Source: a virus
DNA: 64,000 nt
IMG/VR virus record: IMGVR_UViG_3300024239_000017
Reading direction: 5' to 3' (one strand)
In this document: positions 1 through 64,000 of the stretch, piece after piece
How the letters are laid out: the number at the start of each line of letters is the position of its first letter
Numbering within the stretch: the stretch's first letter is position 1
The notes under the pieces: model-generated
The model's database searches: none
Told to the model about the DNA's origin: nothing
What the model saw: only the letters and a program-made list of their open reading frames with translations
Program-made: the position numbers and the translations under genes

Positions 1-19
1 CCTGATAAGACTATAATTC

Positions 20-93
20 ATCCACATAGCTCAATTGAATAGAGCGATTGGTTACGACCCAATAGGTTTCAGGTTTGAGTCCTGATGTGGATA
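20..93 (+). tRNA. tRNA-Arg(ACG)
   Basis: Cloverleaf: ATCCACA/TGTGGAT acceptor, ATTGG-TTACGAC-CCAAT anticodon arm. Confidence 0.9.
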
Positions 94-100
94 CAATAAT

Positions 101-173
101 GTTCAGGTAGCAAAGCGGTTAATGCACTTGACTGTTAATCAAGGTGGCGTGGGTTCGAATCCCACCCTGAACG
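101..173 (+). tRNA. tRNA-Asn(GTT)
   Basis: GTTCAGG/CCTGAAC acceptor, CTTGA-CTGTTAA-TCAAG, TTCGAAT loop. Confidence 0.93.
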
Positions 174-243
174 CAAAAAATGCGTATCGAAAGATAAAGT
201 TCAGAAGTACAATGAACAAATAGGTTAAGCGCATCCTATAATT

Positions 244-316
244 GCCTCGGTAGCTCAGCAGGTAGAGCACTACACTGAAGATGTAGGTTGCATCGGTTCG
301 ATTCCGATTCGAGGCA
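244..316 (+). tRNA. tRNA-Phe(GAA)
   Basis: GCCTCGG/TCGAGGC, CTACA-CTGAAGA-TGTAG. Confidence 0.93.
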
Positions 317-386
317 CATATATTAGACTGTTAATAATTCATAGTCCTTACCTTAAGGAAAATATGCGTAGAATTATATTTTAAAA

Positions 387-420
387 GCCGTAGTTGAGCA
401 GGCGGTGAGCTCAGGAGACT
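387..420 (+). pseudogene. 5' half of a tRNA gene, truncated at the anticodon loop
   Basis: GCCGTAG-TT-GAGC..GCTC D arm-A-GGAGA-CT, then non-tRNA sequence; lies just upstream of the HNH gene. Confidence 0.55.
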
Positions 421-458
421 CGAACAAGTAAAACTTTATTAATAATTTTGTTTATATA

Positions 459-490
459 TTTGTATAAGTGGTTCGAATTTCGTATATTTG
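459..490 (+). promoter_or_regulatory. Bacteroidota-type -33/-7 promoter
   Basis: TTTG(459)-N20-TATATTTG(483-490); ATG 4 nt downstream. Confidence 0.75.
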
Positions 491-494
491 TATT

Positions 495-1112
495 ATGAAA
501 GATAAAATATTAGAACTACGACTCCAAGGTAAATCTTACAAGGAAATTGAAAGAGAATTAGGATGCGCAAGAAGTACAATAGCGTTTCATTGTCAAAGAC
601 ACGGTTTAAATAAACCCGTTAGAGATAATCATCCTAAAGGTAAAAACGCAGTTAGAAAAATAAAAGAGATTAAATTATGTGAAAACTGTGGTAAGGAAAT
701 TTTAAACAAGGAAAATAAAAAAGTATGTTCTTTGAAGTGTTCAGGAGAGCTGACTGGTAAAAATAAGTATAATAAATTTATACTCGATTGGAAAAACGGG
801 AATGTATCTGGAGGAAGAGGAGATAGTTCTGGTCATGGATGTGTGTCGGTGCATGTTAGAAAATATTTATTTAAGAAATATGATAATAAATGTGCGGAGT
901 GTAATTGGAGTGAAGTAAATCCATATACTCAAACAATACCTTTAGAGGTGGAACATGTTGATGGAAACTCGTTAAATCATAAAGAAGAAAATTTAATATT
1001 ACTTTGTCCAAATTGTCATTCTCTAAAAGCAGGACATAGTACATCAAAAGGAAATGGTAGAAGATATTACAGAGAAAAATATCATAAAGAAAAAAGAGAT
1101 AGTAACCCGTAA
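495..1112 (+). CDS. HNH homing endonuclease (N-terminal HTH, Zn ribbon, HNH)
   Basis: CAECNW...LEVEHVDGNSLNHKEENLILLCPNCH; start moved to ATG 495. Confidence 0.85.
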   Translation: MKDKILELRLQGKSYKEIERELGCARSTIAFHCQRHGLNKPVRDNHPKGKNAVRKIKEIKLCENCGKEILNKENKKVCSLKCSGELTGKNKYNKFILDWKNGNVSGGRGDSSGHGCVSVHVRKYLFKKYDNKCAECNWSEVNPYTQTIPLEVEHVDGNSLNHKEENLILLCPNCHSLKAGHSTSKGNGRRYYREKYHKEKRDSNP

Positions 1113-1180
1113 TTGGTAGCGGTGCGCTCTGTAAAAGCGTTGTCATTTTGGCTCTGGGGGTTCAAGTCCCTCCTATCTCA
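1096..1180 (+). tRNA. tRNA-Tyr(GTA)
   Basis: GAGATAG/CTATCTC, CTGTAAA loop, long variable arm; overlaps the HNH stop codon. Confidence 0.88.
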
Positions 1181-1312
1181 CAATAACTACTGATTACAAG
1201 TTAATCATTTAGAAGTAGTTTACTCTGTGAAGTTGTAGTACCCACTGTTTAGAGGTCTCATTGAGATGCGGCAGCAATGATACAGTACTTAGGTATTGAA
1301 GTTGGGGAAATT

Positions 1313-1383
1313 CGAGTGTAAGTTGTAATGGTTGCATCCGTATCTTGGACATACGAGGAGAGGTTCGATTCCTATACATTCGA
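1313..1383 (+). tRNA. tRNA-Pro(TGG)
   Basis: CGAGTGT/ACATTCG, CGTAT-CTTGGAC-ATACG; weak D and T stems. Confidence 0.75.
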
Positions 1384-1427
1384 CAATTCAAGTATAAAAC
1401 TCTGTGAAGTCTTAGAGTCTTGAAAAT

Positions 1428-1499
1428 TCCCCTATAGCAGACAGGTGTGGGCAACACTCTTTTAAAGTGTGAGGTTAGGTTCGATTCCTAATGGGGGAA
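1428..1499 (+). tRNA. tRNA-Lys(TTT)
   Basis: TCCCCTA/TGGGGGA, ACACT-CTTTTAA-AGTGT. Confidence 0.85.
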
Positions 1500-1557
1500 C
1501 AAATGTAGAAATAAGTTGTATATGGCTCTACAGGAGAACGTTATCCACATAGAAACC

Positions 1558-1628
1558 GCCTTGATGATGTAACGGTAGCGTCTTGTTTTTACATAGCGAT
1601 GGTGGGGGTTCGATTCCCTCTCAAGGTA
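1558..1628 (+). tRNA. tRNA-Val(TAC)
   Basis: GCCTTGA/TCAAGGT, TTTACAT loop. Confidence 0.82.
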
Positions 1629-1633
1629 CAAAA

Positions 1634-1730
1634 AGATTTATATTGGCGGAATTGGTATACAGCGATTGAAGGCAAGAGCTCAGGTAATTCACTAGAAATG
1701 GTTACAGGTTCGAATCCTGTATATAAATCT
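1634..1730 (+). ncRNA. tRNA-like element: Leu-type D arm and canonical T arm, no normal anticodon loop
   Basis: GGCGGAATTGGTATAC D arm, ACAGG-TTCGAAT-CCTGT, AT-rich acceptor, about 17-nt loop in place of the anticodon. Confidence 0.6.
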
Positions 1731-1738
1731 TTTAAATT

Positions 1739-1811
1739 GGGGTTACATGTACCAAGGCAGGCGAGAATGATTTGCAATCAATCTGGGAGGGTTCGATTCC
1801 CTTTGGCTCCA
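1739..1811 (+). tRNA. tRNA-Ala(TGC)
   Basis: GGGGTTA/TGGCTCC with G3:U70, TTTGCAA loop. Confidence 0.82.
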
Positions 1812-1815
1812 CAAT

Positions 1816-2295
1816 ATGAGTAAAATAAGAGATAAAGAGTTATTAGAAAAAGCAATTAAAAAAAGTTTATGCAAAGCAGAAGTTTTAACCTTATTAGGAT
1901 TAAAAGCTTGTGGTAGCAATTATAAAACTTTTGATAAATATGTTTCAATGTATAATCTAGATACTTCCCACTTTACAGGACGTGTATGGAATACAGGTAA
2001 GAGATTTAGAGAATTTGGCAAGAAATTAAACATTGAAACTATTCTTGTAGAAAATTCTACTTATACAAATACTAATAGACTAAGAATTAGACTCATAAAT
2101 GAAGGATTAAAAGAAGAAAAATGTAATAATTGTGGATTGACACATTGGTTAGATAATAAAATTCCTTTAGAACTAGACCATATAAATGGTATAAACAATG
2201 ACCATAGGATTGAAAATCTAAGATTACTTTGTCCTAACTGTCATGCGTTAACTTCAACGTACAGAGGTAAAAATATAAATGCGTTCATGGTGTAA
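1816..2295 (+). CDS. HNH homing endonuclease
   Basis: CNNCG...LELDHINGINNDHRIENLRLLCPNCH. Confidence 0.9.
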   Translation: MSKIRDKELLEKAIKKSLCKAEVLTLLGLKACGSNYKTFDKYVSMYNLDTSHFTGRVWNTGKRFREFGKKLNIETILVENSTYTNTNRLRIRLINEGLKEEKCNNCGLTHWLDNKIPLELDHINGINNDHRIENLRLLCPNCHALTSTYRGKNINAFMV

Positions 2296-2360
2296 CTGGT
2301 AGCCACGCAACACTTAAAATGTTGTTCTTCGGAGTCTGGGTTCGACTCCCAGTGGACGCA
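2281..2360 (+). tRNA. tRNA-Leu(TAA)
   Basis: GCGTTCA/TGGACGC, CAACA-CTTAAAA-TGTTG; overlaps the HNH stop codon. Confidence 0.9.
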
Positions 2361-2365
2361 CAAAC

Positions 2366-2446
2366 GTCTCTATGGTGAAATTGGTAGTACACGCTAGTCT
2401 TAGAAACTAGTGCTTCGGCGTGAGGGTTCGACTCCCTCTAGAGACA
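2366..2446 (+). tRNA. tRNA-Leu(TAG)
   Basis: GTCTCTA/TAGAGAC, CTAGT-CTTAGAA-ACTAG. Confidence 0.93.
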
Positions 2447-2462
2447 CAATAAAGAGAGAGAA

Positions 2463-2978
2463 ATGGGAAACAAAGTTAACTACAAACGATGTTTGGAATT
2501 GAATTCAGCATATTTACCTACAAAAATAATAGACTCCGATAGAGCATATATACTGTATTTAAAAGGTAATGCTGAAATTATAGAAGAACATCCAGAAACA
2601 TTTGGACTAGTAAATCCTGACTATGAGATATATAGACCATCTATAATTAGAGTAAAGAAATTTTTTCAAGGAAAAATACATAATGTAAAATTTTCTAGAG
2701 AAAATGTTTTTAAAAGAGATGATTATACATGTGTTTATTGTGGTAAAAGGGATAAAAAAGATTGCACATTAGATCATGTTCACCCTGTTAGTAAAGGTGG
2801 AAAAGATAGTTTTGAAAATTGTGTAACAGCATGTAAAAAATGTAATAGTGAGAAAGATAACTTAACAGTATATGAATGGGGAAGAGAACATCCAAACCCA
2901 AAAAGACCTCACTTCCTTATGTTGTTAAATAATTTAGAACATATTCCAGAAGAATGGAAAAAGTTTTTACTTTGGTAA
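2463..2978 (+). CDS. HNH endonuclease, McrA-like family associated with tRNA arrays
   Basis: SRENVFKRDDYTCVYCG...TLDHVHPVSKGG...NCVTACKKCN. Confidence 0.88.
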   Translation: MGNKVNYKRCLELNSAYLPTKIIDSDRAYILYLKGNAEIIEEHPETFGLVNPDYEIYRPSIIRVKKFFQGKIHNVKFSRENVFKRDDYTCVYCGKRDKKDCTLDHVHPVSKGGKDSFENCVTACKKCNSEKDNLTVYEWGREHPNPKRPHFLMLLNNLEHIPEEWKKFLLW

Positions 2979-3028
2979 AATATAGAGGGTTGGGTGACGA
3001 ATAACCTGAGATAAAAAGCACATTTTAT

Positions 3029-3115
3029 AGAGGTGGTCTGAATGGACGAAGAGCTAGTCTTGAAAACTAGTAGGTCGTTAATAGCGATTTGAGGGTTCGA
3101 TTCCCTTCGCCTCTT
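3029..3115 (+). tRNA. tRNA-Ser(TGA)
   Basis: AGAGGTG/CGCCTCT, CTAGT-CTTGAAA-ACTAG, long variable arm. Confidence 0.88.
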
Positions 3116-3121
3116 CAATTT

Positions 3122-3208
3122 GGAAAACAGTCGAATATTGGTTTGTCGTGCTTCACTGCTAATGAAGTCCTTATAAAAGAGGTGAGAGTTCAATTCTCTC
3201 GTTTTCCG
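3122..3208 (+). tRNA. tRNA-Ser(GCT)
   Basis: GGAAAAC/GTTTTCC, CTTCA-CTGCTAA-TGAAG. Confidence 0.88.
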
Positions 3209-3279
3209 CAATAATATTAAAACTTTTAATACTGAAAATCAACAGATTATAAAATAATATTAATTTTTTTATTAATATA

Positions 3280-3311
3280 TTTGTATAATTCAAATTTTTT
3301 TCGTATGTTTG
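3280..3311 (+). promoter_or_regulatory. Bacteroidota-type -33/-7 promoter
   Basis: TTTG(3280)-N20-TATGTTTG(3304-3311). Confidence 0.8.
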
Positions 3312-3322
3312 CAAAATAAAAT

Positions 3323-3395
3323 CGCGGGGTAGAGCAGTAGGTAGCTCGCAAGGCTCATAACCTTGAGGTCGATGGTTCGAGTCCATCCCACGCTA
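3323..3395 (+). tRNA. tRNA-fMet(CAT), initiator
   Basis: CGCGGGG start with unpaired C1, CAAGG-CTCATAA-CCTTG. Confidence 0.9.
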
Positions 3396-3417
3396 CAAAG
3401 ATAAAAATAATAAAAAA

Positions 3418-3507
3418 ATGAAAAATACTAACATTGTACATATTCAGACGATAGGTAGAATTGAATGTCAAGGACATTCAATAATGGGAGTATTATACGT
3501 TTTTTAA
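3418..3507 (+). CDS. Putative 29-aa leader peptide MKNTNIVHIQTIGRIECQGHSIMGVLYVF
   Basis: A-rich start context; 3' end is complementary to the 5' arm of the downstream terminator. Confidence 0.6.
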   Translation: MKNTNIVHIQTIGRIECQGHSIMGVLYVF

Positions 3508-3543
3508 TAATTTTTTAGTTAAAATAAGGTTAAATGTATTACA

Positions 3544-3580
3544 GACTCCCATTCATTAATTTGATTGGGAGTTTTTATTA
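3544..3580 (+). terminator. Intrinsic terminator/attenuator hairpin
   Basis: ACTCCCA...TGGGAGT followed by TTTTATT; alternative pairing with AATGGGAGT at 3483-3491. Confidence 0.7.
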
Positions 3581-3581
3581 T

Positions 3582-3653
3582 TCCGACATCGCATAACGGT
3601 ATTGCACTGGCGTTGTAACCCAGCTTTTCTCGGTTCGAATCCGAGTGTCGGAT
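3582..3653 (+). tRNA. tRNA-Thr(TGT)
   Basis: TCCGACA/TGTCGGA, GTTGTAA loop (C31:C39 mismatch). Confidence 0.75.
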
Positions 3654-3660
3654 CAAAAAT

Positions 3661-3739
3661 ATTGCTGTGCCCGAGAGGTTGAAGGGGTCGCTCTGCAAAA
3701 GCGATAATATCACCGCAGGTTCGAATCCTGTCAGCAATT
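3661..3739 (+). tRNA. tRNA-Cys(GCA)
   Basis: ATTGCTG/CAGCAAT with U73, TCGCT-CTGCAAA-AGCGA. Confidence 0.9.
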
Positions 3740-3745
3740 CAAAAC

Positions 3746-3817
3746 AGATCTATGGTATAAAGGATATTACATTTGATTTTGACTCAAATAATCTAGGTTC
3801 GATTCCTAGTGGATCTA
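3746..3817 (+). tRNA. tRNA-Gln(TTG)
   Basis: AGATCTA/TGGATCT, TTTGA-TTTTGAC-TCAAA. Confidence 0.9.
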
Positions 3818-3834
3818 CAATAAATTTATTAAAA

Positions 3835-3987
3835 ATGGCGGGCAAATCAAAAACCAGACTAGTAATGGAGGAATTTAAAAAAGGACAATTGAACGTAGGT
3901 AAAAGTCCTAAGAAAGTAACCTCTAGAAAACAAGCAATCGCTATTGCACTTTCAGAACAGAAAAGAGTTAATAGCAAGAAAAAATAA
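3835..3987 (+). CDS. Small basic protein, DUF6496-like
   Basis: VMEEFKKGQL..GKS.KKVTSRKQAIAIALSE; start at ATG 3835. Confidence 0.7.
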   Translation: MAGKSKTRLVMEEFKKGQLNVGKSPKKVTSRKQAIAIALSEQKRVNSKKK

Positions 3988-3990
3988 TAT

Positions 3991-4064
3991 ACTACTATAT
4001 CTTAATTGGTTAAAGAACTACGCTGATACCGTAGAGTATGGTTGTTCGAATCAACCTAGTAGTA
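3991..4064 (+). tRNA. tRNA-Ile(GAT)
   Basis: ACTACTA/TAGTAGT, CTACG-CTGATAC-CGTAG. Confidence 0.88.
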
Positions 4065-4308
4065 CTAAGCCTTTCACGTTTGGGTAAGCACGCGGAGCAG
4101 AATGGTAACATTCTGAAACCCTTAAAACAACCGAATTAGGTAAATTGTGCCGTGATAGGATGGGCTGCCTATCAAGTTAATTTATAATCAATTAGGGCTT
4201 TTGATTTGCGGTGGGTACTACATTACACCTGTTGCACAAGAGGACAACCGTTTAGACAACCAGTCAAAAAGCAGATGATAATGTCATGGTGTAGTATTGA
4301 TTATACAT

Positions 4309-4384
4309 GCAGGTGTCGCATAGTGGTCGATTGCGCTAGACTTCCAATCTAGAATTACCGTGGGTTCGAATCCCACTACCTGCT
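4309..4384 (+). tRNA. tRNA-Gly(TCC)
   Basis: GCAGGTG/TACCTGC with U73, CTAGA-CTTCCAA-TCTAG. Confidence 0.92.
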
Positions 4385-4390
4385 CAACAT

Positions 4391-4461
4391 GGTGTTAATA
4401 GTGTAATGGTAGCACGAATGTCTGTGAAACATTTAGACAGGGTTCAAATCCCCTTAACACA
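4391..4461 (+). tRNA. tRNA-His(GTG)
   Basis: Encoded G-1, GTGTTAA/TTAACAC, AATGT-CTGTGAA-ACATT; A73. Confidence 0.85.
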
Positions 4462-4498
4462 CAAAATTAAAAATTTTAACAAATTTTAACATTATTTA

Positions 4499-4530
4499 TT
4501 TGCATATGTCAAAATTTTTTCGTATGTTTG
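4499..4530 (+). promoter_or_regulatory. Bacteroidota-type promoter (repeated 32-bp unit)
   Basis: TTTGCATATGTCAAAATTTTTTCGTATGTTTG; near-identical copies at 5686 and 44365. Confidence 0.82.
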
Positions 4531-4534
4531 CACT

Positions 4535-4849
4535 ATGAAAAAATTCAATAAGAATAAAAATAGTCATTTTACGAAGAACAGTAGTAAAATAACTGACAAA
4601 AGTGTTTTAAGAAATATTGAAAAAATTATTTCCGAAAAAGCAGGAAGTGTTTCATATTTCTTCTTAGAAGAAAGAATATCTAATATTCATTCAAATTCTA
4701 TTAAGGATATGAAGGAGATAAAAAATAAATCAGTATTACATGTTAATTTAACAAGAGAAAGTATTGAAGATAAAACTCCTTCTGAAATCATGTATATGTT
4801 TGAAACAACTAAATGGGATTTAGGTGCAAATTATTTTGTAATAAACTAA
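4535..4849 (+). CDS. Hypothetical protein
   Basis: ORF directly after a promoter. Confidence 0.6.
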   Translation: MKKFNKNKNSHFTKNSSKITDKSVLRNIEKIISEKAGSVSYFFLEERISNIHSNSIKDMKEIKNKSVLHVNLTRESIEDKTPSEIMYMFETTKWDLGANYFVIN

Positions 4850-4958
4850 TTTTGGGATATACAAACCTAGGATAAATATATCCAATCGTGTCTGTCACTA
4901 ATGGTGACACAAGTAAATTAACACCTGTACACGAGGGTTAAACGTTTACTTTTTAATT

Positions 4959-5030
4959 GGTCTATTCGTCTATCGGTTAGGATACAAGATTTTCACTCTT
5001 GCGAGGCGGGTTCGATTCCCGCATAGACTA
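4959..5030 (+). tRNA. tRNA-Glu(TTC)
   Basis: GGTCTAT/ATAGACT, CAAGA-TTTTCAC-TCTTG. Confidence 0.92.
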
Positions 5031-5247
5031 CATCTTTAAAATACCTGTGTTGGTTTTGTTCCACATATAGAGATTGTTTTCGCACATTAAATGTAAACAA
5101 AGTAGTATATGACGGTTAGAGTTTCTCGGTGAAACTTAGCTTTCTGGCGATGAGAATGCCTTATTTGCTTTAAAATAATAAAATAACACACAGAGATGCC
5201 GTGGGAGGAGGGTGTGGTAACCTTAGGCGAAAAGTCCTCCCTTTAAC

Positions 5248-5320
5248 ACCGATATAGTTCAATTGGTAGAACAACTCCCTCATCAGGAGAAGGTTGTAGG
5301 CTCGAATCCTGCTATCGGTA
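5248..5320 (+). tRNA. tRNA-Met/Ile2(CAT), atypical
   Basis: ACCGATA/TATCGGT, CTCC-CTCATCA-GGAG; C37 and a CTCGAAT T loop. Confidence 0.7.
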
Positions 5321-5469
5321 CAAAGTAAACAAGTATAAAAGGTATAGAGCGTAATGGCTTGCCGAGAAATATCCAGTAAGAGTAACCGATATACAGAGTT
5401 CTCCGAGGGCAGTCTAGAACAGTAAGGGCTGTACGGTTAATACCACTGTTGACCTCTGTTTACTATCTT

Positions 5470-5541
5470 GTCCCTATAGCTTAATGGATAAAGCGATGGT
5501 CTTCTAAACCATTTATTCAAGTTCAACTCTTGATAGGGATT
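5470..5541 (+). tRNA. tRNA-Arg(TCT)
   Basis: GTCCCTA/TAGGGAT, ATGGT-CTTCTAA-ACCAT. Confidence 0.88.
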
Positions 5542-5548
5542 CAACTAT

Positions 5549-5621
5549 TGCCTCATAACTCAGCGGTTAGAGTAGTTCACTCATAATGAAAAGGTCGTGG
5601 GTTCGATTCCCTCTGGGGCAA
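5549..5621 (+). tRNA. tRNA-Met/Ile2(CAT)
   Basis: TGCCTCA/TGGGGCA, TTCA-CTCATAA-TGAA. Confidence 0.82.
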
Positions 5622-5653
5622 CAAGCATAAATTTTAACATTTTTAATAAAGGT

Positions 5654-5685
5654 AAGACACATTTTTCGGAAATGTGTCTTTTTTA
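5654..5685 (+). terminator. Intrinsic terminator ending the tRNA cluster
   Basis: AAGACACATTT-TTCGG-AAATGTGTCTT followed by a T tract. Confidence 0.85.
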
Positions 5686-5717
5686 TTTGCATATGTCAAA
5701 AATTTTTCGTATGTTTG
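5686..5717 (+). promoter_or_regulatory. Bacteroidota-type promoter (repeated 32-bp unit)
   Basis: TTTG(5686)-N20-TATGTTTG(5710-5717). Confidence 0.82.
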
Positions 5718-5721
5718 CAGT

Positions 5722-6786
5722 ATGAAAAATAAAGTAAATATAACAGCACATAGTTTGTCACCACAAGGAGATGAACTTATTACAGTATTGGCTACATTTC
5801 CTAGAATTATATTAGCCGAAATTAATACACATAGAATGTTAAGTAAAAATACTTCTTCGAGTAGAGCAATTCCATTTAAAAAAATGGTTGAAAGTGTTCA
5901 AAACAATCCTTTTATTCCTATTGCTTGGCAGAAAGAACATACTGGAATGCAAGGATATGAATATATTACTGATAAAGAACAATTAGAAGCATTAGAAAAA
6001 ATATGGTTATATAGTAGGGATGAAGCTGTAAGAAGTGCAAAAGCTATTAGTTCAGGCACTTTTGAATTAGACTTAGGAATTAAATATAACTATGGATTTA
6101 AAGCTACTAAACAACTAGCTAACAGACTTCTTGAACCATTTATGTGGACTACTATGTTAATTACAGGTAGTAGAGAAGGTTGGAATAATTTTTTTAATTT
6201 GAGATGCCCTCAGTATAAAATCCATCAAGGTACGTATAAAAGTAAGAAAGAAGCTTTAGAATACGGTCTTTCAAATGGTGAATTAAAAAATTGGAGTGAT
6301 TTGGATTGGTTACAAAACAATGAAGGTCACGCAGAAATTCATATAATGGATTTGGCTGAAAAGATTTATGATGCTGTAAACGAATCTACACCTAAGCAAC
6401 TTAAAGCAGGTGAATGGCATATTCCTTTTGAGGATGAAATCAGAAAGCTTGATATACCAGAATCGGTCAAAAGTGAATATTATAAAAATGGTATTGAACC
6501 ACATTCAGCGGTAAAAGATATTTTAATTAAGGTCTCGACTGCAATGTCCGCACATACATCTTATACTGTAGTAGGAAACGAGCCTATTAAGTCTATAGAG
6601 AAGTGGATTGAGTTACATGATAAGCTAATTGGTTATGACCCACCTCACTCTTCACCAATGGAACATTGTTGTTTATGTGTTACAGAAGAAGAATATAATA
6701 GTTCATTTAAAGGACAGGAAAAAGGGTGGTTTAGAAACTATAAAAGTTTTAAATCTTATAGACAAATAATTGAAGAATCATTATAA
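5722..6786 (+). CDS. thyX: Flavin-dependent thymidylate synthase
   Basis: ThyX motif THRMLSKNTSSSR, KQLANRLLEPF, H.SP.EH; start at ATG 5722. Confidence 0.85.
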   Translation: MKNKVNITAHSLSPQGDELITVLATFPRIILAEINTHRMLSKNTSSSRAIPFKKMVESVQNNPFIPIAWQKEHTGMQGYEYITDKEQLEALEKIWLYSRDEAVRSAKAISSGTFELDLGIKYNYGFKATKQLANRLLEPFMWTTMLITGSREGWNNFFNLRCPQYKIHQGTYKSKKEALEYGLSNGELKNWSDLDWLQNNEGHAEIHIMDLAEKIYDAVNESTPKQLKAGEWHIPFEDEIRKLDIPESVKSEYYKNGIEPHSAVKDILIKVSTAMSAHTSYTVVGNEPIKSIEKWIELHDKLIGYDPPHSSPMEHCCLCVTEEEYNSSFKGQEKGWFRNYKSFKSYRQIIEESL

Positions 6787-6816
6787 TTTTGTACTATAAT
6801 ACAATAATATAAAACT

Positions 6817-7617
6817 ATGAAAAGTGGTATATATAAAATAGAAAATAAAATAACTAAAGATATTTATGTAGGTAGCAGTGTTAATTTAAGTAATAGAAAA
6901 TCTAGACATTTTAAAGATTTAGAAAAACAAATTCATCATTCAATTATTTTACAAAGAGCTGTAAATAAATATGGAATTGAAAATTTTGATTTTATAATTA
7001 TTGAAAAATGTAATAAAGATGATTTATTAAATAGAGAACAATATTATTTAGATACATTACAACCTTTATATAATATATTATCTAATGCAGGAAATTCAAT
7101 AGGACATATTGTATCTGAAAAAACTAAAGAAAAACTTAGACAATATGCTATTCAAAATGATATAAAACCTCCAGAAACAACTTGGAAAAGTAAGCAAGAA
7201 AAAGTTTACATGTTAGATAAAAAAACATTAACAGTTCTAAAAGAATTTGATTCTTTATCTTCGGCATGTAGATTTATTGGAAAAAATGAAACGTTTGTAT
7301 CTACTATTTCTGCGTGTTGTACTAATAAAAGATTTTCTGCATTTGGATATAGATGGACATATTCTATTACAGATATTTTTAATTTAAGGAATAAAATTAA
7401 AAAAGATCCTTGGAATAAAGGGATAAAAATAGATAATAAAAAATCCAAAAAAGTATTTCAATACACCAAACAAGGAAAATTTATAAAAGAATGGAAATCA
7501 GTTAAAGAAGCAGAATCTTTTTACGGTAAAGGTATATCTAACTGTGCATTAGGAAAAAGTAAATCTTCAAATGGATTTATTTGGAGGTATTTCATTGATA
7601 ATAATATTGAATTATAA
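6817..7617 (+). CDS. GIY-YIG homing endonuclease with NUMOD1-type repeats
   Basis: SGIYKI...YVGSS...REQYY...YNI; C-terminal VFQY..G.FIKEW.S..EA repeats. Confidence 0.9.
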   Translation: MKSGIYKIENKITKDIYVGSSVNLSNRKSRHFKDLEKQIHHSIILQRAVNKYGIENFDFIIIEKCNKDDLLNREQYYLDTLQPLYNILSNAGNSIGHIVSEKTKEKLRQYAIQNDIKPPETTWKSKQEKVYMLDKKTLTVLKEFDSLSSACRFIGKNETFVSTISACCTNKRFSAFGYRWTYSITDIFNLRNKIKKDPWNKGIKIDNKKSKKVFQYTKQGKFIKEWKSVKEAESFYGKGISNCALGKSKSSNGFIWRYFIDNNIEL

Positions 7618-7618
7618 A

Positions 7619-8041
7619 ATGTCAAAAGTAAAAAAATCATTTAAAGTTATAATAGCAGGAAGTAGATCTTTTTCAAATTATAACCTTTTAGAAGAAAAAT
7701 GTAATAAGATTTTGACCTCAATATCTGACGAAATTTGGATTATCTCAGGTTGTGCTAAGGGTACCGACCTTTTAGGTGAGAAGTACGCTAAAAACAAAGG
7801 ATATTATCTCATGGAGTGTCCTGCTCCGTGGGATGACATCCAAAATAAACCGCAAAACCAAATAGGTATTACTAAAAACGGTGATAAATATTGGAAATTA
7901 GCAGGAATGCACAGAAATGAGACCATGGCTAAAGAAGCAGACGCTTGTATAATATTTTGGGACGGTAAATCTACTGGTACAAAGAACATGATAAACCTCG
8001 CAAAAAAATATAAATTAAAACTAAGAGTAATAAATATATGA
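7619..8041 (+). CDS. SLOG family protein (DUF2493/YspA-like)
   Basis: VIIAGSRSF, ISGCAKGTD, RNETMA, FWDGKSTGTKNMI. Confidence 0.8.
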   Translation: MSKVKKSFKVIIAGSRSFSNYNLLEEKCNKILTSISDEIWIISGCAKGTDLLGEKYAKNKGYYLMECPAPWDDIQNKPQNQIGITKNGDKYWKLAGMHRNETMAKEADACIIFWDGKSTGTKNMINLAKKYKLKLRVINI

Positions 8042-9960
8042 AAAATTATATATACGATTTAGAAACATACCCTAATCTATTCTGCGGTGTTTTTAATACT
8101 GAAGGTAAAGAAACTGTTTTTGAAATAAGTGCTAGAAAAAATGATTATGAAAAACTTTTAGAATTTTACACTGATAAAAATATAAAATATGCTATAGGTT
8201 TTAATAATGTTAGATTTGACGCTCAAATTCTACATTATTTAGTATCCAATAAAGAATTATTTATAAAAAAACAAGGATCTGAACTCGTAAGTTTAATTTT
8301 TCTTTTTGCTCAAAAAGTAATATCATCAACTTATGATGGTGGTTTTCCACCATATGCTGAATGGAATTTTGAGGTAAAACAAATTGATTTGTTTTTAATA
8401 AACCATTATAACAATAAAAACAAAATGACAAGTTTGAAGTGGATTGAATTTAGTATTAACCATCCAAAAGTACAAGATCTACCTTATAAATTTGACAGAC
8501 CTTTAAAATCAAGTCAATTTGATGAAGTTATTGAATACTGTAAGAACGACGTTAATGCTACAAGAAAGTTCGCAGAGGAATGCAGAGATTTAATAAAACT
8601 TAGAATTTCTCAAGACAAGCAATATCCTAAACTTAGATTGTTGAATAAACCAGATTCTAGCGTAGGAGAACAATTGTTTTTACATTTCATGTCAGAATCA
8701 ATGGGTATTGATATTAAGGAACTTAGAAAAATGAGAACTCATAGAGCTCCGCTTCCTGTAAAAGACTTAATACTACCTTATATTAATTTTAAAACATCTG
8801 AATTTCAAAAAATATTGGATTGGTATAATTCATCTATGACAGGTGGTTTGGAAAACAGTGTAATGTTTGCTGGAATAGAGTTCGTATTTGGAGAAGGTGG
8901 AATACATGCCAGTTGGGAAAATAAAATATTCGAAGCAGATTCTGAATATGATATACTCGATATTGACGTAACGTCATTCTATCCAAATTTAGCAATTGTA
9001 AATAATTTTAGACCTGAACATTTAGGAGACGCGTTTTCTCGCGTTTATAAAAATCTATTCTTAGAAAGAAAAAAATATCCTAAAGGAAGTGTTGAGAATC
9101 TATCGTATAAAATTATCTTAAATGGATCTTATGGAAAATTTGGAGACGAATATTCTTTCTTATATGATAAAAAAGTAATGAACCAGATTTGTATTAATGG
9201 TCAATTATTAATTGCAATGTTATGTGAAAGATTATCATTTATTGATAGTGTCACTATTATTCAAGCAAACACAGACGGTGTAACAATTAAAGTTAAAAAA
9301 TCTAAAAGAAACGAAGTAGAAGATACATGTAAGAGATGGGAAAAACTCACTAGTCTTGAATTAGAATATGCCGAGTATAAAAAAATGGTAATTAATAATG
9401 TAAATAATTACATGGCTCAGTATACAGATGGTAAAATAAAAGATAAAGGAGCATCATATATTGTTAATCCAGACCATCATAAAAATAAATCTCAACGTAT
9501 AGTACAAATAGCATTAAGAAAATACTTTTTTGAAGGAATACCTATTAGAGAAACAATAGAAAATCATTTAACCACTACGGAAAAAGGATCTGAATGGAAT
9601 GAGAAAAAGCAAAAATACGAAGTACCTTATTACGGAATATATGACTTCTGTATAGGTAGAAAGGTAAAATGGAATCAGCGTTATGTTATTTTAAAAGGAA
9701 TGGAAGATATAAAAATTAATGAAAAAGTAATTAGATATTTCATTACCAAGGATAAAGCTACAATGATGAAGATGTATGACGACGGCAGAGTAGAATCTGT
9801 GAATAAGGGATATAACGCTAAACTATTTCAAAACTATGAAGAATTAAAACCAGAAGATTATGGTGTTAATTACGAATATTATATAAACGAATGTTATAAA
9901 ATAACAACACCTTTTGATAATGGAAATCCTAAACTAGGAAAACAATTATCTTTATTTTAA
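8038..9960 (+). CDS. Family B DNA polymerase with 3'-5' exonuclease
   Basis: YDLETYP (ExoI), GFNNVRFD, YCKND, DVTSFYPN, KIILNGSYGK, NTDG. Confidence 0.93.
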   Translation: MKNYIYDLETYPNLFCGVFNTEGKETVFEISARKNDYEKLLEFYTDKNIKYAIGFNNVRFDAQILHYLVSNKELFIKKQGSELVSLIFLFAQKVISSTYDGGFPPYAEWNFEVKQIDLFLINHYNNKNKMTSLKWIEFSINHPKVQDLPYKFDRPLKSSQFDEVIEYCKNDVNATRKFAEECRDLIKLRISQDKQYPKLRLLNKPDSSVGEQLFLHFMSESMGIDIKELRKMRTHRAPLPVKDLILPYINFKTSEFQKILDWYNSSMTGGLENSVMFAGIEFVFGEGGIHASWENKIFEADSEYDILDIDVTSFYPNLAIVNNFRPEHLGDAFSRVYKNLFLERKKYPKGSVENLSYKIILNGSYGKFGDEYSFLYDKKVMNQICINGQLLIAMLCERLSFIDSVTIIQANTDGVTIKVKKSKRNEVEDTCKRWEKLTSLELEYAEYKKMVINNVNNYMAQYTDGKIKDKGASYIVNPDHHKNKSQRIVQIALRKYFFEGIPIRETIENHLTTTEKGSEWNEKKQKYEVPYYGIYDFCIGRKVKWNQRYVILKGMEDIKINEKVIRYFITKDKATMMKMYDDGRVESVNKGYNAKLFQNYEELKPEDYGVNYEYYINECYKITTPFDNGNPKLGKQLSLF

Positions 9961-9977
9961 AATAAAATTATAAAATT

Positions 9978-10208
9978 ATGAAGCAAATATATTTAATAGA
10001 AAAATTATGGATCTCAGAAATAGCCCATAAAGATCACGAGGCGTATGGATATGAGATAATCGGGTATTTAGAAAAAGCGGAAGAAATACCTTATTACATA
10101 AACTCCGCAACACGTATTTACGATGTAAATGATTGTTGGGCAATAAAAGATAGATTACCTGAGTACAGAGTATATATTTTAAATAAACTAGAAGTAAATG
10201 AAGAATAA
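9978..10208 (+). CDS. Hypothetical protein
   Basis: ORF in operon. Confidence 0.6.
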   Translation: MKQIYLIEKLWISEIAHKDHEAYGYEIIGYLEKAEEIPYYINSATRIYDVNDCWAIKDRLPEYRVYILNKLEVNEE

Positions 10209-10614
10209 ATATTTAGGATTAAATAAAGTGTTTTCGGTGGATATACCTATTTACGATATTGATTTAGTTGTAATGGTAGGAGACGACATCCCCGCATTAA
10301 AAAAACAATTGGAAGAATTAGTAAAAGAAGATCTAAGGTATAAACTAGACGAACTATGGAACCAACATGATATATCACTACAAGGATACTATACACACAA
10401 TGACCCTTTAAAAGTAATATACATGTCAGACACTGAAGACTACCATGAATTCATATCTGTACTATCACATGAAATACTTCACGCTGTATTTAACATAGCT
10501 AAATATATAGGACTTAAATACTCTGATAAATCAGAAGAGGCTTATACATACCTAACAGGTTATATAACTAGAGAGATATACAAACAGTTAGATGAATATA
10601 TACCTAGTACTTAA
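10198..10614 (+). CDS. Small zincin-like HExxH protein
   Basis: HEILH...EEAYTYL; similar to 62817-63161. Confidence 0.65.
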   Translation: MKNKYLGLNKVFSVDIPIYDIDLVVMVGDDIPALKKQLEELVKEDLRYKLDELWNQHDISLQGYYTHNDPLKVIYMSDTEDYHEFISVLSHEILHAVFNIAKYIGLKYSDKSEEAYTYLTGYITREIYKQLDEYIPST

Positions 10615-10620
10615 TAAACA

Positions 10621-10652
10621 CCCCCTACTTATTCAGGTAGGGGTTTTATTTT
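10621..10652 (+). terminator. Intrinsic terminator
   Basis: CCCCTAC...GTAGGGG followed by TTTTATTTT. Confidence 0.8.
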
Positions 10653-10661
10653 ACCCCCTCC

Positions 10662-10740
10662 TCAAAACATGTTTGTAATTTTCAAAATACGCTTTGAGTT
10701 TTTCAAAATACGCTTTGAGTTTTTCAAAATACGATTTAGA
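10662..10740 (+). repeat. Tandem repeat of about 21 bp, about 4 units (TCAAAATACGCTTTGAGTTTT)
   Basis: Units start at 10662 (degenerate), 10682, 10703 and 10724. Confidence 0.85.
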
Positions 10741-11483
10741 TAGGGAGTGACTACCTACTATATAAAAAACGCCCCCCAGATTTCAAAATTTTTTCCATAC
10801 CCCCTATCTATCAAAAGCCAGTTTTCAATAGATAACGTCTATAAGTTAAATATTTGTTAAATTTAGTTTTTTATTTGTGTATCTCAATTTTAAACATTTG
10901 TTTAATTTTAAGCCAGTTCTAGACTGTTATGCAATACATATTTATTTCAGCTTTTTTACTTGTTTTTGTCAAATATTTAAAAATATATGTAAATTATTAA
11001 ATTATTAATAATTGCAAATATTTTTTATTAAATTGCTATGCAATACATTGTTTTTATTGTGAATTATTTAGAATAATTCTAAATTAATTTAAACAAATGT
11101 TTATTTGAATGTTAAAAACCTATTTTTTAGCTTATTTTAGGCACTATCTTTTTAAATATGTATGTAAGTATCAACTTATAAAAAATAATTGATTTTTGAT
11201 AAAAAACCTTTGTTTATCGTACTTTACAAAGGTTTTTGATACTGGCTTACTAATTACATGACAAAAATCATGTTTTTTAATTTGCGTATCTCATAAATTT
11301 TTATATATTTTAAAATTATTCATATTATTTTAATACCTTATTTAGATTTATTCTAAATTACAAGTTTTTGAAAGTTTGGCACACTTTCTGCAATACTCTA
11401 AACGTAACGGTAACGTTACAAGAGTAGAAGCGCAAAGATAGATATTATCTATCAAACCATATAGACAAAATCTATTAAAAAAG

Positions 11484-11516
11484 TTTGTTTTATACTGGTA
11501 AAAATATATATCTTTG
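11484..11516 (+). promoter_or_regulatory. Bacteroidota-type promoter
   Basis: TTTG(11484)-N21-TATCTTTG(11509-11516). Confidence 0.6.
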
Positions 11517-11757
11517 CAAAGTGGTTTTTGAGAAATGGATATGTAAAAAAACTACAAAGAAAATACGTTCATTGGCATTATTGGGAAAAAATAGGTATAT
11601 TCATGGGATAACTATGTCCAAAAAATATCTAGGAACTTTAACCTAGTAAAAAAATTAAGGGTTGTCAATACTTACTGGAATAATCATGTCCAAAAATGTA
11701 AGTATTATAAACACAACCCGAAATATATACAATAACTAACTAACAAATAATTTTATT

Positions 11758-12339
11758 ATGGACAAAAAATCAGTAGATACTTTTGTATCGGGGATTGATG
11801 CGTTAATGCAAAAAACTGTAAACGCTAAAAAAGTGAAAATATCAATAACTGCCGTTATCGGTGGGGAGTCTGTAACAGTGTATTCTGACGAAGTAGAAGC
11901 TAACGAACTTCAAACTTCTGGGTATGATGCGTTCAGACGCGAAGTGAATGACCTTACTACCTACTACAAAGGTATGAATATTGCAGGAGCAAAGTGTGTT
12001 CTTACAATAGGTGAGTACAAATTTGATTTTGTAGGTGGTAAATTTGTAAGCAATCTTAATACGCTTGTTAATGGTGCAGTGTTAAGAGTTGGCGGTACAA
12101 ATAGAAAGGGTATGCTAGGTAAAAAGCATGACCTTAAGAGAGAAGAGAAAAAAGCATTGATGGATAAATTAGTGCCTCAAGGAAGTAGTTTACTACAATG
12201 GATTAGTGTATCTGCCTTTTTGGATAAATACGAAGACGCTGATATTAAACAGGCTTCTTCTGCCCTAATTTTTGATGACAAAGGTGCGTTAATATTTGAC
12301 AAACCTGCAACCAAAGAAATTGAGGTAAGTGGAGAATAA
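11758..12339 (+). CDS. Hypothetical protein
   Basis: 193-aa ORF. Confidence 0.7.
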   Translation: MDKKSVDTFVSGIDALMQKTVNAKKVKISITAVIGGESVTVYSDEVEANELQTSGYDAFRREVNDLTTYYKGMNIAGAKCVLTIGEYKFDFVGGKFVSNLNTLVNGAVLRVGGTNRKGMLGKKHDLKREEKKALMDKLVPQGSSLLQWISVSAFLDKYEDADIKQASSALIFDDKGALIFDKPATKEIEVSGE

Positions 12340-12754
12340 ATTTTTAGAGGTGCGTCTCAGGACGCACCTTATAAAAGAACAGATGTCGTTGGGCAAAAAA
12401 CGACATAGAGTAGAGGTAAAACTCGGAGCGGGGCTTGGTGTGTTTAGACACCACCAACTTACAAAATCTAAAAACATAGATTCTGATAGGGAGAAAACTG
12501 GGCTTTTTGTATCTAGTGAAAAAACCCTAACTAAAAAAGTGCGTATGCCTAAAAATGGTACGGCACGAAAAATCCACAAAAAAGAAGTAGCAATAGCTAA
12601 AAACCACAGTGATGGTATTTTGGCAGAGAGGGCTACGTTTAATTCAATCTATGAGGCGTATTGTAATAAATATGGTTTTATAGAATGGAGAAAATTTGAA
12701 AAATATAAAAACGGTAAAACGTTTCAAAAAAGAATCCAATCATTAGACGCTTAA
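12329..12754 (+). CDS. Basic hypothetical protein
   Basis: 141-aa ORF followed by a terminator hairpin. Confidence 0.55.
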   Translation: MENKFLEVRLRTHLIKEQMSLGKKRHRVEVKLGAGLGVFRHHQLTKSKNIDSDREKTGLFVSSEKTLTKKVRMPKNGTARKIHKKEVAIAKNHSDGILAERATFNSIYEAYCNKYGFIEWRKFEKYKNGKTFQKRIQSLDA

Positions 12755-13073
12755 TGCGTCTTTTTTTATGCCTATACTTTCCTAAAAATAATGCTCAATA
12801 TAAAAAATTTTTACCCTTAGTAAGTTTATACTGACTGAGGGAACCAATGCAGTAGGTGTACATTTTTTGTACGCCTTTTTTGCGAAACCTGAATTAACAG
12901 GTAGGTTGTCGCCCCGTTAACAATCTTACTTCCCAGCTGAGGGAAAGGTGGGTATTAAGTACAATAGGTGATTTTGTTATCACCAAAAAATTATGGATAC
13001 ACTTGAAAGCGCACACAAAGGTTTACAACCAGTGCGCTTATTTTTTTGATTATTAACATTAAATAACAATACA

Positions 13074-13406
13074 ATGAAGCCATTCAGTAGAGAAGCAAAA
13101 CAAAAATACATCTCGGAACACATGTCAGAATTGACTGAAAAAAGTTTTGAGGAGTATTATAACTTTTTCCATCAGCTAATAAAAGCGCAAGAAAAAAAGG
13201 CAAACGCTGAAACATACGTAAAAAAATCCGTAACAGTAAAAAAGATTATTGTTATTAACGGAAGAAAGCAAGAGGTATCTAGTTCTATGCTAGAAATAGT
13301 ACACCCAAAAGAAGAGGGTATGACTAGAGAAAAACTGGATAAACACCTTACAAAATTAAGAGACCTTTATGAGAAACATAACATAGAGGAGACCGTTAAA
13401 AAATAA
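13074..13406 (+). CDS. Hypothetical protein
   Basis: 110-aa ORF. Confidence 0.65.
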   Translation: MKPFSREAKQKYISEHMSELTEKSFEEYYNFFHQLIKAQEKKANAETYVKKSVTVKKIIVINGRKQEVSSSMLEIVHPKEEGMTREKLDKHLTKLRDLYEKHNIEETVKK

Positions 13407-14833
13407 ATTGTATCATTGTTATTGTAATTGTTAATGTGTTAGCATTTAGGGGGCGTATTGCGCTCCCTTTTTGCATAACATTTATGGCGGTATAATAACA
13501 AAGGTTTAATATAAAAGAAATAAAAAAACTAGACATCATAGACCTAATAGTATCATTCATACTTGTACTAATACCTTTAACAATAGGAGTATTATTATGC
13601 TATGTAATTATGTTTCATTTATTAATACTTGTAAAGCTAGTGTTAATCGTACTGGTTTCAATTGCGGTGGTTAGATTAACCGCTATACTATTAATTCAAA
13701 GAGAGTAATTTGTATGGTGATTATATCCAAATTGCGAAATTCGCAATGAAAAATGCGTGGGGTTGGGATTTTTTGGTCTCAACCCTAGTGCATTTTGGCA
13801 TTTTTAGTAATACCTATTATTTAAAATGTAATTAATTGTGGGATTCATTATGAATTTAATAATTAATCAGTGTGTAATTAAGTAGTTTTTGGGTGTATAA
13901 TAACGTATTAAAATTTTAAAATTGTATTTGAAAAATTATTTTTTAAAAAATGTAACACGTTGATACAGTGTGTGGTAGAAGGAATTTATCCCCCAAACAA
14001 ATTTTTAAACAAGGACTTTCCTCACTCAACAACGCTTTAATATTATACACTATTTAACCCCAATCAACAATCATGCAAAATAATACACTTATCTTATTGA
14101 AAACAATTAGATACCTTGTAAGTATTCTATATTACAGTGATACTGCTAAAGCACCTGTATTGGATATTATAAATCGTTGGATTGAATACGAGAAAAAATA
14201 TAACTCTTAAATAACATTATAATTATTAAATGTTTATATATTGCCACGTTATATATATTAGCACCTACTAAGGGTACATTCTTTAGTAAGTTTATGCTTA
14301 TTAGTGATGATAGGTTAGAATGTAGTTATGGGTATAGTTATAATTAATAAATACCTATTTTACTTTGCGGTTTTAAAAAACTTAAACAATTTTCCCAAAT
14401 AAAACTAACTATGAAAGTAATTGCATACTCTTCAGAACTACAATATATCTATTTAAATAATAATGGATGTCTTGTATCTATTCAAACTAATGAATCAAAA
14501 TCATTTTTAAAAAATGTGTTTGGTAATTTACCTGATGTTCCTAATAGAACAGAAGCAGAAAAATTATTGAATATATAATTGTAAAACATATAAATAATTT
14601 AAAGGATAAACTCCGTAAGACCAATGGAAGCCATTACAAAGTACAAAGGCAGTTGAAGTTTATCCTTTTTTAATTCTTATGAAACATATTAAAAAAACAG
14701 ACAATAGAAATAAATATTTCTTAGTTAAAAGTTTGTTTAAAATAGTAGACGCTTTAGTAACATTATTATCATTAGGATATTATTGGTCTGACTTTGAGTA
14801 TAATTACGTCAAAAAAACAATTAGTTAAGTAAC

Positions 14834-15295
14834 ATGGAAAAGCTAGTAGATATATTAATGCTACCTACAAATACAAAAACAAGTGTATTAAAGGTATATT
14901 CTGATGTAAATAAGGTTTTATACAACCTAAGATATAATGCGGAAAAAAATGATGATTATAAAGAATACCAACATCTTTATTTATTATCTAATGAGGAGGT
15001 TAAAGAAGGAGATTTTTGTATGTCATTTCCAGAGCAATTAAATCCTAACAATATTCATATATGTATAGATAGTGATTGTAAATTACACAAGTGTATGAAA
15101 ATCATTGCTACTACTGATGAATCATTAGGTTTACCAAAACCATCAAATAAATTCACAAAAAAGTTCTGTGAATACGGAGGTTTAAAAGTATGCTCAGTTA
15201 AACTTGATTATATACATACTGACTTTGCACCAAATGGTTTTGAAACATTTTTAAAAATAACCAGTGATAACACTGTAGTAACAAATTTGGATTAA
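14834..15295 (+). CDS. Hypothetical protein, paralog of the N terminus of 39795-40568
   Basis: Shared LPT/QHLY..S.EE.K.GD/KII.TTD..L motifs. Confidence 0.7.
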   Translation: MEKLVDILMLPTNTKTSVLKVYSDVNKVLYNLRYNAEKNDDYKEYQHLYLLSNEEVKEGDFCMSFPEQLNPNNIHICIDSDCKLHKCMKIIATTDESLGLPKPSNKFTKKFCEYGGLKVCSVKLDYIHTDFAPNGFETFLKITSDNTVVTNLD

Positions 15296-15296
15296 C

Positions 15297-15584
15297 ATGG
15301 AAAAAGTATTCGGTGGAGTAAATCATAATGTAGAATTCCCTACATTTGATTCTATAGAAAATTTTGTATATGACGGTTTATTTGTAGAAAGTAAAAAAGG
15401 TTTTGCAAAATACAAAGTAGTTTCGTTAGTAGAATGGACTAACGATTCAGGAATAGGTAAGTTTTTATGTAGCGATGGTAAAGAAAGATTAATTCCGTCT
15501 TGCCAACTAACAAAAGAATTTTTATCTAAATTTCCTAAAAGAAATAGAAATGGAGTATTGTTTGGACAACCTAGTAAATCATAA
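15297..15584 (+). CDS. Hypothetical protein
   Basis: ORF in operon. Confidence 0.65.
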   Translation: MEKVFGGVNHNVEFPTFDSIENFVYDGLFVESKKGFAKYKVVSLVEWTNDSGIGKFLCSDGKERLIPSCQLTKEFLSKFPKRNRNGVLFGQPSKS

Positions 15585-15588
15585 CAAA

Positions 15589-15822
15589 ATGAAAAAAATA
15601 TCATTGCTATTATTAATTGTTATTGTAACATTAATTAATTGTTCACACTCAACAAACAATATAGTATTAGAAGTACATTTTGATAATAATAAAGTAGATA
15701 CTTTATCTAAGAGAGCTTATACTTATTTTTTAATCGACGACAATTTATATTTTAAAGACGGTTTGGGAAATAGTAATCAAGTTGCAAATGGTGTAAAGTA
15801 TATAAAACAGTTAAACCATTAA
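15589..15822 (+). CDS. Putative lipoprotein
   Basis: MKKISLLLLIVIVTLINC signal peptide ending in Cys. Confidence 0.55.
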   Translation: MKKISLLLLIVIVTLINCSHSTNNIVLEVHFDNNKVDTLSKRAYTYFLIDDNLYFKDGLGNSNQVANGVKYIKQLNH

Positions 15823-15832
15823 AACTATTAAA

Positions 15833-16060
15833 ATGGGATTTTTAAAAACATTACGTGAATCAATTCATATACCTACAAAAATTGTATCAAGTATCTCACT
15901 AGAAAAACCTCTACAAATTCCTGACATTAAAGTAGAAGTTATCACTAAACCATTCGTACCGCCGAAAATTGATTATGCAGGTATAGAAATAGGTGAACCG
16001 ACTAAGGTAGGTAAACATTTGAAACACTTTAATGACATTCTCACCGATGTCGTAAATTAA
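15833..16060 (+). CDS. Hypothetical protein
   Basis: ORF in operon. Confidence 0.6.
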   Translation: MGFLKTLRESIHIPTKIVSSISLEKPLQIPDIKVEVITKPFVPPKIDYAGIEIGEPTKVGKHLKHFNDILTDVVN

Positions 16061-16125
16061 GTATTTGTAAGTTAATGCCATCTTAAACAAACACTTAATG
16101 TGGCACCTTAAATGGTGCCAAAACC

Positions 16126-16220
16126 GACCTGTTCGTCTAGTGGTAAGGATAAGGCACGTGTTAATGCTTATAGATTAGTTAACACCGTCCGAGACAGAGG
16201 TTCGACTCCTCTACAGGTTA
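16126..16220 (+). ncRNA. tRNA-Glu-like body with the anticodon arm replaced by a long hairpin
   Basis: GACCTGT/ACAGGTT-A, Glu-type D arm, AGAGG-TTCGACT-CCTCT, GTGTTAA-N14-TTAACAC. Confidence 0.75.
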
Positions 16221-16243
16221 CAAATTAATTAAACTTAATAATT

Positions 16244-16732
16244 ATGAAAAAATTATTCGCACAATCAGATATAGATGGTTTTGGTAAAGTAGAAGTTTTA
16301 GCATATTATACCAATGGACTTAATGAAGAAATGGTATTGATTGGATTATTGACACCTGATTTTCAAGGGCAACCAATTGATGGATTTTTTAGTGATGATT
16401 TATTAAGTGAGTTAGAAATTGTTAGTACTGTTGAGAGGATATTAGAATATTCAAAAGAATGGCAACTATATCTTGTATTAAAAGAAGATTTAACAAATTT
16501 TCATTACGAAGTAGAATATAATAATTTAAAATGTATTTGTTGTGATGTAGAATTTGAAAAAGATGATATTCCTCAAAATTATGGTACTGTAGTAGGAGGA
16601 TATGGAAGTGACTATGATTTTATAGAACATGAAATAGCCATATGTGACAAATGTATTAGAGAAAAATTAGAGAAAAAAGCTATAAATCCTTTAAGAAATA
16701 TTTTAACAAAAGTAAAATATCAAAGACAATGA
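16244..16732 (+). CDS. Hypothetical protein (FGKVEVLAY family) with a C-terminal CxxC pair
   Basis: Paralog of 17428-17766. Confidence 0.7.
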   Translation: MKKLFAQSDIDGFGKVEVLAYYTNGLNEEMVLIGLLTPDFQGQPIDGFFSDDLLSELEIVSTVERILEYSKEWQLYLVLKEDLTNFHYEVEYNNLKCICCDVEFEKDDIPQNYGTVVGGYGSDYDFIEHEIAICDKCIREKLEKKAINPLRNILTKVKYQRQ

Positions 16733-17076
16733 AAGATTTAGATTTAAATAATTTACAGAAATGTAGATATAAAGAATATGATAGTAGTATAGTTGAGGGT
16801 TATGTATTAGCTAAAAGAGATTCAAAAAATCATTATTTAGTATATACCATAAATGGTAATAGGGGTCATAGCGGTGCTGGTGATTATGAAGGTATTCAAC
16901 AAGATGGGTATAACTTTTATATTACAGAAAAAGAGTTTAAATTATTAAGAAATGACAGCAAAATGTGGTATGTTTCAGAGGATTATTTTATAAATATAAT
17001 TGAAGTAGAAAACAATACTACTAATATCATCACAACAGTTGATGAAAACGGTAAGATACTTATAACAAAAGACTAA
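16729..17076 (+). CDS. Hypothetical protein (GHxG/WYV family)
   Basis: Paralog of 17081 and 17769. Confidence 0.7.
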   Translation: MKDLDLNNLQKCRYKEYDSSIVEGYVLAKRDSKNHYLVYTINGNRGHSGAGDYEGIQQDGYNFYITEKEFKLLRNDSKMWYVSEDYFINIIEVENNTTNIITTVDENGKILITKD

Positions 17077-17080
17077 CATT

Positions 17081-17422
17081 ATGAACAAAGATATAATTGG
17101 AAAATATTGTGAATTTTATCTAGACGACGGTTCTGACGAAAGAGAAATAGGAAAAATTATAGGTTTCAATCCTAATAATAATGATGAGTTATTAGTATAT
17201 GTTACTTCTAGTGATATAGGGCATAGTGGTGATTATTATGAATGGTTGTTAAGAGAAGGATGGGAAATTGATATACTTGAAGAACTATTTGAATTATTAA
17301 GAAAAGATAATAGATTTTGGTATGTTATTAGTGATTTATTTATTGGATTTGTAGACAATGAAATTTTATCAATAGAAACAACCGTAGACGAATCAGGTAA
17401 AATAATTATAACTAAAACTTAA
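17081..17422 (+). CDS. Hypothetical protein (GHxG/WYV family)
   Basis: C-terminal TTVDESGKIIITK. Confidence 0.7.
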   Translation: MNKDIIGKYCEFYLDDGSDEREIGKIIGFNPNNNDELLVYVTSSDIGHSGDYYEWLLREGWEIDILEELFELLRKDNRFWYVISDLFIGFVDNEILSIETTVDESGKIIITKT

Positions 17423-17427
17423 ATATT

Positions 17428-17766
17428 ATGAAAAGAATATTTGCACAGCATTCACACTTTGGTAAAGTAGAAGTTTTAGCTTATGATACTATCTATGATT
17501 CAGATACATGGGTATTAGTTGGTTTAGATATGCCTAGAGGACACAGTGATTATGGTATATTAAACGAACTACAAATTATTAGTGACGTAGAAACAATATA
17601 TAATTATGCTAGTAAGTCTAAACTTTATTGGGTAGAACCAGATGATTTAATTTATCCCGATTCCAAAATAATAGATGTTGTTTCTAAAGAAAATGAAGAA
17701 CCTAAACAATCGACTACAAAACTATTAAGACAAAAAAGTTTTGTAAAAATAGACCAAACAGTTTAA
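17428..17766 (+). CDS. Hypothetical protein (FGKVEVLAY family)
   Basis: Paralog of 16244. Confidence 0.7.
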   Translation: MKRIFAQHSHFGKVEVLAYDTIYDSDTWVLVGLDMPRGHSDYGILNELQIISDVETIYNYASKSKLYWVEPDDLIYPDSKIIDVVSKENEEPKQSTTKLLRQKSFVKIDQTV

Positions 17767-17768
17767 AT

Positions 17769-18122
17769 ATGTATACTATAGATATTTTAAATAAAACTTG
17801 TAGATTTGTAAACGAGAATACTGGTTCTGAAGCTATAGGAACAATAGTAGCTTTTAGAAACAAACCCTGTAAAGAATTATTAATAAATTTTTTAGAAGGG
17901 GATGAAGGTCATATTGGCCCAGAATATGATTTTTTGAAAAAAAATTCAAACGATTGGAATATTTTGATGACAAATGATGAGTACCAAAAGTTAAGAGATT
18001 TTAATAATCTGTGGTATGTAAATGAAGACCTAGTAATTAGTATTGAAGAAAGTAATGACAATAAACAAACCATACAAACATCAGTCGACGAATCGGGTAA
18101 AATAATTATAACTAAACTTTAA
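17769..18122 (+). CDS. Hypothetical protein (GHxG/WYV family)
   Basis: C-terminal TSVDESGKIIITK. Confidence 0.7.
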   Translation: MYTIDILNKTCRFVNENTGSEAIGTIVAFRNKPCKELLINFLEGDEGHIGPEYDFLKKNSNDWNILMTNDEYQKLRDFNNLWYVNEDLVISIEESNDNKQTIQTSVDESGKIIITKL

Positions 18123-18139
18123 ATATAAAATCGTGTATT

Positions 18140-18430
18140 ATGAAAACATTTTCAAGTATTTTCAACGCAACTAAAGAAAACCTAAAAGCAGAAAAAGCTC
18201 CTTTAATTAGAAAGAAAAATGAAAGAGCTGTAGATGCTGCTATTGACTCTGCTCTAGAACAAAAGATTGACGCAGAAGAAGAACTTTCAGCGTCTTTAGA
18301 AGTTGTAAGAGAAGGTAAGGTCATCAACGTAAACAAGGTTTTAGAACTTCGTCAAAAAATAGACGACTGTGATAAAACTATCGAAGCATTAAAAGAATTC
18401 AAAACAGAATTCTTTGCAGAAGAAAAATAA
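18140..18430 (+). CDS. Coiled-coil protein, similar to 24035-24376
   Basis: Heptad-rich; strongly biased codon usage. Confidence 0.7.
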   Translation: MKTFSSIFNATKENLKAEKAPLIRKKNERAVDAAIDSALEQKIDAEEELSASLEVVREGKVINVNKVLELRQKIDDCDKTIEALKEFKTEFFAEEK

Positions 18431-18471
18431 AAATAAAATAGGTTTATAATAGTATAAACCTATTTTTACAC

Positions 18472-18543
18472 GGCTCGTTCGTCTATCGGTTAGGACACTT
18501 GGTTTTCAACCAAGCAAGAGGGGTTCGATTCCCCTACGAGCTA
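18472..18543 (+). tRNA. tRNA-Glu(TTC), second copy
   Basis: GGCTCGT/ACGAGCT, CTTGG-TTTTCAA-CCAAG. Confidence 0.92.
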
Positions 18544-18557
18544 CTAAAAATTACGTT

Positions 18558-18800
18558 ATGAAAATAATTAGAAAACTATTTTACAACGAAAATACTAAGG
18601 TATATTCGGTAGAACTAGGGGAGAGTAACAAAGAAGTTACTTTCACTATTGATGACGTGAAAAGTTTAAATACTTATATAAACTATTATGGGTATACATT
18701 TTGTTATATAGCATTAATAAATAATGAATATTATTTATGTAGCGCAGAAGAAACAAAACAAGGTGTAATACTCAGAGAGTTATTAGAACAATTAGATTAA
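18558..18800 (+). CDS. Hypothetical protein
   Basis: ORF. Confidence 0.6.
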   Translation: MKIIRKLFYNENTKVYSVELGESNKEVTFTIDDVKSLNTYINYYGYTFCYIALINNEYYLCSAEETKQGVILRELLEQLD

Positions 18801-18825
18801 TTCCTCACTCAACATTTAAAATATT

Positions 18826-19044
18826 ATGAAAGTAAAAAACTTATTTTATTTAATTACAACTTTATTATTTGTAATAGGGTTGTGGCAAGTAATCTCAAAC
18901 TTTAAAAGTATGGGAGAAGATGGTCAAGTTTTCTCAATTTTAGGATTGGTAATTCTTTTCATAGGAGTTCTAGTCGGTTTGATTGAATTTTTAAGTGAAA
19001 ATTGGGATAGAAAAATAAGTTTCAAAAATTTTTTTGAAAGGTAA
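18826..19044 (+). CDS. Small membrane protein with two TM segments
   Basis: Two hydrophobic segments. Confidence 0.6.
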   Translation: MKVKNLFYLITTLLFVIGLWQVISNFKSMGEDGQVFSILGLVILFIGVLVGLIEFLSENWDRKISFKNFFER

Positions 19045-19101
19045 TTTGATTTCATACAACGTATATAGTAAGAGTTATATCTATTTTCTCTTACTATATA
19101 C

Positions 19102-19358
19102 TAATTTAATGCACCATTCTCATGTAGATATAAAGACTTCTTAGTGCTAAATTTCGGCAGTTAGTAATGTTTAGTCATAAACAGCTAAGATGTGAAACTA
19201 CCTAATTAATTATAGAGGTTAAATGCCTTATCTGAAAAGTAACTGTCAGATATATTGATTAGTTCCCAAGGATGAGCAATTGTAATAAGAGAGAATGATA
19301 AGCTCTATATGAGTGAGTAAATTAAATACTTGTTACAATTGAGTGCAGAGGGGTATTA
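19102..19358 (+). ncRNA. Twister-like ribozyme with a large insertion
   Basis: TAATGCACC(19107)...TTCCCAAGG(19263)...TGCAGAGGG(19344), with matching P2, T1, T2 and P4 pairings. Confidence 0.55.
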
Positions 19359-19775
19359 TATAAAATAACTTGATAAGATTATTGTTTAGAAATAAATGTG
19401 TTATATTATATAACGTAATAATCCGATGTCAGCAATGCTAAGTTATCTCAACAGTTCTCGCCTAAGAGTCGCCAGAGTTCTTATAAGCATTTTTAAATTA
19501 AACGGAAATGAAAATAGCATTAATAAAAGATTCAGAAAATAAAACAATAGGTTATACTATTGAAGGAGAAACAAAAGATGAAAAATTAATTGTTAATTCT
19601 ATTAGAAATATGCACTTTTTTGGTATAAATGATAGTGAAATAGTTTATGATGGTAGATAAAAAAATCCAAATGAACCAGATTACGCAGGTAAATTAATAT
19701 TTAAACAAAAAAGTCATGCAAATAGTTAGTATTACAGATATACAAGAAACGTCTAACTTATTATGTGACTTACAA

Positions 19776-19849
19776 AGCCTTGTAACTCAGTTGGTTAGAG
19801 TACCTGACTCATAATCAGGAAGTCGTGGGTTCGAGCCCCACCGAGGCTA
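19776..19849 (+). tRNA. tRNA-Ile2/Met(CAT)
   Basis: AGCCTTG/CGAGGCT, CCTGA-CTCATAA-TCAGG. Confidence 0.9.
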
Positions 19850-20022
19850 CTAGTATACTTGAAATGATATATAGTATATGAAATTCCCGCTTTCGGTACC
19901 ATGTTACTGATATAAATAAATTTATCCTTTCCAAGAGTGGGTGGGTGTAGGAAAGGATTTAATATTTATCGAACTTGCTTTAAAAATAAATGATTACTTA
20001 ACCTTTTTAAATAAATAAAATT

Positions 20023-20592
20023 ATGAAAAAACTATTATTAGTAGTATTCACATTGTTACTTTCAACAATATCTTTTGCACAAACAGATTCAACATTTCTA
20101 TCTAAAGTAGAAACAAAAGCCGTGACAAACGTAGATCAATTCATTACAAAACATCAACCTACATTTGACGAAAAACTAGGGCAATTGTGGGAATTTGCAA
20201 AAACAACCACTACCTCCATGTACGAAGCGTTTGTAAGATACTTAATTGTAAAAGATTCTTATCCAATTATGCTTTGGTTGGTGTTCTTATTAGTATCTTA
20301 TATACTTTACAGCAGGTTAAACAAATTTGTAAGTAAAAATAATACTTTGTTTGACAGCCTAAGTACTAGTGAAAAATTCACAGAATATGAGAGGATGATG
20401 GTAGAACATAGGAATAATTATAGAAAAGTTCTAAACATGTTGTATAATTCACTACCTACTATTCTAATATATTCTGCCTTTGTTTATACAGTAGTAAAAA
20501 TAGTACCTTATATTTACAATATTGTACTTCTACTTATCGCTCCTGAAGCAAGAGTTTTAATCGAAATAACTAACATCTATAAAAGTTTGTAA
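20023..20592 (+). CDS. Membrane protein with signal peptide
   Basis: MKKLLLVVFTLLLSTISFA-Q followed by TM segments. Confidence 0.7.
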   Translation: MKKLLLVVFTLLLSTISFAQTDSTFLSKVETKAVTNVDQFITKHQPTFDEKLGQLWEFAKTTTTSMYEAFVRYLIVKDSYPIMLWLVFLLVSYILYSRLNKFVSKNNTLFDSLSTSEKFTEYERMMVEHRNNYRKVLNMLYNSLPTILIYSAFVYTVVKIVPYIYNIVLLLIAPEARVLIEITNIYKSL

Positions 20593-20594
20593 AA

Positions 20595-21401
20595 ATGTCA
20601 GGAAGCCTTTATAAAAACGTAGATAAAAAAAGAGTTTTAGCAGAACAAGCTGCTAAAAAATTAGAGTCGCTGTCGATTGGATATGACCCAATAAATGCTG
20701 TAAAGTCAGACTTAAGACATTCAACTGTATTAGAAAAAGAGGCTGAAAGTATTCATAGAGAGAATATAGAAATTAACGCTCTTTCAAAAAAATACGGAGG
20801 AAGAGTAATAGATAGAAAAGATTTAGCTCATTATATACTATCTTCAAACATGGTTTTAAGAGAAGTATCTCATTATAAAGCTGATTTATCTAAAGAAGTT
20901 TTAACTGCAATTAAAGATTTTGCTGATAAAAACGGAATTGATTTGAGAATGTATTCTAGTAATTTTAAAATACTAGCTCCTAAAAAATACTTTAACGAAA
21001 AAAATAGAAAGGTAGATAATGTAAAACATAATGTTTATTATTTACCAGCAGAAAATGGCGGATGGGACACTGATAAATTTGTAGAAGTATATGGTTCAGA
21101 TTTTGAATACGGATTTTTTGCACCAATTACAGAAGCATTTTCAGTAGAAACCTACAATGAGCGTAATATAGTGCCTGGATTAAGTATACTATTTACAATA
21201 TTCAATGTAATAATGTTTGCAGCTTTTATAGCAACAGGTTTTGAGGTATTAAGTATTGGAATTATGTTTTTTTACCTTATTATCAATGTAGTATTGTTAA
21301 TAGTAATAACAGTTTTTTATAACGGGATATTTAAATCAAAAGAATATTTAAATGATATAAATATTAAAGACGTATTAAGAGAAGGACAAGGAAAAATATA
21401 A
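20595..21401 (+). CDS. Hypothetical protein with two C-terminal TM helices
   Basis: Hydrophobic C terminus. Confidence 0.7.
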   Translation: MSGSLYKNVDKKRVLAEQAAKKLESLSIGYDPINAVKSDLRHSTVLEKEAESIHRENIEINALSKKYGGRVIDRKDLAHYILSSNMVLREVSHYKADLSKEVLTAIKDFADKNGIDLRMYSSNFKILAPKKYFNEKNRKVDNVKHNVYYLPAENGGWDTDKFVEVYGSDFEYGFFAPITEAFSVETYNERNIVPGLSILFTIFNVIMFAAFIATGFEVLSIGIMFFYLIINVVLLIVITVFYNGIFKSKEYLNDINIKDVLREGQGKI

Positions 21402-21405
21402 AGTT

Positions 21406-21705
21406 ATGAAAAAAATAGCATTGCTAATATTATTTATTGTTTTAGGTTTTTCAACCCTTGCTTGGAATATCTCTCCACAAGAAACAGTAATCGTAGAAAA
21501 AGAATTAGAAACTAACATCGATACGGAAGATGCTTTCAAAAAGTATAAAGTAGTAGAAGATGATGATTTCAAAATGATACCAAAAGTAGACGTATATAGA
21601 AGGTTTAAATATATTAAAGAAAAATCTATAGTTCCTTTTATATACAAAAAAACTACTTTTGTAGAATCTTCTACAGTGATAGAAGAAAACAATTGTGGAT
21701 GTTAA
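21406..21705 (+). CDS. Secreted hypothetical protein
   Basis: Signal peptide. Confidence 0.6.
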   Translation: MKKIALLILFIVLGFSTLAWNISPQETVIVEKELETNIDTEDAFKKYKVVEDDDFKMIPKVDVYRRFKYIKEKSIVPFIYKKTTFVESSTVIEENNCGC

Positions 21706-21809
21706 TACTCCACACTCAATAAACTATGTATGTGGTGTGAAGTCTGCACCAACAACTTAAATCTCAGTAAAAGAGCAGATAACTGAAGAGCCACACAGTT
21801 TATAATAAT

Positions 21810-22303
21810 AAGGCTAAACATTGAACCTTTGTAATCAAGAGAAAACGTAGTGGGGCTAGCCTACTTTAAATCAAATTTAGACATTGATTACATAAAGATA
21901 CTAATCCTGAATTGACAGGATAAATTTTAGTGCAAAAAATTAAAGCAAATGGGAGAGGTACACTCCACTAATTTTTGGAGTAATCCTAGATGTGTTGTTC
22001 CCTTGAGAAAGGAATAGTTATAAAATAAGGTGATTAATTTCCCTTTTTAGAGAATAGATATGACAAGTGCTTATCAGCTATCTCACAACACAAATGAGCT
22101 GCTATCCGTGAGGACGCAGGTACAGAAATGTACTTCTCAGCAAGTAGTTAAACGATGTGTAACAGAAAGAACTATGATAGGAAGAACCTATACGTTGAAA
22201 TCTTAGTACTTAACTACGTGACCCTACTCTTATAAACTTCCAAAGACACGAAACAGAAATGTGGATACCGTGCAAGTCAATATAAGACAAGAGGGTGCTA
22301 AAA
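21810..22303 (+). ncRNA. Large unidentified structured RNA, copy A
   Basis: Seven blocks conserved with 41982-43136, separated by variable hairpins; no ORF. Confidence 0.75.
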
Positions 22304-22396
22304 CTTTTATAAAGTCAATCATGTAAATTGGCTAGGATATTATAGAAAAATTCTTAGCCAATTTTAAAATTAATTATTAATATAAACAATAATACA

Positions 22397-24010
22397 ATGG
22401 CTAAATATAGATTTAAAACCGAAGAGGAATTTAAAGCGGAGGGATTATGGAATTATAAATTAGAAACTCCAAATAAATGGAATGATGAAGGAGAAATGGA
22501 TGAATATCTCGGGAAAGATATTCCTGATAAATATAATAGTAAATGTGATAGCAAACAATCATTCGTGTATGAAGGCTGGTATTTTAATGAAAATAGTTAT
22601 GTATTAAAAGAAAAAGAAGAAAAAGTTCTTCGATTTAAAAAAGATAAGTGGTATCATTATAAAAAGGGAAAAGGGTATTATTTAAGAAGTGATAGAGATA
22701 GTGAAGATATTATCCATTATTCAGAGTACATTTATCCTTCTGATAATGAACATGAATATCAAATTAATAGTTATGATAATGAGTATGTTACAGATGAAGA
22801 AGTACCTTTAGAAGAAGTTAGAAAATATCTTCTTAAAGGACATCCTGATAGGTTTAAAAAAGATTTAAAACTTAAAGATAATGTATGGTATGAAGTTACT
22901 TTGAGTCTTAAATTTAAGCATGTTTTTAAATTTATTGGGTATTATAAGCCAGGTAAAGTAAGTTTAAAGGAAGGTCATTATGATATTAATGGTGGTAGAT
23001 GGGTAAATGCAAACTGTTTTGATTTTGATTCAATCACTGATATTAAAGAGTTATCAGTAGAAGATATTCAACAATATTTACCTGAAAATCATCCAGATAA
23101 AATTACAACTCCTAAATTTGAAAAAGGAAAATGGTATAAATGGTATCAAAAAAATCATGGCTCTTTTCATTATGGTAAATTTGATAGCATTATTAATACT
23201 TCTATGAAAATGAAACCTTGGATCAGGCACTGTGATTCTTATAATGAAACAGGTAGTTTTGATATAAATAGTGCACAGCAAATTACAGAAGTTTCTTATT
23301 CAGAAATCGAACAATTTTTACCAGAAGACATGAAAGAGACTAAAGACTTTCCTAAATATTGGTTTGTAAAAAACAATAAACAACCAGAACTATTAGATTA
23401 TGCAGGTCATATTAGTAAGGAGAGTCCTAAGTGGTGGGAAACATATCCTTATATAGGTTATGACGGTGTACTATCTTGTAAAGGAATACACGGTTGTGGT
23501 ACTCATGCTTTCATAAATAACGCTATAGAAGTATCATTTGAAGATTTTCTTGAAAATGTATATTATGTAAAATTTCCTGAAAAAAGAAAACAAAAATCAG
23601 AATTTGTTTTACCTGAAAAATGGTATACTAAACCAAAAACAAATGAAGAAAAGGATGTTCTTAATAAATTTGTAGTAGATTTAAAAGATAATCATTGGAA
23701 AATTGAAGACAAATATTCCTATGAACATACACCACATTTTAAAAATGGAAATTATCAAAGATCTACATGGATTGGATATGAAGATAATGACTATACTGAA
23801 ATTACTTTTGAACAGTTCAAAAAATACGTTTTGAAGGATAAAAGTGTCTCTTCAACAGATACAGTCAAATATGTTATGACTGCATCAGAAGAAACAGAAT
23901 TTGTTTCTAGTGTAGTAGAATTGACACCTGTTTATATTTTAAATGTAGAAGATAGTAAAATATTACCATTACCAAAAAGTATAGAATCAGTAAAAACAAA
24001 ATTAAATTAA
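22397..24010 (+). CDS. Modular hypothetical protein with internal repeats
   Basis: Repeated F.K.KWY...I..YLP..HPD and PEKW...EITFEQF modules. Confidence 0.75.
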   Translation: MAKYRFKTEEEFKAEGLWNYKLETPNKWNDEGEMDEYLGKDIPDKYNSKCDSKQSFVYEGWYFNENSYVLKEKEEKVLRFKKDKWYHYKKGKGYYLRSDRDSEDIIHYSEYIYPSDNEHEYQINSYDNEYVTDEEVPLEEVRKYLLKGHPDRFKKDLKLKDNVWYEVTLSLKFKHVFKFIGYYKPGKVSLKEGHYDINGGRWVNANCFDFDSITDIKELSVEDIQQYLPENHPDKITTPKFEKGKWYKWYQKNHGSFHYGKFDSIINTSMKMKPWIRHCDSYNETGSFDINSAQQITEVSYSEIEQFLPEDMKETKDFPKYWFVKNNKQPELLDYAGHISKESPKWWETYPYIGYDGVLSCKGIHGCGTHAFINNAIEVSFEDFLENVYYVKFPEKRKQKSEFVLPEKWYTKPKTNEEKDVLNKFVVDLKDNHWKIEDKYSYEHTPHFKNGNYQRSTWIGYEDNDYTEITFEQFKKYVLKDKSVSSTDTVKYVMTASEETEFVSSVVELTPVYILNVEDSKILPLPKSIESVKTKLN

Positions 24011-24034
24011 TATTAACTTTAAAATCAAAAAAAA

Positions 24035-24376
24035 ATGAAAAATTCAAAAAATTTCGTACAAGCAGTAGAAGCAAAATTAAAAGGAGAAGATGCGTCAACC
24101 GTAGCTAAAAAAATTCAAAAACAAGCAGATTCTGCTTTCAAAGCACATATCGCTAGTCTTACAGGTGATACAATTGCATTGGAAGACGCAGTAGAATCAG
24201 CTCAAGAAGCATTAGATAATGCTAGAATCAACAACGCTCGAACTATTTCTAATAGAAATCAGTATGTTCAAAGTTTAGTTGCTGCAAAAAATAATTTAAC
24301 TGCTGCTGAAAAAGCTCTTAAAGATCATAAGGATACTATCGCATTCTTAGAAGAGCAACACGAATACATCAAATAA
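24035..24376 (+). CDS. Coiled-coil protein
   Basis: Ala-rich heptads. Confidence 0.7.
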   Translation: MKNSKNFVQAVEAKLKGEDASTVAKKIQKQADSAFKAHIASLTGDTIALEDAVESAQEALDNARINNARTISNRNQYVQSLVAAKNNLTAAEKALKDHKDTIAFLEEQHEYIK

Positions 24377-24406
24377 ACAAATAAGCACAGTTATCTGTGC
24401 TTATAA

Positions 24407-24480
24407 GGTCTTGTAACTCAGTCGGTTAGAGTACCTGACTCATAATCAGGAAGTCGTGGGTTCGAGCCCCACCGAGACCA
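24407..24480 (+). tRNA. tRNA-Ile2/Met(CAT), near-duplicate of 19776
   Basis: GGTCTTG/CGAGACC; body near-identical, with compensatory changes in the acceptor stem. Confidence 0.9.
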
Positions 24481-24504
24481 CTAAAACATTAACTCCACAC
24501 TCAA

Positions 24505-25380
24505 ATGAATAAATACTGTGTAGAACGTAATATTTCAAATTTTGAAGAAGTTAATAAACTATTTTCAGAATTATATAATAAGATTTATAAAGGTAAAGGA
24601 GTTTGCATAGAAAGAGGACAAATTCGTGATTATTTACATTACCCTTATATAGATAACAAAAAGGTTGTAAGCTCATATATAAGTAAAGGTTATAAAAAAA
24701 TAACATTAACAGAATTAAAAAGTATGATAATGAGTAATAAAAAATATACTAAACAAGATTGGTTAGATGGTAAGATTGCTTTGATTAACCATCCTGAAGA
24801 TAAAGTATACTTACAATCATTCTTTCAAGAATGTAATCAGCTTAATTCTAAACCTATTTTATCAAGCGGATATTATAGATGTGACACCAGTTCTTCATAT
24901 AAAGGAATGTGGGTAAGAGAAGCATTTACGTCTTTACCAAAAGTCAGAATAAAAGAGTTGATTATAAATGACATTTGTGGACAAAAAATAATAGGTTATA
25001 AACTAAAAAAAGAGTATTTCAAATACGTTGATGTCATTAATCAATTAGTGTTTTATGTATATGGAGATTTTAATGCGGAAGACGTAATAGATTCCACAAT
25101 GACACAAACTTTGAAGATATTAGAAAAATCCAAGATATTAGATAAATGGTTTGATGAAGTTTATTTCAAAGAACCAAAATTACCTATAATAAATAAATAT
25201 GAAGGCAAGTATCATAAAAATAGCCATATATCTTATGGTTGTGCAGAGTTGCCTTTAGAATGGTTTATATCTGATAAAAATAGAAGTATGACTTCGATAA
25301 CTCTTAATTCAGGAGCAGTACTTTCAAAATCAGATATAGAACAAATAAAAGAATACCTTATTTATCAAAATAATAAATAA
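24505..25380 (+). CDS. Hypothetical protein
   Basis: 291-aa ORF. Confidence 0.7.
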   Translation: MNKYCVERNISNFEEVNKLFSELYNKIYKGKGVCIERGQIRDYLHYPYIDNKKVVSSYISKGYKKITLTELKSMIMSNKKYTKQDWLDGKIALINHPEDKVYLQSFFQECNQLNSKPILSSGYYRCDTSSSYKGMWVREAFTSLPKVRIKELIINDICGQKIIGYKLKKEYFKYVDVINQLVFYVYGDFNAEDVIDSTMTQTLKILEKSKILDKWFDEVYFKEPKLPIINKYEGKYHKNSHISYGCAELPLEWFISDKNRSMTSITLNSGAVLSKSDIEQIKEYLIYQNNK

Positions 25381-25388
25381 TAATGGTA

Positions 25389-25459
25389 GGTGCCATAGCT
25401 CAGTAGGTAGAGCTGTGACGACGGTCATGAAAGCATAGGTTCGAACCCTATTGGCACCA
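25389..25459 (+). ncRNA. tRNA-like element with a 4-nt loop instead of an anticodon
   Basis: GGTGCCA/TGGCACC-A, canonical D and T arms, TGTGAC-GACG-GTCATG. Confidence 0.75.
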
Positions 25460-25463
25460 CAGA

Positions 25464-25735
25464 TTGACTTGTTGACTTAGTAAGCAACTTTGCAGGACGA
25501 GGGTTCGAATCCCTCCATCTCCACTACGTTATCACATGAGTGATTGTCAGTTAAATTCCCTAGAAGTTCATCAGAGCATGGTCTGATAAAAATGGGGATG
25601 ACTGGTTTCGACTGTAAACAGAGGTACTAACGAGAGTTAATTCATAAGTAAACGGAAACGTTGTAAAAATGAACTTCGCTACTGCTAGAGCAGTGGCATA
25701 GTTCCGTTCGGGGAGAACGACATCTCCCCATTTTT
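25464..25735 (+). ncRNA. ssrA: Permuted (two-piece) tmRNA; tag (A)GNVVKMNFATARAVA
   Basis: Acceptor piece GGACGAGGGTTCGAATCCCTCCATCTCCA ends at 25523, before the coding piece GGGGATGACTGGTTTCGAC starting at 25594; G3:U70; tag ORF 25654-25701; terminator hairpin follows. Confidence 0.85.
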
Positions 25736-25758
25736 AAAAGACTAACATTATTTAATAT

Positions 25759-26541
25759 ATGAGTACTAAAGTAAGAACTAGAGTAGCACCCTCGCCGACA
25801 GGCTTTTTTCACATCGGTACATTGAGAACTGCTTTATTAAATTATTTATTTGCAAAAGCAAATGACGGTGAATTTATCTTAAGAATAGATGATACAGACC
25901 AAGAAAGAGGAGACCAATCTTTAATAGATTATATCCACACTCAAATGAGTGATTTTAAGTTACAACATGATTTAACGTTTCAACAATCTGACAGATTAGA
26001 CAGATACAATGAAATTGCTAGATTGATAGGTACCTTAGAAAGTGATGGTAGTATTTCTATACAAATGGATGGATACACTATGGGATTAATCAGAAGTAAT
26101 GGTTTTCCTTTATATAATTTTGCAACAGTAGTAGATGATTTTGACTACGATATTACACATATTATAAGAGGAGTTGACCATATTTCAAACGCACAAAAAC
26201 AAAAAATACTATGGTATAAAATTGCTGACGCTTTAAAAAGCACTAAACAGTTTCCTGAGTTAATACATGCAGGATTATTATTAGACGGTAAGACAGGTAA
26301 AAAAATCTCTAAAAGAGATGGTTCTGGACTAGTATCAGATTATTCTGACTATAAAAAAGAAGCTATATTAAATTGGATTCTAAAGTTAGGATGGTCACAC
26401 AAAGATTCAAAATTTGACAAACATTATCCAACATTAACAATCGACCAAATGGTCGAAGTATTTAACGGTGGAAAAATCAACCAATCTAATGTAAAAGTAT
26501 TTATAGATAAGTTAGATTGGTTTAACAAGAAATTTAAATAA
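25759..26541 (+). CDS. Glutamyl-tRNA synthetase-like protein, catalytic domain only
   Basis: RTRVAPSPTG..HIGT, LRIDDTD, YNFATVVDD, IIRGVDH, KISKR; ends before the anticodon-binding domain. Confidence 0.88.
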   Translation: MSTKVRTRVAPSPTGFFHIGTLRTALLNYLFAKANDGEFILRIDDTDQERGDQSLIDYIHTQMSDFKLQHDLTFQQSDRLDRYNEIARLIGTLESDGSISIQMDGYTMGLIRSNGFPLYNFATVVDDFDYDITHIIRGVDHISNAQKQKILWYKIADALKSTKQFPELIHAGLLLDGKTGKKISKRDGSGLVSDYSDYKKEAILNWILKLGWSHKDSKFDKHYPTLTIDQMVEVFNGGKINQSNVKVFIDKLDWFNKKFK

Positions 26542-26569
26542 TTATTCAACCTTTATTAATTTTTTTATC

Positions 26570-27187
26570 ATGAAAAAAACAGCTTTATCAGGAGTTTTCA
26601 CTCCAAAAACAAAAAAAGACGCAGTAAAATTCCAAAAATTAGCAATCGCTTTAGGTTTTGCTTGGAAAAAAGCAGGTGCGAAAGTAATCAGTCTTAAAGA
26701 CGGTCAAGCCATCAAATTAAAAGACGACGTGATGGTTCCTTGTACAGCTTGTGCAGACCAAGATACTCTTACTTTAGCAACAATGGAAAAAGAAGTTATT
26801 TCTGCTAGAGAAGGTAAATTTGTGACAAATAGAGCTTCTTTACTAGAAGTTTTTAACGAAACTAAATGTAGAGAAATCGAAGACGTCATCAAAAAAATCT
26901 TACAAGATAACTATGACAAAGCCGATAACGAAGACTTCGTTGTTCCGCAAGAATATGTAGACAGAGCTTCAGTAGAACTTTCTGACGAACAAAGAGCATA
27001 TTTTGCTGCCGCAGGATTGTATATTTCACATCCTTATGATGGATATAAAGTATCTTCTGTTAACGGATCTGAAGTACCTGCCGATTTAAATCTTAGAACT
27101 AAAACTTTAACAGAAGTAGCTTCTGGTACAAAAGTAGGTTCTGTGTTTACTGATACAGACGGAAACGTGTACTTTGTTAGTAAATAA
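26570..27187 (+). CDS. Hypothetical protein
   Basis: 205 aa, biased codon usage. Confidence 0.7.
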   Translation: MKKTALSGVFTPKTKKDAVKFQKLAIALGFAWKKAGAKVISLKDGQAIKLKDDVMVPCTACADQDTLTLATMEKEVISAREGKFVTNRASLLEVFNETKCREIEDVIKKILQDNYDKADNEDFVVPQEYVDRASVELSDEQRAYFAAAGLYISHPYDGYKVSSVNGSEVPADLNLRTKTLTEVASGTKVGSVFTDTDGNVYFVSK

Positions 27188-27228
27188 TAATAAAAAATCC
27201 CACTTATATTGAGTGGGATTTTATACTT

Positions 27229-27299
27229 GACCTGTTCGTCTAGTGGTTAGGACAATGCGCTGCGGTGTGTAAACAGAGGTTCGAATCCTCTACAGGTTA
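27229..27299 (+). ncRNA. tRNA-Glu-like body with a degenerate anticodon arm (6-nt loop)
   Basis: Same acceptor and T stems as 16126; ATGCG-CTGCGG-TGTGT. Confidence 0.75.
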
Positions 27300-27326
27300 C
27301 AATTAATTAACTAAATTTATTATATT

Positions 27327-29027
27327 ATGACAAGAAAAATCTTATCAAAAGAAGAATTAATGAATCTTAACGGAGAGTTAGTTTATATTTCCATGTTAAA
27401 TGGGGAAGATACTTCGTTTTTTTTACAAAATGATTTCGAAAAGTACAAAGAACCTGCTTTAGTATTTGTACAAGATGAAAGAGTGTATTTATTAAACAGT
27501 GCCATATCTGGATCTGTTCCTCAAAATTTCAACTTTGAAAAAAGTATTTTCAACAGATCATATGTATATGATGAGGATATACTTTGTACTGAAATGTATG
27601 AGAATGAAAAAGATATTTACATTGAAAGAATAAAAATATATTCCACACTCAATGGTGGAGAAGATTTATATTGTGACGGTGAATTTGGTAAAGCAATGCA
27701 TTTAACTTCTCATGGTATTACTTTTTCAAGTAACTCGCTTTTAACATTGAATACAGACTTTTTTCCTGTAAATTTTGATGAAGTAGAGTCTTACTTTAAA
27801 GGAATATTGGACTCAAAAACTATTACTGAAAAGGAAAGAGCCAATATTATAAAATCAATAAAAGGTAAAGGTCATCCTAAAAATTATTTACCTTCATTGC
27901 ATTATAGAGGAATAATTGTTTCAACTTCATTAAACAAACTTACTTTTAATGGTTTTGGTAATAATTTAAATGATTTATACAATATTAATATAGAAACAAG
28001 AATCTTCAAAGACACTATAAAAACTGTAAGAAACTACAGTGAGGAAACTTTAACGGCAGTGTTAGATAAAAGATTCATTATAAGTAAGTCTTTTAATTCT
28101 ATCATCAAATCGGTAGATCAAAATGTACATGATTATCTTTCTCGTGAAGAAAATAATACAGGAATGCAGTTTATTTCACTAGATTTAACTGAAAAGGTTA
28201 TTAAATTTTTGCCTAAAAAGAAAAATCTAGTATTAGATAAAAATGTAATTACTGAAAAAAACTTCCAAACTACAAAACCTCACAAGTTTTTTACTGCTGC
28301 TTTAAAAGGATTTATGAGTGAATACGATATTAAAAAATTCGTAGATACTTTATTAGCATATAAAGATCCTTATGTTATTAAATACTTCAGAGGTAAAAAA
28401 ATTGCAGAAAACTACTCAAAACTAAATACAAGAGAATGGGCTACAACATCTTGTATGGATAGAAAAGCAGAAAATTTCTTTGAACTTTACACGGATAAAA
28501 AATTCAGATTAGGTGTAATATTCAGAGATAAGGAGCAAGTAGGTAGATTCCTAGAGGTAACTACTGATGAAGGTCTTGTATATAACGATAGAGTTTATTA
28601 CAAAGATGAAGCAACATTAGCTTGGTATAATAGATGGGTAGATACAAAAGGTCTTACTAGAAAAAAAGACAATACTTATACTAATAAAACCCAGTTTTAT
28701 AATGTTAAAAAAGGTTCTTTTACACAAACTGTAACTGTAACACTTAGTAAAAAGTTAGAAAAAATAAGAATTTATCCTTATTTAGATACCTTAACATACG
28801 GTAGAGATAATAAGTTAACTAATTATCATGATAATAAAATTACCTATACCTTTACAAATACAAACGGTAAGTGTGAAAGAAATAACATGGTTTTAGATGT
28901 TATCACAAATGAGTATATCCACAATAATTATGCTGTCAGAATAGATTTCGGTCAACATGCTGGTAGAAGCACTACAGTAGAAAATCTAGTATATTCTTCA
29001 ATCAACGGAGGACATTGTTTAAAATAA
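27327..29027 (+). CDS. Phage protein with SCM/DRVY/PYLDT motifs
   Basis: Motifs in the C-terminal half; adjacent to a peptidase gene. Confidence 0.7.
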   Translation: MTRKILSKEELMNLNGELVYISMLNGEDTSFFLQNDFEKYKEPALVFVQDERVYLLNSAISGSVPQNFNFEKSIFNRSYVYDEDILCTEMYENEKDIYIERIKIYSTLNGGEDLYCDGEFGKAMHLTSHGITFSSNSLLTLNTDFFPVNFDEVESYFKGILDSKTITEKERANIIKSIKGKGHPKNYLPSLHYRGIIVSTSLNKLTFNGFGNNLNDLYNINIETRIFKDTIKTVRNYSEETLTAVLDKRFIISKSFNSIIKSVDQNVHDYLSREENNTGMQFISLDLTEKVIKFLPKKKNLVLDKNVITEKNFQTTKPHKFFTAALKGFMSEYDIKKFVDTLLAYKDPYVIKYFRGKKIAENYSKLNTREWATTSCMDRKAENFFELYTDKKFRLGVIFRDKEQVGRFLEVTTDEGLVYNDRVYYKDEATLAWYNRWVDTKGLTRKKDNTYTNKTQFYNVKKGSFTQTVTVTLSKKLEKIRIYPYLDTLTYGRDNKLTNYHDNKITYTFTNTNGKCERNNMVLDVITNEYIHNNYAVRIDFGQHAGRSTTVENLVYSSINGGHCLK

Positions 29028-29039
29028 TAAAATATCCAA

Positions 29040-30305
29040 ATGAATATAAAATTTTATAAAAAACTTCTAAGTTTTAGAAGTCATTCTAAATCTAGAAAGC
29101 AACTAGAATTTAGAGATTGGTTGGAAGCATACATAACTGTAGAATTTCCAGGAGTAACTACTGAAATAGACGATTATGGTAATCTATACGTAACTAAAAA
29201 CACTTCTGAACAAAGATATTATAACTGTGTAGTAGCGCATTTAGATATTAATCAGAAAGTAATTACTGATGATTTCAGTATATTAGTAATCAATAATTAT
29301 ATTGTTGGTATTAATAATGTTGACGGAAAACAAATTGGTTTAGGTCACGACGATAAAGTAGGTGTTTATTTTGCACTTCAAGCGTTAAAAAAGTTTGATA
29401 ATATCAAATGTTTCTTCCCGCTGGATGAAGAAGTAGGATTATTAGGAACTAGAGCGTCCGAAGAAGATTTCTTTAATGACGTAGGATTTTTCTTACAGTT
29501 AGACAGAAGAGGATATTATGATATTTCTCAGTTTACTAATGGTCATGCCACTGTTACATACGATACTAAAAAAGAATTTGAGAAATTATTATGTAAGTAT
29601 AATTTCCATTGGACAAATACGGTATCTACTGATGTTGGAGCATTAATACAGAGACATTTTACACAAGGAGTAAATATTTCATGTGGGTATAACAACGAGC
29701 ATACCAATGATGAGATATTACATGTTTTAAGATATGATAATAGTGAAAAGTTTGCTATGGAGTTATTAAAACTTACCAATAATAAGTTTTATTACATGGA
29801 TATAACTACTACTACATATAACAAACCTGTTGCGAAAACAGTTACGTCTGGATATACGTGTGGGTATTCAAATTCTTCTAACACTAGTAATCAAAATGTA
29901 CAGTCCACTGCTACCCCAACGCTAAAAAAAGATGCGACAAGGAATAAAGAAGAAAAAAAAACAAAGACTACACCATCAATTTTCGAAGAAGGTAAGTCAA
30001 TAACACAGTTAGAAACTTTGGAAGATGAGCTTGAATATTCTATAGAAATGTTATTAGATATAGATATTACTAGTTTAAAAGAGTACAATGAGTTCAAAAA
30101 AATAGTAGCGGATATTCAATCTGAACTTAAAAAAGTACAAGATGAGCATTTAAGAAATACCTTAGTGTATAGATTATATACAAATGTTTGCTCTGTTAAT
30201 GATACCTATTCTTTATCTCCGTATAGAAATTTAGGTACATTACATGATTTGGAAAAAGATCTAGAAACAGATTGGTTGAAAGCACAAGAAGATTATAACA
30301 CTTGA
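29040..30305 (+). CDS. Zn-dependent peptidase/hydrolase (M20/M28-like)
   Basis: AHLD, GHDDKVG, DEEVG, LDRRG, NISCGYNNEH. Confidence 0.8.
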   Translation: MNIKFYKKLLSFRSHSKSRKQLEFRDWLEAYITVEFPGVTTEIDDYGNLYVTKNTSEQRYYNCVVAHLDINQKVITDDFSILVINNYIVGINNVDGKQIGLGHDDKVGVYFALQALKKFDNIKCFFPLDEEVGLLGTRASEEDFFNDVGFFLQLDRRGYYDISQFTNGHATVTYDTKKEFEKLLCKYNFHWTNTVSTDVGALIQRHFTQGVNISCGYNNEHTNDEILHVLRYDNSEKFAMELLKLTNNKFYYMDITTTTYNKPVAKTVTSGYTCGYSNSSNTSNQNVQSTATPTLKKDATRNKEEKKTKTTPSIFEEGKSITQLETLEDELEYSIEMLLDIDITSLKEYNEFKKIVADIQSELKKVQDEHLRNTLVYRLYTNVCSVNDTYSLSPYRNLGTLHDLEKDLETDWLKAQEDYNT

Positions 30306-30485
30306 TAATAAAATGAATATTTATTACAAAGTTATTAACTATCACCTATATGTTTATGATAATGACTTAAATTTATTATTTAAAACAAAATGTAATATAG
30401 GTGATAGTATTCTTATTGTGATAGAAGATTATATGAAAAATAATAATATAGACGTTTATTTCGAACAATTAATACCAATATAACA

Positions 30486-30815
30486 ATGAAATACACTTTT
30501 TATATTTCAAAAGAAAAGTATCTAAAAAGAGTAAAAGATATAATAGAAGAATTTTATTATGACGATGATATGTTCAATTTTTTTGAAAATGTAATATTTA
30601 AGAAATTAAGTAATAATTTGAATGACGTTGTAACTGTTGAAGATTTCATATCAATAGATTTTTATACCTCACTAACTATTAATGATATAGAAAAATCATT
30701 ATCAGACAAAGACGCAGTCTCATTACTATCTGAATGTGGTGGAAATATAAATGATATGTGTACTATAAATAATATTGATCCCCGTGATATAATTGTAAGA
30801 ATTGTAAGAAATTAA
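30486..30815 (+). CDS. Hypothetical protein
   Basis: ORF. Confidence 0.6.
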   Translation: MKYTFYISKEKYLKRVKDIIEEFYYDDDMFNFFENVIFKKLSNNLNDVVTVEDFISIDFYTSLTINDIEKSLSDKDAVSLLSECGGNINDMCTINNIDPRDIIVRIVRN

Positions 30816-30838
30816 AAATTAATTAACAATATATTAAA

Positions 30839-31336
30839 ATGAAAAAACTATTATTTATATTTATAACACTATTTGTATATTCCACACTCAGTGCACAGTA
30901 CACAAGATACTTTAAAGGTTATAAAAAAGAAAATTCTTCTCATGAAATACAGTTGGGAATAATACCCATATCTGTTTCCAACGATTTAGAGTTAAATCAA
31001 ACAGAAATAGGTTGGAGAAGAGGAACGTTTGGAATATCATTTAGATATGGTATAGATAACAATAGAACAGAATACTTTGATATAAATTTCCAAGGTTATT
31101 TCTGGATTACAAAACACATTGATATTACTACAGGATTTGGATTTGGAAATAGAACAAATCTTGATTTTGTACTTGAGAAAAATTCAGACAGGTACTATAT
31201 ACCTTATAATATAGGTATAGTAATAAAACCCGTAAGTTTTTTTCAAATAATAACAAAATATGAAAAATTTGATTACGAGCATGACGGTTATTGGCAATCT
31301 GGAGTATTGTTAAAATTTCCGTTAACAAGTCAATAG
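30839..31336 (+). CDS. Secreted protein, possible small outer-membrane beta-barrel
   Basis: Signal peptide; alternating beta-strand pattern. Confidence 0.5.
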   Translation: MKKLLFIFITLFVYSTLSAQYTRYFKGYKKENSSHEIQLGIIPISVSNDLELNQTEIGWRRGTFGISFRYGIDNNRTEYFDINFQGYFWITKHIDITTGFGFGNRTNLDFVLEKNSDRYYIPYNIGIVIKPVSFFQIITKYEKFDYEHDGYWQSGVLLKFPLTSQ

Positions 31337-31389
31337 TTAATATATTTTTAGTTAGTTGCCTTTCTTGTTATATAGGTTAAATAAGAGGC

Positions 31390-31453
31390 TCCCTGATACG
31401 CTATAAATGGTATAGCATTATTAATCTGACCTGTTCGAATCAGTCTCAGGGAA
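31390..31453 (+). ncRNA. Mini tRNA-like element with no anticodon arm
   Basis: TCCCTGA/TCAGGGA-A, GCTATA-AATGG-TATAGC, TTCGAAT T loop. Confidence 0.6.
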
Positions 31454-31491
31454 CAAATAAATATTCCACAATCAAAATAATTTATAATCAC

Positions 31492-32508
31492 ATGCAAGAA
31501 CAGAAATTTGAAGAAAGAATAATAGATAAACTATTAGAAGTAATATCTGTTAATTTAGACTATCTTACACAACCAGAAAACATCCCCGCGCTAGGAAAAC
31601 TAGGTCATATCTATAATAGATTATGGTATGCAGGAAGATTTGCATATGGTTATGAAGGTAAATTAAGAAAAGATAATCAGTGTGATGAAAATCCTAAATA
31701 TAAACTTGAAATTTGTGATGTAGGTACACCTGAACAATACAACTTAGTATATGACGCATGGGGCATGCACATAACAATGGAAGAGAAAATTCCATTAAAT
31801 TTTGATAACTTTAAAAATCTAATTTTAAATGGTAAAAATATTACTGAATTAGATAAAAAGATGGGTAAACTTAACAAAACAATAGATGATTGGGTAGAAA
31901 TAAAAACAGATGAGAATTATCGCTATAAATCGTTATATCCAGATAGAAAATCAGTGGTAGATCATTTATTATGTACTATCGGAAACGGTTACGGTTATAA
32001 AAATGGTTTTGTATTTGAAGAAGCAGGTGGTGCCGATATGAATATGGAATTATATTTCAATTGGGAGAACGCAACTTTTCCAAAACATATTCAAGAAGTA
32101 GTAGATTTCATTTTAGAGGACGAAGAGGTTAAAGAAATATTAGATTTTCAGCATGCAGAAGCTATCCTTTTCTATGAAAAAAGAGAAAAAGATAAAAAAG
32201 ACTCATTAGTAAAAGCATTAGTAAAATTAGGTAAAACACAAAAAGAAATAGAATTATTTATAGAGGATTTATTTAATGAAGATTTTATAACACCTGATAC
32301 CAATAAGTATAAACCTTATTATCCTATATGTGATTACTCTATTATAACAATGTTTGATGAAAATACTCATGATTCATATATCAAAGCTGCAATAGAGATA
32401 TGTAAGGATATTTTAGAAAATAGTTCTTTAGAAAGAGAATCTAATGTAAAATTTGCAAATAGCTTTTTAAATAAAGATTTTATAAAAAATGTAAATGACA
32501 AGAATTAA
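31492..32508 (+). CDS. Hypothetical protein
   Basis: 338-aa ORF. Confidence 0.75.
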   Translation: MQEQKFEERIIDKLLEVISVNLDYLTQPENIPALGKLGHIYNRLWYAGRFAYGYEGKLRKDNQCDENPKYKLEICDVGTPEQYNLVYDAWGMHITMEEKIPLNFDNFKNLILNGKNITELDKKMGKLNKTIDDWVEIKTDENYRYKSLYPDRKSVVDHLLCTIGNGYGYKNGFVFEEAGGADMNMELYFNWENATFPKHIQEVVDFILEDEEVKEILDFQHAEAILFYEKREKDKKDSLVKALVKLGKTQKEIELFIEDLFNEDFITPDTNKYKPYYPICDYSIITMFDENTHDSYIKAAIEICKDILENSSLERESNVKFANSFLNKDFIKNVNDKN

Positions 32509-32899
32509 TTTAGGTATAAATCCTATATTTTTAAGTAAAGCACATTTATTAGCTGAGCATAGAGAAATAAAACGTATACCAAATACAATAAAATCTGGTA
32601 AAGCCGTAGTTAAAAACATACCTGAAAAATTTACTTTAGGTACAGGACATGTTAAATTCTTCTATGATAAGTTATTTTATCTTAAAAAAAGATATGATAA
32701 AATATATCTAGAATGTATTAATAGAGAATTAAATGTTACATATTATGGTGACGCCTTTGAAGATTTACCTGTAGAATTGTGTAATGATTATTCTCCAACA
32801 AAAAAAGATATAAATATAATACTTTCTAGGTTATTAGAAAGAGATTATGATTTTTATTCAAAGTTATCAAACGTTGTACTTTATTTAAATAAAATTTAA
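32495..32899 (+). CDS. denV: Pyrimidine-dimer DNA glycosylase (T4 endonuclease V family)
   Basis: MTRINL...HLLAEHREIKRI...FTLGTGHVKFFYDK. Confidence 0.93.
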   Translation: MTRINLGINPIFLSKAHLLAEHREIKRIPNTIKSGKAVVKNIPEKFTLGTGHVKFFYDKLFYLKKRYDKIYLECINRELNVTYYGDAFEDLPVELCNDYSPTKKDINIILSRLLERDYDFYSKLSNVVLYLNKI

Positions 32900-32900
32900 C

Positions 32901-33296
32901 ATGAAAAATATAGTAGAAAATAATAGATTAATTGCCGAGTTTTTAAATTGGGAATTTGATGATTTATCAGAAACTTTTGAAACACCTTTTTTAAAATTAG
33001 TAGAACCTCAGGCTTTTGGTGATGAACAATTTAGTTGTAAATTACAAGATTTTGAATTAGAATTCCATTCAGATTGGAATTGGTTAATGGAAGTAGTAGA
33101 AAAAATACACAGTATGCAATCTTACGGAGTTCTTATAAATCCAAACGGAACTTATATACAAGACGAAGATGATAAAGTAATTTGTATGACTTTTAAGAAT
33201 GAAGAAGTCAATGGAGAAATTATTTCAAGCTCTAATATCGAAGCTACATTTAATTGCTGTGTAGAATTTGTTAATTGGTATAACGAACAAAAATAA
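32901..33296 (+). CDS. Hypothetical phage protein
   Basis: NNRLIAEF...FHSDWNWLMEVVEKI. Confidence 0.7.
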   Translation: MKNIVENNRLIAEFLNWEFDDLSETFETPFLKLVEPQAFGDEQFSCKLQDFELEFHSDWNWLMEVVEKIHSMQSYGVLINPNGTYIQDEDDKVICMTFKNEEVNGEIISSSNIEATFNCCVEFVNWYNEQK

Positions 33297-33302
33297 ATAA
33301 TT

Positions 33303-33764
33303 ATGAATAAAATTATAGCTGTAGAAAAAATAGATTTATCTTCTTTTTTAGAACAAAGAACAAAAGAAGTAAATGCTTTTCATTCAACACAGATCGACAA
33401 AAGAAAGGAAAGAATTGTAAAATTAACTCCATATATTGCTCAAGCGCTGTTTGGAATGGTAGAAATACACAATCATCTTATAAAAAATAATTCGGAAATA
33501 TTTCTTTTTAAAAACGGTTTTATTGAAGATAGTCATTCGTTTGTAAATGATCAAATAAATAAAGAAAGTAATTGGAAATTTTATAATGATATAACAAACA
33601 AACATTATACAAATGTATCTTTTGAATATTCATCATTATATATTTGGTTATCAGATAATTACGGGACTATGAAATATACATCAAATGCAGTATATCAAAT
33701 GATTGTAACTGACAAAGGTAGTATATATTACCCTTATAATGTAGAAGCATTTCTTAAAAATTAA
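33303..33764 (+). CDS. Hypothetical protein
   Basis: ORF. Confidence 0.65.
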   Translation: MNKIIAVEKIDLSSFLEQRTKEVNAFHSTQIDKRKERIVKLTPYIAQALFGMVEIHNHLIKNNSEIFLFKNGFIEDSHSFVNDQINKESNWKFYNDITNKHYTNVSFEYSSLYIWLSDNYGTMKYTSNAVYQMIVTDKGSIYYPYNVEAFLKN

Positions 33765-33791
33765 TAGATATAAAGATAAAATAATCTTAAA

Positions 33792-34412
33792 ATGAATGAA
33801 TTAAGTTTTAAAACAGAAGTGTTAAGATATTTTGACGATTTAGAAGCTAAAGCATTATTTTTAATAGCAATAGCGTATCATAACGGAGAATTGACTAGAG
33901 AAAGTTATTTCGGACAATTAAAATCTTTAAGAAAAGGTTTACTATTAAAAGAAAAAAAATCTTATCATTGTAAACTAGACGGTAGATGGTATAATGATCA
34001 ATCAATAAGTTCAATATTATCAGAGATAGCAGACTATAGTTTTGATCATTTGGTTTTGACTGGAGATGATTTATTAACCACAATTCAAGATTATTCTAAT
34101 AAAAATTATAACTATTGTATAAATTTATTATATTCCAAATATATAAAAGAAATATTAAATAAATGTTCTTTTTATTCAGATGTTTGTGAAGATTTAATTA
34201 TTAGAGGTTTTGATTTTCCAATAGATATTAGAGTAGAAGGAACTGATTATCGTTGCGATTGTTGTGGTAGAGAAAAACAAGAGGTAAATAGATATTTAAC
34301 TATAGAAAATGCAGAAACTAAAATGATGGAATATTTACAATCCCTAAAAAAAGGAAATCAAAATAAAATTCCAAAATTAGAAAATGTATATGTCTATAAA
34401 TTTATTAAATAA
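33792..34412 (+). CDS. Hypothetical protein
   Basis: ORF coupled to the radical SAM gene. Confidence 0.65.
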   Translation: MNELSFKTEVLRYFDDLEAKALFLIAIAYHNGELTRESYFGQLKSLRKGLLLKEKKSYHCKLDGRWYNDQSISSILSEIADYSFDHLVLTGDDLLTTIQDYSNKNYNYCINLLYSKYIKEILNKCSFYSDVCEDLIIRGFDFPIDIRVEGTDYRCDCCGREKQEVNRYLTIENAETKMMEYLQSLKKGNQNKIPKLENVYVYKFIK

Positions 34413-35257
34413 TGAAAATTAGAACAGATATATCAGCAAATTATAGAGCTGTATTTTTCAACGGTAAAACAATTAGACAACGTATTGATAATTCAAAACC
34501 TATTACCACACCAAAGTTTGCAGAAATAGAAGATGTAGCTATTAATTCGAAGTGTTTAGCGAATTGTTCTTATTGTTATACTAACGCACTCAAAACAGGC
34601 TCAAATTTCACAGATATTATTGAAAAGGTACACAAGGTATGGGGAGTAAGAGATGAGAACGACAAACCTTTCCAAATAGCTATAGGAGGCGCAGGGGAAC
34701 CAACACTTCATCCGCAATTCAAAGAATTTGTAAAAACAGTAAAAGAAGTAGGTATAATGCCTAATTACACTACTAACGGAATGCATCTATCTGAGGAAAT
34801 TCTACAAGCAACAGAAGAGTATTGTGGCGGTGTAGCTGTAAGTTTTCATCCGCATATTGAAAAAGTTTTTTATAAAGCTGTAGAAACATTATCCACAATC
34901 AACACTAGACTTAATTGTCATGTAATAATTGGAGATGAAAAATCTTTGGTAGATTTACAAAAAATGTATGATAAGTATTCAGACGTATTAGAATACATTG
35001 TAGTTCTTCCTTATCAAGCAGTAGGTAGAGCAAAACAAATAGAAACAGAAGAAGTTTGGAAAAAAACTTTTGAATGGATTAATACAGTTAATTCACAACA
35101 ATTTGCCTTTGGTGCGTTATTTTATCCTTATTTACAAAATAACGAGGTAGAATTAGATATAGATGTTTATGAACCTGAAATCTATTCTGGTTATAGAATA
35201 TTTGATGATAGTTTTATGCATCTAAGACATTCGTCTTATGACTTAAATTTTAAATAA
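34412..35257 (+). CDS. Radical SAM protein
   Basis: CLANCSYC, GGAGEPTLHP, YTTNG. Confidence 0.9.
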   Translation: MKIRTDISANYRAVFFNGKTIRQRIDNSKPITTPKFAEIEDVAINSKCLANCSYCYTNALKTGSNFTDIIEKVHKVWGVRDENDKPFQIAIGGAGEPTLHPQFKEFVKTVKEVGIMPNYTTNGMHLSEEILQATEEYCGGVAVSFHPHIEKVFYKAVETLSTINTRLNCHVIIGDEKSLVDLQKMYDKYSDVLEYIVVLPYQAVGRAKQIETEEVWKKTFEWINTVNSQQFAFGALFYPYLQNNEVELDIDVYEPEIYSGYRIFDDSFMHLRHSSYDLNFK

Positions 35258-35281
35258 TATTTATTGTATAAATTACAAAAA

Positions 35282-35662
35282 ATGAAAAACCTAGTATTTA
35301 TTTTAAGAATAGATAATACTATTGACTTAATAACAAATTCATCTTCCGAATTGTTTGTGATTAAATCCACAAAACAAAAAGAAGTTATAATAAAAATGTT
35401 AGAAAAAGCACTCGAAGGTATATATGATTATAATATAGAATTGGGTGAAAGAATTTTAAAAGAGAAGGAAGAATGGGAAGTAGATTATGAAAAAACAAAT
35501 TTTCTAAATAATTTTCCAGAAGAAAAACATGAGGAAATAGAAGCATTGTTTTCTCAAACAAATTGGTATTCTTTTGTAATAGATAGAGACCATGAATACA
35601 TACGTGAAATTGAAAACACGTTAATTAAAATAGGATTTGAATTAATAGACACAGATTACTAA
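35282..35662 (+). CDS. TNSSSE-motif protein
   Basis: IDLITNSSSELFV. Confidence 0.7.
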   Translation: MKNLVFILRIDNTIDLITNSSSELFVIKSTKQKEVIIKMLEKALEGIYDYNIELGERILKEKEEWEVDYEKTNFLNNFPEEKHEEIEALFSQTNWYSFVIDRDHEYIREIENTLIKIGFELIDTDY

Positions 35663-36186
35663 TGAAAAAAACATTATTCACAATATTTGTAGATAATACA
35701 ATAGATATTATTACAAACAGTAGCTCAGAGTTATTTGTACTAAACGGAGATACTTTAAACTCAGTACAACAAATGGTATCAAGTATTCATCCAGATTATC
35801 TTACTGAATATTATGAGGTAGTCGCTTTAAAAGATGCAGATGATATGATAGTAGAAACTTATCTAGATTGGATAGAAAATTCTTACCATAATTATTGGGA
35901 AGAAACAATAGGTATGTCGGAAAAAGAAAGAATTGAATATGATATTGCAAAACATACCAAGGAAGCAGAAAAATATGGAATGTTACCAGAAGCATTTTTT
36001 GAAAATTGGGATGAGAGAAACGATAAATATTTTTATAGTAGAATTTCTGAAAAAGGATATGACGCAGTAAGACATACTTTAGACCCCAACGGAAGAATAT
36101 TCTTATTATTATCTCTATATGATAATCCAAATTGGGATAAGCAAGAGGCTCTGATGAATATTGGTAGTAGATACCATTTAGGGTAA
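35662..36186 (+). CDS. TNSSSE-motif protein
   Basis: IDIITNSSSELFV. Confidence 0.7.
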   Translation: MKKTLFTIFVDNTIDIITNSSSELFVLNGDTLNSVQQMVSSIHPDYLTEYYEVVALKDADDMIVETYLDWIENSYHNYWEETIGMSEKERIEYDIAKHTKEAEKYGMLPEAFFENWDERNDKYFYSRISEKGYDAVRHTLDPNGRIFLLLSLYDNPNWDKQEALMNIGSRYHLG

Positions 36187-36214
36187 TTAAAAATAACAAT
36201 TAAAAAATATAAAA

Positions 36215-36730
36215 ATGGATTATACATCATTATTTTATTGGCTAGTAGTTGCTGATAATATGAAATCTTTATTTAAAGTAGGTATTACAATATTTACTAT
36301 AATTGCACTGTTTGCAACAATAGTTAATATAGTCTCTAAAGCAAACTATTTAGAGAAAGGAAGTGAGGATTATTTAAAAGACTCTATTGCTGCAAAAAAA
36401 TGGATTTGGTGGTCTTATCCTTTAACTTTTTTATTTTGGTCTTTGTTTATTTTAACACCATCTAAAAGAGATTCATTACTTATTGTAGCTGGCGGAGGTA
36501 CATTAAATTTCTTAACTACTGATTCTACGGCTAAAAAAATTCCACATGAAATGACCAATTTTGTTTTGACGGAATTGAAAAATATGGCTAAAGAAAACGA
36601 AGTAGAATTAGGAATTAACGAACAAAAAGAAAAAGTTATTGAAGAAGCTAAGAAAATGTCTTCTGAAGAACTTATAAATAAGATTAAAACTGATTCCACG
36701 TTTAAGAAAATTCTAGTAGAAGAAAAATAA
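36215..36730 (+). CDS. Membrane protein
   Basis: Two TM segments. Confidence 0.7.
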   Translation: MDYTSLFYWLVVADNMKSLFKVGITIFTIIALFATIVNIVSKANYLEKGSEDYLKDSIAAKKWIWWSYPLTFLFWSLFILTPSKRDSLLIVAGGGTLNFLTTDSTAKKIPHEMTNFVLTELKNMAKENEVELGINEQKEKVIEEAKKMSSEELINKIKTDSTFKKILVEEK

Positions 36731-36966
36731 TGGTAACATTTGAATTAATAGAATTATATTTTAACTCTGAAAAAGGAGATGAAAAATATAAAGTAGAAGA
36801 TTATTCTATAAATGGATCAATCATAACGATTCGTTACAAAAGATATGTAGAACATATAACCAAAGAAGGTAAAGATGAAAGCTGGTGGAATTATGATAAT
36901 TACACTGAAGTAGAATTACTTGATTATATTACATTTGTTTTCAATACTATTAATAATAACAAATAA
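36730..36966 (+). CDS. Hypothetical protein
   Basis: ORF. Confidence 0.6.
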   Translation: MVTFELIELYFNSEKGDEKYKVEDYSINGSIITIRYKRYVEHITKEGKDESWWNYDNYTEVELLDYITFVFNTINNNK

Positions 36967-37065
36967 AAATATAGTTATGAATGAATTTATTCAAAATGTT
37001 TTACTAATTTATTGTGCTTTAATGCTTACAGCTATTTATCATATATTAAAACGTAAAAAATAATT

Positions 37066-37347
37066 ATGACAGCAGAAGAATTTTTAAAAAATAGTAAAAA
37101 TGTAAGTTACACCTCTTTAAAAGATGAAGTTAAATTATATTTTATTGAACAAGATTTAATAGAGTTTGCAAAGATGCATGTTGAAGAAGCGTTAAAACAA
37201 GCTAGTGAAAAAGCTTATGAAGAATATATAGATTTAAATACAAAAGAAATATTTGATTATACGGATGTTATGGTAGATGATGGTGTAGGAGTTAATATAA
37301 ATAAAGATTCTATTTTAAATGCATATCCTTTAGAAAACATTAAATAA
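37066..37347 (+). CDS. Hypothetical phage protein
   Basis: IEFAKMHVEEALKQASEKA...SILNAYPLENIK. Confidence 0.7.
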   Translation: MTAEEFLKNSKNVSYTSLKDEVKLYFIEQDLIEFAKMHVEEALKQASEKAYEEYIDLNTKEIFDYTDVMVDDGVGVNINKDSILNAYPLENIK

Positions 37348-37348
37348 T

Positions 37349-37735
37349 ATGAAACGATTAACAGAAAAAGATATTCAAAAAATAAACAAATCTTTAGAAT
37401 ATCCATGGGATCAAGGAATATATAAAGAACCTTTCGGTGTAGAGCATGTAAAAGAACATGTTATATATCAAAGACACAATTCACATGGGTATTCTGGTGG
37501 AAATTGTTGGGGAAACGAAGCAGAATATTACAGTAATGATGACAGACCAGAATGGGAAGTTTTTGATAAAGCTTTAAAAGAAGTTTGTCCACAAATTTCA
37601 TATTTACAATATAAAGATATTGAAAAATTAATAACACATTTAGAAAGAGGAGAAGGAGGATACTATGGTAATAATGATTATTATGATATTTGGTATTTAC
37701 CCTTAGAAACACTTTATAAATATTTAGGTATATGA
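37349..37735 (+). CDS. Hypothetical protein
   Basis: GYSGGNCWG motif. Confidence 0.65.
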   Translation: MKRLTEKDIQKINKSLEYPWDQGIYKEPFGVEHVKEHVIYQRHNSHGYSGGNCWGNEAEYYSNDDRPEWEVFDKALKEVCPQISYLQYKDIEKLITHLERGEGGYYGNNDYYDIWYLPLETLYKYLGI

Positions 37736-38036
37736 ATATATCTAGAAAATAATATAAGTTTAGACCTTATTTAACAAAAGATCAATATAATAAAATATTA
37801 GCATACATTGTAAAAATTGAATTATGATAAAAACAATAGGTTTTTGGTTAGGAGTAGACGTGTTAGGATTTTCTAACGTACATTTTCATACATTAGTGTA
37901 TAAAAATGAATTACTTCCTAAAATAATAAATATTCCTACTAATAAAAAGTTAGGCACCAAATTTAATACAATAAATATAAATAGAAAAATTCTTCCTATC
38001 AAAGATAGAATAGATTAACTCCACACTCAAAATATT

Positions 38037-38501
38037 ATGAAAGAACAATTTATACCATATGAATTAGCATTAGAACTTAAAAAATTAGGTTTTAATGAGC
38101 CATGTTTTGCTATATGGTCAGGGTTTGATGAAAATAATTTTAGTGTGACAGACACTGTAAGGCTTTTTTCTTCAAAATTTAGTATTGATGGAACTCAATC
38201 TAACACATTATATATTAATCCTACTGATAATAGAGTTTCAGCACCTCTTTGGCAACAAGCTTTTGATTGGTTCAGAGAAAGGGGATATAACGCATGTATT
38301 GAAGTTACAGACACAACTATACATTATTATTGGAGTATTACTATACAAGATTCAAACGATAGAGAATATAATGACGTAGATTTAATAGACTCTGTTAATA
38401 ACAGATGGTATAGTTCATTACGTTTTGAAAACTATGACAACGCTAGAATAGAAGCTATTAAAATAATAATTGATTTATATAAAAAGTATTTAGATAGATA
38501 A
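38037..38501 (+). CDS. Hypothetical protein (APLWQQAFDWFR family)
   Basis: Paralog of 41032 and 43476. Confidence 0.7.
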   Translation: MKEQFIPYELALELKKLGFNEPCFAIWSGFDENNFSVTDTVRLFSSKFSIDGTQSNTLYINPTDNRVSAPLWQQAFDWFRERGYNACIEVTDTTIHYYWSITIQDSNDREYNDVDLIDSVNNRWYSSLRFENYDNARIEAIKIIIDLYKKYLDR

Positions 38502-38503
38502 TT

Positions 38504-38746
38504 ATGAGCGATATTTATATTTACGAAGAAGAATCCGCACCTCCGAGACCTGATCACGGAAATAATTGTCACGGTCATTTTACTTCAATTTCAGTAGGAG
38601 GTAATGGACATAGTGTAGGAGACGGTTGTGGTTGTGAAGGAATTAATCCTGAAACAAGTATAGACTTTATAATTCCTTTTTTACTTATTACAGTAATATT
38701 ATTAATCTATAAAAAATTAAATAAGGTTTGTCAAATTAAAACTTAA
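38504..38746 (+). CDS. Small His/Cys/Gly-rich protein with a C-terminal TM anchor
   Basis: ...SID-hydrophobic-KK tail. Confidence 0.55.
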   Translation: MSDIYIYEEESAPPRPDHGNNCHGHFTSISVGGNGHSVGDGCGCEGINPETSIDFIIPFLLITVILLIYKKLNKVCQIKT

Positions 38747-38750
38747 TAAA

Positions 38751-39101
38751 ATGGAACGTACAATAAACACAAAATTTTATGAATTCAGACAAAATAATTC
38801 TGGTGGCTCATTTTCAAATTCTGAAGAAGATGGAATTTGTGAATATGTAATTATTGAAGCATTAAATGCTGATGATGCCAATAATAGAGCAGAAGACATA
38901 GGATTGTATTTTGATGGATGTTATAATGGTAGCGATTGTCCTTGTTGTGGTGATAGATGGTATAGAGTAGATGAAAGCGATGGTTCAGATGTTCCGTCAA
39001 TTTATGGTACACCTTTAGAAAATACACAAAAAAGTTTTTTCAGAGATAAATGCTTTGTTCATTATTTAGATGGTACATTTAAGAAAATAGAATTGAGATA
39101 A
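38751..39101 (+). CDS. Conserved phage protein
   Basis: QNNSGG...DCPCCGDRW. Confidence 0.7.
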   Translation: MERTINTKFYEFRQNNSGGSFSNSEEDGICEYVIIEALNADDANNRAEDIGLYFDGCYNGSDCPCCGDRWYRVDESDGSDVPSIYGTPLENTQKSFFRDKCFVHYLDGTFKKIELR

Positions 39102-39154
39102 AAGTCACCAACAAGTGTTGAATTACTTATTAAACAATTCAAAAATAAACAATC

Positions 39155-39568
39155 ATGAAAAAATTTACAGAATATATATTTGAAAAAGCACCTTATTGGA
39201 TTGTATTTTTTATAGGATGGATAATATCTACTATTTTTGGGTTTGTAATATGGACTCTTCTTAATTATATAGGAGAACACGATTTAGAGTTGCTAAAAAT
39301 ATTCCACCTTAATTTATTTTTAGGATTTTTTATAGGAGGTATAATGTTTTCATTATATGTTTCAATGTTCAGAAAACAATTATTATTTTCTAAATATTCT
39401 AAAGAAGTTGAAACACTAGTAGAAAATGCAAAAACTAAAGAAGAATTGCTACTAATTTGCGAAAATGAGTTTATTAAATTAAAAGAATCAAGTATAGACT
39501 ATTATCATACTTTAAAAGTAAAAGAAATATTTGCGGTAATGAAAACAAAGTATAAATATTTAGATTAA
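39155..39568 (+). CDS. Membrane protein
   Basis: Two TM segments. Confidence 0.65.
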   Translation: MKKFTEYIFEKAPYWIVFFIGWIISTIFGFVIWTLLNYIGEHDLELLKIFHLNLFLGFFIGGIMFSLYVSMFRKQLLFSKYSKEVETLVENAKTKEELLLICENEFIKLKESSIDYYHTLKVKEIFAVMKTKYKYLD

Positions 39569-39570
39569 TT

Positions 39571-39792
39571 ATGAAAACAAACATTTTATCATTCCTATTA
39601 GGAATCTGTATGATGATTATTTTATCAATGGGAACAAAGACAAATAATTTATTTATTGTAAAACCAGCAAGACCTATTTCTGTAGTGAAAACAAGTAGCT
39701 GGGAAGAGTCACAACAATTTATAAGAAAAGGTTATATTGTAAAAACAGCTTTTGGAGATTATCACAAGTCATACATATTAGAAAAGTATTAA
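39571..39792 (+). CDS. Hypothetical protein, paralog of cassette gene 52668-52925
   Basis: MKT..TM..KP..P.SV....GY.VK....EKY. Confidence 0.7.
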   Translation: MKTNILSFLLGICMMIILSMGTKTNNLFIVKPARPISVVKTSSWEESQQFIRKGYIVKTAFGDYHKSYILEKY

Positions 39793-39794
39793 CC

Positions 39795-40568
39795 ATGAAA
39801 AATATATATTTAATACCAACAGATAAAGGAAGTAAATTAACAATAAGAAAATCAGACAGTAAATTATTATTTTCAAAAGATTATTTTAATACAGAATTAG
39901 GAGGAAATCAACATATTTACATTATTTCTGATGAAGAAATTAAAGATGGAGATTGGGTATATTGTAAACATCTTAATTGTATTCTACAATTTAAAAATCC
40001 AAGTAATAGACATTTTTATAAAAAAATCATTTTAACAACAGACCAAGACTTAATTAAAGATGGTGTACAAGCTATTGACGATGAGTTTTTAGAATGGTTT
40101 GTTAAGAATCCTACTTGTGAGTTTATTAATGTTGATGAAAAAACTCCTGATGAGATAGAAGTTGAATTAAATATTCACGGACATGATATAGGGCTAACTG
40201 ACAGGGAATTTGATGAGTGGTTAAATAACGGTGGTCAATTATATAAAATAATCATTCCAAAACCAGAACAAAAACAAATACTTTCAGAAATGATGCAAGA
40301 AGATGAAAAATCAGGATTGTATGACGAAACAATAGAACAAGCTGCTCAAGAATATTCAAAGTATTTAGATGACTTTTCTTATAAAGACTTTTACGCAGGA
40401 GCTTTATACCAACAAAAACAAACGTATTCTAAACAACAAACATTTGAACTAATGAAACAAGCTTTTGAAGCAGGTTTTAAAAAAGCTGATACCGTAGAAG
40501 CAGGTTTAGAACCTAAAGAAACTGAACAAGAAGTTAATTGGATTTTAACAAAATTTAAAAATAAATAA
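39795..40568 (+). CDS. Mosaic hypothetical protein
   Basis: N terminus resembles 14834; C terminus shared with 43888. Confidence 0.7.
   Translation: MKNIYLIPTDKGSKLTIRKSDSKLLFSKDYFNTELGGNQHIYIISDEEIKDGDWVYCKHLNCILQFKNPSNRHFYKKIILTTDQDLIKDGVQAIDDEFLEWFVKNPTCEFINVDEKTPDEIEVELNIHGHDIGLTDREFDEWLNNGGQLYKIIIPKPEQKQILSEMMQEDEKSGLYDETIEQAAQEYSKYLDDFSYKDFYAGALYQQKQTYSKQQTFELMKQAFEAGFKKADTVEAGLEPKETEQEVNWILTKFKNK
40425..40568 (+). repeat. 144-bp direct repeat, copy 1
   Basis: Near-identical to 43996-44139. Confidence 0.9.
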
Positions 40569-40569
40569 C

Positions 40570-40815
40570 ATGGAAAAAATAATAACTAATATATGTGCAA
40601 TATATTATGGTATAACCATGTTGATAGGTTTATTGGTATGTATTATAGATAGTATATTTTTATTGACAATTAATAAAAGATTTTTTTATTTTGTAAATAT
40701 AGATTTCTTTCTTATTAATTTGTTACTATGTCCTTCAATAATGTTAATATTGATTTATTTTGGTAAATTAGTAGATTTAATAATTAAATATAAAAATGAC
40801 AGCAGAAGAATTTAA
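40570..40815 (+). CDS. Small membrane protein
   Basis: Two hydrophobic segments. Confidence 0.55.
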   Translation: MEKIITNICAIYYGITMLIGLLVCIIDSIFLLTINKRFFYFVNIDFFLINLLLCPSIMLILIYFGKLVDLIIKYKNDSRRI

Positions 40816-41047
40816 CAAAAAATATGAAAAATATATTGAACCAAGATTTTATGGTTTAGATATATCAAATGAAGACTTTATTAAATGGTTAGATAATAAA
40901 TTTGAAGTATTTATTACAAGACCTAATTTTAAATTCTATCAAATTAAAACAAAATTTGGTATGGGTAGATTTTATTGTGAGGGTCTGAGTCAAGAAGAAG
41001 TATACGAAGTAGAAGAAAAAATATCTAACTTATGCAAGAACAATTAA
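40796..41047 (+). CDS. Hypothetical protein
   Basis: QIKTKFG..RFY motif. Confidence 0.65.
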   Translation: MTAEEFNKKYEKYIEPRFYGLDISNEDFIKWLDNKFEVFITRPNFKFYQIKTKFGMGRFYCEGLSQEEVYEVEEKISNLCKNN

Positions 41048-41436
41048 TTAGTTTTGAAACAGCAAAACTTGCTAAAGAAAAAGGATTTAACATTTTTACA
41101 GATGTTTGTTTTGCTAACACTCCTAATAGTGACGATAAGCAGTATAAAAAAATAAAGTTACATCATAGTCATTCTGTAGGAAGTGTAGATAGTTTTGGTA
41201 ATATATTAACATTAGTTGCTTATGCACCAACGCAATCACTACTTTCTAAATGGTTGAGGGAAAAACATAATATTATCATTTTAGTTTTATATGATGGAAA
41301 AACTTTTTATTATCAAATACAAAGAAAAGAATGGGAAGATTGTATTATACAGTTTGATTTAACACTTAACCAAACTTATGAAGAAGCCTACGAGATTGGA
41401 TTACAAGAAGCATTAAAGCAAATACCTAATATATGA
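41032..41436 (+). CDS. Hypothetical protein (APTQSLL.KWLRE family)
   Basis: Related to 38037 and 43476. Confidence 0.7.
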   Translation: MQEQLISFETAKLAKEKGFNIFTDVCFANTPNSDDKQYKKIKLHHSHSVGSVDSFGNILTLVAYAPTQSLLSKWLREKHNIIILVLYDGKTFYYQIQRKEWEDCIIQFDLTLNQTYEEAYEIGLQEALKQIPNI

Positions 41437-41681
41437 AAATAATATTAAAACAATTTTTAATAGTAGACGAGGATAGACAAGAAGAATTTAGAACTAAAAT
41501 AGATTTTACTTCATGTATTAAAAAATATAAACATGGTGATTTATATTTGGAAGTATGTGAGACAATACCTCAGCGCGGATTTTTCTATGAAGGAAACGGT
41601 TATAAAAAAATATTCATTGGTAAACTAAATTCTAAATTAAAAATAGAAGATTATTTGAAAATAAGACAACAAATTAATTAA
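41433..41681 (+). CDS. Hypothetical protein
   Basis: ORF. Confidence 0.55.
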   Translation: MKIILKQFLIVDEDRQEEFRTKIDFTSCIKKYKHGDLYLEVCETIPQRGFFYEGNGYKKIFIGKLNSKLKIEDYLKIRQQIN

Positions 41682-41981
41682 AATTAAACACATAACTGAA
41701 GATAAGTAGTAAGTGAGAATTGGTTCATGAAAGTGACCACGCCCCTTTATAGCATTTACCTACATCGAGACGACTTAATCACTGCCAAGAGTGAGTTACT
41801 TATTGTAAGATATTTTGAGTGCTACATGGTCATTGGTAATTACAGTGAATGATAGAAACAAAAATATTCCACTTGGAAATGGATTATGTGTTTTTAAAAA
41901 TATTGCAGGTGGCTCCCTTAATAGTCAAGGCTGACCTTTAGCATCTGATAGAGTAACTATCTATACAGGGGGTGAAAGTAA

Positions 41982-43136
41982 AAGGCTAAACATTGAACCA
42001 TTGTAAATCCGAAAGAAGTGTCAAAAGCTCTTAAGACACATTCACACTCTGGGGTCAGTTTGAATCTGGCGACACAAATTAGGGCTTGTGAATATCAGAT
42101 GAGTTAAGAGAGAGTGTGGTTTACATAAAGATACTAATCTTGAATTGACAGGATGATTAATAGATGAGATTGTATCAAAGTCTCGTGTATAGACCGAGAA
42201 TGTTAATTGGAGTAATCCTAGATGTGTTGTTCCCTTGAGAAAGGAGTGTAGAAGAAGTTAACATGGTTTTAGAATTGCCTGAAATCCACTTACAACACAA
42301 ATGAGTTCTCAATATTTACCCTAATTAGAAATAATGGGTGGAATATTTATTTTATTTTGCTTGATACTAATCATTTTTATTTGTATCTTTGTATAAATTA
42401 TTAATAATATGTGGAAACAAATAGAAGATTTAGATTATGAAATAAATTCTGAAGGGTTAGTAAGAAGAATTTCAACAAAAAGAATTAAGAAATCTTTTAA
42501 AAGACCAGATGGTTATATAGGTATTCAATTATATTTAACAAAAGATAAAATTAAAAATTATCAATTGCACAGATTAATTGCAAATGCTTTTATTCCAAAT
42601 CCTGAAAATAAACAGTATGTTAATCATAAAGATTCTAATAGAGAAAATAATTTATTAGATAATCTTGAATGGGTAACATTTGAAGAAAATGTAAAACATG
42701 GATATGAATCAGGGTATGCTTCTAATAAAGGTTCTAAAAATGGGTTTTCTGTATTAACAGAGATACAAGTTTTAGAAATAAGAAAAAGAAGAGTAGAAGA
42801 AAAGTTATCATATCAAAAATTAGCAGAAATATATAATGTTTCTTATAGTTGTATTGCTGGAATAATTCAAAGAATTAATTGGAAACATATTTAAGATAAA
42901 CTAAACCCTAATTGAAACTATACAGTAATGTATAGAATGGATATAGTTGTATGAGATATACTATTGTAAACCATTGGGAGTTCTCAGCAAGTAGTTAAGC
43001 AATTGAAATAATAGAATTAGCAATATGCTCTATTAACTACGTGACCCTACTCTTATTTAATATTAAGATTGATGTCCATAATTATTTATGAAAAACTAGA
43101 GTTCTTTTTATTAAATAAGACAAGAGGGTGCTAAAA
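41982..43136 (+). ncRNA. Large unidentified structured RNA, copy B, interrupted by an HNH gene
   Basis: Same seven conserved blocks as 21810-22303. Confidence 0.75.
42409..42894 (+). CDS. NUMOD4/HNH homing endonuclease with C-terminal HTH
   Basis: WKQI..YEINSEG, HRLIANAFIPNPENKQYVNHKDSNRENN...NLEWVT; own promoter TATCTTTG at 42384. Confidence 0.9.
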   Translation: MWKQIEDLDYEINSEGLVRRISTKRIKKSFKRPDGYIGIQLYLTKDKIKNYQLHRLIANAFIPNPENKQYVNHKDSNRENNLLDNLEWVTFEENVKHGYESGYASNKGSKNGFSVLTEIQVLEIRKRRVEEKLSYQKLAEIYNVSYSCIAGIIQRINWKHI

Positions 43137-43152
43137 TTTTAAATTAACTATT

Positions 43153-43476
43153 ATGGAAAAGCAAACATTTTTAATAAAATCTTTTATTCCTTCAGATGAA
43201 AATATTGTAAGGTCTGATATTTATAAGCTACAAAAATTAGGTTATAAACATAATATTACTTGGATATTTATTGCTATTACTTATAATGGTGGATACGGAA
43301 CAGGTATGGATATTTTTGGACATAAAACTGAATTAGAAGCGGTTAAATCATTAATTTCTGTAGGTGCGTTTGATAATAGTGAAACAGAACTTTATAAGTT
43401 TGGAGATATGACTTTAGATGAAGCATTAGAAATAAGAAAACAACAAGTAGAATATTTAACTCAAAAATTAAAATAA
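43153..43476 (+). CDS. Hypothetical protein
   Basis: ORF. Confidence 0.6.
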   Translation: MEKQTFLIKSFIPSDENIVRSDIYKLQKLGYKHNITWIFIAITYNGGYGTGMDIFGHKTELEAVKSLISVGAFDNSETELYKFGDMTLDEALEIRKQQVEYLTQKLK

Positions 43477-43886
43477 TGAAAAATTTATTTGTTCCTTATA
43501 AACAAGCATTGGAACTTAAAGAATTAGGTTTTGATGAAGAATGTTTAGGAGATTATTTTGAATTTAATGACTTAAATCAAAAATTAAAAGAAGATATACA
43601 ATTATGTATAACTCAAGACGATGTTAATGAATATACTGTAAGTAATTCATTATATCCTTTCTGGTCTTGCTCAGCCCCACTTTGGCAACAAGCGTTTGAT
43701 TGGTTTAGAAATGAATACAATTTATGTAGTTGGATTTACAAAAGTGCTTCAAGACCTTATAAATATCACTATAGTATTTTAAAAGACGCTAGAGTTTACG
43801 TAGAATCAGATAATAATAAATCTACTTATGAAGAAGCACGTTTAGAATGTCTTAAAAATTTAATTGAAATAGTTAAAAATAAATAA
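43476..43886 (+). CDS. Hypothetical protein (APLWQQAFDWFR family)
   Basis: Paralog of 38037. Confidence 0.7.
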   Translation: MKNLFVPYKQALELKELGFDEECLGDYFEFNDLNQKLKEDIQLCITQDDVNEYTVSNSLYPFWSCSAPLWQQAFDWFRNEYNLCSWIYKSASRPYKYHYSILKDARVYVESDNNKSTYEEARLECLKNLIEIVKNK

Positions 43887-43887
43887 A

Positions 43888-44139
43888 ATGACATCAGAAA
43901 GAATAAAAGAAATACAACAGAAAACAGCTTATCCTGAAAGTAGAAGTGTAAAACAGGCACTTGACCAAGTATGGAACGAATGTTCACAAGAGTCTTATTC
44001 TAAACAACAAGTATTAGAGTTAATGAAACAATCGTTTGAAGCAGGATTTAAAAAAGCTGATATTGTAGAAGCAGGTTTAGAACCTAAAGAAACTGAACAA
44101 GAAGTTAATTGGATTTTACTAAAACATAAAAATAAATAA
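43888..44139 (+). CDS. Hypothetical protein
   Basis: C terminus duplicated from 39795-40568. Confidence 0.65.
   Translation: MTSERIKEIQQKTAYPESRSVKQALDQVWNECSQESYSKQQVLELMKQSFEAGFKKADIVEAGLEPKETEQEVNWILLKHKNK
43996..44139 (+). repeat. 144-bp direct repeat, copy 2
   Basis: Near-identical to 40425-40568. Confidence 0.9.
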
Positions 44140-44140
44140 A

Positions 44141-44362
44141 ATGTTAGAAAGAATTAATATAATAGAATTAGCATCAAATTTAGCTCACGAAGAGTTAATA
44201 AATGAATATGAAAATCTATTAGAAAATAAAGAAAGGTTATTTCCAAATGGTATTTTTATAGATGAAGATGAGGAAACAACTAGATATTCTGAAGAAGCTC
44301 AGGATATATTTAATAGTTATTATGATAAATATTTAACTATAATTGAAAAATGTAAAGAATAA
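44141..44362 (+). CDS. Hypothetical protein
   Basis: ORF. Confidence 0.6.
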   Translation: MLERINIIELASNLAHEELINEYENLLENKERLFPNGIFIDEDEETTRYSEEAQDIFNSYYDKYLTIIEKCKE

Positions 44363-44364
44363 TA

Positions 44365-44396
44365 TTTGCATATGTCAAAAAATTTTTGTATGTTTG
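44365..44396 (+). promoter_or_regulatory. Bacteroidota-type promoter (repeated 32-bp unit)
   Basis: TTTGCATATGTCAAAAAATTTTTGTATGTTTG. Confidence 0.82.
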
Positions 44397-44416
44397 CGAA
44401 ATAAAATCAAAATAAA

Positions 44417-44641
44417 ATGAACACACAATTTTTAATTTATCTATTGGGATTTATTATATCTTATTTTTTAGTAAGAAACTTTTTTAGAAAACTAGCAGAA
44501 AGAAAATATGCGGAAGAATATGGATGGTATAATGTATTTATTAATATAGCTATATCTAGTTTATCTTACATTTCAGTTATGATATTTTTATTTATATTTA
44601 TTATTAGTAAATTTCCTAATAAACCACCGAAATTTTTATAA
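44417..44641 (+). CDS. Small membrane protein
   Basis: Two TM segments. Confidence 0.6.
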   Translation: MNTQFLIYLLGFIISYFLVRNFFRKLAERKYAEEYGWYNVFINIAISSLSYISVMIFLFIFIISKFPNKPPKFL

Positions 44642-44660
44642 ATTTTAAAAATAAATTATT

Positions 44661-44945
44661 ATGAAAGTAGACGAAAATTTATTACTAGATTTACCAAATA
44701 TGGAAATCTTATCAAATGGTCAAACATCCTACTATAAAACAATAAGTATAGAAGGTAATGAGATATATTTAGTTAATATTTTAGACTATGATGATGAGTT
44801 ATATATACCATTAAAGAATTTGAGTAGCCACATAAATAATGTTGGACACGTATTAAATTATAATGAGTATATTTATTCATTGGAAGAAATATTTGAACAC
44901 CGAGAGGTAATAGTTAGTAAAAATAATAAAAAATTTCAAAATTAA
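44661..44945 (+). CDS. Hypothetical protein, paralog of 44951
   Basis: Shared LL..P..E.L / YI.LKN.S / G.VLNY. Confidence 0.65.
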   Translation: MKVDENLLLDLPNMEILSNGQTSYYKTISIEGNEIYLVNILDYDDELYIPLKNLSSHINNVGHVLNYNEYIYSLEEIFEHREVIVSKNNKKFQN

Positions 44946-44950
44946 AATAC

Positions 44951-45226
44951 ATGGGAAACTTATCAGTAAATCAAGAACTATTAAATAATATTCCTACATT
45001 AGAAGTATTATATATGGATAGAAAAAAACATTATATTGTAAGAGATATTTACAATAATGAAATAACTTTAGAAAATATAAAAGATAATTTAGACGAATGG
45101 TATATAAATTTGAAAAATATTTCTCCAGATTGTGAAATAGGTAAAGTATTAAATTACGATAAATTTATAAAAGCAGTGAGAAATGTAATGCTAGAACAGG
45201 AGATAAATGAGTATCAACAACACTAA
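44951..45226 (+). CDS. Hypothetical protein, paralog of 44661
   Basis: Same shared motifs as 44661. Confidence 0.65.
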   Translation: MGNLSVNQELLNNIPTLEVLYMDRKKHYIVRDIYNNEITLENIKDNLDEWYINLKNISPDCEIGKVLNYDKFIKAVRNVMLEQEINEYQQH

Positions 45227-45236
45227 TAAATAATTA

Positions 45237-45842
45237 ATGATATTAAGTAAAAAATATGATTTAGAAAATCTACTAGATGTAAACTTTCCTTTCAAAATAT
45301 CTGATATAAATAAAGATGATGGTTTATTTTATTTTAAAATAAATGACGTTCAAATGTGTATCAGAAATTATGAAGTATATAATAATTTTGGATATTATTT
45401 AAAAAGATATTTTGACCTTCACTCAGGAAATATTTCTGAGAGTTTTAATTTAAATGAAGTTAATAGAAACATATATTTTAACGGAGACATGACAATATAT
45501 GAAACTTTAACTGATGTAAATATTACAATAGAAGAAAAATACTTATATGAAAGATTTCAAAGTTATAGTCCTAAATGTTTTTGGGGTACAATTATATCAC
45601 CAAATTATGTTAATATAGGACAAAGAAAAATAATAAAAGCAGAATACTCTCCACACTCAAAAGATAAAATGACAACTAAAGTTCTAGTGCAACCTGAAGG
45701 AGTGAATTACGAAGAATCGTATTTTGTATATATTGATAAAAAATTCAGACCTTCACATGAAACTAAGATATTACATAAATTTGTAAATGACAAGGGTATT
45801 TTACACTATAAAAAAAGTTTCTTTAACAATTGGGTTTATTAA
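45237..45842 (+). CDS. Hypothetical protein
   Basis: 201-aa ORF. Confidence 0.65.
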   Translation: MILSKKYDLENLLDVNFPFKISDINKDDGLFYFKINDVQMCIRNYEVYNNFGYYLKRYFDLHSGNISESFNLNEVNRNIYFNGDMTIYETLTDVNITIEEKYLYERFQSYSPKCFWGTIISPNYVNIGQRKIIKAEYSPHSKDKMTTKVLVQPEGVNYEESYFVYIDKKFRPSHETKILHKFVNDKGILHYKKSFFNNWVY

Positions 45843-45843
45843 A

Positions 45844-46428
45844 ATGAAGTACAATATTATATACGCAGATCCACCTTGGCAATATGGAAGTAAATCTGCC
45901 GTGAACAATAGTAACGGTAGTGAGATTAAAAAATTATCAGAACACTATAATAGTATGACCATAGATGATATTAAATCTATAGATATAAAAAGTATTACTG
46001 AGGATGACGCTTGTTGCTTTATGTGGGTAACAGATTCACATTTAAAAGAAGGTATAGAAGTTATGGAGTATTGGGGATTCAAATATAAAACAGTAGCTTT
46101 TGTATGGGTAAAAACTACAAACAAAGGTAATTACTGTAAGAATGTTGCACCTTGGACTTTAAAGAGCACAGAGCTTTGTTTATTTGGTACCAAAGGAACC
46201 ATGACAAAATATAAAAAGAATAATTCTATAGAATCTTTAGTTTTTGCAGAAAGATTTAAACATTCTCAGAAACCAGAAGAAGTTAGAAGTAGAATAGAGA
46301 GTTTATTTGGTGATTTACCAAAATTAGAGCTTTTTGCTAGAAGTGGTAGAGATGGATGGACTACGGTAGGCAACGCTATAGATGGAATGGATATTAATGA
46401 AAGTTTAGAATTATTAAAACATGAGTAA
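45844..46428 (+). CDS. MT-A70 family N6-adenine methyltransferase
   Basis: IIYADPPW, WGFKYKT.AFVWVK, HSQKP, KLELFAR. Confidence 0.9.
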   Translation: MKYNIIYADPPWQYGSKSAVNNSNGSEIKKLSEHYNSMTIDDIKSIDIKSITEDDACCFMWVTDSHLKEGIEVMEYWGFKYKTVAFVWVKTTNKGNYCKNVAPWTLKSTELCLFGTKGTMTKYKKNNSIESLVFAERFKHSQKPEEVRSRIESLFGDLPKLELFARSGRDGWTTVGNAIDGMDINESLELLKHE

Positions 46429-46966
46429 ACATTTTTTTAAAATAGACAAAGGAAATCTTATAACAAAGGCATTAGACGGTGAATTTGATGTAATAGCACA
46501 TGGTTGTAATTGTTTTTGTACCCAAAAATCTGGAATAGCTGTAGAAATGGTTAAGAATTTCAAAACAGATACTTTTCCAATGGAGACTCGTGGTAGAGGA
46601 GACATTAATAAACTAGGTCAGATTGATTTTATAAATTTTTATAAAGGAAAAAAAGATTCATTATTTCAAGATGAAGATTGGTATTTTTCATTTGATAGAA
46701 AGGAAGTACCTGATTTAGTAGTAGTAAATGCTTATACACAATATAAATATGGTAATAATCATAGTGATGGTGAAGCTGTACCATTAGATTATAGAGCATT
46801 AGCTTTATGTTTCAAGAAAATAAATCACACTTTTAAAGGTAAGCATATTGGTTTACCTTTAATTGGTGGTGGTTTGGCAGGAGGGGATATGGACATTATT
46901 ATAAAAATAATGAGACAAGAATTTAAAAACTGTGACGTTACATTAGTATTATACGATAAAAATTAA
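46421..46966 (+). CDS. Macrodomain protein (ADP-ribose binding or hydrolase)
   Basis: GNLI, IAHGCNC....SGIA, NAYTQ, PLIGGGLAGG. Confidence 0.85.
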   Translation: MSKHFFKIDKGNLITKALDGEFDVIAHGCNCFCTQKSGIAVEMVKNFKTDTFPMETRGRGDINKLGQIDFINFYKGKKDSLFQDEDWYFSFDRKEVPDLVVVNAYTQYKYGNNHSDGEAVPLDYRALALCFKKINHTFKGKHIGLPLIGGGLAGGDMDIIIKIMRQEFKNCDVTLVLYDKN

Positions 46967-46970
46967 AATT

Positions 46971-48833
46971 ATGGGATTCAGAATTAATTCACTTTATTTA
47001 AGTGATGGATATAAAGTTGGGCATAAAAGCATGTTAGCCCCAGGAACAACAAGATTATATGGTACATGGATACCTAGAAGTTTAAAACATGCCCCTAAAG
47101 GTATTAATAAAATAGTTACATTTTATTATCAAGCGGTTTGGAAAAGATTGAATGACGAATTTAATGAAAACTTTTTCTTTACAGCAGAAAGAAACCTTGC
47201 AATACTTGATGGAGATCAAGATAAATTTGAAGAATTGAAAGTTAATGCAATGGTTTTTGCAAAAGATATGTCCGATTATCTTGGTATGGACTATGACGGA
47301 AATCATTTTGGACAATTATGGGATATAGGTTATTTACCTATAAGAGTTAAAGCATTACCTGAAGGTATAGAAACTCTTCCTAACATTCCTCATATGACTT
47401 TTATCAACACTGTTAAAGGTTTTGGATGGCTTACTCTTTACTTAGAAACTATTGTAAGTAATCAAGCTTGGAAAGGTAGTACTTCTGCTACTATTGCTAA
47501 ATTATATCGTAGACAAGCAGAAGAATGGGTTAATAAAACAGATAAAGCTAATATTGGATTAGTAGATTGGATGTGCCATGATTTCTCTTCTAGAGGATTG
47601 TCTGGCGTAGATGATATGATTACTGTTGGATTGGGACACGCTACTTCTTTTAGAGGTTCTGATACATTAGTAACTATACCTGCTGCAAGATATTATTATA
47701 ATGAAACAGAAGTTTGTATTGGTTCTGTAAATGCATCTGAACACTCTGTATCTACAACTAAAATTTTCACTGTTGGTGAAAAGCAAATGATTATTGACTG
47801 GTTGAAAGAAATTCCAAATGGTATTTTTTCAATGGTTTGTGATACATTTAGTACTTGGCAATTTATTGAATATTTAAAGGATCCTGAGATTAAAGAACTA
47901 GTACTTAATCGTAATGGTAAATTAGTAGTAAGACCTGATTCAGGAGACCCCGCAGATATTATTTGTGGTAAAAAACCTAAGAAAAGAAAATATTTTGCAG
48001 AATATTCTGAAAACGATATAGAAGAATGGTTAGAAATTTCATCAGATGAAATGATAACTAATATATTAAATGATAAAGAATATATCTATGAATTAGATGA
48101 TTTCTTACCATCAATGAGTGGTGGAAGAGATTATACTCCTGATTTTAAAGATGGGCAAACATGTTATATAAAAATAGGTAATAGAGTAATCGCATTTGAA
48201 GTATATACAGGAGAATGTGTAGAAGCTACTTGGGCTCATACTATTAATGAAACAGATATAAAAAATCTGAGAGAAGTAGACCCAATAGAAAAAAATTCAC
48301 CCGAAGCAAAAGGAGTTGTAGAACTTCTTTGGGATATTTTTGGAGGAACAGTTAATGAACAAGGTTATAAAGTATTAGATCCTCATATCGGTGCCATTTA
48401 CGGTGATAGTATTACACCTGAAAGACAAGTAGATATTTATAAAAGACTATCTGAAAAAGGATTTGCATCAACAAATATAGTTTTAGGTATAGGTTCATTT
48501 ACATATGAATATATGACTAGAGATACTTTAGGTTTTGCTGCAAAAGGAGCATGGTTTGAAGTAGAAGGAGAAGGTAAGTGCAATTGTGGTCATACAATAG
48601 ACTGTGACTGTGTAAAACAATATGATATTTATAAAGACCCTATTACAGACGACGGTACTAAAAAATCATTAAAAGGATTTTTACAAGTATACAAAGATGA
48701 ACAAGGAGAATATAGAGTCAAAGAACAATGTACTGTTGAAGAAGAAAATACAGGAGAATTACAATTGATATTTGAAAATGGTAAATTCTTTAATCAAACA
48801 AGTTTAACAGAAATTAGAAATAGATTAAAATAA
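46971..48833 (+). CDS. Nicotinamide phosphoribosyltransferase-like protein (Namat/NadV)
   Basis: SDGYKVGH, HDFSSRG, ASEHSV, VRPDSGDP, IYGDSIT, KDPITDDGTKKS. Confidence 0.92.
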   Translation: MGFRINSLYLSDGYKVGHKSMLAPGTTRLYGTWIPRSLKHAPKGINKIVTFYYQAVWKRLNDEFNENFFFTAERNLAILDGDQDKFEELKVNAMVFAKDMSDYLGMDYDGNHFGQLWDIGYLPIRVKALPEGIETLPNIPHMTFINTVKGFGWLTLYLETIVSNQAWKGSTSATIAKLYRRQAEEWVNKTDKANIGLVDWMCHDFSSRGLSGVDDMITVGLGHATSFRGSDTLVTIPAARYYYNETEVCIGSVNASEHSVSTTKIFTVGEKQMIIDWLKEIPNGIFSMVCDTFSTWQFIEYLKDPEIKELVLNRNGKLVVRPDSGDPADIICGKKPKKRKYFAEYSENDIEEWLEISSDEMITNILNDKEYIYELDDFLPSMSGGRDYTPDFKDGQTCYIKIGNRVIAFEVYTGECVEATWAHTINETDIKNLREVDPIEKNSPEAKGVVELLWDIFGGTVNEQGYKVLDPHIGAIYGDSITPERQVDIYKRLSEKGFASTNIVLGIGSFTYEYMTRDTLGFAAKGAWFEVEGEGKCNCGHTIDCDCVKQYDIYKDPITDDGTKKSLKGFLQVYKDEQGEYRVKEQCTVEEENTGELQLIFENGKFFNQTSLTEIRNRLK

Positions 48834-48834
48834 A

Positions 48835-49779
48835 ATGAAACTTCCTTGGAATAAAGATAATAGTGTGAAATCAGTAAATATACCAGAAGGTGATAAATCT
48901 TTTGGTGATCTTATAATGGATAATTCAATCGAAATAAGGATTATAAATGAATTTTATTACAAAGTCTTAAGTTATCCAGATGGTAGTAAATATGTCAAAG
49001 TTTATAACATTTATAACGATTTAACTTTTAAAATTAATTCTTATGAAGATTTATGGATTTTAAATCAGATACATGACGTGGTTAAAAGTAAAGGTAGGTA
49101 TGTTACTGTAACAATACCTAATTTAATTGACGCTCAAGCAGATAGAAGATTCAATTCAGATGAATCTAGTGGATTAAAATTAGTTTGTAACTTTTTAAAT
49201 GGTCTTTCTAATTTCAATTATAAGATATTTCATCCACATAATCAAGAAGTAGTTGAAGCTTTATTAGATAGAGTTGAAATCATTGATAATTCCGAATTTA
49301 TAAATCAAGTAATATCTATTAAATTGAATGCAAGAATAGATAACTCGGTAAAAGATAATTTAATTTTAATGAGTTCTGATGCAGGAGGATTCAAACCCTT
49401 AATGAAATTAGCTGATAAACTTGCTTGGAGAGGTGAAACTTTCTCAGCGTCTAAATCTAGAAAATATGAAGAGGGTAAATCAAAATTACTTCAACAAATT
49501 GATAGACAGGACTTTAATGGAAAAGATATTCTCATAATAGATGATATATGTGTTTATGGGGGAACATTTAAAGGTCTTGCTAAAATGTTAAGAGAAAGAA
49601 ATTGTGGTAAATTATATTTAGCTGTAAGTCATATGACAGTTGAAAATTTAGGTGAAGATCCTGTAACTGATTACTTTGATATGGTTTATACTACTAATAG
49701 TAAATTTGAATTTTATGATAAACCAGAAAAATATCATGGAGACAGATTAGATAATTTAGAAATAATTAAATTGTTTTAA
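48835..49779 (+). CDS. Ribose-phosphate pyrophosphokinase-like protein (Adps-like)
   Basis: AQADRRF, FHPHN, SDAGG, LIIDDICVYGGTF. Confidence 0.88.
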   Translation: MKLPWNKDNSVKSVNIPEGDKSFGDLIMDNSIEIRIINEFYYKVLSYPDGSKYVKVYNIYNDLTFKINSYEDLWILNQIHDVVKSKGRYVTVTIPNLIDAQADRRFNSDESSGLKLVCNFLNGLSNFNYKIFHPHNQEVVEALLDRVEIIDNSEFINQVISIKLNARIDNSVKDNLILMSSDAGGFKPLMKLADKLAWRGETFSASKSRKYEEGKSKLLQQIDRQDFNGKDILIIDDICVYGGTFKGLAKMLRERNCGKLYLAVSHMTVENLGEDPVTDYFDMVYTTNSKFEFYDKPEKYHGDRLDNLEIIKLF

Positions 49780-49783
49780 TACA

Positions 49784-50110
49784 ATGGAAGAAAATAAAAA
49801 AGAAACACCTGTAGAATGGTTATTTCAACAATTATGGGATACTCCTAAAGATAAATTTACTTGGTATAATATTTTAAATAAAGCTTTAGAAAAAGAAAAA
49901 GAAGAAATTACAAATGCTTTTATTTGGGGAGAAACTAATGAATACCAAAAAGAACCAAAAATAGCTAAATCTTTACAACCTAAAAGATTTAAAAGAAATT
50001 CTTACAAAACTTATACTAGAATTAAAAATAAGTCTTTTAGAAGATTTTTAAATGCCAATTTTGAAGTAGGTAAAGAAATTTTAAAGAAAAGATATGGTTG
50101 GGAATTTTAA
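49784..50110 (+). CDS. Hypothetical protein
   Basis: TPVEWL...ALEKEKEEI. Confidence 0.6.
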   Translation: MEENKKETPVEWLFQQLWDTPKDKFTWYNILNKALEKEKEEITNAFIWGETNEYQKEPKIAKSLQPKRFKRNSYKTYTRIKNKSFRRFLNANFEVGKEILKKRYGWEF

Positions 50111-50122
50111 TATTAATATAAT

Positions 50123-50347
50123 ATGTCAAACAAGAAAATTTTAGAATTAATCCTAAATACAGCAGGATTTACTATGGAAAATTATGAACTTATTAAAGAT
50201 GGTTCAATGGTAGGTTATGAATTTGAAGCACATATTAATGGGCAATGTCAATTCCAAGTAGCAACAGATAGTTTTAAAGATGCTATTAGAGAAACTATAG
50301 AAGGTATATATTTTACAGACGACCTTACTTTTGATTATATATTTTAA
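50123..50347 (+). CDS. Hypothetical protein
   Basis: ORF. Confidence 0.6.
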   Translation: MSNKKILELILNTAGFTMENYELIKDGSMVGYEFEAHINGQCQFQVATDSFKDAIRETIEGIYFTDDLTFDYIF

Positions 50348-50366
50348 AAATAATAATTATAATATT

Positions 50367-50783
50367 ATGATACAAGAATTAGTAAAGCAATGGGAAGAAA
50401 ATAAACATGAACTTGAAAATTATTTCAGAACAACTAGACAAGAAGAGTATGCGTCAAGTTATAAACAAATATTGAAAAAAATATTTGAATTATGTTTATT
50501 GAAAGCAGATAATTACACAAATTTTGATTTAGATAAAATGACTGTAATTGACGACGGTGATTATCAAGGTACACAAATTTTTATTATACCTAAAAACACC
50601 TATCAACCAAGTGTAGGAGATTATGTAATGACAAATACTTATTATGGTAGTTGTTCAGGTTGTGACACACTTCAGGCAATCTGTGAGTATGAAAATGGTC
50701 TACCAACAGATGATCAAGTAAAAGGTTATATGACTCTTGCTTTACATTTAGTTCAAAAACTAAAATGGTTAGATAAAAATTAA
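50367..50783 (+). CDS. Conserved phage protein
   Basis: IDDGDYQGT...YGSCSGCDTL. Confidence 0.7.
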   Translation: MIQELVKQWEENKHELENYFRTTRQEEYASSYKQILKKIFELCLLKADNYTNFDLDKMTVIDDGDYQGTQIFIIPKNTYQPSVGDYVMTNTYYGSCSGCDTLQAICEYENGLPTDDQVKGYMTLALHLVQKLKWLDKN

Positions 50784-50822
50784 TTATTAAATTTAATTTT
50801 CAAAAATGGGGTCGCATCCAAA

Positions 50823-51276
50823 ATGAAACAAATAAAAGCAATACCAAAATTAGTTTTCGATAAACACTTTACTAATAAGGAGTTTGAATATTATGATTAC
50901 TCTTGTTTTATTTCAATACTTGATATTGATAATAATGAGCAAAAGTTTGATAAATCAATAGACAATTTTCTACAAGTAAAAATATGGGATATTGAAGAAG
51001 ATCTGTTTGAAAATGGTGAGTTAAAATATGAAAAACCAAATGATAAAGAACTAAAAAAAAATAGTTGATTTTATAAATAAACATAAGGATAAATCAGTAT
51101 TTATAGTTCATTGTTCTGCTGGGATTTCTCGAAGCGGTGCGGTTGCAATTTTTTTGTATGATAAATTTTTGTCAGAAATAGACAAAGAACAATTCAGAAG
51201 AGAAAATAAATACATAAGACCAAACCTTTATATTTTAAACAGATTGAAGTATTTAGATATTGTCGTTTTAGAATGA
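50823..51276 (+). pseudogene. Protein-tyrosine-phosphatase-like gene (CX5R) split by a +1 frameshift in an A9 run; cassette 1
   Basis: Second frame 51061-51276 reads IVDFINKHKDKSVFIVHCSAGISRSGAVA... Confidence 0.8.
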
Positions 51277-51277
51277 C

Positions 51278-51372
51278 GACTAACGGTTCGGGTATATATT
51301 CAGTACCCTTGCACCGAACTTAAAAATTTAATATAAACTTTAATAGGGTATTGTATATATACTTTGTTAGCA
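51278..51372 (+). repeat. attC-like site 1
   Basis: GACTAAC..GTATATATTCAGTACCCT..AGGGTATTGTATATATAC..GTTAGCA. Confidence 0.78.
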
Positions 51373-51385
51373 AACGTTAATTATT

Positions 51386-51634
51386 ATGGATGAAGTTAAA
51401 ATGTTTTTATTTGCAAGGTGGATTGCTACTTGCTATGCTGATACACATTTAGATAGTAAAATGAAATGTAAGCACGATGAAGGATTTAAAGAGTCAGAAG
51501 CAATCTCAGTTTTAAATAGAGAAACAGGATATTGGTATAAGGAACAATTAAAACATTTTAACGATGTCGTGTATCCGAACTACATTGAAAACGGAACAGT
51601 TGAAAATACGAAACAGTTCTTTAATGTTTGCTAA
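51386..51634 (+). CDS. Cassette 2 hypothetical protein
   Basis: Stop codon is the TAA of the next TAAC box. Confidence 0.7.
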   Translation: MDEVKMFLFARWIATCYADTHLDSKMKCKHDEGFKESEAISVLNRETGYWYKEQLKHFNDVVYPNYIENGTVENTKQFFNVC

Positions 51635-51759
51635 CGATTTGGTGTTTCTGAAGAACGGGCTACGGAAACTGAACTGACTAAATATAACTGAAATAACAAC
51701 TAAAATCGCAATAACAATAGATGTTTTTAAACCCGTTTTTTAGAAACATATTGTTAGCA
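51629..51759 (+). repeat. attC-like site 2
   Basis: TGCTAAC..TGTTTCTGAAGAACGGG..CCCGTTTTTTAGAAACA..GTTAGCA. Confidence 0.78.
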
Positions 51760-51776
51760 GCAGTAACACTAATTAT

Positions 51777-52064
51777 ATGGCACTTGATTTAGAAGAAATG
51801 AAAAAAAATATAGACGAGTTTTTAGCAAATATAACACAAGAGGAAATTAACAAATATTTTCCTCCTGATACTCGTCCAAAAGGTTGGTTAAGTATTGAAG
51901 AATATTTACCAATGATGTGTGCAATTGACATTGTACAGGGATATACACTTTATAAAGTGAAAGACAAGAATGGTAACGAATTTGAAAGTGCTGTATCAGA
52001 CCATAATAATTGGTATTACTACGCAAAAGAAGAAGGTATTACTCACTGGTGGAATGGAGAGTAG
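51777..52064 (+). CDS. Cassette 3 hypothetical protein (DUF551-like ends)
   Basis: WLSIEEYLP...ITHW. Confidence 0.7.
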   Translation: MALDLEEMKKNIDEFLANITQEEINKYFPPDTRPKGWLSIEEYLPMMCAIDIVQGYTLYKVKDKNGNEFESAVSDHNNWYYYAKEEGITHWWNGE

Positions 52065-52071
52065 TTATTGC

Positions 52072-52203
52072 TGCTAACGTTTTGCGTGTATAAGAAGTGG
52101 CGTAGAACGTGCCGAAGCATTACAAAAATTAAATAATTATAAATTAATAAATAACCAATCCAAAACTGCCGATAGTAGCCATTTTTTATACACGCTGTTA
52201 TCT
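52072..52203 (+). repeat. attC-like site 3
   Basis: TGCTAAC..GCGTGTATAAGAAGTGGC..GCCATTTTTTATACACGC..GTTATCT. Confidence 0.78.
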
Positions 52204-52233
52204 TTCAGTTGCGGGTTTTAAAAACAGAATATT

Positions 52234-52467
52234 ATGAACATTCAAGACGAATTACAGAAAATCCACCATCAGTATGGAACAAGCGAAAAAGCTAATTATG
52301 AAATACAAAAACTATTTGACAAACAAATTAGAGAAAGTGATTTTTTAGCGTGTCATTTTACTAAACATATTTTAAATATGCCAAATAATAAATTAGAGAG
52401 TAAAACAGTAAAAGAACATTACTCAGAGTTTAAAAAACGTTATTTAGAAGAAAATAGTAGCAATTGA
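52234..52467 (+). CDS. Cassette 4 hypothetical protein
   Basis: ORF filling the cassette. Confidence 0.65.
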   Translation: MNIQDELQKIHHQYGTSEKANYEIQKLFDKQIRESDFLACHFTKHILNMPNNKLESKTVKEHYSEFKKRYLEENSSN

Positions 52468-52597
52468 AGATAACGTTCGAGCATTGGCGAAGTGCAGACT
52501 AAGGATGCCGAACCTGAAAGGTTCAAGTCCGTGGCAAACGAAGGCAAATGCGACTATTAATAACTCAACTCTGCATTTTGCCAATGCTGTGTTATAC
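52468..52597 (+). repeat. attC-like site 4
   Basis: AGATAAC..AGCATTGGCGAAGTGCAGA..TCTGCATTTTGCCAATGCT..GTTATAC. Confidence 0.78.
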
Positions 52598-52667
52598 GAA
52601 GAAGTTTTTTAGCAAAGGCAATACGGCTGGAACAGACGTAAATATTAACAAAGAAATTATATAAATA

Positions 52668-52925
52668 ATGAAAACAATTACAGGATTTATTTTCGGATTA
52701 GTAATGGCAATTTTAATTTCAGCCACTACCATCAATACCAGTTTAATTACAACAAAACCAAATACTCCAAAATCTGTTTTAGTGAAAGGATTTGGATATA
52801 ATGAAGAAGAAGAAATTCAGCAATACGTTTCAGCTTGTACCAAAGACGGTTATGTTGTAAAATCGCTTAATGGTGGTGGTGGAAGTGGAGGAAGTTGGTG
52901 GTTTTTAGTGATGGAAAAATATTAA
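52668..52925 (+). CDS. Cassette 5 hypothetical protein with N-terminal TM segment
   Basis: Paralog of 39571-39792. Confidence 0.7.
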   Translation: MKTITGFIFGLVMAILISATTINTSLITTKPNTPKSVLVKGFGYNEEEEIQQYVSACTKDGYVVKSLNGGGGSGGSWWFLVMEKY

Positions 52926-53011
52926 AACACAACATTATAAAAAAAAGCGATGGCAAAAAACTTTTTTGTATAACACAAAAATAGACGCAATAAAAGTATT
53001 ACAAAAACACG

Positions 53012-53197
53012 ATGAAGCCTTTGTACACAGAAGTTTTTACGCTCAAAATTTCAAAGCAACAAAAACAGACTTTAGAGAAGTTGAAATCAAGAAATATAAA
53101 GGTTTCATCTTTTGTAAGAAAAGCAATTGCGGAGAAAATAGAGCGTGATTATGAAAATCTAAAAGAAAAACCTAAAAAAGAATATTGTCCTTTTTAA
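53012..53197 (+). CDS. Ribbon-helix-helix-like DNA-binding protein
   Basis: FTLKIS...LEKL....VSSFVRKAIAEKI. Confidence 0.6.
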   Translation: MKPLYTEVFTLKISKQQKQTLEKLKSRNIKVSSFVRKAIAEKIERDYENLKEKPKKEYCPF

Positions 53198-53235
53198 TTT
53201 AAAACTTCCCACTAGTAAGTAAGTGGAACTATATA

Positions 53236-53529
53236 ATGAACAAAAAAGAATTTTATAATGACAATGATAAAGCATTTTTTGATGCTGGATTTGAAAGAAC
53301 AGTTGATGATGAACTATTTCTATACTTTAAACAATTAATTTCTGAAGATGAAATTGAAAATCATGATTTAGAAGAGGAAGAAGTTCCAACACTTTTATTT
53401 GGAACCAATGGAATAAATAGTGGTTTTGCTATATATACAGGAACACATTTCATTTGGATTGATTCTGAAACACCTAAAGATGCAAGTGATTTTGCTGATA
53501 AAATATTATCATTTGACACAATATTTTGA
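53236..53529 (+). CDS. Hypothetical acidic protein
   Basis: ORF. Confidence 0.6.
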   Translation: MNKKEFYNDNDKAFFDAGFERTVDDELFLYFKQLISEDEIENHDLEEEEVPTLLFGTNGINSGFAIYTGTHFIWIDSETPKDASDFADKILSFDTIF

Positions 53530-53531
53530 AT

Positions 53532-54302
53532 ATGAAAAGATTTAAGTTATATAAAGTTGGGGGATGTGTAAGAGATTCTATATTAGGAGAATCTCCAAAA
53601 GACATTGATTTTGTTTTTGAATTTACACAGGATTTTCTAGATAGTGTTATAGGAAATGCCTCTGCAAACGTTTTATATATTACAATGAATAAAATGTTAG
53701 AACTAGAAGGTTTTACTATATTACAGGATTTACCAGATTATTTTACAACTAAAGCAAGATTTCCTAAAGGACATAAATATGAAAATTTAGTTGCAGATTT
53801 TGTAATGTGTAGAAAAGAAATTTATACAGATTCATATAGTAGAAGACCTATTGTTTCTCCTGGTACCATATATGACGATTTAGAGAGAAGAGATTTTAGA
53901 ATGAATGCTATTGCAGAAGATGAAGAAGGTAATATTATAGACCCTTTTAACGGTGTAGAAGATATTAAAAATAGGATAATAAGTTGTCCTAAAAATGCAA
54001 AACATTCTTTTTCAGAAGACCATCTTAGAATGCTAAGAGCAATAAGATTTTGTATAACTAAAGATTTTACTCTCGATGACGAGGTATGGGAAGCTTTATG
54101 TAATAAGAACTTTTGGACTAATTTACAATATCATGTTTCTATAGAAAGGATAAAAGACGAGTTATACAAGTGTTTTAAACATGATACTATTAGAACTATG
54201 AGATTGCTAATAGATATTGAATTTTTTGCAGAAATACTTATTTTAGAAAATATTTTCCCTGAAAAATTATGGTTAGAACCAACATTAAAAAGTAGAAAAT
54301 AA
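53532..54302 (+). CDS. cca: tRNA nucleotidyltransferase (class II CCA-adding enzyme)
   Basis: VGGCVRD..LG..PKDID, DLERRDF.MNAIA, ED.LRMLRAIRF, SIERI..E. Confidence 0.9.
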   Translation: MKRFKLYKVGGCVRDSILGESPKDIDFVFEFTQDFLDSVIGNASANVLYITMNKMLELEGFTILQDLPDYFTTKARFPKGHKYENLVADFVMCRKEIYTDSYSRRPIVSPGTIYDDLERRDFRMNAIAEDEEGNIIDPFNGVEDIKNRIISCPKNAKHSFSEDHLRMLRAIRFCITKDFTLDDEVWEALCNKNFWTNLQYHVSIERIKDELYKCFKHDTIRTMRLLIDIEFFAEILILENIFPEKLWLEPTLKSRK

Positions 54303-54901
54303 TGAACAATTTTTACAAATTAAAAAGTTATGTAGATAATCTTGAAGTAGATGATTTTCTATATATAGAAATTATGATTCGCAATAAAGATCAAAAAGAT
54401 AATATTGGTAAAAATAATAGAATTATAAAATCTTACAAAGTAGATATTTTAACAGATTTGAATAGATTAGAAGAAGATATTAAAAAGTTATGTAAAACTT
54501 TTAATGCTAGAGCATACATATATTTATCTCCTAGAAATAATGAAAAAGTATTTTCAGAAATGTTATTGTTAATGGCTAATTATAATAAGATGAAAAATTA
54601 TGATTCAATAAATAGAGTTTTTGATAAAGCATTAAAAAGTATAAAAGGTTCAATGAAACATTTTATAATTGATATAGACACTAAAGATCTACATTATATA
54701 ACAAATGTTAGAGAAGAAATAATAAATAGCGCTAAGTTAGATTCTATAGAAGCACCACTAATAGATATTTTTGAAACAAACAGTGGTTATCATATAATAA
54801 CTAAACCTTTTAATTATTACAAAACTTTTAAAGATAAATTTCCAGATATAGAAATACATAAAAATAATCCTACTTTACTTTATTATGATGGTAAAGTATA
54901 A
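54302..54901 (+). CDS. AEP (primase-polymerase)-like protein
   Basis: FIIDID and ETNSGYHII motifs. Confidence 0.45.
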   Translation: MNNFYKLKSYVDNLEVDDFLYIEIMIRNKDQKDNIGKNNRIIKSYKVDILTDLNRLEEDIKKLCKTFNARAYIYLSPRNNEKVFSEMLLLMANYNKMKNYDSINRVFDKALKSIKGSMKHFIIDIDTKDLHYITNVREEIINSAKLDSIEAPLIDIFETNSGYHIITKPFNYYKTFKDKFPDIEIHKNNPTLLYYDGKV

Positions 54902-54911
54902 AAAATAAATT

Positions 54912-56270
54912 ATGATAACAGGAAAAGATTTAATAGCATTAGGATATATTCCTAATAAGCTATTTGGGGACGCAATAAAATATATAAATACATATGAATT
55001 ATCTACAGAAGAAATCAAATCTTTTCTAGATGAATTCTTTAAACCAACTCCTACTTTGGAGCCTTTTAAAACTCCTGTAGATTATATTCTTAATATTGAA
55101 GTAGAAAATCAAGACGAAGTAAACAACCTTAGTGCCATACACAATACTATGCAAGTCTTAATGAAGACTCCTACAGTGTTAACAGGTGTAATAATGCCTG
55201 ACGCTTGTCCTACAGGAGAGCCTGGTCAGATACCTGTAGGTGGTGTTGTAGTAACAGAAAATGCTATACACCCATCTATGCACTCAGCAGATGTATGTTG
55301 TTCAGTTATGACTTCTGATTTAGGTAAAATTGATCCTAAAGAAGTATTAGATATAGCATTTGCAACCACACATTTTGGTGCAGGCGGTAGAAAAGAACAT
55401 GGTGGTTGGGGAGATTTACTATATGATAATAATTACTTAGTAGAAAAAATACTAGGTAATTACTATACAAAAGATTATATAGAAAAAGCAGCAAAACATT
55501 TAGGAACTCAAGGTGATGGAAATCACTTTTTATTCGTAGGTATTTCTGAAAAAACAGGTAATACTCATATAGTAACACATCATGGTTCTAGAGGATTTGG
55601 TGCGGCAGTATATAAAAAAGGAATGGACACAGCAGAAAAGTATAGAAAAGAGCTTTCTCCAAATACTTTAAAGAAAAATGCTTGGATTCCTTATGATAGT
55701 GTAGAAGGTAAATTATATTGGGAAGCTCTTCAAATAGTAAGAGAATGGACTAAACTTAATCATGAATCACTTCATAATAGAATTATAAATAAATTAAAAA
55801 TTCAATATGAAAATAGATTTTGGAACGAGCATAATTTTGTTTTCAAAGACGGTAATAAATTCTATCACGCTAAAGGTGCTACACCATTAGAAGATAAATT
55901 TGTACCTGATTCACAAAATGGATTAAGATTAATACCTTTGAATATGTCACAACCTGTTTTGGTTGTAAAAGGTGAAGCTACAGATACAAATTTAGGATTT
56001 GCACCTCATGGTGCTGGTAGAAATGTATCAAGAGCAGAACATCATAGAAGACACGCTAACAAAACTGACGAACAAGTTTTTAAAGAAGAAACAAAAGGAC
56101 TTGATGTTAGATTTTATACAGGTAAAATAGATATATCTGAGTTACCTAGTGCATATAAAAATGCAGAAAGTGTACAAAGACAAATAGAAAAATTTGGACT
56201 AGGTACTGTTGTGGATAGAATAATGCCTTATGGTTGTATAATGGCAGGAAAACAAGAAAAATTTTATTAA
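54912..56270 (+). CDS. rtcB: RtcB RNA ligase
   Basis: MPDAC, DVCC, GNHF, HHGSRG, HNF, HGAGR, ELPSAYK. Confidence 0.92.
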   Translation: MITGKDLIALGYIPNKLFGDAIKYINTYELSTEEIKSFLDEFFKPTPTLEPFKTPVDYILNIEVENQDEVNNLSAIHNTMQVLMKTPTVLTGVIMPDACPTGEPGQIPVGGVVVTENAIHPSMHSADVCCSVMTSDLGKIDPKEVLDIAFATTHFGAGGRKEHGGWGDLLYDNNYLVEKILGNYYTKDYIEKAAKHLGTQGDGNHFLFVGISEKTGNTHIVTHHGSRGFGAAVYKKGMDTAEKYRKELSPNTLKKNAWIPYDSVEGKLYWEALQIVREWTKLNHESLHNRIINKLKIQYENRFWNEHNFVFKDGNKFYHAKGATPLEDKFVPDSQNGLRLIPLNMSQPVLVVKGEATDTNLGFAPHGAGRNVSRAEHHRRHANKTDEQVFKEETKGLDVRFYTGKIDISELPSAYKNAESVQRQIEKFGLGTVVDRIMPYGCIMAGKQEKFY

Positions 56271-56271
56271 A

Positions 56272-56571
56272 ATGGATAATATATTTAATGTCTTTATAGG
56301 AATAGGTGTAACTGTAACATTTTTAGGAATGTTAATCACTTATTTAACTTATGATGAGCCCATGTATGTGGTAGAATACAATCACTGTTTATTAGGTAAT
56401 AATGATAGTGATAATAATAAAATACGAGTTAGAGTAAGAAAAGAAGGATTTTTTACTACTAAAATATATGACGAGTATATTTATTATTCTACATCGACAG
56501 AAGGTAAAATTATAATGGGTATGCTTAAAGACTGTTTAGAAAATGATAAACCAATACCTTTAAATTATTAA
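56272..56571 (+). CDS. Membrane-anchored hypothetical protein
   Basis: N-terminal TM segment. Confidence 0.6.
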   Translation: MDNIFNVFIGIGVTVTFLGMLITYLTYDEPMYVVEYNHCLLGNNDSDNNKIRVRVRKEGFFTTKIYDEYIYYSTSTEGKIIMGMLKDCLENDKPIPLNY

Positions 56572-56574
56572 AAT

Positions 56575-56892
56575 ATGAATATGGAATATATATCAACAAT
56601 GAACTTCACAAGTTCAAAAGGAAAAAAGTATTACAGAGGAACTGTAATTAATAACAGTGAGTATTTATTACTTAATTATAACGATAGACGTATGTTTAAG
56701 GTAAAAGAAAGTTTCAATAACGATTCAAAAAATAACGATAATTATTTAAATGGGACTACAGGATCTTATTATGATTATTCTAGTCCATCTTATGACAATT
56801 CAAGTAGTAGTAATAACGATTCTTCATCTTCATTTGACGGCTTCGGTGGTGGAGGCGACTTTGGAGGTGGTGGAGCAAGCTCAGATTGGTAG
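56575..56892 (+). CDS. Hypothetical protein with a Gly-rich tail
   Basis: GFGGGGDFGGGGASSDW. Confidence 0.65.
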   Translation: MNMEYISTMNFTSSKGKKYYRGTVINNSEYLLLNYNDRRMFKVKESFNNDSKNNDNYLNGTTGSYYDYSSPSYDNSSSSNNDSSSSFDGFGGGGDFGGGGASSDW

Positions 56893-57141
56893 ATATGATT
56901 GATTACATTATAATATTTTTACTGTACATATACCTATTGTAATAGTGTATTTTTCATTTAGAAGGATGTATATAAAATCTGATATTACTAGCAATAGTAT
57001 AATATTAGATATAATACTTATATTTTTACCTATTGTTAATTTATTCTTATCTTTAATTGTAATAGGAACCTATTTAATGAACTTAGATTTTTCAAATATT
57101 AATAAAAACTTTTAAAGATTTTTTACTTTAAAAGATAAATT

Positions 57142-57184
57142 AAAATCCCCCAGATTCCTTAATTGGAGTTTGGGGGATTTTTTT
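57142..57184. terminator. Bidirectional terminator at the convergence of + and - transcription
   Basis: AAAATCCCCCAGATTCC-TTAATT-GGAGTTTGGGGGATTTTTT. Confidence 0.85.
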
Positions 57185-57243
57185 GTTTCTACTCTTCGCT
57201 AATTTTTTAAGATGGACTGAGGAGACGTTTAATGTTTCCACAC

Positions 57244-60200
57244 TCAATAAAACTTTTTGCTTAAACTGTTTAAAGCATTTCTTATTTCTCCACCTCTCTG
57301 TGCATAATTTGTATTATTGTTAGAATTATTTTTAGCAATATTATTCATCATCCATATTATGTTCTGTTTGAATTTTTCCTCACCTTTACGAGTATCCTCG
57401 TCATTATCCTTCATATAATCAGGTTGATTATAACTATCACTTCCTTTAGTGGCATTTATAAATTCGTATACATCAGGATACATTTCTCTTAATAATGAAT
57501 TACCACCACCTTGCTTATTTAACTCTTTAAATTTATTAAGATGTTCTTCTGTAAAATCTTCTTTGGAAGCATCATAAATTCCTTGATTTTTAAGTTCTTG
57601 TCTAAAACTTTGCATTCTAGCTAAATACTCTGTAGGATTAGAAGTATAATCAGTTACTATAGGTCTATCATAATCTGTACCATTAACTTTGAATCTAATA
57701 TTATTGAATTTTTTAGATATAAAAGAATCACTAAATGGTTCATAGTTATCAGGATTATCAAATTCTTGCCCCGCTCTAGTAAAAGCATCATCTTCTTTTA
57801 AATACTTTTCAGTATCTGTACTTATAGGTAACATTCTATCTATAAATTCACGTTCTTTTTTGAAGTATGGATCCAATAAGTTTTTTGCCAATCCTTCACT
57901 ATTCATTCCGTCAGGTCTATTACCCCTAGTTCTATTGATAATATCTATCAATGTTTTTGTAGGCATGTCTACTGTACCGTCAGTAATAGCATGTGATATT
58001 TCATGGGTAAAAACACTAGGATTAAGTTTCGAACCCTCTTTTGTAACTTCTATATTACCTGCTTTTGTTGGATGTATTCTATAATTATATTTTTCATCAT
58101 TTCTATAATCATTTTCTCTTGCATAAGTTACACCTAAAGTACCCTTTTCATTATTGATATTATCTACTATACTGATATTTTTTGAAGCATTTTGAAAATT
58201 ATTCTTTCTATTCTCATATAATCTATTAATAGTTTCTTCATCAGCATTAGGATATTCTTTTTTAAGCCTTTCTAAATACTTCGGTGAATTAATGTATTCT
58301 TTAAACCAAGCTACCTGTTGATCTTTATTCATTGGCTTCTTACCTCCTAATTGTGCATACCACATATTGTTTTCTGTTTTTCTATTATCTACTATATTAT
58401 TCAATAACCAAACAGCATCGTCTTGAGAGTTTAATATATTGAGTAATTCTCCTGAATTAGCTTCTATTAAAGGTTTATTGTTATTTTCTCCTGGTTTTTT
58501 ATAATTATTTAAAAACTTAGTTAAATGTTCTTTAGTTATAGGAGATTTATAAGGATCTACAATACCACTATCTTTAAGTTCTTTTCTTAGAACATTCAAT
58601 CTGGCATGTACTTCTGTAGGATTACTTAGGTAACTTCCTGAATCATCTCTAACCCTAGATAAAATATCCTCTACATCATTTCTGAGTAATAATTGATTTG
58701 CTCCTGTAGATTGATGAGTACCTTCATGTAATATAACATTTTCTGGAGCCATTCTTCTAGTTACAATATTGCCATATTTACTATTTGGACTAGTATAAGA
58801 AGTTCCTTGAAGGTCTTTGTTATTAAATCTTTCTCCCCTTTTTCTTGTATATGAATTTGTCGATTTTAATAAATCTTCTGCTGTAGATATTTCCAAATTC
58901 TGTCCACTAATTCTATCTAATCTAGTAGAAAGATTATCTACACCACTTTGCCCTTCTCTTTTAAAGGCTATTTTATTAGCCATAGGAGATTCTAACCATC
59001 CTTTCAAATAACCTATTTCGTCTGTCTTTAACATGGTTTGGGGTTTCAATACCCCATTAGTGTCAGAATATTCCCATTTTGATTCTGTAATCCCTCCTTT
59101 CTGAAATTTTGTAAGTAATTCATTTAAAGAATTTCTAACATTTCCTCCTAATTTTTTTCTAGTAACAGTAATTTCAGGGTATTTAATACCTCTATCGTCT
59201 ATAGAAGCCTTAGGTAATTTCTTAACACTTTTAGAATTTATACCATCTATTAATGAGTTTATCTCTTTTAATATAAGCTTCTCATCTAAATTAGCTAAAT
59301 CTGGAAATCCTGCACTATTTAAATACTTATACCCGTGATAATTAACGTCTATCATGTCATTTGTAATACCCCTGTCCACTAATTTAAGTGTCATAGGATA
59401 ACTATCGCTAGATAGAGAATTCGCTGGTAAAAAAACTTTTCCTTTTTCTGATGAATTTACTTTATCGTATGCTTTTTTAAGCTTAGCCATTGGATTTAAA
59501 TTCTCTCTTTTATACAAAGTTGGCATTAATTCTTCATCGTATTCTAAAGGCTTTCTTTCTATGAAAGGTGAAACTTTTTTATTAATATTTGATAATAAGC
59601 TATTACTATTAGTTTCAGTAGTAGGAACTCTTAAATTTCTAAATATAGGAGTTATATGTTCGACTAAATCGTCTTCGGAATATAAAGGTATTCTTGTATC
59701 ACTAATTATTTCTTCTACATTTTGTTTACTTATAGGTTGTTCTTTTAATGCTTTAAGTCTACTATTTAAACTATTTTTATCAAAACCTGTAAGTAATATG
59801 AATTGGTCATCATTTAAATGAGAAGAATTTTTAAATACGTCTTCTATTAACTTTGCATCACTATATAATTCACCTGAATTAACAATACTTCCTACATTTC
59901 TAACTGTAGATAATAATTTCTTTTCTCCATGTGAAAGACTCTCAGGTTTATTCAAAAATTTAAACTCTAAAGATTTTACTAAATTATTTAATTCTTCTTT
60001 AGTACCTACTTTATTTTTAAATAGTTTTGCTAAATCGTCAGATACTCCTGCGGCTGGAACTACTCCTAATAAATTTACAGCACCGCTTATCGTGTGCTTT
60101 CCAGCACCTTTAAAATTCCCTTCTATTAACTTTTCAGGGATTGTAACTACGTCTTTTGCTCCCTCTATTCCAGAATCAATCCATGATAATGGGTTAGCTA

Positions 60201-60636
60201 TACTTGTAGCTATGTCTAAATTATTAGTTTTTCCTTTACTAAAATTATCAGGTATTCTTTGATTGTTTACTACATACTCTAAAGCTGTAGCGGGATTGGT
60301 AGCTATTTCCCATCCTTTTGAAAGTAATGATTGTTCTTCTTGAGACTTTTCAATACTTCCTGTAGATTTTTGATTATTCAACCTAGCTATATTATCCTCA
60401 AATTCTTGTTTTTGTATAAGCTCTACAGCTTTTTTTCTTGAAACATTGAATCTATTACTTACCTCTTCTATTTTCTTTGAATCTGCTTTAATTTTATTAA
60501 TAGGATTTATATTTTTAGCTTTGGTAAAGTTTATTACTTTATTCGTATCAGATACGGTATTATCATCTAATAATCTTTTCATTCCACCTCTCTGATATTT
60601 TTCAACTAATTTATTTATGTCTTCTCTTAAATTCAT
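57244..60636 (-). CDS. Large putative virion/cargo protein with two tandem zincin (HExxH) domains and repeated xxxGG linkers
   Basis: HEGTH and HEISH domains, each followed by SNPTE..AR and W..NNI...YAQ.GG; start at ATG 60636. Confidence 0.75.
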   Translation of the reverse strand: MNLREDINKLVEKYQRGGMKRLLDDNTVSDTNKVINFTKAKNINPINKIKADSKKIEEVSNRFNVSRKKAVELIQKQEFEDNIARLNNQKSTGSIEKSQEEQSLLSKGWEIATNPATALEYVVNNQRIPDNFSKGKTNNLDIATSIANPLSWIDSGIEGAKDVVTIPEKLIEGNFKGAGKHTISGAVNLLGVVPAAGVSDDLAKLFKNKVGTKEELNNLVKSLEFKFLNKPESLSHGEKKLLSTVRNVGSIVNSGELYSDAKLIEDVFKNSSHLNDDQFILLTGFDKNSLNSRLKALKEQPISKQNVEEIISDTRIPLYSEDDLVEHITPIFRNLRVPTTETNSNSLLSNINKKVSPFIERKPLEYDEELMPTLYKRENLNPMAKLKKAYDKVNSSEKGKVFLPANSLSSDSYPMTLKLVDRGITNDMIDVNYHGYKYLNSAGFPDLANLDEKLILKEINSLIDGINSKSVKKLPKASIDDRGIKYPEITVTRKKLGGNVRNSLNELLTKFQKGGITESKWEYSDTNGVLKPQTMLKTDEIGYLKGWLESPMANKIAFKREGQSGVDNLSTRLDRISGQNLEISTAEDLLKSTNSYTRKRGERFNNKDLQGTSYTSPNSKYGNIVTRRMAPENVILHEGTHQSTGANQLLLRNDVEDILSRVRDDSGSYLSNPTEVHARLNVLRKELKDSGIVDPYKSPITKEHLTKFLNNYKKPGENNNKPLIEANSGELLNILNSQDDAVWLLNNIVDNRKTENNMWYAQLGGKKPMNKDQQVAWFKEYINSPKYLERLKKEYPNADEETINRLYENRKNNFQNASKNISIVDNINNEKGTLGVTYARENDYRNDEKYNYRIHPTKAGNIEVTKEGSKLNPSVFTHEISHAITDGTVDMPTKTLIDIINRTRGNRPDGMNSEGLAKNLLDPYFKKEREFIDRMLPISTDTEKYLKEDDAFTRAGQEFDNPDNYEPFSDSFISKKFNNIRFKVNGTDYDRPIVTDYTSNPTEYLARMQSFRQELKNQGIYDASKEDFTEEHLNKFKELNKQGGGNSLLREMYPDVYEFINATKGSDSYNQPDYMKDNDEDTRKGEEKFKQNIIWMMNNIAKNNSNNNTNYAQRGGEIRNALNSLSKKFY

Positions 60637-60655
60637 TATTTTACTAATTATACTA

Positions 60656-60687
60656 CAAATATAAAACAAAAAAAAGATTAATCCAAA
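60656..60687 (-). promoter_or_regulatory. Bacteroidota-type promoter (- strand)
   Basis: Reverse complement reads TTTG-N20-TATATTTG. Confidence 0.7.
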
Positions 60688-60703
60688 TAGATTAATCTTT
60701 AAA

Positions 60704-61210
60704 TTAATGTTTTCCGTTTAAAAACTTGATATAACTACATCCCCCAAATAATGTACGTGTACTTAATAATGAGCATACTGTTCTTATTAAGGTTTCATTA
60801 GCCTTAAAATTGTGCAGTTTTGGGGCTTTCTTTATTATTTCTATATTATCTCCCTCTACATATATTAACCCAGCGTATTCAGGTATTTCTGTTGGTTTTA
60901 CCATATCTTTCGGTACAACATATATAAAATGGTTTGGTAAACTAGGATGTTGTTTCCACTTTAAATATCGTTCTATTTTATAAGTTGGATTAGAAAGTCT
61001 TTTATGTTTATATGTTTTCTTGAAGTCTGCTTTAAAATCTGATCTTGACGTTTTTATTTCATATTCATATACAATATTTGATTCTGTAATCCTAAGTACA
61101 TCACACTCTGAGAAACCCATCCCTTGAAAATTTGTACAAAAAATACTTCTAGACTTCTCATACAAATTTTTCATAAGGATATTTTTAAGATGGTTACTAC
61201 TAATCTTCAT
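60704..61210 (-). CDS. PD-(D/E)xK nuclease, MmcB-like
   Basis: ECDVL...EYEIKTSRSDFKAD. Confidence 0.7.
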   Translation of the reverse strand: MKISSNHLKNILMKNLYEKSRSIFCTNFQGMGFSECDVLRITESNIVYEYEIKTSRSDFKADFKKTYKHKRLSNPTYKIERYLKWKQHPSLPNHFIYVVPKDMVKPTEIPEYAGLIYVEGDNIEIIKKAPKLHNFKANETLIRTVCSLLSTRTLFGGCSYIKFLNGKH

Positions 61211-61484
61211 ATCTATCTTCTTCAATTCTTTTAGCTAATCTTTCTAATTTGAATTTTTTAAATCTTTCTACATTGTCAGCACAGGATAGAAACATTCCTT
61301 TTAATTGTTCTATCATTATTTCTACGTCTGCTATCTCATTACACATAGCCATAAAAGTTTCATCGTTATTTTTTCTAATGTGTTTTCTAACAGCCAATGC
61401 TAATTCCGTTGCTTCTTCTTGCGCCATTTCTAATTGAGATAAGTGTCCCCATTTTTCTAAAGCTCTGTCATAAATGTCTTTCAT
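61200..61484 (-). CDS. MazG-like nucleotide pyrophosphohydrolase
   Basis: EEATEL...EIADVEIMIEQL. Confidence 0.75.
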   Translation of the reverse strand: MKDIYDRALEKWGHLSQLEMAQEEATELALAVRKHIRKNNDETFMAMCNEIADVEIMIEQLKGMFLSCADNVERFKKFKLERLAKRIEEDRYED

Positions 61485-61804
61485 TTTTTTAATTTTAATT
61501 CGTTTGTGTATATTCTTTTAAATTGTCTATTGAAAGTTTTTTTATTATAGTATAAACTATACGGTATATAATTATTAGTATTAAGAACTACACCGTTAAT
61601 ATCATATAATCTGTCGTCTATTTTTGTAACAATATGATCATTATTTGAATAAGGTATAGCTTCTGGAAAAATAGAGTGAAGTATTAAGAACATATTTATA
61701 CAAGATCCTTTGGTAAATATATCTACCATACTAGAGTGAGATTCCCTAATATTATATATTATATTTAATATTTTTCTGTGTTTTGTCATGACCATTCGAA
61801 CCAA
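61481..61804 (-). CDS. Hypothetical protein (papain-like C/H/D pattern)
   Basis: FTKGSC...DHIVTKIDDRLYDING. Confidence 0.55.
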   Translation of the reverse strand: MVRMVMTKHRKILNIIYNIRESHSSMVDIFTKGSCINMFLILHSIFPEAIPYSNNDHIVTKIDDRLYDINGVVLNTNNYIPYSLYYNKKTFNRQFKRIYTNELKLKK

Positions 61805-61968
61805 TTACCTCTTTTATGTGGTAATCCATTTCTTACTTTTTTATTAAAGTATCTTTTCCAAAATTTACCTGATGGTTTTACCCAATAACTAAACCATAAT
61901 CCACCGTGAGGATTATCTTTTAATATTTTACGTTTTCCTAATCGTAATTTATATTTATCTTCATTCAT
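61786..61968 (-). CDS. Small basic hypothetical protein
   Basis: ORF in operon. Confidence 0.55.
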   Translation of the reverse strand: MNEDKYKLRLGKRKILKDNPHGGLWFSYWVKPSGKFWKRYFNKKVRNGLPHKRGNWFEWS

Positions 61969-61970
61969 AT

Positions 61971-62606
61971 TTATTTTATATTTAAAAGTCTGTCCACCCC
62001 TATGGCAAATCCTACTCCACCTTCATATTCTCCACCTCCACAAACTTGTTTTGAACTTCCAAGAGCTTCGCAAGTTATTTCAAACCCTTTACCTTCTTTA
62101 TAATAATCCAAACCTCTTTTTACATTAAAATGTAAATCAAATTTTTCTTTTGAAACTGATGTTAGTAATTTATAAGCTAACTCTGGTAAAATAAATCCAC
62201 TTCCAATATAATCTGTTGTTGGATTTATGATTTCTACACCAATTTGTGTAAATTGTCTGTATCTACCCGCTTGAGGTTTCTCACCTCTAAAACATTCTTG
62301 AACATAAAATAACTTTACGTCTTTTTCCATCTTAAAGGTTGTATTACTTAACTTTTGGATTACCGCCGTATATTCTGGTGCCAAACAAAGATTTCTATCA
62401 CCTCTGTCTTTAAAATTATACATGAGGTTATTATTTTCCTCACCTACTTTTCCCTCGAAAGTTTTTTGAGACTGTATAATAGGAATTGATATTTCTTTAA
62501 ATCCCTCTGATTTAAGAATATCAATCATCATATTGATATTATCTCTTTTTTTGTTTCCTAAAACAATTCTTGTTCCTTTATAACATGTTTCTTTAATTTC
62601 TTCCAT
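61971..62606 (-). CDS. Histidyl-tRNA synthetase-like protein, catalytic core only
   Basis: LAPEYTA, FRGEKPQAGRYRQFTQIGVE, RGLDYY, GGGEY, GFAIGVDRL; 211 aa. Confidence 0.88.
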   Translation of the reverse strand: MEEIKETCYKGTRIVLGNKKRDNINMMIDILKSEGFKEISIPIIQSQKTFEGKVGEENNNLMYNFKDRGDRNLCLAPEYTAVIQKLSNTTFKMEKDVKLFYVQECFRGEKPQAGRYRQFTQIGVEIINPTTDYIGSGFILPELAYKLLTSVSKEKFDLHFNVKRGLDYYKEGKGFEITCEALGSSKQVCGGGEYEGGVGFAIGVDRLLNIK

Positions 62607-62608
62607 AT

Positions 62609-62836
62609 CTATAAAATAAAATAATTACTGTATTTAATTATAAAAGGTACATGTGAAAAATATGCATCATCTACTATTTCATAAGTGCTATTTTTTTCGT
62701 TAATACCTATTACAATATATTCAAAAGGAGTACCTACATTTATTACGTCATTATGTCTATAGTAAAGTCCTGCTACTCGTATGTTAATGACTTCTAATCC
62801 TAGTTTGTAAAGTATTTTATATATCATATTCTTCAA
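62609..62836 (-). CDS. Hypothetical protein
   Basis: ORF in operon. Confidence 0.5.
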   Translation of the reverse strand: MKNMIYKILYKLGLEVINIRVAGLYYRHNDVINVGTPFEYIVIGINEKNSTYEIVDDAYFSHVPFIIKYSNYFIL

Positions 62837-63161
62837 AATAATTTTCTACTTGTTCAAATACCCATTCTGTTAGATAAGCCTGTAACTCATCATTATTTAT
62901 ATCTAATTTTATACCTCTGGATTTAAATATATTATTTACCGCATGAACAGCTTCGTGGGCAATTACTGCATTACTAGGTTTATTTATAAAATATATTTCA
63001 TTGTAAGAAATATTATTTTCTTCTTTAAATATAACACAGGCATCCATAATATTTGTTAAATCAAAACCATATTCTTTATTTACTTTTTTCCAACTTTTTA
63101 TTCGTGCTATACAAAGTTTTCCACCTAATATTGGTATATCTATTATCTTTTTATCTTTCAT
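62817..63161 (-). CDS. Small zincin-like HExxH protein
   Basis: HEAVH...DELQAYL. Confidence 0.65.
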   Translation of the reverse strand: MKDKKIIDIPILGGKLCIARIKSWKKVNKEYGFDLTNIMDACVIFKEENNISYNEIYFINKPSNAVIAHEAVHAVNNIFKSRGIKLDINNDELQAYLTEWVFEQVENYFEEYDI

Positions 63162-63678
63162 TTAAAAAATTTAAAATTTTATTTGAAGTAAAGGATTGTT
63201 CACAGTCCGTAATCATATTTATATCAGTATTGGAAGATACTATATTATAAATTTGTTCAGAAAATTCATTACTTTCTTCTTCAGTTTGATTTCTACCTTT
63301 TTCAACATAAGGTTTAGTTCTATTTAAAAATATATTAATATTATCGAATTTGTTTACTTCATGTAATACTATATTCTTAAAATCACTTGAGTTATCACCA
63401 TATTTATAATTATAAAACAATGATAGTATCAAAGGTCTATCTGTGATAATATATTGAACTTTATCTTTCAATCTAAACATTCTATGATGTTGTTTTGCAA
63501 ATAAATACAATTCATTTTTAAAGGTTTCTGTCCTCTCTTCCCATACTAATTCTTTTGCGTATTCTGATACTATTTCTACGTCATATCCTTGCCATTTCAT
63601 TAATGCGAATAATTCTGATGCCAATGTACTTTTTCCTGTACCTGGAGCTCCTATTAAATTAATTACTGTAGTTTTCAT
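63151..63678 (-). CDS. P-loop kinase/ATPase (NadR/AAA_28-like)
   Basis: INLIGAPGTGKST, IITDRP, GRNQT. Confidence 0.8.
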   Translation of the reverse strand: MKTTVINLIGAPGTGKSTLASELFALMKWQGYDVEIVSEYAKELVWEERTETFKNELYLFAKQHHRMFRLKDKVQYIITDRPLILSLFYNYKYGDNSSDFKNIVLHEVNKFDNINIFLNRTKPYVEKGRNQTEEESNEFSEQIYNIVSSNTDINMITDCEQSFTSNKILNFLNER

Positions 63679-64000
63679 ATATTAAATTTCTAAAGTTAGT
63701 TGTAAAAACTTCCAATCTGTCCCATCGGGATCTAAAAGATAATGTTTAAAGTTTATTTTTTCCATTTTCTTCTAACTCTTTTATTTTTTCTGTTAATATT
63801 TCAACATTCCTCTTCATTCTTTCCAATTCGTATTTATCATTTAGTAATTCTTTTTCCAAATACTCATCTCCTTTTTTATGTACCCATTTTATAATATCTT
63901 TCTCTGTCATTTCCAATAACTCTAACGGAAGAGTATAATATTCTTGGTACGTAAAGTCTTCGTATGGAACATGATCGTTATTGTAATATGTGACAGTTTT

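What the first reader, a model, noticed from the sequence alone, without database searches (positions are those of the whole stretch)
25759..27299. Minimal GluRS lacking the anticodon-binding domain, near tRNA-Glu bodies without anticodons
Seen: a 260-aa class I catalytic domain (HIGT, KISKR) with most of the acceptor-binding insertion deleted and no C-terminal anticodon domain. The elements at 16126 and 27229 share the G1:U72/A73 end and the TCGTCTA..GGT.AGGA D arm of the two true tRNA-Glu genes. Known: Glu-Q-RS (YadB) is also catalytic-only but acts on queuosine of tRNA-Asp. Inference: an anticodon-independent, possibly orthogonal synthetase-RNA pair that supplies Glu for non-ribosomal chemistry, or that charges tRNAs with damaged anticodons.
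Basis: partly seen in the sequence, partly recalled or inferred. Interest (0 to 1): 0.72.

Follow-up and report, generated by a model that had tools for sequence, protein, structure and literature searches.

The report
Anticodon-blind mini glutamyl-tRNA synthetase of huge phages
A large phage encodes a 260-residue glutamyl-tRNA synthetase that keeps only its catalytic core, from a widespread phage-only enzyme family found unusually often near glutamate-tRNA look-alikes with no usable anticodon; this suggests, without proving, a natural enzyme-RNA pair that ignores the genetic code's reading head.

Summary
ORF 25759-26541 encodes a 260-aa class I catalytic core (HIGT, KISKR). It lacks the anticodon-binding domain, and about 85 residues of the zinc/acceptor-binding insertion are replaced by 22.

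It is not decayed. More than 120 protein clusters of 253-285 aa share this architecture, with 75 invariant columns in the 22 members I aligned. The AlphaFold model (pLDDT 92) overlays bacterial GltX.

In a tree, the family plus a sister group of 274-325-aa anticodon-domain-less phage enzymes forms one clade inside GltX, far from GluQ.

Sister-clade genes sit directly behind tRNA-Glu triplets. This points to tRNA-Glu-type acceptors as substrates.

The elements at 16126 and 27229 are real tRNA-Glu-bodied cloverleaves with non-decoding anticodon arms. Such aberrant Glu scaffolds occur in 6 of 36 non-redundant enzyme loci, against 2 of 119 control phage tRNA-Glu loci (p=0.002).

The pairing is not obligatory:
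- Most family members have no such RNA nearby.
- Similar RNAs occur in phages without the enzyme.
- Non-Glu anticodon-less tRNA-likes also exist.
- The G1:U72/A73 end is generic.

Charging is untested. Earlier notes of this scan report the same theme on other DNA.

The parts
25759..26541 (+). 260-aa minimal GluRS (Rossmann catalytic core only)
   Evidence: PF00749 E 1.9e-47. AlphaFold pLDDT 91.9. Foldseek top hits are bacterial GltX, TMq 0.83-0.85. Family of >120 clusters.
25810..25821 (+). HIGH-type motif HIGT (residues 18-21)
   Evidence: H18 and T21 are invariant and G20 nearly invariant in alignment A1.
25882..25899 (+). RIDDTD; canonical bacterial GltX has RIEDTD, and the change is family-invariant
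26020..26085 (+). 22-residue beta-hairpin linker (residues 88-109) standing in for the ~85-residue acceptor-binding/zinc insertion of GltX
   Evidence: Alignment to E. coli GluRS 8i9i. Strands E99-103 and E106-111 in the model.
26302..26316 (+). KMSKS-type motif KISKR (residues 182-186)
   Evidence: K182, S184, K185 and R186 are invariant in A1.
26570..27187 (+). 205-aa ORF of unknown function, 28 nt downstream of the enzyme gene and before the hairpin
   Evidence: No Pfam or PHROG match. Atlas scores at noise level. Adjacency kept in ~90%-identical relatives in RNA-library contigs.
27198..27222 (+). hairpin plus U run between ORF205 and the tRNA-like element
   Evidence: Sequence. The scan lists the palindrome on the minus strand.
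27229..27299 (+). tRNA-Glu-bodied RNA with a 6-nt (or 4-nt) anticodon loop and no triplet anticodon
   Evidence: Rfam tRNA 45 bits. ARAGORN 2-nt anticodon. Cloverleaf fold. D arm and 4-nt variable region as in tRNA-Glu.
16126..16220 (+). Paralogous tRNA-Glu-bodied RNA (95 nt) whose anticodon arm is a ~12-bp extended hairpin
   Evidence: Rfam tRNA 41.4 bits. Fold. Acceptor, D and T arms nearly identical to 27229.
18472..18543 (+). Canonical phage tRNA-Glu(UUC), a likely ordinary substrate
   Evidence: ARAGORN. Rfam 59 bits.
4959..5030 (+). Second canonical phage tRNA-Glu(UUC)
   Evidence: ARAGORN. Sequence.

Best explanation
The ORF encodes a functional, phage-specific, anticodon-blind glutamyl-tRNA synthetase.

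**Origin (shown).** It descends from bacterial GltX. A phage lineage first lost the anticodon-binding domain. This subclade then also lost the acceptor-binding/zinc insertion. What remains is the Rossmann core with intact ATP- and glutamate-site motifs.

**Mechanism (inferred).** The enzyme activates glutamate with ATP and transfers it to the 3' end of tRNA-Glu-type molecules. It would recognise them by body features (acceptor end, D-arm region), because it has no module to read the anticodon.

**Clients (inferred).** Its ordinary clients are the phage's own and probably the host's tRNA-Glu. This would keep Glu-tRNA available during infection within a phage 'translation maintenance / tRNA repair' gene set. 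Because it is anticodon-blind, tRNA-Glu-bodied RNAs with altered or absent anticodons, such as 27229 and 16126, stay chargeable in principle. They are plausible extra clients, but their role is unknown.
For: **Architecture and fold.**

**Strong conservation.** More than 120 clusters of 253-285 aa, with 75 invariant columns including HxGT, SKR and the YNF...DD...RGxDH block.

**Phylogeny.** The min clade (support 100) plus the anticodon-domain-less sister clade (90) form one clade (99) inside GltX, separated from GluQ (100).

**No split gene.** No anticodon-binding or insertion domain is encoded elsewhere in the window. The search of longer proteins found only full-length GltX at no more than 180 bits.

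**Link to tRNA-Glu.**
- Sister-clade genes lie directly behind tRNA-Glu runs: UUC/CUC/UUC triplets in L039, L041 and L042, and a UUC/CUC pair ~2 kb upstream in L044.
- Near-complete enzyme-bearing genomes with only 7 or 4 tRNAs still include a tRNA-Glu or a Glu-like RNA.

**Gene neighbourhood.** Recurrent neighbours are an RNA ligase, an HD_4 domain protein, a PTH2 domain protein and a 419-aa class Ia synthetase core.

**Aberrant tRNA-Glu scaffolds are enriched near the gene.**
- 6 of 36 enzyme loci against 2 of 119 control loci, p=0.002.
- Within enzyme loci, 7 of 17 Glu-bodied genes are aberrant against 5 of 83 other-bodied genes, p=6e-4.

**Identity elements.** The mimics keep U11:A24, U13:G22 and a 4-nt variable region (sequence). 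By my knowledge of the E. coli tRNA-Glu literature, these are the non-anticodon identity elements.

**Expression (weak).** Contigs from RNA libraries of three studies cover the ORF. DNA carry-over is not excluded.
Against: - No biochemical data exist.
- The deleted insertion is the module that holds the acceptor arm in GltX, so it is unclear how this core binds tRNA at all. No conserved partner protein was found.
- GltX normally needs tRNA to activate glutamate, and the family changes two conserved acidic positions (RIEDTD to RIDDTD, RGEDH to RGVDH). This could mean altered chemistry.
- In close min-clade relatives the gene is mostly not near any tRNA.
- The window does not contain the RNA ligase, HD, PTH2 or class Ia core neighbours.
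Confidence: 0.5

Rival explanations
1. Private carrier pair. The mini-GluRS specifically charges the non-decoding tRNA-Glu scaffolds (27229, 16126). Their Glu ester then serves something other than ribosomal decoding: a donor for tRNA-dependent transfer chemistry, or a charged, stabilised tRNA scaffold carrying a variable RNA arm.
For: - Aberrant Glu scaffolds are enriched near the enzyme gene.
- The body is conserved while the anticodon arm differs completely between the two paralogues.
- More scaffolds with D-loop hairpins and odd arms lie 5-8 kb from the gene in L013, L024, L025 and L027, and elsewhere in the L029 genome.
- An assembly graph of a strain variant branches exactly at the anticodon arm.
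- There is precedent for phage enzymes using aminoacyl-tRNA outside translation: Mom uses Gly-tRNA (PMC13219725).
Against: - 30 of 36 enzyme loci lack such RNAs within 8 kb.
- LR745206 (634 kb) has only three canonical tRNA-Glu of this type.
- Glu-like bodies with extended arms are frequent in phages without the enzyme: 26 of 27 records.
- No candidate aminoacyl-tRNA-dependent transferase was found beside the gene.
- The adjacent ORF205 is uninformative.
Confidence: 0.27
2. The two tRNA-like elements have nothing to do with the enzyme. They are tRNA-shaped RNA-processing or cassette-boundary signals (RNase P/Z cuts that separate mRNAs), or leftover tRNA-Glu copies whose anticodon arm is free to vary. 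The enzyme serves only normal tRNA-Glu.
For:
- Non-Glu-bodied anticodon-less tRNA-likes exist: window 25389, L026 13473, L187 785, and a 62-nt arm-less element in G002.
- A strain variant swaps [ORF + tRNA-like 25389] for a tRNA-Met at a tRNA 3' end. So tRNA-like elements mark cassette borders.
Against: - Aberrant arms are concentrated on Glu-type bodies within enzyme loci (7 of 17 against 5 of 83). Aberrant scaffolds are rare in control phage tRNA-Glu loci (2 of 119).
- Decay should hit the whole molecule, not only the anticodon arm.
Confidence: 0.3
3. The core no longer charges tRNA 3' ends. It glutamylates another acceptor, such as a protein, a small molecule or a nucleobase. This is how catalytic-core paralogues like EpmA/PoxA (on EF-P) and GluQRS (on queuosine) work.
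For: - Both tRNA-holding modules are lost.
- Two acidic positions are replaced throughout the family.
- Other stripped synthetase cores are known to have left tRNA charging (review PMC9437257).
- A gamma-glutamylcyclotransferase-like gene lies beside the homologue in LR745206.
Against: - Sister-clade genes sit immediately after tRNA-Glu triplets.
- tRNA-Glu scaffolds are enriched nearby.
- Neighbours are tRNA and translation genes, not modification-pathway genes.
- The tree places the clade inside GltX, not with GluQ.
Confidence: 0.18
4. A decaying gltX fragment or pseudogene picked up from a host.
For: It scores below the NCBIfam cut-off for gltX.
Against: - The same short architecture occurs in more than 120 clusters down to 54% identity, with intact motifs.
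- The fold is predicted with confidence.
- It is present in many huge-phage contigs of 150-570 kb.
Confidence: 0.02

Closest known systems
Bacterial glutamyl-tRNA synthetase GltX (TIGR00464; e.g. E. coli 8i9i, Stenotrophomonas 7k86)
   Same: Same catalytic Rossmann fold with HIGH and K(I/L)SKR motifs. About 31% identity and TMq 0.83. The phage clade nests among GltX sequences.
   Different: Lacks the ~85-residue acceptor-binding/zinc insertion and the whole C-terminal anticodon-binding region (PF19269). Has RIDDTD and RGVDH in place of RIEDTD and RGEDH. Scores 221 bits against the 290 cut-off.
Glutamyl-Q tRNA(Asp) synthetase GluQRS/YadB (TIGR03838; PDB 1nzj, 4a91)
   Same: Also a GluRS paralogue without an anticodon-binding domain, of about 300 aa.
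   Different: A separate lineage: 120 bits against a 277 cut-off. The family profile gave YadB one matched stretch, over the N-terminal ~80 residues, and a long branch with 100% support separates it. By my knowledge, GluQRS keeps the zinc-bearing insertion that this family has deleted and acts on queuosine of tRNA-Asp. No tRNA-Asp gene is in this window.
Sister clade of 274-325-aa anticodon-domain-less phage GluRS (loci L033-L050, L185)
   Same: Same loss of the anticodon-binding domain, same phage-only distribution, and a common ancestor with 99% support.
   Different: Retains a shortened insertion of about 55-60 residues. Genes lie directly behind tRNA-Glu(UUC/CUC/UUC) triplets. I found no publication describing either clade's architecture. 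Al-Shayeb 2020 (PMC7162821) only notes that huge phages carry GluRS genes.
Non-translational pseudo-tRNAs, e.g. tRNA-Other of Bacillus cereus (PMC3399842)
   Same: tRNA-shaped RNAs that do not decode codons.
   Different: The phage elements are built on a tRNA-Glu body, have 4-6-nt loops or extended hairpins in place of the anticodon loop, and cluster near an anticodon-blind GluRS. Their function is unknown.
Laboratory C-truncated E. coli GluRS catalytic fragments (recalled from the literature, not checked here)
   Same: They show that a GluRS without its anticodon-binding domain can still charge tRNA-Glu, though poorly.
   Different: Those constructs keep the acceptor-binding insertion. This natural enzyme lacks it as well.

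Membership tests
Pfam PF00749 tRNA-synt_1c (Glu/Gln class I catalytic domain) | Significant match above the gathering score | tested here: met
   162 bits against a cut-off of 23.4, in two stretches.
Bacterial GltX (TIGR00464 equivalog) | Whole-protein score above the curated cut-off | tested here: not met
   221.5 bits against 289.95.
Bacterial GltX | HIGH and KMSKS catalytic motifs and the glutamate-site block | tested here: met
   HIGT 18-21, KISKR 182-186, and YNF...DD...RGVDH are conserved.
Bacterial GltX | Acceptor-binding insertion (connective peptide, zinc-binding in E. coli) | tested here: not met
   E. coli residues 87-171 are replaced by 22 residues. The family profile gives the same gap.
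Bacterial GltX | C-terminal anticodon-binding domain (PF19269) | tested here: not met
   The protein ends at the equivalent of E. coli ~309. No such domain is found elsewhere in the window.
Bacterial GltX | Glutamylation of tRNA-Glu | not testable with these tools
   Only contextual support: tRNA-Glu triplets upstream of sister-clade genes.
GluQRS / YadB (TIGR03838) | Score above the cut-off and placement in the GluQ clade | tested here: not met
   120 bits against 276.7. The tree separates GluQ with 100% support.
GluQRS / YadB | Glutamylation of queuosine 34 of tRNA-Asp | not testable with these tools
   No tRNA-Asp gene among the 28 tRNA genes of the window.
tRNA (Rfam RF00005), for elements 27229 and 16126 | Cloverleaf match above the gathering score | tested here: met
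   45 and 41.4 bits against 29. Cloverleaf MFE folds.
Decoding tRNA-Glu | 7-nt anticodon loop with a YUC anticodon | tested here: not met
   27229 has a 6-nt loop CUGCGG (ARAGORN reads a 2-nt anticodon). 16126 has an extended hairpin.
Decoding tRNA-Glu | tRNA-Glu body: UCGUCUA..AGGAY D arm (U11:A24, U13:G22) and a 4-nt variable region | tested here: met
   Sequences. For 16126 the variable region is ambiguous.

The most novel reading that the evidence does not exclude
Huge phages run a private, anticodon-independent glutamyl system. A Rossmann-only GluRS charges any RNA built on the tRNA-Glu body: normal tRNA-Glu, stop-codon suppressors on a Glu scaffold, and non-decoding scaffolds with variable arms. 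The non-decoding scaffolds would then act as dedicated Glu carriers, or as charged and stabilised RNA scaffolds, for a process outside ribosomal decoding.
Probability: 0.25. Interest if true: 0.88.

Novelty: new variant of a known kind. Interest (0 to 1): 0.68.

Why it matters
If active, this would be the smallest natural glutamyl-tRNA synthetase. It would be a class I synthetase working from little more than the Rossmann core.

- **Synthetase evolution.** It bears on 'urzyme' models of how these enzymes began, and on which parts are truly needed to recognise tRNA.
- **Genetic-code engineering.** An anticodon-blind GluRS with its own tRNA-Glu-type scaffolds would be a ready-made candidate orthogonal pair. 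It could also explain how phages load glutamate onto suppressor tRNAs built on Glu scaffolds.
- **Phage biology.** It places synthetase minimisation within phage translation-maintenance and tRNA-repair gene sets. It also highlights a recurrent class of non-decoding tRNA-Glu look-alikes whose function is unknown.

Tried and rejected
- I could not inspect the contexts of the closest relatives (65-97% identity, ENA/Logan).
- **Close relatives in IMG/VR.** A single-protein scan found nothing. An exact pattern for the mimic's 5' half found nothing in IMG/VR. In JGI metagenomes it found only four loosely related loci.
- **Split-gene idea rejected.** tblastn with GltX C-terminal and insertion segments gave only noise in the window.
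- **Recoding rejected for this window.** The standard code gives the normal ORF set.
- **Conserved-partner idea.** None of the window's neighbouring ORFs recur beside homologues, except a peptidase-like gene in L034. The tRNA_bind protein next to the LR745206 homologue is not conserved elsewhere.
- **ORF205.** No Pfam or PHROG match, and Atlas scores of 0.77 are at noise level.
- **G1:U72/A73 as a private identity mark rejected.** It is present in 59% of control phage tRNA-Glu genes.
- **Reads.** All runs were Logan contigs. RNA-library contigs cover the ORF and the tmRNA but not the mimic. That says nothing about the mimic's expression, ends or CCA.
- **Whole genome.** None is held for the window.
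- **Complex prediction** was not used, because no protein-protein claim is made.
Full report
**What is there.** The window is AT-rich (~28% GC) phage DNA with 28 ARAGORN tRNA calls. ORF 25759-26541 (+) encodes 260 aa. It matches the Glu/Gln class I catalytic domain PF00749 in two stretches (E 1.9e-47). Its best NCBIfam hit is bacterial gltX at 221 bits, below the 290 cut-off; the GluQRS models reach 120 bits.

Aligned to E. coli GluRS (8i9i), residues 4-87 pair with 2-86 and residues 110-258 with 172-309. So the ~85-residue acceptor-binding insertion is replaced by 22 residues. By my knowledge, that insertion is the zinc-binding module in E. coli. Everything after the Rossmann fold is absent. 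HIGT (18-21) and KISKR (182-186) are intact.

tblastn with the insertion and C-terminal parts of six full-length GltX proteins finds nothing credible elsewhere in the window. The gene is therefore not split locally.

**It is a real, conserved enzyme family.**
- A protein search returned more than 120 clusters of 253-285 aa at 54-97% identity, on contigs up to 348 kb.
- A 22-sequence alignment has 75 invariant columns. They cover the HxGT, SKR and YNF...DD...RGVDH blocks and two family-specific changes, RIDDTD and RGVDH.
- AlphaFold gives pLDDT 91.9 and pTM 0.90. Foldseek's best matches are bacterial GltX structures (TMq 0.83-0.85); GluQRS follows at 0.67-0.72.
- A search among longer proteins found only ordinary 460-490-aa GltX at no more than 180 bits, and no long form of this family.
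- IMG/VR holds 51 loci, mostly on contigs of 150-570 kb. The best GenBank phage hit is the 634-kb uncultured phage LR745206.
- The DNA occurs in subsurface, soil, wastewater and aquatic metagenomes. Contigs from RNA libraries of three studies cover the ORF. This is weak evidence for expression, because DNA carry-over cannot be excluded.

**GltX or GluQ?** I built a maximum-likelihood tree of 45 proteins:
- 15 minimal forms;
- 12 phage forms of 230-325 aa without the anticodon domain;
- 3 full-length phage forms;
- 13 GltX;
- GluQRS of E. coli and of an Acinetobacter record.

The minimal forms are one clade (support 100). It is sister to the other anticodon-domain-less phage forms (90), and together they form one clade (99) among GltX. 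GluQ lies across a long branch with support 100. So loss of the anticodon-binding domain is ancestral to a large phage clade. Deletion of the insertion is a later step in the subclade that holds this gene.

**What does it act on?** Context gives three leads.
1. In the sister clade, the gene sits right behind tRNA-Glu runs: UUC/CUC/UUC triplets in L039, L041 and L042, and a UUC/CUC pair ~2 kb upstream in L044.
2. Near-complete genomes carrying the minimal form all have a tRNA-Glu-type gene. LR745206 has three, G001 one, and G003 three plus two odd ones. G002 has one among only 7 tRNAs. G004 has one Glu-like RNA with a D-loop insert among only 4.
3. Across loci, the recurrent neighbours are an RNA ligase (PF09414, 12 loci), an HD_4 domain protein (10), a PTH2 domain protein (8) and a 419-aa class Ia synthetase core that also lacks its accessory domains (8).

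This is a translation-maintenance and tRNA-repair setting. None of these neighbours is in the present 64-kb window, and the window's own neighbours are not conserved.

**The tRNA-like elements.** Elements 27229-27299 (71 nt) and 16126-16220 (95 nt) score above Rfam's tRNA threshold and fold as cloverleaves. They have identical acceptor stems and nearly identical D and T arms. Their anticodon arms are entirely different:
- In 27229 it is a wobble-rich stem with loop CUGCGG (ARAGORN reads a 2-nt anticodon).
- In 16126 it is a ~12-bp hairpin with a 12-14-nt loop.

Both keep the tRNA-Glu D arm (U11:A24, U13:G22), and 27229 keeps the 4-nt variable region. These are the positions I recall as the non-anticodon identity set of E. 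coli tRNA-Glu. The shared G1:U72/A73 end is real but generic: 71 of 120 control phage tRNA-Glu genes have it.

**Is the enzyme-mimic link more than adjacency in one genome?** I scanned all enzyme loci (±8 kb) for tRNA-Glu bodies with valid acceptor and T stems. More aberrant scaffolds appeared.
- L021 has two, with 5- and 6-nt loops.
- L026 has one, 500 nt upstream of the gene.
- L034 has three: a tetraloop-capped arm, an 8-nt loop and an extended arm.
- L013, L024, L025 and L027 have scaffolds with D-loop hairpins and odd arms.
- The L029 genome has one elsewhere.

After collapsing redundant loci, 6 of 36 enzyme loci carry at least one aberrant Glu scaffold (11 aberrant against 10 canonical). 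Among 119 control phage loci chosen for a canonical tRNA-Glu, 2 do (2 against 112). Fisher p=0.002.

Within enzyme loci, 7 of 17 Glu-bodied genes are aberrant against 5 of 83 genes with other bodies, p=6e-4. The association is therefore real at this level.

Several caveats remain:
- The controls are not matched for genome size.
- The lineages are few.
- 30 of 36 enzyme loci have no such RNA nearby.
- Of 27 phage records with Glu/Gln-like bodies carrying extended arms, only one has a GluRS-like gene.
- Anticodon-less tRNA-likes on other bodies exist, including 25389-25459 in this window.

**An alternative role for the mimics.** They occupy the same slots as true tRNAs. An ORF stop is followed by a hairpin, then the tRNA or mimic, then the next ATG 14-28 nt on (the scan's note e1-5862304 reads this as tRNA punctuation).

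In a wastewater strain, a tRNA-Met stands where this window has ORF 24505-25380 plus the tRNA-like 25389. In the same strain the assembly graph branches inside the mimic's anticodon arm, at 27252 and 27271. So tRNA-shaped elements mark cassette borders, and the arm may vary between strains.

This fits a processing or recombination role. It also fits a scaffold with a variable arm. It does not by itself involve the enzyme.

**Related observations.**
- A JGI contig (L190) carries two tRNAs on tRNA-Glu bodies with anticodons CUA and UUA. One shares its 28-nt 5' half with 27229. This is what an anticodon-blind GluRS would make usable, but L190 (9.4 kb) holds no enzyme gene.
- This window shows no sign of stop-codon recoding.

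**Literature.**
- Al-Shayeb et al. 2020 (PMC7162821) report tRNA synthetases, including GluRS, in huge phages, but not this architecture.
- Reviews list only YadB as a GluRS paralogue (PMC9437257).
- Seven full-text searches found no description of anticodon-domain-less phage GluRS or of Glu-bodied non-decoding tRNAs.
- Earlier notes of this scan report the same theme on other genomes: mini-GluRS near anticodon-less tRNA-Glu scaffolds; stripped GluRS, LeuRS and AsnRS cores together; and elbow-hairpin Glu scaffolds. These are unchecked AI notes. My own data agree with them on the 419-aa class Ia core, the D-loop-hairpin scaffolds and the Glu-bodied suppressor.

**Verdict.** The enzyme is a new, phage-specific variant of GltX and is anticodon-blind by construction. 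Its most likely clients are tRNA-Glu-type acceptors (confidence about 0.5). Whether the non-decoding Glu scaffolds are true substrates, and what they are for, is open (about 0.25-0.3). The rival that they are processing or cassette elements unrelated to the enzyme is about equally likely.

Noticed in passing
window 25389-25459 and 25467-25745: A tRNA-like RNA whose anticodon arm is a 5-bp stem with a GACG tetraloop (Rfam tRNA 51 bits) lies 7 nt before a permuted two-piece tmRNA (RF04321, 56 bits against 47; G3:U70 acceptor; terminator 25710-25729). In a wastewater strain, a tRNA-Met stands in place of ORF 24505-25380 plus this tRNA-like.
   Followed up: partly
window 1637-1729; L046 14394-14476; L021 7433-7518: A recurrent 83-93-nt 'tRNA-???' that ARAGORN gives a 4-nt anticodon (aagg or agga) occurs in three unrelated huge-phage loci. 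It may be a conserved odd tRNA.
   Followed up: no
L002 149-1405 (also L012, L013, L016, L025, L027, L046): A 419-aa class Ia synthetase core (PF00133/PF09334, LeuRS/MetRS-like, KMSKS intact) lacks editing and C-terminal domains. It recurs a few kb from the mini-GluRS, together with an RNA ligase (PF09414), an HD_4 domain protein and a PTH2 domain protein.
   Followed up: partly
window 29040-30305; L034 6064-7707: An M42/M28-type metallopeptidase-like protein (phrog_4191 'peptidase', E 4e-36; weak Pfam 'glutamyl aminopeptidase' hit) lies 2.5 kb downstream of the enzyme here. A homologue lies 0.3 kb upstream of the anticodon-domain-less GluRS in L034. It is not seen in the other loci.
   Followed up: partly
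L190 1090-1162 and 2842-2914: Two tRNAs on tRNA-Glu-type bodies have anticodons UUA and CUA (stop-codon readers), beside an ordinary tRNA-Glu with a different body. The CUA tRNA shares 28 nt of its 5' half with window element 27229.
   Followed up: partly
L064 (G002:C1:222135-222196, minus strand): A 62-nt tRNA-like with acceptor, D and T arms but only ~11 nt in place of the anticodon arm lies next to tRNA-Gln and tRNA-Glu, in a 464-kb phage that has the mini-GluRS.
   Followed up: no
L001 6501-6836 (-) and 10524-11054 (-): In LR745206 the mini-GluRS is flanked by a gamma-glutamylcyclotransferase-like gene (PF06094, E 2e-18) and a tRNA_bind (PF01588, E 9e-14) protein. Neither is conserved in the other loci.
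   Followed up: partly
window 5674-7617: A ThyX-like ORF (weak PF02511 hit) is followed by a GIY-YIG/NUMOD1 homing-endonuclease-like ORF, directly after the main tRNA array.
   Followed up: no
window 16221-16234 and 27300-27313: Both mimics are followed by the same CAA(A)TTAATTAA motif before the next ATG. The exact 10-mer AATTAATTAA occurs only four times in the window.
   Followed up: no

What the first reader, a model, noticed from the sequence alone, without database searches (positions are those of the whole stretch)
50810..52974. Integron-like gene-cassette array carried inside a lytic phage genome
Seen: five single-ORF units separated by four 95-132 bp sites of the form xxxTAAC - 17-19 bp arm - variable loop - complementary arm - GTTAxxx (51278, 51629, 52072, 52468). 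The sites share architecture but not sequence. Each cassette's left end is also complementary to its own right end over 15-19 nt: GTTAGCAAACGTTAA/TTAATGTTTGCTAAC, GTTAGCAGCAGTAAC/GTTATTGCTGCTAAC, GTTATCTTTCAGTTGC/GCAATTGAAGATAAC and GTTATACGAAGAAGTTTTT/AAAAACTTTTTTGTATAAC. This is what is expected if each unit once existed as an excised circle. Known: integron attC sites have R'' RYYYAAC and R' GTTRRRY boxes and recombine as folded ssDNA; arrays lacking intI are called CALINs. Inference: a phage-borne system that captures and shuffles accessory genes, using a host or phage recombinase in trans. No tyrosine recombinase is encoded in this window.
Basis: partly seen in the sequence, partly recalled or inferred. 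Interest (0 to 1): 0.92.

Follow-up and report, generated by a model that had tools for sequence, protein, structure and literature searches.

The report
Integron-like gene cassette array in phage
This phage carries a row of small swappable genes joined by folded-DNA sites; sister phages have swapped the whole row at the same four-base points, so it is a working variant of the bacterial integron that uses a different enzyme, which this phage stretch does not encode.

Summary
Observation confirmed: four TAAC-arm-loop-arm-GTTA sites (51281, 51632, 52075, 52471), the only ones in 64 kb; each gene's flanks pair with each other. The array turns over. A sister phage, 95-99% identical on both sides, has three wholly different units, one a Tad1-like anti-defence gene, between TAAC 51281 and TAAC 52971. 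Four of the five genes recur in unrelated arrays with boundaries at the cores. Corrections: the mobile unit is hairpin plus downstream gene, cut at TAAC, not G|TTA. The array ends in an attI-like half-site (52971) and a ribbon-helix-helix-like gene. In 61 of 62 viral loci of a 265-aa Xer-like recombinase that lacks the IntI insertion, such sites lie directly upstream. One phage holds our first cassette, that recombinase and our RHH gene, so this locus looks recombinase-deleted. Flavobacterium chromosomes carry the same system with genes facing the classical way, a plausible enzyme source in trans. Phage CALINs are published (PMC9892861); the one site of this family tested there was not recombined by IntI1. 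I found no paper describing the system. This scan has noted it in at least 36 other genomes. Catalysis, circles and lytic lifestyle are untested.

The parts
50820..51280 (+). Eroded oldest cassette: dual-specificity phosphatase gene (50823-51276), frameshifted in an A9 run at 51053-51061; upstream hairpin and left end lost; right end retained
   Evidence: Complete cassette with hairpin and paired ends in L104 and L105 at 91%; intact 150-aa A8 allele in sister phage L243, DSPc E 5e-8; A7 in L112
51281..51369 (+). Hairpin site 1 (attC-like), belongs to the downstream gene
   Evidence: travels with the 82-aa gene in 6 of 6 other contexts
51281..51635 (+). Cassette A: hairpin 1 + 82-aa ORF 51386-51634, unknown function
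   Evidence: Unit found at 95-99% in L237-L242, homology starting and ending at or within about 20 nt of the two TAAC cores
51632..51756 (+). Hairpin site 2
51632..52078 (+). Cassette B: hairpin 2 + 95-aa ORF 51777-52064 (weak DUF551, E 0.03)
   Evidence: Core 51750-52079 at 86% in L009 (10-site array) and L010, there with another upstream hairpin
52075..52200 (+). Hairpin site 3
   Evidence: 78% identical to a site in cultured Flavobacterium Muminvirus phages; 91% with its right flank in recombinase-linked array L204
52075..52474 (+). Cassette C: hairpin 3 + 77-aa ORF 52234-52467, unknown function
   Evidence: Paired ends; identical protein found only in this same array
52471..52594 (+). Hairpin site 4
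   Evidence: retained with cassette D in L122 and L124
52471..52974 (+). Cassette D (newest position): hairpin 4 + 85-aa ORF 52668-52925, unknown function
   Evidence: Identical protein in 116 index blocks; core 52590-52974 at 97-99% in 8 other contexts
52971..52991 (+). Terminal half-site without hairpin; attI-like primary insertion site
   Evidence: Homology to sister phages L112, L119, L120 starts exactly at 52971, each with a different last cassette; lone half-sites end some 30 other arrays
53012..53197 (+). 61-aa ribbon-helix-helix-like regulator (DUF6290 E 2e-5, RelB-like E 2e-5, both below cut-off); follows the recombinase in intact loci
   Evidence: 84% identical gene directly behind the recombinase in L237; homologue ends the Muminvirus arrays
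53207..53228 (.). Short palindrome closing the RHH module; role unknown
   Evidence: Conserved in L005-L007; terminator-like on the minus strand

Best explanation
A working, recombinase-less gene-cassette array of a Bacteroidota integron variant. Each cassette is hairpin + GTTA + 11-nt end + gene + complementary 11-nt end + TAAC. The coding strand folds at each site; a dedicated Xer-like tyrosine recombinase exchanges strands within TAAC, excising a cassette as a circle. In the circle the two 11-nt ends extend the hairpin stem, and the circle is reinserted mainly at the terminal half-site (52971), so older cassettes are pushed away and decay. Rarer exchanges on the GTTA side reassort hairpins among genes. 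The enzyme gene normally lies between the terminal site and the RHH gene; it is missing here and is supplied in trans by the host's chromosomal system or a co-infecting phage, or from elsewhere in this genome. The payoff is fast sampling of a shared pool of early accessory genes, including anti-defence genes. Shown: anatomy, unit definition, breakpoints, turnover, enzyme linkage. Inferred: single-strand folding, circles, catalysis, directionality, source of the enzyme.
For: Sister phage L112 matches the window to 51285 and again from 52971, with three different units between; L119 and L120 have other last cassettes at 52971. Indels of 506 and 439 nt between cultured phages are exactly hairpin + downstream gene, cut at TAAC. 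Across 257 junctions the hairpin was shared in 0 of 19 pairs with the same upstream end and in 23 of 53 with the same downstream end. In 130 cassettes the ends pair at 7.8 of 11 against 3.9 for controls, with a G.T wobble at position 7 in 112 and a sharp stop after position 11; the coding strand folds better in 178 of 225 sites. Sites lie upstream of the recombinase in 61 of 62 viral loci and downstream in 0 of 77; the half-site is mostly 56-83 nt before the gene. L237 holds cassette A, half-site, recombinase and RHH. 55 of 101 Flavobacterium genomes have a close recombinase relative; 7 of 12 sampled have sites beside it.
Against: The rest of this genome could not be searched. The host is inferred. 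Junction pairs are not phylogenetically independent. My detector requires the TAAC/GTTA cores and orients by them, so core conservation is partly by construction. Hairpins differ in 30 of 53 pairs that share a downstream end, so the unit is not strictly fixed.
Confidence: 0.8

Rival explanations
1. The exchange is site-specific, but in recombinase-less phages such as this one it is catalysed by housekeeping host XerC/D acting on the folded strand, as for CTXphi, not by the dedicated enzyme.
For: The linked enzyme is Xer-like; three complete array- or RHH-module-bearing phage records have no PF00589 gene; XerCD recombining folded ssDNA is known (own knowledge).
Against: 61 of 62 linkage to a dedicated recombinase; about half of sampled Flavobacterium genomes carry a cognate relative; the sites vary in sequence, unlike dif mimics.
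Confidence: 0.08
2. The array is a frozen relic; the allelic arrays in sister phages arose by homologous or illegitimate swaps of whole blocks, using the conserved RHH module and phosphatase end as anchors.
For: No enzyme at the locus; the identical four-cassette array recurs in several samples; the distal cassette is decaying; a whole-block swap could explain L112.
Against: Divergence from L112 begins one base after TAAC on the left and ends at TAAC on the right; four different last cassettes at 52971 in near-identical modules, and L243 differs right after cassette A. Flank-anchored recombination would only move arrays built by site-specific events.
Confidence: 0.1
3. The hairpins are RNA elements (processing, stability or termination), like mobile regulatory modules of T4-type phages, and shuffling is a by-product.
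For: The coding strand folds better; the sites lie in a co-oriented gene run.
Against: In chromosomes the same sites face against the ORFs (15 of 17); pairing across a whole gene makes sense only in a circle; recombinase linkage; no Rfam match and no terminator called at the sites.
Confidence: 0.02

Closest known systems
Classical integrons (IntI, attI, attC cassettes), incl. sedentary chromosomal integrons
   Same: Single-gene cassettes, sequence-variable palindromic sites with AAC/GTT cores, ends that pair in the circle, one primary site next to a tyrosine recombinase, decay at the distal end; crossover geometry equals the attC bottom strand if the coding strand is taken as that strand.
   Different: Recombinase lacks about 48 aa against IntI4 and scores below the TIGR02249 cut-off; cassette ends pair over 15 nt, not 7; a 3-4 nt one-sided bulge and G.T wobbles instead of single extrahelical bases; phage ORFs face the primary site (136 of 139); the chromosomal enzyme points toward its array.
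CALINs in virulent phages (Qi et al. 2023, PMC9892861), esp. Polaribacter phage P12002L
   Same: Integrase-less attC-like arrays in lytic phages. P12002L_attC1 belongs to this site family and precedes a methyltransferase gene.
   Different: That paper treats them as ordinary attC. P12002L_attC1 was the one site of six not recombined by IntI1, and its attC2 is, in my reading, the array's terminal half-site read on the other strand. No cognate enzyme, primary site or turnover was described in the parts I read.
Reverse integrons (integrase co-oriented with cassettes; own knowledge)
   Same: The chromosomal Flavobacterium form has the recombinase pointing into an array of co-oriented ORFs.
   Different: Those enzymes are IntI with the insertion; this family lacks it.
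CTXphi-type IMEX using XerCD on folded ssDNA (own knowledge)
   Same: Xer-type enzyme without the IntI insertion acting on a folded single strand.
   Different: One fixed dif-mimic site integrating a whole genome, not an array of variable cassettes with its own enzyme.

Membership tests
Classical integron | intI gene beside the array | tested here: not met
   No recombinase hit in the window; rest of genome not held
Classical integron | Integrase carries the IntI-specific insertion | tested here: not met
   Linked enzyme residues 177-208 span IntI4 181-260; TIGR02249 140-185 bits against cut-off 265
Classical integron | Primary insertion site (attI) next to the integrase | tested here: met
   Functional analogue only: half-site at 52971 with different last cassettes; 56-83 nt before the recombinase in most viral loci
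Classical integron | Palindromic sites with inverted AAC/GTT cores; cassette ends complementary | tested here: met
Classical integron | attC lies downstream of its gene, crossover at G|TT on the coding strand | tested here: not met
   Hairpin travels with the downstream gene, breakpoints at TAAC; chromosomal members have the classical orientation
Classical integron | Extrahelical bases in the folded strand | tested here: inconclusive
   Predicted circle folds show a 3-4 nt bulge and wobbles, no consistent single extrahelical base; prediction only
Classical integron | Cassette promoter Pc at attI | tested here: inconclusive
   A Bacteroidota-type promoter match at 52976-53005 points into the array antisense to the ORFs; about 5 expected by chance; not matched in L005
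CALIN | Two or more attC-like sites without a nearby integrase | tested here: met
   Four sites, no recombinase in 64 kb
CALIN | Sites recognised by the attC covariance model (IntegronFinder) | not testable with these tools
   Model not available; a family member was found by HattCI in PMC9892861
CALIN | Sites recombined by IntI | not testable with these tools
   Published negative result for the family member P12002L_attC1

The most novel reading that the evidence does not exclude
A widespread, undescribed Bacteroidota cassette system, shared by hosts and phages, in which a Xer-like recombinase without the IntI insertion recombines folded single strands. Phages that have lost the enzyme borrow the host's to sample a common pool of cassettes, including anti-defence genes, with genes inverted to suit phage transcription; the arrays record host-phage conflict in order of acquisition.
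Probability: 0.6. Interest if true: 0.85.

Novelty: new variant of a known kind. Interest (0 to 1): 0.7.

Why it matters
Integrons are defined by IntI and were reported as nearly absent from Bacteroidetes (PMC9024848). A parallel system with a different enzyme, present in many Flavobacterium genomes and their phages, would be missed by current tools. It tests whether the IntI insertion is needed for hairpin recombination. It gives phages a programmed way to swap counter-defence genes: a Tad1-like gene sits at this locus in a sister phage, and in cultured Muminvirus phages the cassettes include DNA methyltransferases, a gene class linked to plating efficiency (PMC7077304). Those cultured phages and hosts make it directly testable.

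Tried and rejected
Rfam: nothing at the sites. Pfam, NCBIfam, PHROGs and Atlas gave no function for cassettes A, C, D. A first generic AAC..GTT scan was too noisy. The sigma-70 promoter scan was at chance level. The idea that the bases at 50808-50819 are a remnant left end of the phosphatase cassette was rejected: homology to intact copies starts at 50820. Assembly error as cause of the frameshift was rejected: same A9 in L109 and L110. Searching for relatives with the CCA-adding enzyme gave only distant phages without arrays. A strict site pattern hit only 4 of 151 Flavobacterium genomes; it is too narrow, since 7 of 12 recombinase loci had sites by the structural scan. Ten literature searches found phage CALINs but no description of this system; the library lacks most subscription papers.

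Full report
1. Observation. The four sites are present at 51281-51369, 51632-51756, 52075-52200 and 52471-52594. They are the only ones in the window; shuffles give 0-1 at the same score. The 11 nt after each GTTA pair with the 11 nt before the next TAAC (10, 10, 6 with a bulge, and 9 of 11) and with no other end (1-5). No Rfam family fits. The window is a large phage genome segment: 28 tRNA calls, a permuted tmRNA, DNA polymerase, thymidylate synthase. No whole genome is held, so lifestyle and the rest of the gene set are untested. A Bacteroidota host is inferred from where the sites and cassettes recur.

2. The units are mobile, and in this lineage. L112 (ENA, 112.7 kb) is 95-99% identical on both sides. 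It matches the window to 51285, one base past the first TAAC, and resumes at 52971, the last TAAC. Between them lie three different hairpin-gene units with their own paired ends. One encodes a Tad1/Acb2-type protein (PF24729 above cut-off; E 3.5e-13 to solved Tad1). L119 and L120 have the same downstream module at 99.6% with other last cassettes, again from 52971. L243 shares the window to the end of cassette A and then differs. Cassette A recurs with its upstream hairpin in six contexts at 95-99%, cassette D in eight, the core of cassette B in two, and the phosphatase as a complete cassette in two. Cassette C was found only in this array.

3. Polarity. Cultured Flavobacterium phages (Muminvirus and kin) carry arrays of 4-11 such sites in variable order. 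Two strain pairs differ by 506 and 439 nt, each exactly hairpin plus downstream gene, cut at TAAC. Over 257 junctions, pairs sharing the upstream end never shared the hairpin (0 of 19); pairs sharing the downstream end did in 23 of 53 (Fisher p 3e-4, but pairs are not independent). The 30 pairs with a different hairpin, including three hairpins in front of cassette D with the switch at GTTA, imply rarer events on the GTTA side (inference).

4. Site anatomy. In 130 cassettes the two ends pair at 7.8 of 11 positions (controls 3.9), although their sequence varies; position 7 is a G.T pair on the coding strand in 112; pairing stops after position 11. The coding strand folds better in 178 of 225 sites. 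Modelled circles of the four window cassettes give one long stem with a 3-4 nt bulge after the core. This matches a folded-strand substrate on the coding strand, cut at its 5' TAAC, which is the geometry of the attC bottom strand (own knowledge). Phage ORFs lie on that strand in 136 of 139 cases, so they are inverted relative to classical cassettes.

5. Primary site and enzyme. Arrays end in a lone TAAC half-site; the seven Muminvirus-type arrays examined place varied last cassettes at one fixed site in front of an RHH-like gene related to 53012-53197. A 265-aa tyrosine recombinase follows such a half-site in L068 and L013. Among 80 viral loci of this enzyme, 61 of 62 with enough DNA have sites upstream on the same strand, none of 77 downstream, and the half-site is mostly 56-83 nt before the gene. 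It lacks about 48 aa against IntI4 and falls below the integron-integrase cut-off. L237 carries cassette A, a half-site, a 272-aa member and an RHH gene 84% identical to ours. The window therefore looks like that module minus the recombinase. The cassette farthest from the half-site, the phosphatase, has lost its hairpin and is frameshifted (A9; intact A8 in L243; A7 in L112), as expected if new cassettes enter at 52971.

6. Source of the enzyme. One Flavobacterium chromosome has at least 27 sites over 82 kb beside a 582-aa relative. 55 of 101 genomes of the genus have a close relative; of 12 sampled, 7 have sites beside it and 3 more show a half-site before the contig ends; ORFs there face the classical way in 15 of 17. 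Cassette A also sits, inverted, among bacterial-type genes in L238, which suggests traffic between host and phage pools. Three complete phage records with an array or the RHH module have no PF00589 gene. Supply in trans is thus plausible, not shown.

7. Known systems. Phage CALINs, including in lytic phages, are published (PMC9892861). Its Polaribacter site attC1 is of this family and was the only one of six that IntI1 did not recombine. IntegronFinder 2.0 reports almost no complete integrons in Bacteroidetes (PMC9024848). The Muminvirus paper links methyltransferase content to plating efficiency and shows no passage on these sites (PMC7077304). Ten searches found no description of the enzyme, half-site or inverted cassettes. 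Earlier notes of this scan report the same system in at least 36 genomes; I used them as leads, one of which pointed to the Polaribacter paper, and retested the claims here.

8. Verdict. It works like an integron, is not a classical one (IntI features tested and not met), and meets only the structural CALIN definition. New variant of a known kind; interest 0.7. The strength here is nucleotide-exact turnover within one phage lineage. Missing: catalysis, circles, host and the full genome.

Noticed in passing
window 25389-25637 and 27229-27300: Permuted tmRNA match (RF04321, 56 bits over cut-off 47) beside tRNA-like pieces with no readable anticodon, in a phage with 28 tRNA calls.
   Followed up: no
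window 51053-51061: A-run in the phosphatase has 9 (window), 8 (intact, L243) or 7 (L112) bases in sister phages: slippage, either decay or phase variation.
   Followed up: partly
L112:4178-4492: Tad1/Acb2-type anti-defence gene as a cassette at this locus in a sister phage.
   Followed up: partly
L238:1-3219: Cassette A inverted among a toxin-antitoxin-like pair, an SMR transporter and a LinB-like nucleotidyltransferase; resistance-type genes may be cassettes of the chromosomal form.
   Followed up: partly
L002 vs L103 (mumin6-1 vs mumin6-3): Three bases right after GTTA differ, and only the mumin6-3 version pairs with the cassette's far end: possible copy-correction of one end from the other.
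   Followed up: no
L122-L129: The 4-6 nt bulge after TAACG varies between copies of otherwise near-identical hairpins.
   Followed up: no
L006:3774, 5312-5375, 6199: A 319-kb phage has several copies of the terminal half-site and closing palindrome, one with the RHH gene missing, and no hairpin array nearby.
   Followed up: no
L257, L258, L259: The 'integrases' of cultured phages Freya, Leef and Ingeline are 33-38% identical to the cassette recombinase and have a lone TAAC about 50-60 nt upstream; Leef and Ingeline have a site further upstream. They may be cassette enzymes, not lysogeny integrases.
   Followed up: partly
window 3280, 4499, 5686, 44365: Repeated Bacteroidota-type promoter motif, near-identical in these copies; 13 matches against 5.3 expected.
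   Followed up: no
window 45787-49779 and 53526-56270: Array flanked by an MT-A70 methyltransferase, NAD salvage genes, a CCA-adding/poly(A) polymerase-like gene and RtcB: a nucleotide and RNA repair neighbourhood.
   Followed up: no
window 57244-60669 (-): 1141-aa protein with a partial match to a tail-protein family (phrog_24249).
   Followed up: no

Follow-up and report, generated by a model that had tools for sequence, protein, structure and literature searches.

A fixed G:T wobble in hairpin sites of Bacteroidota and their phages is a probable strand signal for a non-integron recombinase

Integrons select the strand and recognise the site by means of extrahelical bases, to which a domain specific to the integrase IntI binds. 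The window analysed here, a stretch of 64,000 nucleotides of viral DNA (IMG/VR record IMGVR_UViG_3300024239_000017), carries a cluster of hairpins framed by AAC and GTT, with non-Watson-Crick pairs at a constant spacing and no single-base bulges, which raises the question of what kind of recombination site they are and which strand is read. The original prediction was that they form a distinct att class with two mismatches 3 bp apart, a CCGAA motif and no extrahelical bases, perhaps read by a different recombinase, on the top strand or as RNA.

Both strands of the whole 64 kb were scanned for AAC...GTT around an imperfect stem, which yielded exactly four sites, all on the + strand. These sites and the cassette bodies that follow them, each with an open reading frame (ORF), are listed below, with spacers given as TAAC side/GTTA side.

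51281..51369, + strand: site 1 (short, 89-nt class), found by scan and covariance model; 18-bp stem (51292-51309 / 51345-51362) with T:T at 51300/51354 and G:T at 51303/51351; the remainder comprises TAAC-G, 7-nt spacer, 35-nt loop, 3-nt spacer (7/3) and T-GTTA.
51366..51635, + strand: body after site 1; ORF 51386-51634, 82 aa.
51632..51756, + strand: site 2; 17-bp stem (51643-51659 / 51732-51748) with G:T at 51650/51741 and 51653/51738; 72-nt loop; spacers 7/4 nt.
51753..52078, + strand: body after site 2; ORF 51777-52064, 95 aa.
52075..52200, + strand: site 3; 18-bp stem (52084-52101 / 52178-52195) with G:T at 52094/52185 and 52097/52182; 76-nt loop; spacers 5/1 nt.
52197..52474, + strand: body after site 3; ORF 52234-52467, 77 aa.
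52471..52594, + strand: site 4; 19-bp stem (52480-52498 / 52570-52588) with G:T at 52489/52579 and 52492/52576; 71-nt loop; spacers 5/2 nt.
52591..52977, + strand: body after site 4; ORF 52668-52925, 85 aa.

All four sites carry TAAC and GTTA boxes and, as predicted, two non-Watson-Crick pairs 3 bp apart. Counted from the G of GTTA, these lie at exactly 12 and 15 nt (hereafter the basal, q=12, and the apical, q=15, pair). The apical pair is G:T throughout, and the basal pair is G:T in sites 2–4 and T:T in site 1; the claims that the arms of sites 2–4 pair perfectly apart from GAAG opposite TTTT, and that site 1 has T:T and G:T at the same spacing, were thus verified. Scoring was performed with a covariance model of the family, whose seed alignment included sites 2–4 and left out site 1; with default filters it missed the AT-rich window sites, and the filters were switched off. 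On the + strand, site 3 reached 78.8 bits, site 2 72.2, site 4 71.1 and site 1 53.7, with E-values from 5e-17 to 3e-11 (the latter for site 1), compared with at most 12 bits on the − strand. The CCGAA motif was found after the left arm at a distance of 4 nt in site 1 (51314), 10 nt in site 3 (52112) and 9 nt in site 4 (52508), with CGGAA at 51663 in site 2. Its presence in three of the four sites is not chance, since the + strand of the window holds only 16 copies in its 64 kb; as a class signature it did not hold, being present in 20/274 sites. The site loop is composed of repeat units of ~19 nt with four periodic motifs, and CCGAA is a local variant of the first of these. Pairing of the spacer (GGTTCGG, GTTCG) with a CCGAAC of the loop as a pseudoknot, suggested by sites 1 and 4, fails in sites 2 and 3. 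The loop repeats were also considered as Bacteroidota promoter boxes, which usually have a −33/−7 spacing, and were rejected as such because the ~19-nt period does not fit it.

The window sites belong to a large family spread over the genomes of Bacteroidota and of their phages. A search pattern of only 18 fixed bases, in which no stem was demanded, was matched by at least 120 contigs of viruses and at least 120 of genomes, the genome matches being overwhelmingly from Bacteroidota; a proper stem was present in 123/144 viral matches. Site 1 shares 80% identity over 111 nt with sites in three loci (L014, L059 and L018), and the stem type of site 3 recurs in five (L022, L054, L061, L085 and L095). 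Arrays of about 40 to 90 sites were found in single Bacteroidota genomes. No published description of this site class, nor a name for it, was found in the literature.

The geometry counts used sites chosen for their stems, which inflates pairing percentages and not the identity of the non-Watson-Crick pairs; 95.9% of cells were paired, compared with 40–47% in slid controls, and double changes numbered 401 vs 115 in shuffles. Stem positions other than the apical one showed two to five pair types each, with hundreds of compensatory changes, and covariation was likewise seen in the bacterial and phage sites found by the model. Among these model-found sites, barely pre-selected and few of them from the pattern search, the apical pair was G:T in 60/63 bacterial and 74/76 phage sites (stated overall as 97–98%). 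The basal pair keeps its G, as G:C in 36 and G:T in 25 bacterial sites and as G:C in 32 and G:T in 31 phage sites (T about 40%). A further 146 neighbouring sites outside the pattern had TAACG in 119 and TGTTA in 123, and their apical pair was G:T in 110/133. The AAC/GTT boxes, required by the scanner, were invariant in 70/70 aligned sites, and the two spacers differed by 3 or 4 nt in nearly all family sites, the TAAC side being the longer. The predicted class therefore stands, with a signature kept in hundreds of sites with covarying stems, and the two mismatches proposed for it are reduced to one that is near-universal, the apical, as the basal pair is often G:C. Similarly, the claimed lack of extrahelical bases is correct for single-base bulges and overlooked the TAAC-side spacer, which is 3–4 nt longer.

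A complete site is built as follows. In an outer helix of ~15 bp, the end of one cassette body pairs with the start of the following body; this helix contains the invariant TAAC/GTTA core, and its position 11 is always a non-Watson-Crick pair. Then come a closing G:T pair (TAAC-G / T-GTTA) and an asymmetric internal loop, with 3–4 surplus bases on the TAAC arm. The inner helix, of 17–22 bp, has the fixed G:T at 15 nt from GTT; at 12 nt, a conserved G stands opposite T or C. This helix ends in the loop of ~19-nt repeat units. In 38 cassettes, the ends across a body were paired in 87–92% at positions 4–9, compared with 26–74% in the own-site control, and position 11 was never Watson-Crick, with C:T, a true mismatch on both strands, in 24%. 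In the window, the ends of the body after site 1 (GTTAGCAAACG... and ...ATGTTTGCTAAC) pair over 15 bp with G:T at position 11, as do those of the body after site 2. In the body after site 3, the paired ends are shifted by 1 nt and the G:T stands at position 11/12; those of the body after site 4 pair over 20 bp (52591 with 52955–52974) with G:T at positions 8 and 11 (GAAG/TTTT), in agreement with the G:T noted at position 11–12 of the cassette ends in the original prediction.

The body after site 4 closes in an orphan GTATAAC box (TAAC at 52971–52974), with no hairpin behind it and then unrelated genes, and this end is likely the recombinase-proximal end of the array. At the other end, an upstream partner for the 5′ flank of site 1 was looked for and none was found, so that the array begins at site 1. 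A tblastn search of the 64-kb window with seven family recombinases returned nothing below E 0.03, and the four site-plus-gene cassettes are thus an orphan array, without a recombinase in the window. The proteins of the four ORFs listed above matched no Pfam family, and the family loci compared held no homologue of them; a megablast search of 46000–58000 against GenBank phages gave distant NAPRTase matches only. Viral and metagenome contig relatives of the neighbouring CCA-adding enzyme had at most 65% identity and were too short or without sites; no relative close enough to reveal cassette gain or loss was found, which precluded an empty-site comparison at this locus.

Cassette limits were assigned from junctions. 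A cassette had first been taken, also in the original prediction, as a gene plus its downstream hairpin, which was overturned by the junction analysis: each hairpin moves together with the body that lies 3′ of it, and similarity begins at TAAC. The TAAC side was favoured by 6 to 0 nucleotide pairs, all from phage contigs that form four independent groups, and by 14 to 6 protein-homologue pairs. With junctions at the TAAC box, the G:T strand corresponds to the classical recombined (bottom) strand, within whose 5′-AAC-3′ IntI cuts and on which G:T mispairs are enriched (1.24 vs 0.39; PMC5027507); most classical bottom strands have a G directly after AAC (PMC2727003). From this analogy and the modest junction count, we infer that the G:T strand would be the strand that is cut. 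The analogy is imperfect because the surplus bases on the G:T strand are arranged as on the non-recombined strand of classical attC (PMC5027507). The G:T strand also folds better, by 1.9 kcal/mol on average and in 225/274 sites. It is the sense strand in the window and in 106/110 phage cassettes, so the predicted top-strand reading is upheld for the phage, with the junctions at the 5′-AAC box of the coding strand; in bacterial arrays of the family, the genes lie on the strand opposite the G:T strand (41/43 and 34/39 cassettes). As the G:T pairs are kept at fixed places in almost every examined site, they are probably the signal by which a recombinase other than an integron integrase selects the DNA strand to be folded and cut.

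The alternative that survives best, although we consider it unlikely, is that the substrate is a fold of the complementary strand (TAAC-A ... C-GTTA), in which flipped C-A bases would stand in for extrahelical bases. On this strand, the 3–4 surplus bases lie opposite 5′-AAC, like the extrahelical bases of the classical bottom strand (PMC5027507), and C-A mismatches open more easily than G:T wobbles; the C:T found at position 11 further makes a need for a helix defect, rather than for a wobble, conceivable. However, both junction counts favour the TAAC box of the G:T strand, the conserved AAC-G and the enrichment in G:T give that strand the traits of the classical bottom strand, and the complementary strand folds worse by the above margin. 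Moreover, the apical position tolerates G:T only, whereas a need for any defect would permit other mismatches.

Of lower probability still is a role in RNA, with G-U wobbles in mRNA stem-loops that would terminate, process or stabilise the transcripts of small phage genes, for which the sense orientation in phages speaks, as does the finding that sites 2 and 4 fold better than shuffles on the sense strand. Given the opposite orientation of the bacterial genes, their transcripts would carry C-A mismatches instead, so this part of the original prediction is not supported. In addition, three features are those of DNA recombination, namely a constant distance to the invariant TAAC/GTTA core, cassette ends that pair and a neighbouring recombinase, and an Rfam scan of 50500–53500 returned only two chance-level matches (E > 1). 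A secondary RNA effect may nevertheless exist in phages.

In three phage contigs, a recombinase is encoded directly beyond the T-GTTA end of the array; four bacterial genomes carry one near a site or array, in the two clearest cases directly beyond that same end. These array-linked recombinases share 39–49% identity with each other (31–42% for a more distant one) and match the IntI profile TIGR02249 in two pieces, with positions about 180–238 skipped. Their closest solved structure is XerA (4a8e, E 4e-37). Judged by sequence, the array partner is a predicted Xer/XerA-like tyrosine recombinase without the IntI-specific insertion, not IntI, in line with the different recombinase that had been anticipated. 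In this respect, the family resembles archaeal XerA and the Xer reaction on folded single-stranded DNA: in CTX-type phage integration at dif, the enzyme is likewise a Xer recombinase lacking the IntI domain, its substrate is a single-stranded DNA hairpin, and imperfections of that hairpin matter. CTX, however, relies on the XerCD of its host and integrates the entire phage genome at a single site, whereas the present family has a dedicated recombinase linked to arrays of tens of cassettes and a distinct site grammar.

That the sites are ordinary attC of a classical integron integrase, with incidental mismatches, is highly improbable, despite extensive parallels with attC sites (59-base elements) such as VCR and attCaadA7, which IntI recombines as folded bottom strands (PMC2727003, PMC5027507). 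Both rest on an invariant AAC/GTT core and on the shape by which their imperfect hairpins, free to covary in the stem, are recognised; both have an unpaired spacer that separates two helices bound by protein, an R box made from each cassette's own ends (R″ complementary to the R′ of its own start), and small cassettes in co-oriented arrays, and both show G after AAC and a preference for G:T mispairs on the presumed recombined strand. In classical attC, the R″-L″ arm has two or three single extrahelical bases, a G in L″ and a T 6–8 nt away (PMC2727003). The L stem of the family is instead ungapped, with base-opposed G:T or T:T in place of a single extrahelical G or T, and its 3–4 surplus bases lie on the AAC arm, opposite to the arm of the classical extrahelical bases. 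Its R helix reaches ~15 bp and always has a mismatch at position 11, its loop consists of periodic ~19-nt motifs where the classical loop is free, its partner recombinase lacks the IntI insertion, and, on the coding strand of phages, the site stands ahead of its gene. None of the five array-bearing bacterial genomes had a TIGR02249 match above the cut-off, and the matches obtained lack the insertion; the conserved apical G:T and surveys reporting almost no integrons in Bacteroidetes (PMC9024848) likewise argue against ordinary attC. One study reports clusters of predicted attC sites from phages, among them a Polaribacter phage (PMC9892861), and these CALINs share with the window small genes bounded by hairpins, a lytic-type phage and the absence of a nearby recombinase. 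They were defined with the classical attC model, and the wobble signature, the Xer-like partner and the spread in Bacteroidota are absent from that report (PMC9892861). Of note, its site P12002L_attC1 is a weak match to the short form of the present family and was the only one of six phage sites that IntI1 failed to recombine.

Descent from one ancestral repeat, with functionless G:T pairs, would account for the restricted set of stem types that many sites share across contigs, but it can be set aside, as the other stem positions covary while the apical pair stays G:T, and this pair is common to phage and bacterial arrays whose recombinases share just 39–49% identity.

To the observed family membership, conserved geometry, covariation, recombinase-gene linkage and junction side, we add a mechanism that we regard as rather likely, in which the sites are attC-like, folded single-strand sites of an integron-like system of Bacteroidota and their phages. 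The folding strand would be the one bearing the G:T wobbles, and the cut would fall in its 5′-AAC-3′, made by an Xer-like tyrosine recombinase that lacks the domain with which IntI binds extrahelical bases. Fixed wobbles, together with the lopsided loop, would replace the classical bulged bases and set the register for the second recombinase subunit. Strand inequality would arise because the wobbles keep one hairpin continuous and the C-A mismatches break the other. Movement of the window cassettes would need a recombinase supplied from elsewhere. A broader proposal, to which we give an even chance, is that of a second folded-DNA gene-capture machinery beside integrons: a wobble/mismatch code (outer position 11, closing pair, inner 12 and 15) with a lopsided spacer would replace flipped-out bases, the reader being a small enzyme that is Xer-like and has no integron domain, and the orientation in phages, reversed with respect to that in hosts, would keep the two pools apart.

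Surveys have reported almost no integrons in Bacteroidota, in part because standard attC and IntI models misfit the sites and enzymes of this family. Lytic-type crAss-related phages can harbour orphan cassette arrays of this Bacteroidota hairpin-site system. The wobble signature is open to direct testing by a handful of single-base changes. A family that lacks both the IntI domain and bulged bases, and has fixed wobbles, would represent a natural second solution to strand choice.

A scan of the full 64-kb window, on both strands, for AAC...GTT boxes around an imperfect stem detected four sites and no more, each of them on the + strand. The surrounding phage DNA is AT-rich (G+C 28.5%), and genes near the sites encode a nicotinate phosphoribosyltransferase-family protein, a phosphoribosyltransferase-domain protein, a polyA-polymerase/CCA-type nucleotidyltransferase and RtcB.

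Hairpin sites of the window, with odd pairs and spacer lengths (TAAC side/GTTA side, in nt)
Site 1: 51281-51369, + strand, odd pairs T:T and G:T, spacers 7/3, 88-nt class
Site 2: 51632-51756, + strand, both odd pairs G:T, spacers 7/4
Site 3: 52075-52200, + strand, both odd pairs G:T, spacers 5/1
Site 4: 52471-52594, + strand, both odd pairs G:T, spacers 5/2

Each site was laid out as TAAC-G, spacer, stem, loop, stem, spacer and T-GTTA, with a stem of 17-19 bp that contained exactly two non-Watson-Crick pairs. These were 3 bp apart in all four sites, as originally noted, and lay exactly 12 (basal pair) and 15 nt (apical pair) from the G of GTTA, with GAAG opposite TTTT giving both G:T pairs in sites 2-4. 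The TAAC-side spacer exceeded the GTTA-side spacer by 3-4 nt in every site. Thus, the sites do carry unpaired extra bases, as one block instead of single bulges, and the originally noted lack of extrahelical bases held for single-base bulges but not for this surplus. Directly 5' of site 1, a phosphatase-like gene (50823-51276; dual-specificity/tyrosine type, with an HCSAGISRSG motif and a weak Pfam DSPc match) appeared split over two frames around an A-run (~51055-51068), and is either a frameshifted pseudogene or the carrier of a slippery site.

A search pattern in which only TAACG, GAAG, TTTT and TGTTA were fixed matched at least 120 contigs in each of two sets, viral and genomic, with the genomic ones overwhelmingly from Bacteroidota (Chitinophagaceae, Flavobacteriales, Sphingobacteriales and Cytophagales) among the matches listed. 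A proper stem, which the pattern does not demand, was present in 123 of the 144 viral matches listed, whose lengths clustered at 119-120 and 124-127 nt. To get round the bias of our own pattern, three less selected sets of sites were examined.

Pairs at the two odd positions in the less selected sets (R1, covariance model of the family)
146 neighbouring sites outside the pattern: apical G:T 110/133; basal G:C 59, G:T 34, T:A 27, A:T 15
Bacterial arrays found by R1: apical G:T 60/63; basal G:C 36, G:T 25
Four phage arrays found by R1: apical G:T 74/76; basal G:C 32, G:T 31

The neighbouring sites carried TAACG in 119/146 and TGTTA in 123/146 cases, and the core-adjacent closing pair (TAAC-G/T-GTTA) was G:T in 56/60 bacterial and 72/73 phage sites. 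All other stem positions used two to five pair types each, so that the stem, free to vary elsewhere, is marked by a near-invariant apical G:T. At the basal position, G was retained with T and C alternating opposite, and the double-wobble variant found in the window made up ~40% of the family. Across 70 diverse sites, 95.9% of cells were paired, with 401 double changes versus 115 ± 8 in shuffles, and a slid-partner control gave 40-47% pairing. In this larger alignment, the stems covary with the apical G:T conserved; the original observation is real and far beyond chance.

The signature extended to the cassette ends. Each cassette gene of the window was bounded by sequences that paired mutually over 15-20 bp and had a G:T at position 11, and no hairpin followed the orphan GTATAAC box in which the last body (52591-52974) terminated. 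Among 38 cassettes of bacterial arrays, the 15 nt after one site's GTT were complementary to the 15 nt ending in the next site's AAC, with pairing at positions 4-9 of 87-92%, compared with 26-74% for the own two flanks of a site. Position 11 was Watson-Crick in none of the 38 (G:T 27, C:T 9, T:T 2), so the G:T at position 11-12 noted originally is a rule of the family. Just past the orphan TAAC box, a small ORF (53012-53197) matched DUF6290 of Pfam at 24.9 bits, against a cut-off of 27. Its homologues (39-51% identity) occurred in nine fetched phage loci bearing family sites, which suggests that the cassette-like region may reach beyond the last recognisable site.

The junction was located by asking which neighbouring body accompanies a hairpin in 264 pairs of similar hairpins from different contigs. 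Bodies were shared downstream only in six pairs, upstream only in none and on both sides in three, and similarity in the six downstream-only cases started at TAAC or within a few bases of it. In 20 pairs of homologous cassette proteins from non-syntenic contexts, the 5' site was the more similar in 14. These comparisons place the junction at the TAAC box, i.e. the 5'-AAC of the strand whose hairpin carries the G:T wobbles (hereafter the G:T strand). In classical attC sites, IntI cleaves the bottom strand within 5'-AAC-3' and this strand is enriched in G:T mispairs (1.24 vs 0.39 per site; PMC5027507), while a G follows the bottom-strand AAC in most sites (PMC2727003), all of which agrees with a TAAC-side junction. 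Further, the G:T strand folded better in 225/274 sites, by 1.9 kcal/mol on average. By these criteria, it corresponds to the bottom strand of classical sites, and we infer that the wobbles would set strand choice and register. One feature departs from the classical arrangement: on the G:T strand, the surplus spacer bases are on the AAC arm, whereas the extrahelical bases of the classical bottom strand lie opposite its 5'-AAC (PMC5027507).

In integrons and the bacterial arrays of the family alike, this is the non-coding strand: genes lay opposite the G:T strand rather than on it in model-found bacterial arrays (41 vs 2) and in scanner-found bacterial genome contigs (34 vs 5). Phages differ: genes lay on the G:T strand in their contigs (106 vs 4) and in the window (3 vs 0), which makes it the coding strand there. 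Each phage cassette reads site-then-gene. The suggested top-strand reading is supported for this phage, by inference, as the coding strand carries the G:T pairs with the junction at TAAC. The alternative of a signal read on RNA is not supported, given the bacterial gene orientation; the placing of the wobbles is constant with respect to the core and the recombinase end but not with respect to transcription, which argues against an RNA-level explanation. Relative to site polarity, genes thus run in opposite directions in phage and bacterial arrays (family-wide, with window 51281-52977 and loci L255-L270), with the recombinase at the same (T-GTTA) end in both. Owing to their opposite gene orientation, the cassette pools of phage and host look separated.

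CCGAA occurred only 16 times on the + strand of the 64 kb, and three of these copies followed a left arm at a distance of 4-10 nt. Its placement in the window is real and not due to chance, yet it fails as a class signature, being found early in the loop of only 20/274 long family sites, among which CGAA was enriched about threefold (63 vs 22 ± 5). The ~72-nt loop (e.g. window 52102-52177; columns ~40-118 of family alignment A1) is not free sequence: a ~14-nt motif resembling AAGCACAAAnTTnA recurred in it as four direct copies, near loop positions 8, 27, 45 and 64 (period ~18.7 nt), and CAC.AA was counted 264 times versus 42 ± 6 in shuffles. The first copy commonly reads CGAAGCAC, and is CCGAAGCATTACAAAA in site 3. 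Site lengths grouped around 48, 88, 125 and 190 nt, as fits loops assembled from motif units spaced by ~19 nt. The copies may serve as accessory binding sites or as those of the recombinase; the form AAATGTTAAA, seen in some of them, is reminiscent of a Xer-binding half-site.

The integron-integrase model gave no match above cut-off in any of five array-bearing bacterial genomes. All sub-cut-off matches came in two parts, profile positions 2-179 and 238-315, and skipped the IntI-specific region. Four bacterial genomes had a tyrosine recombinase gene next to an array or site; one example is Arundinibacter roseus (G007), where the array spans C41:325731-337225 and the recombinase 323084-323890. 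In three large phage contigs, arrays of 11 to 44 sites were followed, immediately past their T-GTTA end, by the gene of a 266-298 aa recombinase. The array-linked recombinases were mutually 39-49% identical, with one more distant (31-42%); their nearest solved structure was XerA (4a8e, E 4e-37), and alignment to VchIntIA (2a3v) fell in two stretches. Together with the conserved signature, such enzymes beside the arrays support the distinct att class, read by a different recombinase, that was proposed at the outset. The 64-kb window contained no homologue of them, and its array is an orphan.

Predicted attC clusters are known from phages (PMC9892861). P12002L_attC1, from a cultured Polaribacter phage, coincided with a weak short-form R1 match (30000-30064, minus strand) and is, as published, the sole one of six phage sites without IntI1 recombination, a single negative from a marginal family member whose short stem stops before the wobble positions. 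Seven weak family-model matches lay around DNA methyltransferase genes of this phage (29990-39260, minus strand). The published P12002L_attC2 (29175-29243, + strand) did not match the family model and perhaps has no relation to these sites. In the literature, we found no account of the wobble signature, the lopsided spacer or a Xer-like partner for such Bacteroidota arrays.

Apart from those of Salinibacter, complete integrons are essentially absent from Bacteroidetes according to integron surveys (PMC9024848). In a Chitinophagaceae genome bin (G009), ~40 co-oriented sites extended over 95 kb (C8:1700-95200), and the array probably continues over a contig break into C7:1-12429, which ends at a recombinase gene. 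This array is as large as a superintegron, and integrons are said to be missing from the phylum.
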